From Octopus sinensis (lineage: Eukaryota), in the NCBI RefSeq assembly GCF_006345805.1, contig NW_021836423.1:1-24373 (forward strand): a stretch of DNA of 24,373 bases. The letters run 5' to 3'. The position numbers and the translations under genes were made by a program. The first letter of the stretch is position 1; each line of letters begins with the position of its first letter. Below the pieces are notes generated by a model. It did no database searches. It worked only from the letters and a program-made list of their open reading frames with translations, and was not told where the DNA came from. Positions 1-24,373 of this stretch are shown here, in pieces.

Positions 1-175
1 TGTGTGGTGTTTGTTGGTGTGGTGGTGGTGTTGATGGTGGTGGTGGTGAAGGTGGTGATGGTGGTGAAGGTGGTGTTGGTGGTGGTGGTGATGACGGTTT
101 TGGTGGTAGTGATAGTTTAGTGTGGTTGTGATGGTGGTGATGTTGGTGGTATGGTGGGGTATCGGGTTGTGGCCG
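1..175. repeat. Imperfect (GGT/GAT)n trinucleotide low-complexity tract
   Basis: Direct reading: ggtggtggtg/gatggtggt repeats. Confidence 0.85.
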
Positions 176-279
176 TGATGGTTAAAGGTCTCACGATAAC
201 GATGGCAAAACACACCGTCACCATGGCCACGGCCGCGCGCAAGAATAATAATCATGATGTTGACGACGATGCTGCTGCT

Positions 280-398
280 GAGGAGGAAACAGGAGAGAAG
301 GAGGAGTAGAGAAAGAAAAGCAGGAAGCAGAAGGAGGAGTGGAAGAGGAGGAGGAGGAGGAGGAGGAGGAGGAGGAGGAGGTGGGGGAGGAGGAGGAA
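280..398. repeat. (GGA)n polypurine tract
   Basis: Near-pure gaggaggag run; source of the spurious poly-G/poly-L ORFs at 252-445. Confidence 0.9.
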
Positions 399-632
399 AG
401 CAGACGATAATGATAACAATAGGAAATAATTCAACGGACAGTTAAATTAAAAAATACAATTACAATTATAAAAAATTTAATGATAATGTCATTAGTGATT
501 AGAAATAATGAAAGTGATGATATTAATAAAACAATATAGGTCAGGAGTGAGTAGACCTCTCTGCACTGTGAGTTCAAATCCAGCCAAGGTCAAATTTGTT
601 TTTTAATCTACCCTCGTGGTCTTCCCATCAAG

Positions 633-905
633 ATGATGGTGGTTATGGCGACGGTGATAATGTTGTTGTTGTTGTTGTTGTTGTTGGTAGTGGTGGTGGT
701 AATGGTGGTGGTGGAAATGGTGGTGATTGTGGGTGTGATGGTGGAGGTGGTGGTGGTGGTATTAGAGTTGTTGTTAGTGGTAGTGGTGGTTGTGCTGGTA
801 GTGGTGGCTGTGGTGATGATGGTGGTGGTGGTGGTGGTGGTGGTGGTGGTGGTGGTGGTGGTGGTAGTAGTCGTGGTGGTGATGGTGCTGATGGTGGTGG
901 TGCTG
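633..905. repeat. (TGT)n/(GGT)n compound trinucleotide repeat
   Basis: Direct reading; explains the poly-V/G/P ORFs at 596-961. Confidence 0.9.
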
Positions 906-2607
906 GTACTGGGCCTGGTACCAACTTCAGGTTGGGTGTAACTCTAAGCATGTTGGAGTAGATGTCTTGCGATATTTGTTCTGGGTCTATGTGTTCTTAG
1001 TTCAAATTATATTTACCTGGTTTACATGGGTGGTAGACATAATTCATCGCCATTTTTAAGGACCACTACCTGCTGCCTTGATTGCGTTTAGCGGAATACA
1101 CTTTGTTATGCGTAGTCAGGCAGTAAACAGAAAATATATTGAGTAGGTGCAGTCGTAAATGTTTAGAACACTAGCGCTGCTTTCTATTCCTGACTTCGAC
1201 TGAACGCGAATTGCTTCTCTTGACTACGACATTTGACACCTCGCCTTATACGGGAGTCATCCCCAAGTGCTCTTACGTAGCCAACCGGCGAACAAACAAT
1301 AAACAATGGTATACTTCCTTCCCTCTCGTCAGTCACTGAAGCCCTGTAGCAAGTCACAGGAACCGCCTGCATTATGCGGCTTCATGGCTCGTTTTCGCTA
1401 CCGTTACCCAACACTCAGCTAAATTACTGAAATGTGACAACTCATTATCTACCAACACCATGTTCTTTAAATGGAGCTTGAAGAAGTGGATAAGGTGCTT
1501 GACCGAAGAGAAACGTGTTTCTTTTTAATTTTTCGATATTGACTACCATTCGTTCCTTTCCATCTTGTTTATTATTCAGTCTTTTGGCCAAACTCACTAG
1601 AGAGGGAAATTTCTTGCGATTCCCAGCAATTATTGAATAACAATGTTATAGTCCAGCATGCATCTCAGACAATCTCAGTCCTAAGCGTTACTGTGTTTAT
1701 AAAGTTTATCCCGAATCGATAAATCTCCCTGTAGCACTGCTACGACACTAAATTACGGAAGCCATCTAAAGTCCTTCGGAATGGGCAATTCGGTTGATCT
1801 ACATCGACCAATACTGCTTCACAGAGTACATCATCGATCTTGCTCACCAATAACTCTCCGTTGTATCCAAAGTTTGATGTAACAGCGACCTGTTTACCCA
1901 CCCAAAGTATGAGAATCTCATAACATTCCAGATGCTCGGCTAACAAATTATGCTTCACATAATAGCAATTTCGTCAATGTAACTAGTTGTGGAAAGGTGT
2001 GGTGTACTTATGGCAACAGCATCTGCTTTCTGTTATCGTTATCAAAGAATCTCTGAAGATATGTCAGTTTCTGCCCTTGCCTGAATATTCCGAGTCGTTT
2101 TATAGCCGATGAAACTCTTAACCTTTCCGTTTCACAAAAAGCTAAAGACCACACATTTCAATATCGTCATTTGTTTTCTAGCACAAGAGACAACGATCAG
2201 ACAGTTATACATCATTGGAATTCTACATTTAGTTGCCCTTTTAGGAGCAATCTCCGTTCTGCTTATTTCCGAGTGAAACTAATTACTCTGCACTCGACTT
2301 CATCCTAGGTTGCTATATATATTTTTTCTATATAATGATCTGTACTGAACTAGGTATTCAAACCGCTTACCCGGTTCTTCAGTCCAGAGATGGAATCCGC
2401 CAAATCTCATGAGCCTGCCTCGTCAGGAGCTGATGTGTCAAGCTACCAACTCCTTCTTGTTAATCCATACATCCGCTACCACCTTTAGTCTCCTAGAATG
2501 GTAACATAACAGACGAGAAAAGAGATATGTCCTTGGCTGATTGAGCGTTATGTGAAAAGGTTCCCATAAGTGACAGTTTAGTTTGACAACTGAATTGTCA
2601 CCGGTGT

Positions 2608-2669
2608 ACATTATAGCAATCCGACCAGAGGTTAGGACATTATAGCAATCCAACCTGAGGCTAGGACAT
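2608..2669. repeat. 29-bp tandem duplication (2 copies plus ACAT)
   Basis: acattatagcaatccgaccagaggttagg followed by acattatagcaatccaacctgaggctagg. Confidence 0.9.
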
Positions 2670-2901
2670 AAATCATTTGTTCTTAGGATAATTGCTAGAT
2701 AGCGCTGATTGACCTTTCACACGTATAAATACATCTAAATTGAATAGAACCGGATATAGCACCAGTCTGCTTATCGATGTATCACATGAGTTGAAGAATG
2801 TTTGTGGATAAAACAAAAAATCATCTGCTTTGTTTTCACAACTCAAACTGACTTATCTTTGAAAAGTGTCAAAACGCAGAAGAACAGTTTAAAGTGGATG
2901 T

Positions 2902-2988
2902 CAAATAATCCACCTCACAATGCTTTCGCCAACTCGAGACTATAGAAGGTAACTCTAGCCCAAGGTACCATGCAGTGAGACTGAACCC
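2902..2988 (-). mobile_element. Decayed fragment of SINE family A (5' part)
   Basis: ctcacaatgctttcg...ctatagaag...cccaaggtaccatgcagtgagactgaaccc matches the reverse complement of the family A head seen at 12464. Confidence 0.7.
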
Positions 2989-3127
2989 AAGGCAATATAC
3001 GTACTCTTTTCACTAATACCACGATTAAAATTATGGATGCATATGAAACTTTTCTTTTCATGCGCTTTTCTTAATAAAAGAAAATTAGTTCAAATTTTTG
3101 CCAATAGAGATGCCCTAGGAAGGAGAT

Positions 3128-3246
3128 CAAGTCGATTACATCGACCCCAGTGCGTAACTGTTACTTATTTAATCGACCCCGAATGAATAAAAGGTTAAGT
3201 CGACCTCAGCGCATTTGAACTCAGAACTTGGCGACGGGCAAAATAC
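3128..3246 (-). mobile_element. SINE family B, partial older copy
   Basis: gtcgattacatcgaccccagtgcgtaactg...gtcgacctc...atttgaactcagaac is homologous to the adjacent full copy. Confidence 0.85.
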
Positions 3247-3478
3247 CTATTTTTTTACTACCCACAAGGGTAAAACACAGAGAGGACAAACAAGGACAGA
3301 CAAACAGATTAAGTCGATTACATCGACCCCCGTGCGTAACTGGTACTTAATTTATCGACCCCGAAAGGATGAAAGGCAAAGTCGACCTCGGCGGAATTTG
3401 AACTCTGAACGTAGCGGTAGACGAAATACCACAAAGCATTTCGCCCGGCGTGCTAACGTTTCTGCCAGCTCGCCGCCT
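3247..3478 (-). mobile_element. SINE family B, full length (tRNA-derived head; central block resembles the Deu/Nin SINE domain)
   Basis: Minus strand reads ggcggcgagctggcagaaacgttagcac...gagttcaaattcc (B-box-like)...gcctttcatcctttcggggtcgataaattaagtacc; near-identical to 11114-11335. The domain name is from memory. Confidence 0.9.
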
Positions 3479-3560
3479 TATTGATAAAAGAAAATAATGC
3501 AGTAAAGCAATATTATGTTTGAATTATTAGTTTATATGTCAATAAATATCAATACATTAA

Positions 3561-3776
3561 GATGACGAGCTGGCAGAATCGTTAGCACGAGGAGCGAAAT
3601 GTTTAACGATATTTCGTTTGTCTTTACGTTCTGAGTTCAAATTCCGCCAAGGTCGACTTTGCCTTTCATCCTTTCGGGGTCGACAAATTAAATACCGGTT
3701 GTGTACTGGGATCAATCTAAACAACTACCCCCCCTCCTCAAAAATTTCGGGCCTTGTGCCTAGAGTAGTAAAGAAT
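3561..3776 (+). mobile_element. SINE family B variant with a different 3' tail
   Basis: Same head and core as 3247-3478 but ends ...aaaatttcgggccttgtgcctagagtagtaaagaat. Confidence 0.85.
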
Positions 3777-3936
3777 ATATATCAATATATGTTATACATG
3801 ATGAAATAATAAAATTTATATATCGGTTCTAGTAGATTATCTCCCCATGTAGTAGCATTGTAACACTGTGGTATACACAGCATTATGAGATTGTTAAGAC
3901 AAATGGAAACTCAAAGCATTGGCATGTGTCGATTGT

Positions 3937-4380
3937 AGACGCAGGCATAGCTGTGGTTAGTAGCTTGCTTCTCAACAGCATGGTTCTCAGGCTTAGTCTC
4001 ACAGCGTGGCAACATGAGTTTCTTTTGATATAGCCTCGAGCCGAACGAAGCCTTATAAGTAGATTTGGTAAACGAAAACTGAAAGAAGCCCACTGTATAT
4101 ATATATATATATATATATATGAATGTATATTTGTATATATATATATGTATATATATATGTGTGTGTGTGTGACTGTGTTCTCCACCACCATTTGACAACC
4201 GATGTTGATGTGTTTACGTCCCTGTAACTTAGCGGTTCGGCAAAAGAACCGACAGAATGTTATTAAGCTTAAAAGAGATAAGTCATGGGGGGGGTCGATC
4301 TATCCGACTAAAAATTCTTCAAGACGTTGCCCCAGCATGGCCACAGACAAATGTTTGAAACAAGTGAAAAGGTAAAAAGA
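3937..4380 (+). mobile_element. SINE family A, diverged full-length copy with internal (TA)/(TG) tract
   Basis: Head, then gaaaactgaaagaagccc, microsatellite, ttgacaaccgatg...cttagcggttcggcaaaag, and tail tgaaacaagt. Confidence 0.85.
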
Positions 4381-5048
4381 ACGATGTTCATTACATTATC
4401 CAGAGCAGCCTATTATTTTTGGGCTCTTACGGTAATCCTTTCGATTGGGTGTATACTGCTGTTACCATTCTAAACATTAAGTGGAACCAGTCACCGGTTT
4501 TCTGAATACGTTTTATGATTTCGATTCCCTGTTGCAGGCACTGAACTTGCACAGTTAATGCACTTCACAGAGCGAGAACGACATGAAATATCTCCATTTA
4601 ATCATGCGTAGTGGTTATCGTAATATAGAGACCATTGGTTGATTTATAGTCCAAATCGCCCTAATTCATTTCGTTTATGGTGTTAGATCGTTGGGCAAGT
4701 ATATATCACCATCTAGCATCATAAATTCTCATGTAATCTTCGAAAAATCCGTTGCGTAAAATATGCAATGTGAGTTTTCTGTTCTTCCAAGTACAGTGAG
4801 AATTTGAATTGTAAATCAACGACGAATAAGTTGAACTATGTTTGATAAGCATGTTCTCTTATTCTAATACATAATCGGATGAAATATTCGTGGAAATATC
4901 GATTTTAAAATATAGTTAATAAATTAAGGCAAAAATTTAATTTTCATTATATATGCCATCAAAATTGTTCATGTGTTTTCTCCTATTCGGTAATATAACT
5001 AGTAATATTTGTAATAAATTACGTTACTTTATGAGAGAGATGGATTAG

Positions 5049-5080
5049 CAAAATGGCCAAATGTCAGACAAAATGGCGGC
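5049..5080 (+). promoter_or_regulatory. Two YY1/Pho-like motifs (CAAAATGGCC; CAAAATGGCGGC)
   Basis: Matches to the known YY1 consensus AAAATGGCGGC, 20 bp apart; motif match only. Confidence 0.3.
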
Positions 5081-5212
5081 AATGGAATAGAATCAGTAGA
5101 GCAGGAAAGAACATGTGCGTTACTTAATTATTTCGTTTCGTATTCAGGCTTCGAATCTTGCTAATGGTCAATTTTGACTTTAATACTATAACCTCGCTTT
5201 CACTTCCTCCTA

Positions 5213-5267
5213 CACAAACACACACGCGTACGTACACACACACACACACACACCCTCACACCACACA

Positions 5268-5299
<32 letters not shown>

Positions 5300-5376
5300 T
5301 ATAATATATATATATAATATATTATATATATATTCTCATACACAGACGCACACACAAACACATATACACACACACA
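5213..5376. repeat. (CA)n/(TA)n compound microsatellite
   Basis: Direct reading. Confidence 0.9.
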
Positions 5377-5850
5377 GATGTCGGAACTTGAGTTTATGTT
5401 GGAAATCATATATAAAAGGAATTATGTTTCTATATGAACTACTTGTGAGAAATCATATCATTTCATCTATCGTGTAACTGATTTCGTTTGCCGCATGACT
5501 CATAGATTTGCCAAAGTATGGGAAATGCTCTAAATACAACACAAAACACATTCTTAATAATCAAAATAATTTTCAAACCAAAAGGCAAACATTTAACAAA
5601 GCAGAAATCTAATTTTTCATTTCGTTTATTAATCGTTGATAACAACAACAAAAAAACTGAACTACGCAGCTTTAGATGTTTCTAAAGCAATGAATCACGG
5701 AAATGTGGTAGAACAGTAGCATCGAAAATGGTGGTCGTTGAATATGATGGGTTGTAAAGAACGTTTGTGCTATATATTATTAATGAGATAGGCAGGCACA
5801 TAAATGTTTACACAGCGTAAAGTAACTTGGTAAATATAACGCTCTTTAAG

Positions 5851-5966
5851 CGAACAACAATCTTCGCTTTTGAGTGAATGGAAACAATTCGTAAATGGGT
5901 ACGAATATAATTTGACTGGAACAAATTTACAACCAAATAATGATGTTCTTGATAGAAAATTCAAAG
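5851..5966 (+). CDS. Candidate internal coding exon (EQQSSLLSEWKQFVNGYEYNLTGTNLQPNNDVLDRKFK), product unknown
   Basis: Acceptor ctctttaag| at 5850, strong donor AAG|GTAAGA at 5967, open frame with non-repetitive composition; no recognisable homology. Confidence 0.25.
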
Positions 5967-6480
5967 GTAAGAACTATGGGAAATTAATTGAAGTCATAAG
6001 TCTAATTAAGCAATATTACGCTGTTTATAGGAGCAAACCGGATCTTTTAAGAAGAGAAAGTCTTACGCCGTGATAGCATACTCAAAGTGGCTACGACATG
6101 AAACACAACGAAATAAATAGATTCCTATAAACATAATCCATGTAATAGGAACAATAAATCGAAATCAACATAACAACGTAACATTACATAGTTAATGGCC
6201 TTAGCTGTAACTTCGTATATGTAACAGCAAATAAACCATAATGCATATTATCTAAAAAGGAATACGTAACTACGGCTATGTTGGCAGGTGTATGATATTA
6301 ACGGCTTTGTTTTATTTTATCAATGTATACAAATTACCCCAACGGGCAGCTATAAAAAAAAAACAACCAAAAGGCACGAAATTCCTTCATCAATGCATAC
6401 CATTTATTTTCACGCGCGAATATGTATACGCTTCCATATAAATGAAATTGTACAGGGTGTGAATAAAGAAATGAGCATAC

Positions 6481-6858
6481 ATATGTGTGTGTCTATGTAT
6501 GTATGTATGTATGTATGTATGTATGTGTGTATAAATGTATGTATGTATATATGTATGTAAGTATATATGTATGTGTATGTATGTATGTATGTATGTATGT
6601 ATGTATGCATGTATGTATGTATGTATGTATGTATGTATGTATGTATGTATGCATGTATGTATGTATGTTTGTATGTATGTGGGTGTGTATGTATATATGT
6701 AAGTATGTATGTATGTGTGTTTATGTATGTATGTATGTGTGTGTATGTATGTATGTATGTATGTATGTATGTATGTGTGTGTATGTATGTATGTATGTAT
6801 GTGTGTGTATGTATGTATTTATGTGTGCGTGTATGTATGTATATGTGTATGTATGTGT

Positions 6859-6890
<32 letters not shown>
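6481..6890. repeat. (TATG)n/(TG)n microsatellite
   Basis: Direct reading; source of the MYVC-type ORFs. Confidence 0.95.
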
Positions 6891-7334
6891 ACATAGATTA
6901 ATCAGCCGAAATTGCGAGGATGATCCGGTTCTTGACTGAAGATTGAAGGCTTCGAATGTCCCGTCCGTGTTTTTTGTATCGTCTTCTAAATGTTTTGCGT
7001 TCTTGTCCCAGGTTGTATTTTTTTACATATATATATATATATTGGAAGGTTTGGAGGTGATGTACAGGTATTTTATATTAGAAGAAATGAGGGACTCAGA
7101 AATTCGGATGGTTTTATATTTACAGATATTTATTTGTATATTTCATTTTTTATACACCATATAACTTAGATCATGTAATAGCGCTTTCTCCTATTCTAGT
7201 GGGGTCTTCAAATCAAACTAAGTTCCTGTGTGAAACGTTTTTACCATTTTATAGTGGTATTGAGTTTGTAGTGGTGGGGAGGGATATATATATATGTGTG
7301 TGTGTGTCTGTATGAATAATATATATATATATAT

Positions 7335-7527
7335 ACGCGCAGGAGTGGGTGTGTGGTAAGAAGCTTGCTTCCCAACCACATGGTTCCGGGTTCAGTTCCA
7401 CTGCGTGCCAACTTGGGCAAATGTCTTTTACTATAGCCCCAGGACAACCAAAGCCTTGTGAGTGGATTTGATAGACGGAAACTGAAAGAAGCCCATCGTA
7501 TGTATGCATGTATATATATATGTGTGT

Positions 7528-7579
<52 letters not shown>

Positions 7580-7815
7580 ATGTCTGTCTGTATGTCTGTC
7601 TAGGTGTATGTGTTTGTATGTCTGTGTTTGACCCCCTCCTACCATCACTTGACAACCGATGTTGGTGTATTTACGTCGCCGTAACTTAGCGGTTCTGAAA
7701 AGAGTCTGATAAAATAAGTACTAGGCTTACAAAGAATAAGTTCTGGGGCCGATTTGTTCGGGTAGAGGCGGTGCTCCAGCATGGACAGTCATATGATTGA
7801 AACGAGTAATAGAAT
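7335..7815 (+). mobile_element. SINE family A, full length
   Basis: gcgcaggagtgggtgtgtggtaag...ggttccgggttcagttcc...central (TG)n...ctccagcatgg...tgaaacgagtaatagaat. Confidence 0.9.
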
Positions 7816-7820
7816 ATATG

Positions 7821-8035
7821 TGTGCGTGTCCCCCTAGCATTGCTTGACAACCGATGCTGGTGTGTTTATGTCCCCGTCACTTAGCGGTTCGGCAAAAGTG
7901 ACCGATAGAATAAGTACTGGACTTACAAAAGAATAAGTCCCGGGGTCGAGTTGCTCGATTAAAAGCGGTACTCCAGCATGGCCGCAGTCAAATAACTGAA
8001 ACAAGTATAAAAGAGTAAAAGAGTAAAAGAGTAAA
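7821..8035 (+). mobile_element. SINE family A, 3' half only (5'-truncated), with (AAGAGTA)n tail
   Basis: Starts after the microsatellite position and ends aagagtaaaagagtaaaagagtaaa. Confidence 0.9.
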
Positions 8036-8438
8036 TAGCATGTAAAAAAAACAACAACAATGAATTATGAAAAACTGAAATGTAACAGGAAACAATAATA
8101 CAAATTATATGAAATATCATGTATGATATAAAGCAAATTAATTACGGTTGTGTAACCACGGAACATCAGAAAGTGTTAAAATTCTGGTTCTTCATCTCGT
8201 CATAATTTTCACTAATTTTAGACTTATATTTTGTAAATATTAATACACATGATTTGGAAATAAGTGACTTCTTTCTATGCTGGGCAAACCGTTATTTCTT
8301 ATTTTTTTCCTTTTATTTTACAACGATTATCGTTAATTTTTTTTTAAATATCCTACATAATATATTATATTTTATATCAATTTTTCATTCTCTAAACATT
8401 TGCATTTCAGCAAGTGAAAAGGAGAAGAGTAAGTAAGG

Positions 8439-8480
<42 letters not shown>

Positions 8481-8520
8481 GACAGATAGACAGACAGACA
8501 GACAGAGAGGGAGAGAAATA
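8439..8520. repeat. (GA)n/(GACA)n microsatellite
   Basis: Direct reading. Confidence 0.9.
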
Positions 8521-8649
8521 GAGGGGTCCGTATGAAATTTTAAGAATAAGTTAGAGAGAAACGTGATGAGAAAGACGAATAATGGAGACAGAATTTCACT
8601 AAGAAAAAGTGAGTGATCTGTTTATATATGTCAGTGTGTGGTGTATGTT

Positions 8650-8684
<35 letters not shown>

Positions 8685-8900
8685 ATATATATATGTGTGT
8701 GTAAGTGTAAGTGTAAGGGTGTGTTTGTGAGTGTATTGTTTTGCATCAATGGAAATAACTTTAAACAAATATAGATTAATATAATGTTATCTGGTGTAGA
8801 CTAACAAAATTAGAAACAACTTGAGGCATATGCATTAAAATGTTTATTTCAAATATATACGCAGGTACATACATTCGTACATCATATGCACATGCACACA

Positions 8901-8932
<32 letters not shown>

Positions 8933-8982
8933 TACATACCCAGGTACATATATATATATATAAGTACGTATGTATGCATATG

Positions 8983-9022
8983 TGGCCGCAGTCAAATGAC
9001 TGAAACTAGTAAATAGATAGAA
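8983..9022 (+). mobile_element. Terminal ~40 bp of SINE family A (extreme 5' truncation)
   Basis: tggccgcagtcaaatgactgaaactagtaaa matches the family A 3' end. Confidence 0.75.
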
Positions 9023-9053
9023 TACAAGAATACATATGTATACACATATAGTT

Positions 9054-9221
9054 ATACACAATCACACAATTAAATGTATATATATATATATTTATACACA
9101 ACCACACAAATATAAATGTGTATATATATATATATAATATATATATATAGATATATATCACATATATATCATATATATATACATATATTTATACACAACC
9201 ACACAAATATAAATGTATATA

Positions 9222-9264
<43 letters not shown>

Positions 9265-9428
9265 CATATATTTATATATATATATATATACATATATTTA
9301 CAACGACCCACAAATATAAATGTATATATATATAGTATATATATATACATACAAATATATATACATATAAATATATATATATAATATATTTTATACCAAC
9401 CACACAAATATAAATGTATATATATATA

Positions 9429-9484
<56 letters not shown>
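9054..9484. repeat. Compound minisatellite: ~27-bp core ATACACAACCACACAAATATAAATGTA x5 separated by variable (TA)n
   Basis: Cores start near 9054, 9094, 9191, 9300 and 9393. Confidence 0.85.
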
Positions 9485-9486
<2 letters not shown>

Positions 9487-9650
9487 CAGCACAACTGTTT
9501 GAATGATGGAGAAATGCTTTAAACAATCTTTGCTTGTCTTTTCTCTCAAAGCAAACGGGTGAAAAATAATCTAACGGTATGGAATACATTGCCTGCAGCC
9601 CTAGTTTTTAACATATCACAGGATTATTAATATGTATTAGAGTGTAAATT

Positions 9651-10010
9651 TATATGTATGTATGTTTCTATGTATGTATGTATGCACGTACGTATGTATG
9701 TATGTATGTATGTATGTATGTATGTATGTATGTATGTATGTATGTATGTATGCTTGTATGTATGTATGCATGTAGGTTTATATATATGTTTATATGTTTG
9801 TATGTATGTACGTATGTACGCATGTTTGTATGTATGTATGTATGTGTGTGTCTGTATGTATGCCTGTATGTACTATGTACGGAGGTATGTATGTATTTAT
9901 ATATGTATGTATATGTATGTATATTTGTGTGTATGCATGCATGTGTATATGTGTGTGTATGTACGTATATGTGTTTATGGATGTGTATGTATATATGTAT
10001 GTGTGCGTAT
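9651..10010. repeat. (TATG)n microsatellite
   Basis: Direct reading. Confidence 0.95.
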
Positions 10011-10117
10011 GTGCTAAAACGCTTAGCAGCATATTGTTAATAATATAAATATATATAGATATATTTCTTTCTTTCAATTTGTTTTATTATAACTGACTAT
10101 ATCTACAACTGCTTGGG

Positions 10118-10620
<503 letters not shown>

Positions 10621-10635
10621 ATAATAATAGTTATG

Positions 10636-10687
<52 letters not shown>

Positions 10688-10775
10688 TAATAACGATAAT
10701 AACGATAATAATAATAATATAATAATAAATAATAATAATAATAAAATAACAACAATAATAATAATAATAATAATA

Positions 10776-10808
<33 letters not shown>

Positions 10809-10809
10809 C

Positions 10810-10852
<43 letters not shown>

Positions 10853-10885
10853 CACACACCCAGGCAAACAGACAGACAGACAGAG
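10621..10885. repeat. (TAA)n followed by (GATA)n/(GACA)n
   Basis: Direct reading. Confidence 0.9.
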
Positions 10886-11053
10886 AGTTCATATGATATG
10901 TCTAAATTGTGTGTTTTAATGCAATACACATTGGATTAATATATATTTGATAAACTTTCAGTAAACAAACATACGTATGCACATTTGTGCATACATACGT
11001 ACGATACATTCATAGACGAATGCGCCACATGATCGTCTGGCCATTATCATAGG

Positions 11054-11112
<59 letters not shown>

Positions 11113-11113
11113 C

Positions 11114-11335
11114 CCATTTCTTTACTACCCACAAGGGGCTAAACACAGAGAAGAGACAAACGGATTGAGTCGATTATATCGACCCCAGTGCGTAACTGGT
11201 AGTTATTTAATCGACCCCGAAAGGATGAAAGGCAAAGTCGACCTCGGCGGAATTTGAACTCAGAACGTAGCGGCAGACGAAATGTTGCTAAACATTTCAC
11301 CCGGCGTGCTAACGATTCTGCTAGCTCGCCGCCTT
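11114..11335 (-). mobile_element. SINE family B, full length, next to (TA)n at 11058-11110
   Basis: Near-identical to 3247-3478. Confidence 0.9.
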
Positions 11336-11655
11336 GCTACCTCGCCACCAAAACATTCATACATACAACATGAGGTTTGACATACATTCAACTCTCTGAA
11401 ACTTAGAGGCACAGATTTCCATCAGAGATTTCTTATTTTAAAACCTGAATAATATCAACTTCAACAACAACACAAACAACAACGAAATAATGATCATCTG
11501 TCTTATTAATTCAAAGAATGACATCTTAATTAGTTGCGTAACATTTAAACCAATAAGATTTTCCGATAGCTATGAAATCAATATTAATTTAGTTGCTATT
11601 AATTTAAGACACTTAGTCGTTGGGCTATTGTTCCTGGTATGAGTGCATTTTATTT

Positions 11656-12073
11656 ACTCTTTTACTCTTTTAATCTTTTACTTGTTTCAGTCATTTGACT
11701 GCGGCCATGCTGGAGCACCGCCTTTTAGTCGAGCAAATCGACCCCGGGACTTATTCTTTTGTAAGCCCAGTACTTATTCTATCGGTCTCTTTTGCCGAAC
11801 CGCTAGGTCACGGGGACGTAAACACACCAGCATCGGTTGTTAAGCAATGCTAGGGGGACAAACACAGACACACAAACACACACACACACATATATATACA
11901 TATATATATACGACGGGCTTCTTTCAGTTTCCGTCTACCAAATTCACTCACAAGGCATTGGTCAGCCCGGGGCTATAGCAGAAGACACTTGCCCAAGATG
12001 CCACGCAGTGGGACTGAACCCGGAACCATGTGGTTGGTAAGCAAGCTACTTACCACACAGCCACTCCTGCCCC
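11656..12073 (-). mobile_element. SINE family A, full length, with 18-bp target-site duplication
   Basis: TATGAGTGCATTTTATTT at 11638-11655 and 12074-12091. Confidence 0.95.
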
Positions 12074-12463
12074 TATGAGTGCATTTTATTTGGTTTGCTT
12101 CATGTTTGATTTTTTCGGGATAGAGGTGGAGCGGTCTTATTTTCTGTTGCTTTTCTCATACGTTTGTGCTCAAACATTTTTTTTTTGGTCTCGTCGTAAT
12201 ATTGTTGTTCTTGTTCCTGCTGCTACTGCTGTTGCTGCTGCTGCTCTTGGACGTTGTGTCTTATTTTGTTTTAATTCAATTTTATAGGTGAATTATTCCT
12301 TATTTGTTTATATTCCTCATAATTTTTTTTGTTTGTTTGTTTACCTAGTCAAAGATGTTCCATATTCCATTTCGCGGCAATATCCTCCCTATGTATACAT
12401 ACATGCATGAACTCGAGCGCACACACACACATATGGATACGTATTATATATATATATATATAT

Positions 12464-12878
12464 AGGCGCAGGAGTGGCTGTGTGGTAAGTAGCTTGCTTA
12501 CCAACCACATGGTTCCGGGTAGAGTCCCACTGCATGGCACCTTGGGCAAGTGTCTTCTGCTATAGCCTCGGGCCGACCAATGCCTTGTGAGTGGATTTGG
12601 TGGATGGAAACTGAAAGAAGCCCATCGTATATATGTATATATATGTATATATATGTGTGTGTATATGTTTGTGTGTCTGTGTTTGTCCCCCCACCATCGC
12701 TTGACAACCGATGTTGGTGTGCTTACGTCCCGTCACTTAGCGGTTCGGCAAAAAGAGACCGATAGAATAAGTACTGGGCTTACAAAGAATAAGTCCTGGT
12801 GTCGATTTGCTCGACTAAAGGTGGTGCTCCAGCATGGCCTCAGTCAAATGACTGAAACAAGTAAAAGAGTAAAATAGT
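12464..12878 (+). mobile_element. SINE family A, full length
   Basis: aggcgcaggagtggctgtgtggtaag ... tgactgaaacaagtaaaagagtaaaatagt; TA-rich flanks both begin gtattatatata. Confidence 0.95.
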
Positions 12879-12931
12879 GTATTATATATAATATATATAT
12901 ATATATATATTATATATATACATACATACAT

Positions 12932-13335
12932 AGATGCAAGAGCGGTTCTATGGTAAGGGAGCTTGCTTACCAACCACATGGTTCCGAGTTCAGTCCCACT
13001 GCGTTGCACCTTGGACAGGGGTCTTCTTCTATAGCCGCGGCCTCACGAAAGCCCTGTGAGTAGGCGGAAACTGAAGGAAGCCAGTCGTATATATATATAT
13101 GTGTGTGTGTGTGTGGTTGTATATGTTTGTGCGTCTGTGTTTGCCCTCCCAACATAGCTTGACAACCGATGTTGATGTCTTTACGTCTCCGTAACTTAGC
13201 GGTTCGGCAAAAGGAGACCGATAGAATAAGTACTAGGCTTACAAAGAATAAGTCCAGAGGTTGATTTGTTCGACTAAAGGTGGTGCTCCAGCATGGGCAC
13301 AACCAAATGACTGAAACAAATAAAAGAATAAAAGA
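12932..13335 (+). mobile_element. SINE family A, full length, diverged
   Basis: Colinear with 12464-12878. Confidence 0.9.
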
Positions 13336-13342
13336 TATATAT

Positions 13343-13694
13343 AGGCGCAGTCGTGGCTCTGTGGTAAAAAGCTTGCTTCCCAACTAGTAAGTTCCGGGTT
13401 CAATCCTACTGAGTGGCACCTTGAGTAAGTGTCTTCTACTATAACCTCCGCCCGACCAAACCCTTGTGAGTTGATTTGGTAGACGGAAACTGAAAGAAGC
13501 CCCTACGTAAATACATGGATATGATCGTGCGTCTGTGCTTTCCCCAACCATCGTTTGTCAATCGATGTTGGTGTGTTTACGACCCCGTAAAAGAGCAGTT
13601 CGGCAAAACAAGAAATACTAGGCTTACAAAGAATAAGTACTGGGGTTGATTTGTTCAACTAAAGGCGGTGCCCCTGCATGGCCACATTCAGAAA
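13343..13694 (+). mobile_element. SINE family A, diverged, with 3' tail eroded
   Basis: aggcgcagtcgtggctctgtggtaa...ggcggtgcccctgcatggccac. Confidence 0.85.
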
Positions 13695-13705
13695 TGCCGT
13701 AAGCT

Positions 13706-13778
13706 CAAAACGTTGCCTTTTCAGAGAACGAAAAAATAGTTTCACTATTTTTCTGTTCTCTGAAAAGGCAATGTGTTG
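13706..13778. other. Near-perfect inverted repeat/hairpin (~30-35 bp stem, 3-nt loop)
   Basis: 13711-13740 pairs with 13744-13773 with one mismatch and two G-U pairs (plus strand). Confidence 0.85.
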
Positions 13779-14092
13779 CAATTCACTTTGAAAATTTTTG
13801 ATATCTTAGCATCTGAAGCAGTTGGAGATACGATAGCAAAAATAAATAAATATTGGTAAAAAAAAAATGCATTTGACCAAATTTGGACATACGATAGTTT
13901 AACATAATAGCAAAGGATATATATAGAACAAATACTGAGAGATTAGCATTCTGGGCAAAATACTTCATAATCCCTCTGTTGGCACACCAGGCTAACATAT
14001 TGTTTTAGGTTAGTGAAGAAATCCAGGTAATCTTTTGGTAGGGTGCCAAGTTTTGGTTCATCACAATTCGACATTGTAGATCCGTTGATGAA

Positions 14093-14106
14093 TATATATA
14101 TATATA

Positions 14107-14169
<63 letters not shown>

Positions 14170-14206
14170 GAATGTATGTATGTATGTGAATGCATGTATG
14201 TATGTA
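14093..14206. repeat. (TA)n/(TATG)n microsatellite
   Basis: Direct reading. Confidence 0.9.
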
Positions 14207-14483
14207 GCTTGTAAATTCTTAATAGTAACGTTAGGGTCTGCAAATAAAACTCTAAAGCTCCTGTCTCATTATCCTGGCTACTTCTAATTATACTGACCTC
14301 TGAGTCAGTTTTTCAGGGTTTCATCATGATTATACCATATATGTAAGATAAATATTATAATAATAATTCTAGGATGGAATTTATAAATATTTAATACATT
14401 TCTACGATATACCAAAGTCATGTAATTTGTAGAAACGCGCATAGTGGCGTATTAAATATTCATAGATTCCACCTTAAAATTAT

Positions 14484-14635
14484 TGATATATTATATATAT
14501 ATAATATGCATACTCACTCATATATATTATATATATGTATATAATGTAAATTATATGTGTGTGTGCATGTGTGAGAGCGTATGTGTGTGTACTCTCTCTC
14601 TCTCTCTCTCTCTATATAATATATATATATATAAC

Positions 14636-14693
<58 letters not shown>

Positions 14694-14720
14694 TATATAT
14701 ATTATATATTATATATATAA
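14484..14720. repeat. (TA)/(TG)/(CT) compound microsatellite
   Basis: Direct reading. Confidence 0.85.
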
Positions 14721-15071
14721 TGAATAGACAGGTGTGTGTCGTTAGCCAGCTGGAAGAGACCTTTGCATGAGGTTAAAATGTAGTACACAGTTCTGTATAG
14801 AACAGCCTGCTATACTGGCAATTAATGTTGGCGTTATATATATATATATATTATATATATATATATATGTGCACGCAAGCAAATACACGGAATCAAAGAT
14901 GCAAATGATCTGAAACTTTGAAACAAAAGACAGATAAACGAATCAGACAGAATAAGAAGCAAAGACGGACTTTCAGAATGATAGGAAGTGTAATTTGAGA
15001 AATAATGGTAAATATATTTCTAAAATAACTAGGAGGGTGTTATTTATATTTTGCGAGCTTTCTGTTTTCCT

Positions 15072-15076
15072 CCTCT

Positions 15077-15111
<35 letters not shown>

Positions 15112-15161
15112 TCTCTCTCCCTCTCTCTTTCTCTCCCTCTCTCTCTCTCTCTCTCTCTCAT

Positions 15162-15207
<46 letters not shown>

Positions 15208-15211
15208 ATAT
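15072..15211. repeat. (CT)n followed by (TA)n
   Basis: Direct reading. Confidence 0.95.
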
Positions 15212-15612
15212 AAGTGACATTAAACTTATGTCACCCTTCCATTTTGCTTCTAACAAATTTGCTGAAGTGTTGTCTATGTTAGTCTATGTTAGTCTTGATC
15301 CAGAAAGCCTCAGGTCGAAAATATTGCAGCTGTGACCACCCGTTTCTTAGTCATCTTTTTTTTCTTTTTTTTTTTTTCGTTTTTCTTTGAAAAATAGTAT
15401 CTAGAGAAAACTTTATCCAGAATATCATTCGTTTGATTTTATGTTCAAAATGTTTGTTCAGGAAAAGATTTGGCTTCAATTTCTAGTTCGGTGATCAATC
15501 AAAGAAATGTTTCCTCGTTGAAAGACATTGCTATTTGCTTATGATACATAATTTTAGCACATATCCTACAAAGTTTTGATCTCAGAGCTCAATATTTGGT
15601 TAATATTTATTC

Positions 15613-15810
15613 CTTTTATTCTTTTAGTCTTTTACTTGTTTCAGTCATTTGAATGCGGCCATACCGGAGCACCGCCTTTAGTCGAACAAACCAATATCAG
15701 GACTTATTTTTTTGTAAGCCTAGTACTTATTTTATCGGTCTTTTATGCCGAACCGCAAATTTATGGGGTATGTAAACCAGACTAACATCGGTTGTCAAGC
15801 GATAGTGGGG
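15613..15810 (-). mobile_element. SINE family A, 3' half
   Basis: ttttacttgtttcagtcatttgaatgcggcc...catcggttgtcaagcgatagtgggg. Confidence 0.85.
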
Positions 15811-15922
15811 AGCGTAGGCTCGAAACGTAAAAAACTTTTTCACTTTCCGAGTTTAACCTAATACATTGTTTGTTGCTTACACCACTTGTCTTCGTTTTTA
15901 TATTTTTTGTGAATTCTCCACC
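15810..15922 (+). mobile_element. Short non-SINE segment starting with the 3' half of a minimal hammerhead-like motif (GAG-cgtagg-CTC GAAA CGU A)
   Basis: Stem II, GAAA and a palindromic ACGU are present; the CUGAnGA core is absent, with SINE sequence in its place. Confidence 0.4.
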
Positions 15923-15998
<76 letters not shown>

Positions 15999-16003
15999 CA
16001 GAC

Positions 16004-16053
<50 letters not shown>

Positions 16054-16069
16054 GATAGATAAGATAGAC

Positions 16070-16127
<58 letters not shown>

Positions 16128-16134
16128 GATAGAT

Positions 16135-16224
<90 letters not shown>
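15923..16224. repeat. (GATA)n tetranucleotide array
   Basis: Direct reading. Confidence 0.95.
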
Positions 16225-16979
16225 TACGACGAGGCGAGGCTATATCAAACAGCGTTTCAACTCTGTGTTAGTATTTGTGTGTATGTGTGCGTGTACAAGG
16301 GAATTATGTGAATGCTTGTATGTGTGAACCAGAGTTCTTTCAATAACAAACAATGACCGATGTCACATCTCAAAAGACAACCACTAGATAACATTGACAA
16401 GTGTATCAGTTTTAATTACCATCCATATTCTATCATTAACCCTTATTTATATTTATATATAAATTACTACAATTAGCTGCCATTTTTGACGGCACGGGAC
16501 CAGCTAGTATAAGCAATAATTTCTAATACTTTTAATAAAGCAATGCTTCTCATAGATAACACACACGCACACACACACACGCGCGTTTGTATATGTGTGT
16601 TTATGTCCGTCAACACAGCCGTATCCGCTTCCAAAACAGGACTGCAAAAGAGGAGCCTGCAGATTGTCTAATATTTTCAAACTCGTCCAACGCTATGCAT
16701 GAATTTTATCGATGTAAGAAGAGAAAGGAGCGAACGTTTCATTAATATTGCAGTGCGGAGAGATGCTCATATTTATCGGTTCGAGAACAACAACATTAAA
16801 GCTTTATGAACGTGAAAGGAATTATAATAGATTATTGTAATTAAGTTTAAAATTTTTTTTTTTAAATGAGAGAAAGGAATTTTAAGCTCAAAATGTTTCA
16901 TAGATTTTTACTAAATTAACCTTTCTTAATTTCAATCTAATCCACAAGAAAAAAAAATTATAATTTTATTGTATTTACA

Positions 16980-17015
16980 TTAACTTTTCTTTCTTTTCTT
17001 TATTTACAGGTGAGT
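16980..17015 (+). other. Juxtaposed 3' and 5' splice sites (candidate recursive splice site): TTAAC, polypyrimidine tract, TTTACAG|GTGAGT
   Basis: Branch-like TTAAC at 16980-16984, pure T/C tract, AG at 17008-17009 immediately followed by GTGAGT at 17010-17015. Confidence 0.5.
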
Positions 17016-17227
17016 GTTTCCATTAGATTTTCAATTCATTTTGGTTTTACAACATTTGGATACAGAAGCTTGGAACGAGGTAATCTCGAATGATTCTATC
17101 ATTATACTTATCATTATTATTATTATTATTATTGTGCTTGTTGTTAAGTAGATTTTCTTTATAACTCATTTTCTCCCTGCCTTTTGTTATTATTTCCCTT
17201 GCTAGGAATACAAAGAGTTCTAAATAA

Positions 17228-17385
17228 GGCTGCGATATGTCAGAAGTGTTAGAAAGTCTGACAAAATGTTTAGCGGCAATTTCTTCTGACGCAACCCATT
17301 CTGAGTTCGAGTTCGCCTTTCATCCCTTCGGTGTTGTTAAAACAAATTTCAGTCACGTTTTGAGATCGATGCAATCGACTTATCC
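17228..17385 (+). mobile_element. SINE family B, heavily decayed
   Basis: aaatgtttagcggcaatttc...ttctgagttc...gcctttcatcccttcgg...gatcgatgcaatcgacttatcc. Confidence 0.7.
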
Positions 17386-17754
17386 TCTCTTCTAGAACAC
17401 TGCTGGTATTGTGCCAAAAGCAGAAGTAATTACTTCCCTTGTTAAATATAAAAGTAGTCTGCGAACAAGAAAATTGCATTGAAGCTGCGTTAAAGCGATG
17501 TCAGATATGGCATGCAGACCGTCATATAACTTGTTTGACATTGCGTTTTTATTCTTCTCTTCCATTTTACGAATTCCGTGTGCACATGTGCATAGCATGT
17601 TCATATTTCTTTTCTCGGCTCCTACTTAAAATTGTTTATAGACCACAACCATCTCACGAACCTGCGTTCATGAGGAACCTTCCACGCTCCAGTGAGGTTT
17701 TTTTCTTTCTTTTTTTTTTTTTTGCTTTTTGCTTATTATATTTCTGGTGAAACC

Positions 17755-17845
17755 TGTGCAGTGTGAGACCGTGTTGTGAAAACCTTGCTCCCCCAACCAC
17801 ATGGTTCTCGGTTCAGATCCACAGAGTGGCACCCTGAATATGTGT
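17755..17845 (+). mobile_element. SINE family A, 5' head fragment
   Basis: cttgctcccccaaccacatggttctcggttcagatccacagagtggcacc. Confidence 0.7.
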
Positions 17846-18038
17846 ATGTGTGTGTGTGTGATTATATACTGATTATATATACTTTATTTCGGGTAGTTAT
17901 TGTTTATCTCCATGTCAGTCCTGACCGAGAAAGCCTATGATCAAAGGAATTCCAACCGTGCCCATCGCATTAATTTTCTATACATATGACAATATATTTT
18001 TTAATGTGTTCTCTTTTACTATTCGCTATTTCCTGCAG

Positions 18039-18053
18039 GAAATTGACTCGTCA
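18039..18053 (+). CDS. Candidate 15-nt microexon (EIDSS in phase 0)
   Basis: ttctcttttactattcgctatttcctgcag|GAAATTGACTCGTCA|gtatgt. Confidence 0.35.
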
Positions 18054-18564
18054 GTATGTTTGTGCTATTTTTATTCCGAGTTCATATCTTCCAGTGCTAA
18101 ATCCTGACGCAGCGATTAAAATATTTATCAAATGACATATTTTTTTTTTATCCTGTCAATACTGACAATAATATGTCTTTGAGAAGAATAAACAATTGCT
18201 AACATACTATCACATAAAAAAAAAGGGAGTACTTTTTCTGTGCTGTAGCAATTCCATATTAGCCAGATAACTCTCTCTGCAAGTTTATTTTATATTCTGA
18301 AAAAAGTCTGATGGAGATGCTGTGAGAGTTAATACTTTGTGTTTTTGTTTTTTGTAATTTTATATCATACCTTCCAGCAGGTTATTCACTGGTTTAGCAC
18401 AAAATTCTCGTTTCATGAGAGTGCAAATTGCTATCAGAAATATAAATAACCACCATGTAGTTCGGTTCCATGCAACAGTGTATTGGTTATTTTCGCAGTG
18501 GTGTGCATATTTTTTTGCCGATACACATATGTGTGTGTACCTGTATATATGTATGTATATATAT

Positions 18565-19115
18565 ATAATAGTTATCGCCATACTAATATGGCATTCTTAT
18601 AAAAATAAGAAAAAAAGCTGTCCGCTTATTCAGCTCCATGAGGCCATCGCCTTAAGTTAGCTATTTGATACACAAACTGTATCCATATAACCTTCGAACA
18701 AGGGAGGTCAGTCGCTCCACACTACTTGACCGGCAGCTACAGACGCGTTTGGGGTATTGCCCTTTTCAATGCAGCGTAGCCAGCCAGTAGGTGTCGCTCC
18801 GACAATCTCTGTTCGATGGTTTTATTTACCTAGTTTCAGTGGAATACATCCACTTGTTTTCAATAATAGAAATATTAAAATAACTAAGTCTCTCTAAAAG
18901 AGAACAGCGGCAGCGTTCCCGGAAATAATAGTTATCGCCATCTAATATGGCATTCTTATAAAATAAGAAAAAAGCTGTCCGCTCATTAGCTCCATGAGGC
19001 CATCGCCCTTAAGTAGCTATTTGATCACAAACTGTATCCATATCACCTTCGAACAAGGAGGTCAGTCGCTCCACACTACTTGACCGGCAGCTACAGACGC
19101 GTTTCGGGTATTGCC
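18565..19115 (-). mobile_element. Hammerhead-containing ~360-bp tandem repeat (retrozyme-like), left arm, ~1.5 monomers; ribozyme sense is on the minus strand
   Basis: gttatcgcca recurs at 18571 and 18931 (period 360); sequence is the reverse complement of the right arm. Confidence 0.9.
18736..18775 (-). ncRNA. Hammerhead ribozyme copy with two 1-nt deletions (lacks G12 and one stem II G)
   Basis: Minus strand: GCUGCA UUGAAAA GGG CAAUA CCCC AAA CGCGUC UGUAGC. Confidence 0.7.
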
Positions 19116-19877
19116 GCTGTTCTCTTTTAGAGAGACTTAGTTATTTTAAATATTTCTATTATTGAAACAAGTGGATGTATTCCACTGAAACTAGGTAAAT
19201 AAAAACATCGAACAGAGATTGTCGGAAGCGACCCTACTGCTGCTACGCTCTACGGGAGTAAGGCAATACCCCAAGCTTGAAAGGGCAATCCGGTCAGGCC
19301 GGTCAGAGTGTGGAGCGACGTGACCTCCCTTGTTCGAAGTTTATATGGATACAGTTTGTGTATCAAATAGCTAACTAAGGCGATGGCCTCATGGAGCTAA
19401 TAAGCGGACAGCTTTTTTCTTATTTTTATAAGAATGCCATATGTAGTATGGCGATAACTATTATTTTCCGGGAACGCTGCCGCTGTTCTCTTTTAGAGAG
19501 ACTTAGTTATTTTAATATTTCTATTATTGAAAACAAGTGGATGTATTCCACTGAAACTAGGTAAATCAAACCATCGAACAGAGATTGCCGGAAGCGACAC
19601 CTACTGCTGGCTACGCTGCATTGAAAAGGGGCAATACCCCGAAACGCGTCTGTAGCTGCCGGTCATTAGTGTGGAGCGACTGACCTCTTGTTCGAAGGTT
19701 ATATGGATACAGTTTGTGTATCAAATAGCTAACTTAAGGCGATGGCCTCATGGAGCTAATAAGCGGACAGCTTTTTTCTTATTTTTATAGGAATGCCATA
19801 TTAGTATGGCGATACTATTATTTTCCGGAAACGCTGCCGCTGTTCTCTTTTAGAGATATTAGTTATTTTAATATTTC

Positions 19878-19882
<5 letters not shown>
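19112..19882 (+). mobile_element. Same ~360-bp repeat, right arm, ~2.1 monomers; ribozyme sense is on the plus strand
   Basis: gccgctgttctc recurs at 19113, 19479 and 19836; the array ends in (TA)n. Confidence 0.9.
19615..19656 (+). ncRNA. Intact type I hammerhead ribozyme, U3:A8 core variant; predicted cleavage after C19650
   Basis: Stem I GCUGCA/UGUAGC (6 bp, one G-U); core UUGAAAA; stem II GGGG-CAAUA-CCCC; GAAA; palindromic stem III ACGCGU; GUC triplet. Confidence 0.85.

Positions 19883-19930
<48 letters not shown>
19881..19930. repeat. (TA)n
   Basis: Direct reading. Confidence 0.95.
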
Positions 19931-19935
<5 letters not shown>

Positions 19936-19937
<2 letters not shown>

Positions 19938-20136
19938 TTCGAGACAAAACCACTATTTTGCAAATCAAACAGGAAAGACTTAAATCAATACATAACAAAT
20001 TTTAATATAAGTAAATTTATTTTTATTTATTTATTTTATTTTATTTATTTATTTATTATTTACTTTATATTAAAAATTTTTTATGTATTGATAAGTCTTT
20101 CCTTGTTGATTTGCAATAGTGGTTTTGTCTCGAATT
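19936..20136. repeat. Fold-back inverted repeat: ~80-bp arms around a (TTTA)n spacer
   Basis: aattcgagacaaaaccactatt...gtaaat (19936-20016) versus atttac...aatagtggttttgtctcgaatt (20058-20136). Confidence 0.9.
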
Positions 20137-20219
20137 ATATTATATAATATTTTACTATTAATTGGATTAATCCTAAATCTGATTTTTTCCCTGTAATTTT
20201 GGATTTATTCCCTAATATT

Positions 20220-20263
<44 letters not shown>

Positions 20264-20759
20264 TCATGTTTATATCCCCTTATTCCTTTCTGTAAATTTC
20301 ACTATATATATTGGGAGAGACAGACACGCAAACAGAGCGCATTTTGTTATATGCCAGTTACTAGATCTTAAATATATTCTGCACATTTGCTATAAGCCTA
20401 GGTCCCTTGGCTAGTTGAGATAAGGTCCAATTGTCGTGCTAATTAGCACCCTCTGTACCCACTTGACCACAACTGTCATTTGTTCTCCAAGCAATAAACT
20501 TGTCCTTTTTCTTCAATGCCATGTCAATCTTCGAAGAATTGTTGAGTTCTGAGATTTTTCCCTCTTTTTTCAAGTAGAATTCGTTTTTAATGAATGTCAT
20601 TTGATAATCACGATACGTTCTCTAGGAACGGACATAATTTCAATAAATCATGAATTTGTTGTACGTATTTGATATACCTGCATGTATCTATGCTGTTAAA
20701 ATATATGTCATGCGTCTTTCTGTAGCGTTTTATCAACCGATGTAACCCCAAACAAGCAT

Positions 20760-21200
20760 TTAGTTACAACCAAGCAAACTACAAGGTATCTTGTGTGGCT
20801 CTGCGTCGGCAAGACTTGAAAAAAGAATATAGAAAAAAGTGAAAGGGTTACAGTGAACTTGCCATGAGGAGTGGAATATCCGACGTTTCGGAGACAATCC
20901 TTTGCCAGTGAGTAGAGAAAAAGAGAAGTTGAAGAAAGACAAACAGGGTTTTACTTCCTCTCAGCTGGAAAAACTGGCTGCAACTGATAATCGACGCAGA
21001 ATAATACGGGCTGCAAACGTGAAACAGAAGTTATAGGAGAGGGCGTGCAGAAAGGAAAAGGAAAAGGGAGATGGAGAGAGTAGAGATTAGTAAATATGAG
21101 AATGTTGCGGAGAAACTTGTCTTTATCAACGTTTGAGTTCATCATGTCATCAACTGTGGGGCATGAAATCGCGTATTCTTAATTTCGGCGATATTTAAAC
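20760..21200 (-). mobile_element. Possible Penelope-like element terminal-repeat remnant with a decayed minimal hammerhead (20882-20908)
   Basis: Minus strand: CUGGCAA A GGA-uuguc-UCC GAAA CGUC; two core substitutions; boundaries approximate. Confidence 0.45.
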
Positions 21201-21705
21201 TTACGAGGTGAAAAGATGAAATTTGGTTGCCTGGGTGTTTTAGACTTTCTGATGACTACGGAACTTCTGTATTCTATAATTGTTTGTTAGCAACTTTTGT
21301 TGATGTTTTTGTTAGAGGTAAGTGCATTAGACCAGCTGACACAGTTCTCCTCCATCAAAATTATGAATATAAAAAAGATATTTATTTTCTGCGAGAGGCA
21401 GAAACAGAAGTTCGTTTCATTTCTCCTCCCTCCTCTCCCTCCCTCCTCCTTCCTTACTTCTTCTGTCCCTTCTTCGTCTTCATCCCTTTCTTGTTGTCTT
21501 CCTCTTTTTAATTAACATAAAGGCGAAATAAAAATACGTATTCACTCGTAGACTTGTATGAATTTTTATACATTACTAAATTACTCCTCATCGTTTTCCT
21601 TTATAATATATAATCACCAGCATCATGAACCAACTCTAAATCCTTTCCTTCACTTTCTCCTTAACATCATTCTGATCAGTATCATCACGTGACATAAATT
21701 ACACA

Positions 21706-21744
<39 letters not shown>

Positions 21745-21746
<2 letters not shown>

Positions 21747-22153
21747 TCTTTTACTCTCTTACTCTTTTACTTGTTTCAGTCATTTGACTGCGGCCATGGA
21801 GCACCACCTTTAATCGAGCAACTCGACCCCGGGACTTACTCTTTTGTAAGCCCAGTACTTATTCTATCAGTCTATTTTGCCGAACCGCTAAGTAACGGGG
21901 ACATAAACACACCAGCATCGGTTGTCAAGCAATGCTAGGGAGACAAACACAGACACACAAACACACCACACGCATATATATATACATATATACGACGGCT
22001 TCTTTCAGTTTCCGTCTACCAAATGCACTCACAAGGCTTTGGTCAGCCCGAGGATATAGTAGAAGACACATGCCCAAGGTGCCACGCAGTGGGACTGAAC
22101 CCGGAACCATGTTGGTTTGTTCAGCAAGCTACTTACCACACAGCCACTCCTGC
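21745..22153 (-). mobile_element. SINE family A, full length, between two (TA)n tracts
   Basis: Colinear with 11656-12073. Confidence 0.95.
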
Positions 22154-22156
22154 TAT

Positions 22157-22237
<81 letters not shown>

Positions 22238-22244
22238 AATAAAC

Positions 22245-22304
<60 letters not shown>

Positions 22305-22474
22305 GGATAGATAGATACGTGTGAGTACATGTGCATCTGCATATATCTATGCATCTATACTCATATATATACATGTGCGTGCAGAGGGAAAGAGTGGTAG
22401 GAATAGAGAGAGAGAGCTGTAGAGGGAGAGGGAGAGAGAGAGAGAGAGAGAGAGGGAGAGTATGTGAGAGAGAG
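22154..22474. repeat. (TA)n-(GA)n-(GATA)n compound microsatellite
   Basis: Direct reading. Confidence 0.85.
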
Positions 22475-22759
22475 AGGGGTAGAGATAGATTCATATTCGG
22501 GAAAGAGAGACGGAAAAAGAGGCGGTGGCAGGAAGAAAGTGAGACGGAAGCTGCGGGAATGTGAGGGACAAAGAGAATTTGGCTTCATAATTCCATTTGT
22601 ATTGCAATTTGTATAAATATGTTAATTTTATTGCTGCTTGTGTGGGAAATAAATCTTCAATTAATATTGCACTTGTTCTGTTTATATAGCTTTCGGCAAA
22701 ACACTGCTAATAATAATACTGCTGTCGATGGTTGTGGTGACGGTGGTGATGTAGTACAT

Positions 22760-23240
22760 CCACCACCACCACCACCACTACTGCTACTACTTCTACTACT
22801 ACTACTACTACTACTACTATTAATACTACTACTAATACTACTATTAATACTACTACTATTAATACTACTAATACTATTAATACTACTACTACTATTAATA
22901 CTACTACTATTAATACTACTACTACTACTATTAATACTAATACTGCTACTATTAATACTACTACTACTACTACTACTATTAATACTACTACTAATACTAT
23001 TAATACTACTACTATTACTATTAATGCTACTACTACTACAACTATTACTACTACTACTACTACTACTATTAATACTACTACTACTACTATTAATACTAAT
23101 ACTGCTACTATTAATACTACTACTACTACTACTACTACTATTAATACTACTACTAATACTATTAATACTACTACTATTACTATTAATACTACTACTACTA
23201 CAACTATTAATACTGCTACTACTACTACTATTACTATTAA

Positions 23241-23277
<37 letters not shown>
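22760..23277. repeat. (CAC)n then (CTA)n with periodic TTAATA interruptions
   Basis: Direct reading; source of the spurious 223-aa poly-Leu ORF. Confidence 0.95.
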
Positions 23278-23513
23278 GTTCTGTTTCTAATTTTTCATCA
23301 ATAGGCTCATTTTTAACGTTTTTTCTCCCTACAATCCCGAACGTGGGTCTTCGGGCCTTATATATATGTGTGTATTGTTTCGTGACAATTATATTTCGTG
23401 CACATTGACAAGTCCTCAGGTTTTTGGTTGCGTATTTGTCTGGGGTTCTTTTGTTTTGTTTTGTTTTGTTTTTTGTCTTTTTACCATTCCTAGTTTTCTG
23501 GTTAATATTTGCT

Positions 23514-23783
23514 TCTTTTACTCTCTTTTACTCTTTTGTTTCAGTTATTTGACTGCGGCCATGCTAGAGCATCGCCTTTAGTCGAACAAATCGACAACAT
23601 CGCTAATTCTTTGTAAGCGTAGTATTTATTCTATCGATTTCTTTTGCCGAACCAATAAGTTATGGTGACATAAACACACCAGCATCGGTTGTCAAGCGAT
23701 GGTGGGGTGTACGAAAACAGACACGCAAACATGTCACATATATATACATGTGTATATATATATATATATATACATACACATAC

Positions 23784-23856
<73 letters not shown>

Positions 23857-24002
23857 CGACGAGTTTCTTTCAGTTTCCGTCTACCAAATTCACTCACAAG
23901 GCTTTGGTTGGCTCGAGGCTATAGTAGAAGACACTTACCCGGCAGAACCCGGAACCATGTGGTTGGTAAACAAGCTACTTGCCACACAGCCGCTTTGCGC
24001 CT
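23514..24002 (-). mobile_element. SINE family A, near full length, expanded central microsatellite
   Basis: Colinear with other copies, with a small deletion in the head. Confidence 0.9.
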
Positions 24003-24045
24003 ATAATATATATATATATATATATACACACATACACACCCGGGG

Positions 24046-24146
24046 GACGGTTTCTTTCAATTTCTATCTATTAAATCCACTTACACGGCTCCGGTCGGCC
24101 TGTGGTTGCCAAGCAAGGTACTTGCCACACAGCCACTCCTGCGCCT
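24046..24146 (-). mobile_element. SINE family A, 5' half with internal deletion
   Basis: gacggtttctttcaatttc...ccacacagccactcctgcgcct. Confidence 0.75.
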
Positions 24147-24373
24147 GTAGCAAGCTACACATACTGTTTATTTAAATTAATCTCAATATATTAATATTTT
24201 AATAGTTTTCTAAACTCGTTTGGAGTAATGTTTTGGTCGGATGTGTTCACTTTAATTATCAGCATTCAGTCCTTGTCCTTACATACGATATCTGAAAGGT
24301 TAGCCTTGATTTTCTCCACCAGTTTGTATAGGTATGTATCACATGATAGCAACTAAGTTTTTTCTCATGCAGT

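What the first reader, a model, noticed from the sequence alone, without database searches (positions are those of the whole stretch)
18565..19882. Retrozyme-like array: ~360-bp non-coding monomers, each built around a hammerhead ribozyme
Seen: a tandem unit with periods of 360, 366 and 357 bp, no meaningful ORF, one hammerhead position per unit, and several internal hairpins (GCCATA/TATGGC, TCTTAT/ATAAGA, AGTGGA/TCCACT). Known: metazoan non-LTR retrozymes are tandem repeats of a few hundred bp with type I hammerheads, whose multimeric transcripts self-cleave to monomers that circularise; they are thought to be mobilised by Penelope-like elements. Inference: this is such a family in a probable cephalopod, predicted to yield a ~360-nt linear or circular RNA starting UGUAGCUGCCGG. 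Both array ends merge into (TA)n.
Basis: partly seen in the sequence, partly recalled or inferred. Interest (0 to 1): 0.92.

Follow-up and report, generated by a model that had tools for sequence, protein, structure and literature searches.

The report
Decayed hammerhead retrozyme insertion, two opposed arrays
This is an old, broken insertion of a small non-coding mobile repeat (about 357 bp) that carries a self-cleaving hammerhead ribozyme: a known kind of animal element, notable here mainly because its two back-to-back arrays look like the footprint of reverse transcription primed from both DNA strands.

Summary
It is not one head-to-tail array. It is 1.56 units on the minus strand (18565-19122) joined head-to-head to 2.16 units on the plus strand (19112-19883).

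Rfam finds no hammerhead at any threshold. A covariance model built only from four experimentally validated animal retrozyme hammerheads (coral, mussel, two axolotl) picks 19615-19656(+) as the top window hit: 32-37 bits, E about 1e-7 to 1e-8, noise at or below 9 bits. The homologous site of copy A1 comes second.

The motif has the canonical metazoan type I geometry: helix I 6 bp, helix II 4 bp, helix III 1 bp plus a palindromic CGCG loop. Its core carries U3-A8 instead of C3-G8, a covariation already reported in Penelope-like elements. Only one of four copies is intact, so this locus cannot release a monomer.

The circularised monomer folds strongly and strand-specifically (z -6.7 sense, -4.1 antisense) with the hammerhead free. 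Both outer ends stop at CTATTAT next to (TA)n. The inverted arm's start lies 13 nt from the direct arm's 5' end on the template, a twin-priming or Penelope-type signature.

Verdict: new member of a known kind, moderate interest. Genome-wide copies and the organism could not be checked.

The parts
18565..18912 (-). Copy A1: unit positions 1-344, 96% identical to copy C. Outer (3') end of the inverted array.
   Evidence: BLASTN; alignment
18913..19122 (-). Copy A2: 5'-truncated unit (unit positions 146-357), 92% identical to C. Its 5' end lies inside hammerhead loop 2.
   Evidence: BLASTN
19112..19122 (.). Head-to-head junction of the two arrays. TGCC/GGCA (4 nt) is shared exactly, and 9 of 11 nt fit both arms (microhomology).
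19112..19477 (+). Copy B: full unit (366 bp), 88% identical to C, with the hammerhead segment rearranged.
19250..19306 (+). Rearranged segment of copy B. It has no cleavage site, a partial second copy of the 5' half of the ribozyme, and a duplicated CCGGTCA.
   Evidence: no model hit
19478..19834 (+). Copy C: reference unit, 357 bp, 41.5% GC.
19835..19883 (+). Copy D: first 49 nt of a further unit. Outer (3') end of the direct array.
19615..19656 (+). Intact type I hammerhead: GCUGCA UUGAAAA GGGG-CAAUA-CCCC GAAA C GCG U C|UGUAGC. Core has U3-A8. Predicted cleavage is between 19650 and 19651.
   Evidence: descriptor; models R1 32.0 bits and R2 36.7 bits; folds
18736..18775 (-). Hammerhead remnant of copy A1. 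Same U3-A8 core, but position 12 is C instead of G and helix II is reduced to 3 bp, so it is presumably inactive.
   Evidence: R1 18 bits, R2 22.6 bits
19090..19117 (-). 3' half of the hammerhead of copy A2 (loop 2 to helix I 3' strand), cut off by the junction.
   Evidence: R2 8.3 bits; sequence
18565..18571 (-). CTATTAT (sense) at the outer end of the inverted array, abutting TA/TG microsatellite. Proposed cDNA start site.
19877..19883 (+). CTATTAT at the outer end of the direct array, abutting (TA)27. Proposed cDNA start site.
18521..18564 (.). Left target flank: impure TG/TA microsatellite.
19884..19934 (.). Right target flank: (TA)27.
   Evidence: TRF

Best explanation
The region is an old, decayed insertion of a small non-autonomous retroelement of the animal 'non-LTR retrozyme' / Penelope-associated kind.

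How the family works (inferred from published relatives):
1. Arrays of the ~357-nt unit are transcribed as multimers.
2. Type I hammerheads of neighbouring units pair through their palindromic helix III (ACGCGU) and cut after GUC. This releases monomers that begin UGUAGCUGCCGG.
3. A host RNA ligase circularises the monomers into a highly base-paired circle that leaves the ribozyme free.
4. The reverse transcriptase/endonuclease of an autonomous element, most likely a Penelope-like element, copies multimeric or circular RNA into tandem cDNA at AT-rich targets.

How this locus arose (inferred from its geometry):
- Both strands of a (TA)n target were nicked, and both 3' ends primed cDNA synthesis at the two CUAUUAU sites of the repeating template.
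- One cDNA ran 2.16 units and the other 1.56 units.
- Their ends were joined head-to-head at a 4-nt microhomology.
- This gave <-A1 <-A2 | B-> C-> D->.

Present state (shown): one of four ribozyme positions is intact. No monomer can be excised here, and a read-through transcript would form a ~560-bp hairpin.
For: Ribozyme:
- Models built only from four validated retrozyme hammerheads (sequences from the PMC7229834 supplement; alignment) rank 19615-19656(+) first. R1 gives 32.0 bits, E 2.3e-7. R2, with the 3-8 pair modelled, gives 36.7 bits, E 2e-8.
- The A1 site ranks second at 18 and 22.6 bits. Noise is at most 9 bits.
- The descriptor finds a unique hit that is rare in shuffles.
- The geometry of 6 bp / 4 bp / 1 bp plus a palindromic tetraloop equals the 'canonical metazoan type I' architecture (PMC4209133). 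It also matches axolotl Ax330 (GAAA-CAUG-UC) and mussel (GAAAC-GCGC-GUC).
- U3-A8 is a documented natural covariation of C3-G8 in PLE hammerheads. Both informative copies here (C and A1) carry it, while all other core positions of C are intact.

Unit:
- 357 bp, matching mussel retrozymes at 350-390 bp.
- GC 41.5%, below the 45% reported for retrozymes.
- No ORF longer than 61 aa and no Pfam domains nearby.
- Circular fold -115.7 kcal/mol, z -6.7, with helices I and II present in the MFE at no energy cost.
- The sense strand folds about 22 kcal/mol better than the antisense (z -6.7 against -4.1). The left-array monomer reproduces this (z -5.5 against -4.2).

Insertion mechanism:
- The 3' ends of both arms face outward, and both stop at the only two CTATTAT sites of the unit, next to TA repeats.
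- The inverted arm's start (unit position 344) lies 13 nt upstream of the direct arm's 5' end (position 1). P is about 0.08 for that adjacency and about 3e-4 for both ends falling at those sites.
- The arms are not mirror images at the junction (offset 145 nt), which excludes a simple fold-back duplication.
- PLE insertions are described as partial tandems plus an adjacent inverted 5'-truncated copy, with a microsatellite bias that includes (TA)n (PMC8557442).
- A purified PLE protein cleaves and extends both strands, prefers AT-rich DNA, and starts reverse transcription at the same internal RNA sites on both strands (PMC11167929).
Against: - No Rfam hammerhead model matches at any threshold.
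- Positions 3 and 8 depart from the canonical core, and activity of this variant was not tested. PLE-type minimal hammerheads cleave poorly in vitro.
- Only one of four copies is intact, and the ribozyme segment is the least conserved part of the unit in every pairwise comparison.
- Covariation among the local copies is not significant (51 of 500 shuffles).
- No other copy of the family could be found. The window has none, and the public collections I could reach do not cover this genome. Family-level conservation, copy number and expression are therefore unknown.
- No Penelope-like ORF lies in the 24-kb window.
- Target-site duplications cannot be read in a microsatellite.
- The twin-priming reading rests on one locus. 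The inverted junction could also be an assembly error, since PLE-type structures are known to confuse assemblies.
- Copy B differs from the others more than a single circular template would predict.
Confidence: 0.68

Rival explanations
1. The repeats are pseudo-LTR (pLTR) fragments of an autonomous Penelope-like element, not an independent non-autonomous retrozyme family. On this reading it is a solo-pLTR tandem/inverted remnant whose ORF was never copied, through extreme 5' truncation, or was lost.
For: - PLE pLTRs carry hammerheads, and PLE insertions are heavily 5'-truncated and form tandem/inverted structures in microsatellites.
- The U3-A8 core was first described in PLE hammerheads.
- The 2026 preprint finds pLTRs and retrozymes phylogenetically intermingled.
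Against: - The ribozyme has the canonical retrozyme geometry (helix I 6 bp, helix II 4 bp) rather than the minimal PLE form.
- Whole units repeat seamlessly at 354-366 bp and close into a circle-like rod with the ribozyme free.
- There is no RT/GIY-YIG coding remnant next to the arrays or in ORFs of at least 90 aa across the window.
Confidence: 0.17
2. This is an ordinary satellite or tandem repeat whose hammerhead-like motif is fortuitous. A replication error (template switch) after amplification inverted part of it.
For: - Rfam is negative.
- The motif is intact in only one copy and is the least conserved segment.
- The relaxed descriptor still hits 0.05 times per shuffled window.
- The junction shows microhomology, which replication-based rearrangements also produce.
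Against: - The independent model scores 32-37 bits against noise of at most 9 bits.
- Thirteen of 15 core positions are canonical, and the other two change together so that the pair is kept.
- Helix lengths and the palindromic loop 3 match validated ribozymes.
- The fold is strand-specific with the ribozyme free.
- The arms are not mirror images at the junction, and both outer ends sit at the same heptamer.
Confidence: 0.07
3. This is a foldback or MITE-type DNA transposon whose long inverted arms are built of tandem subrepeats and which inserted at a TA site.
For: - The two arms of ~560 bp pair into a -958 kcal/mol hairpin.
- The terminal 7 nt are inverted repeats (ATAATAG...CTATTAT) flanked by TA.
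- A palindromic MITE-like element lies next door.
Against: - Beyond those 7 nt the two termini correspond to different unit positions (344 and 49), so there are no true terminal inverted repeats.
- The arms have unequal length and are out of register at the centre.
- The presence of a hammerhead and a strand-specific RNA fold points to an RNA-based element.
Confidence: 0.04
4. The head-to-head junction is an assembly artefact that joins two separate arrays, or collapses a longer one. Only the tandem arrays themselves would then be real.
For: PLE-type tandem/inverted structures are reported to cause assembly problems, especially with short reads. The junction lies in an 11-nt stretch that fits both arms.
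Against: - The 13-nt adjacency of the two breakpoints on the template, and the matching outer ends, are not expected from a random misjoin.
- Both flanks are TA microsatellite, consistent with one insertion site.
Confidence: 0.04

Closest known systems
Animal non-LTR retrozymes (Cervera & de la Pena, NAR 2020, PMC7229834), especially the mussel Mytilus galloprovincialis Mg353 family and the axolotl Ax330 family
   Same: - Non-coding tandem unit of the same size class (357 bp here, 350-390 bp in mussel, 330-350 bp in axolotl), with low GC.
- Type I hammerhead with helix I 6 bp, helix II 4 bp, a 5-nt loop 2, and a very short helix III capped by a palindromic loop. Here it is GAAA-CGCG-UC, in Ax330 GAAA-CAUG-UC, in mussel GAAAC-GCGC-GUC.
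- Cleavage after GUC followed by U.
- Circular monomer predicted to be highly paired with the ribozyme free.
   Different: - No sequence similarity to the mussel unit outside the ribozyme.
- Core U3-A8 instead of C3-G8.
- Only 1.6 and 2.2 units, in opposite orientations.
- Three of four ribozymes are defective.
- Expression, circularity and copy number are unknown.
Hammerheads and insertion structures of Penelope-like elements (PMC4209133, PMC8557442, PMC11167929)
   Same: - U3-A8 covariation of the core.
- Palindromic helix III, implying action as a dimer.
- Partial tandem plus an adjacent inverted 5'-truncated copy.
- AT-rich or (TA)n target.
- Both target strands used as primers, with the same internal RT start sequence.
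   Different: - No RT/GIY-YIG ORF here.
- The ribozyme has the canonical rather than the minimal form.
- No recognisable 30-40-bp 'tail'.
- The repeated unit is the whole element, not a flank of an ORF.
LINE-1 twin priming (5'-inverted insertions)
   Same: - The inverted and direct segments have outward-facing 3' ends.
- The priming site of the inverted segment lies next to the 5' end of the direct segment on the template (13-nt gap).
- There is microhomology at the internal junction.
   Different: - The template is a repeating or circular non-coding RNA without poly(A).
- Both primers anneal at UAUUAU next to a TA microsatellite.
- The enzyme is probably not an L1-type protein.
- Target-site duplication cannot be seen.
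Newt/salamander satellite 2 hammerhead repeats
   Same: A ~330-bp tandem repeat with a type I hammerhead that has a 1-bp helix III and a palindromic tetraloop, and is active mainly as a dimer (PMC7229834).
   Different: A different phylum and sequence, huge copy number and demonstrated transcripts in amphibians. None of this is known here.

Membership tests
Animal non-LTR retrozyme | Head-to-tail tandem repeats of a 150-450 bp monomer | tested here: met
   Periods are 354-359 bp (left arm) and 366/357 bp (right arm). Each arm holds only 1.56 or 2.16 units, and the two arms are inverted relative to each other.
Animal non-LTR retrozyme | A type I hammerhead with the conserved catalytic core in each monomer | tested here: inconclusive
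   Copy C is a complete motif with U3-A8 in place of C3-G8 (32-37 bits). A1 lacks G12, A2 is truncated and B is rearranged.
Animal non-LTR retrozyme | Low GC (<45%), non-coding, no LTR/PBS/PPT | tested here: met
   GC is 41.5%. The longest stop-free stretch is 61 aa. There are no terminal direct repeats other than the unit itself.
Animal non-LTR retrozyme | Monomer predicted to form a stable circle in which the hammerhead can adopt its active fold | tested here: met
   Circular MFE is -115.7 kcal/mol, z -6.7. Helices I and II are in the MFE with ddG 0. The fold is strand-specific.
Animal non-LTR retrozyme | Expressed as monomeric linear and circular RNA; self-cleavage | not testable with these tools
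   No transcriptome or bench assay is available. At this locus only one cleavage site exists, so the RNA would have to come from other arrays.
Animal non-LTR retrozyme | Multicopy family dispersed in the genome | not testable with these tools
   There is no other copy in the window. The collections I could reach do not contain this genome.
Hammerhead ribozyme, type I | Conserved core CUGANGA / GAAA / UH with three helices, helix I open | tested here: inconclusive
   Copy C reads UUGAAAA / GAAA / UC. Thirteen of 15 positions are canonical. Positions 3 and 8 change together to U-A, keeping the pair. This natural variant is reported in PMC4209133. Activity is untested.
Hammerhead ribozyme, type I | Match to the curated Rfam models (Hammerhead_1 and relatives) at gathering score | tested here: not met
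   There is no hammerhead hit at gathering score, nor at E<=10 on 1.6 kb or on 96 nt.
Hammerhead ribozyme, type I | Loop 1 - loop 2 tertiary contacts | not tested
   An internal loop (UAC/U) follows helix I, and loop 2 is CAAUA. The consensus contact nucleotides were only in figures that I could not read. Mussel retrozyme hammerheads also lack most of them.
Penelope-like element (autonomous) | ORF encoding reverse transcriptase plus GIY-YIG endonuclease between pLTRs | tested here: not met
   There are no ORFs of at least 90 aa other than low-complexity ones. The ten stop-free stretches flanking the locus have no RT or EN domains. The rest of the window was not exhaustively scanned for decayed fragments.
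Penelope-type insertion signature | Partial tandem with an adjacent inverted 5'-truncated copy, in an AT-rich or microsatellite target | tested here: met
   The architecture is <-A1 <-A2(5'-truncated) | B-> C-> D->, inside TA/TG microsatellite.
Penelope-type insertion signature | 30-40-bp 'tail' extension at one end | tested here: inconclusive
   The 49-nt partial unit D could be read as such, but it is simply the continuation of the repeat.
Twin-primed retrotransposition | Priming site of the inverted segment adjacent on the template to the 5' end of the direct segment; microhomology at the junction | tested here: met
   Unit position 344 against position 1 of the next unit gives a 13-nt gap (P about 0.08). 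TGCC microhomology is present.
Twin-primed retrotransposition | Target-site duplication flanking the whole insertion | not testable with these tools
   Both flanks are TA-type microsatellite, and no empty site is available.

The most novel reading that the evidence does not exclude
The locus may be a fossil of dual-strand target-primed reverse transcription of a multimeric or circular retrozyme RNA. Two cDNAs would have started at the same short RNA motif (CUAUUAU) from the two nicked strands of a (TA)n target. That would be direct structural evidence that animal retrozymes are integrated by Penelope-type machinery. The family would use a U3-A8 hammerhead core in an otherwise canonical type I ribozyme, in a lineage (possibly cephalopods) where retrozymes have not been described. 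A side consequence is that such head-to-head insertions encode ~560-bp hairpin RNAs, which could feed RNA interference or RNA editing against the family.
Probability: 0.35. Interest if true: 0.6.

Novelty: new member of a known kind. Interest (0 to 1): 0.42.

Why it matters
Retrozymes and Penelope-like elements are linked in the literature mainly by co-occurrence and by the similarity of pLTRs to retrozymes. How retrozyme RNA is put back into DNA has not been shown.

A retrozyme insertion shaped as tandem plus inverted, in a TA repeat, with both cDNA starts at the same motif, reproduces what a purified Penelope-like enzyme does in vitro. It gives a concrete signature to search for genome-wide.

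The locus also shows that a validated-sequence covariance model recovers a hammerhead that Rfam misses completely. Annotation based on Rfam therefore probably undercounts U3-A8 variants with a short helix III.

In itself the locus is a dead copy with no expected function.

Tried and rejected
- **Rfam:** searched at gathering score and at E<=10 on 24 kb, 1.6 kb and 96 nt. No hammerhead was reported. The weak miRNA and snoRNA hits are microsatellite artefacts.
- **TRF:** no ~360-bp period, because of the inversion and the low copy number.
- **More copies by DNA pattern:** a 20-mer invariant in all four copies gave 7 metagenome loci. All are bare 20-mers with no extension, so they are chance matches. 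Viral contigs gave 0.
- **More copies by protein search:** I used spurious ORFs as handles in the 5.8-billion-protein collection. The 57-aa unit ORF and a SINE-derived ORF both found no candidate. The genome is evidently not covered, so I did not spend the third search.
- **Pfam on whole frames:** Replaced by ten stop-free stretches around the locus, which gave nothing but one sub-threshold chance hit.
- **Covariation among local copies:** too little variation, not significant.
- **Homology to the mussel retrozyme outside the ribozyme:** none.
- **Simple fold-back duplication:** rejected because the arms are 145 nt out of register at the junction.
- **Foldback/MITE reading:** rejected for lack of true terminal inverted repeats.
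- **tRNA-derived head for the SINE-like repeat:** none found.
- **Biochemistry of the U3-A8 variant:** literature searches found only the natural-variant report. Two queries failed on term length.
Full report
**1. What is in the sequence**

Between 18565 and 19883 a non-coding unit of about 357 bp is repeated. BLASTN of one unit (19478-19834) against the whole window returns five pieces and nothing elsewhere:

| Piece | Coordinates | Strand | Unit positions | Identity to C |
|---|---|---|---|---|
| A1 | 18565-18912 | minus | 1-344 | 96% |
| A2 | 18913-19122 | minus | 146-357 only | 92% |
| B | 19112-19477 | plus | full unit | 88% |
| C | 19478-19834 | plus | reference unit | - |
| D | 19835-19883 | plus | first 49 nt | - |

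They are 366 and 357 bp on the right and 354-359 bp on the left.
- The object is not one head-to-tail array. Two short arrays face each other and meet head-to-head at 19112-19122.
- This explains why Tandem Repeats Finder reports no ~360-bp period and why the repeat finder lists long inverted repeats between the two halves.
- The right end abuts (TA)27. The left end abuts only a short, impure TA/TG run.
- Nothing in the array encodes more than 61 residues without a stop.

**2. Is there a hammerhead?**

Rfam says no. There is no hit at gathering score on the window, none at E<=10 on 1.6 kb, and none at E<=10 on a 96-nt slice centred on the best candidate.

Read by hand, copy C contains GCUGCA-UUGAAAA-GGGG-CAAUA-CCCC-GAAA-C-GCG-U-C|UGUAGC.
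- Every core position is canonical except position 3 (U instead of C) and position 8 (A instead of G).
- In the active fold C3 and G8 form a Watson-Crick pair, so U3-A8 is a compensated change.

My own descriptor gave these counts:
- 0 hits on both strands of the window with a canonical core.
- Exactly 1 hit (19615-19656, plus strand) when any Watson-Crick 3-8 pair is allowed.

Dinucleotide-preserving shuffles give 0.0475 hits per window, 0.0025 with a helix I as long as observed, and 0.0003 per shuffle of the repeat region.

The literature then supplied a yardstick.
- PMC4209133 describes canonical metazoan type I hammerheads as having helix I of 6 bp, helix II of 4 bp and helix III of 1-2 bp capped by a small palindromic loop. 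They act as dimers in tandem repeats. The same paper reports U3-A8 as a natural covariation of C3-G8 in Penelope-like elements, with about 1,300 hits in Schistosoma.
- Copy C has that geometry: 6 bp, 4 bp, and an A-U pair closing the palindromic CGCG.
- The supplement of PMC7229834 gives four experimentally cleaving retrozyme constructs with marked cleavage sites: coral Amil224, mussel Mg353, and axolotl Ax353 and Ax330.

I aligned only those four ribozymes. I built two covariance models from them, R1 with the three helices and R2 with C3-G8 also treated as a pair. I then searched the whole window with filters off.

| Site | R1 bits (E) | R2 bits (E) |
|---|---|---|
| 19615-19656 (+), copy C | 32.0 (2.3e-7) | 36.7 (2e-8) |
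| 18736-18775 (-), copy A1 | 18 (0.003) | 22.6 (0.00018) |
| 19090-19117 (-), copy A2 remnant | not listed | 8.3 |
| Best unrelated hit | 8.3 | 9.0 |

The candidate was not in the training set, so this is an independent test. I conclude that the hammerhead call is right in kind, and that Rfam's models miss this variant.

**3. State of the four ribozyme positions**

- Only copy C is complete.
- A1 carries the same U3-A8 core, but has C at position 12 where the essential G should be, and has lost one helix II pair.
- A2 is cut inside loop 2 by the head-to-head junction.
- B is rearranged between 19250 and 19306. The cleavage site is gone, an imperfect second copy of the 5' half of the ribozyme follows GGCAATACCCC, and CCGGTCA is duplicated. 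Neither model finds anything there.
- In every pairwise comparison the ribozyme segment is less conserved than the rest of the unit. For example, C against A1 is 92.9% in the ribozyme and 96.1% elsewhere, and C against B is 52% and 91%.
However, these are neighbouring dead copies, so the comparison says little about selection on the family.

A ribozyme with a 1-bp helix III is expected to need a second copy on the same transcript to form the extended ACGCGU/ACGCGU helix. Axolotl Ax330 cleaves only 6% in an hour as a monomer (PMC7229834). No such partner exists here on either strand.

The specific prediction of a ~360-nt RNA released from this locus therefore fails. A read-through transcript of the whole locus would fold into a ~560-bp hairpin of -958 kcal/mol.

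**4. The unit as an RNA**

I circularised the copy C monomer, starting at the predicted cleavage site.
- It folds to -115.7 kcal/mol against -81 to -82 for dinucleotide shuffles, z = -6.7.
- The minimum-energy structure already contains hammerhead helices I and II, so adopting the competent fold costs nothing. The rest of the unit forms a long quasi-rod that closes helix I.
- The complement folds about 22 kcal/mol worse, with z = -4.1.
- The independent monomer of the left array reproduces the asymmetry, with z = -5.5 against -4.2.
- GC is 41.5% against 35% for the window.

These are the properties published for metazoan retrozyme circles: low GC, high self-pairing and a free ribozyme (PMC7229834). 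The size matches the 350-390 bp of mussel retrozymes.

Outside the ribozyme there is no similarity to the mussel unit, so this is a separate family.

Covariation among the local copies is too sparse to be significant, with 51 of 500 shuffles reaching the observed values. It includes one compensated C-G to A-U pair in copy B.

**5. How the locus was made**

I expressed both arms in the sense of the ribozyme strand.
- Both arms have their 3' ends outward and their 5' ends at the centre.
- Both outer ends stop at the heptamer CTATTAT followed by TA repeats. These are the only two CTATTAT sites in the unit, at positions 44 and 338.
- The inverted arm begins at unit position 344. The direct arm's 5' end is position 1 of the next unit, 13 nt downstream on a repeating template. 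The chance of that adjacency is about 0.08. The chance that both ends fall at those two sites is about 3e-4.
- The junction shares TGCC exactly, and 9 of 11 nt fit both arms.
- The arms are 145 nt out of register at the junction, so a simple fold-back duplication is excluded.

This is the geometry of twin priming. Two cDNAs are primed from the two nicked strands of one target, and the priming site of the inverted piece lies next to the 5' end of the direct piece.

It also matches what is described for Penelope-like elements:
- Partial tandems with an adjacent inverted 5'-truncated copy, and an insertion bias for microsatellites including (TA)n (PMC8557442).
- A purified enzyme that cleaves and extends both strands, prefers AT-rich DNA and starts reverse transcription at the same internal RNA sites on both strands (PMC11167929).

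The retrozyme literature proposes that circular or multimeric RNA is copied into tandem cDNA by such an enzyme. A 2026 preprint argues that retrozymes derive from PLE pLTRs.

This step is inferred, and it rests on a single locus. Target duplications cannot be read in a microsatellite. The junction could be a misassembly. Copy B is more divergent than a single circular template would predict.

**6. What could not be done**

- I could not obtain any other copy of the family or identify the organism. Exact-pattern scans of metagenome and viral collections gave only chance 20-mers or nothing. Protein-collection searches with repeat-derived ORFs found nothing.
- No Penelope-like coding remnant is visible in ORFs of at least 90 aa or in the stop-free stretches flanking the locus. 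Decayed fragments elsewhere in the window were not exhaustively excluded.
- 'Probable cephalopod' remains unverified.
- The library holds no paper describing retrozymes in cephalopods. One squid genome paper lists 235 Rfam hammerhead hits, and Octopus vulgaris has about 30 Penelope families.

**7. Verdict**

- It is a retrozyme-type, hammerhead-bearing repeat. It is a new family of a known kind, with a known but uncommon core variant.
- It is present here as a decayed, non-functional insertion made of two opposed arrays.
- The most interesting aspect is the insertion footprint, which fits Penelope-type dual-strand priming and is testable genome-wide.

Noticed in passing
window 19935-20137 (with 19881-19934 and 20215-20261): A ~203-bp palindromic, MITE-like element (arms ~75 nt, ~90% complementary, possible TA duplication) lies directly after the (TA)27 that ends the array. 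An (AT)24 run follows it. The same TA microsatellite appears to have received two unrelated insertions.
   Followed up: partly
window 2907-4377, 7319-8024, 11664-12076, 12445-13690, 15622-15810, 21718-22174, 23519-24149: An interspersed SINE-like repeat of ~440-460 bp occurs in at least ten copies in both orientations (72-91% identity). It includes a tandem pair at 12445-13333. ARAGORN finds no tRNA-like head, and no protein-collection hit was found with its conceptual translation.
   Followed up: partly
window 19250-19306 (copy B): The hammerhead segment is replaced by a rearranged sequence with a partial second copy of the ribozyme's 5' half and a duplicated CCGGTCA. Copy B also holds the only compensated base-pair change (C-G to A-U). 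This hints that it derives from a different RNA variant than copies C and A1.
   Followed up: partly
window 19615-19656 and 18736-18775: Rfam 15 reports no hammerhead at any threshold, yet a 4-sequence model of validated retrozyme ribozymes scores these sites at 32-37 and 18-23 bits. Rfam-based annotation probably undercounts U3-A8 hammerheads with a 1-bp helix III.
   Followed up: yes
window 18565-19883: The whole locus folds into a ~560-bp near-perfect hairpin (-958 kcal/mol). If transcribed through, it would give long double-stranded RNA, a potential substrate for RNA interference or A-to-I editing.
   Followed up: no
window 18514-18588: Weak Rfam matches to mir-297, mir-1277 and mir-3149 (19-30 bits, far below gathering score) fall on the TG/TA microsatellite left of the array. 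They are low-complexity artefacts.
   Followed up: yes
whole window: The window is extremely rich in microsatellites (67 TRF rows, including TATG, TAGA, TAA, ACT and TA runs of 200-500 bp). GC is 35%, and there is no convincing protein-coding ORF in 24 kb.
   Followed up: no
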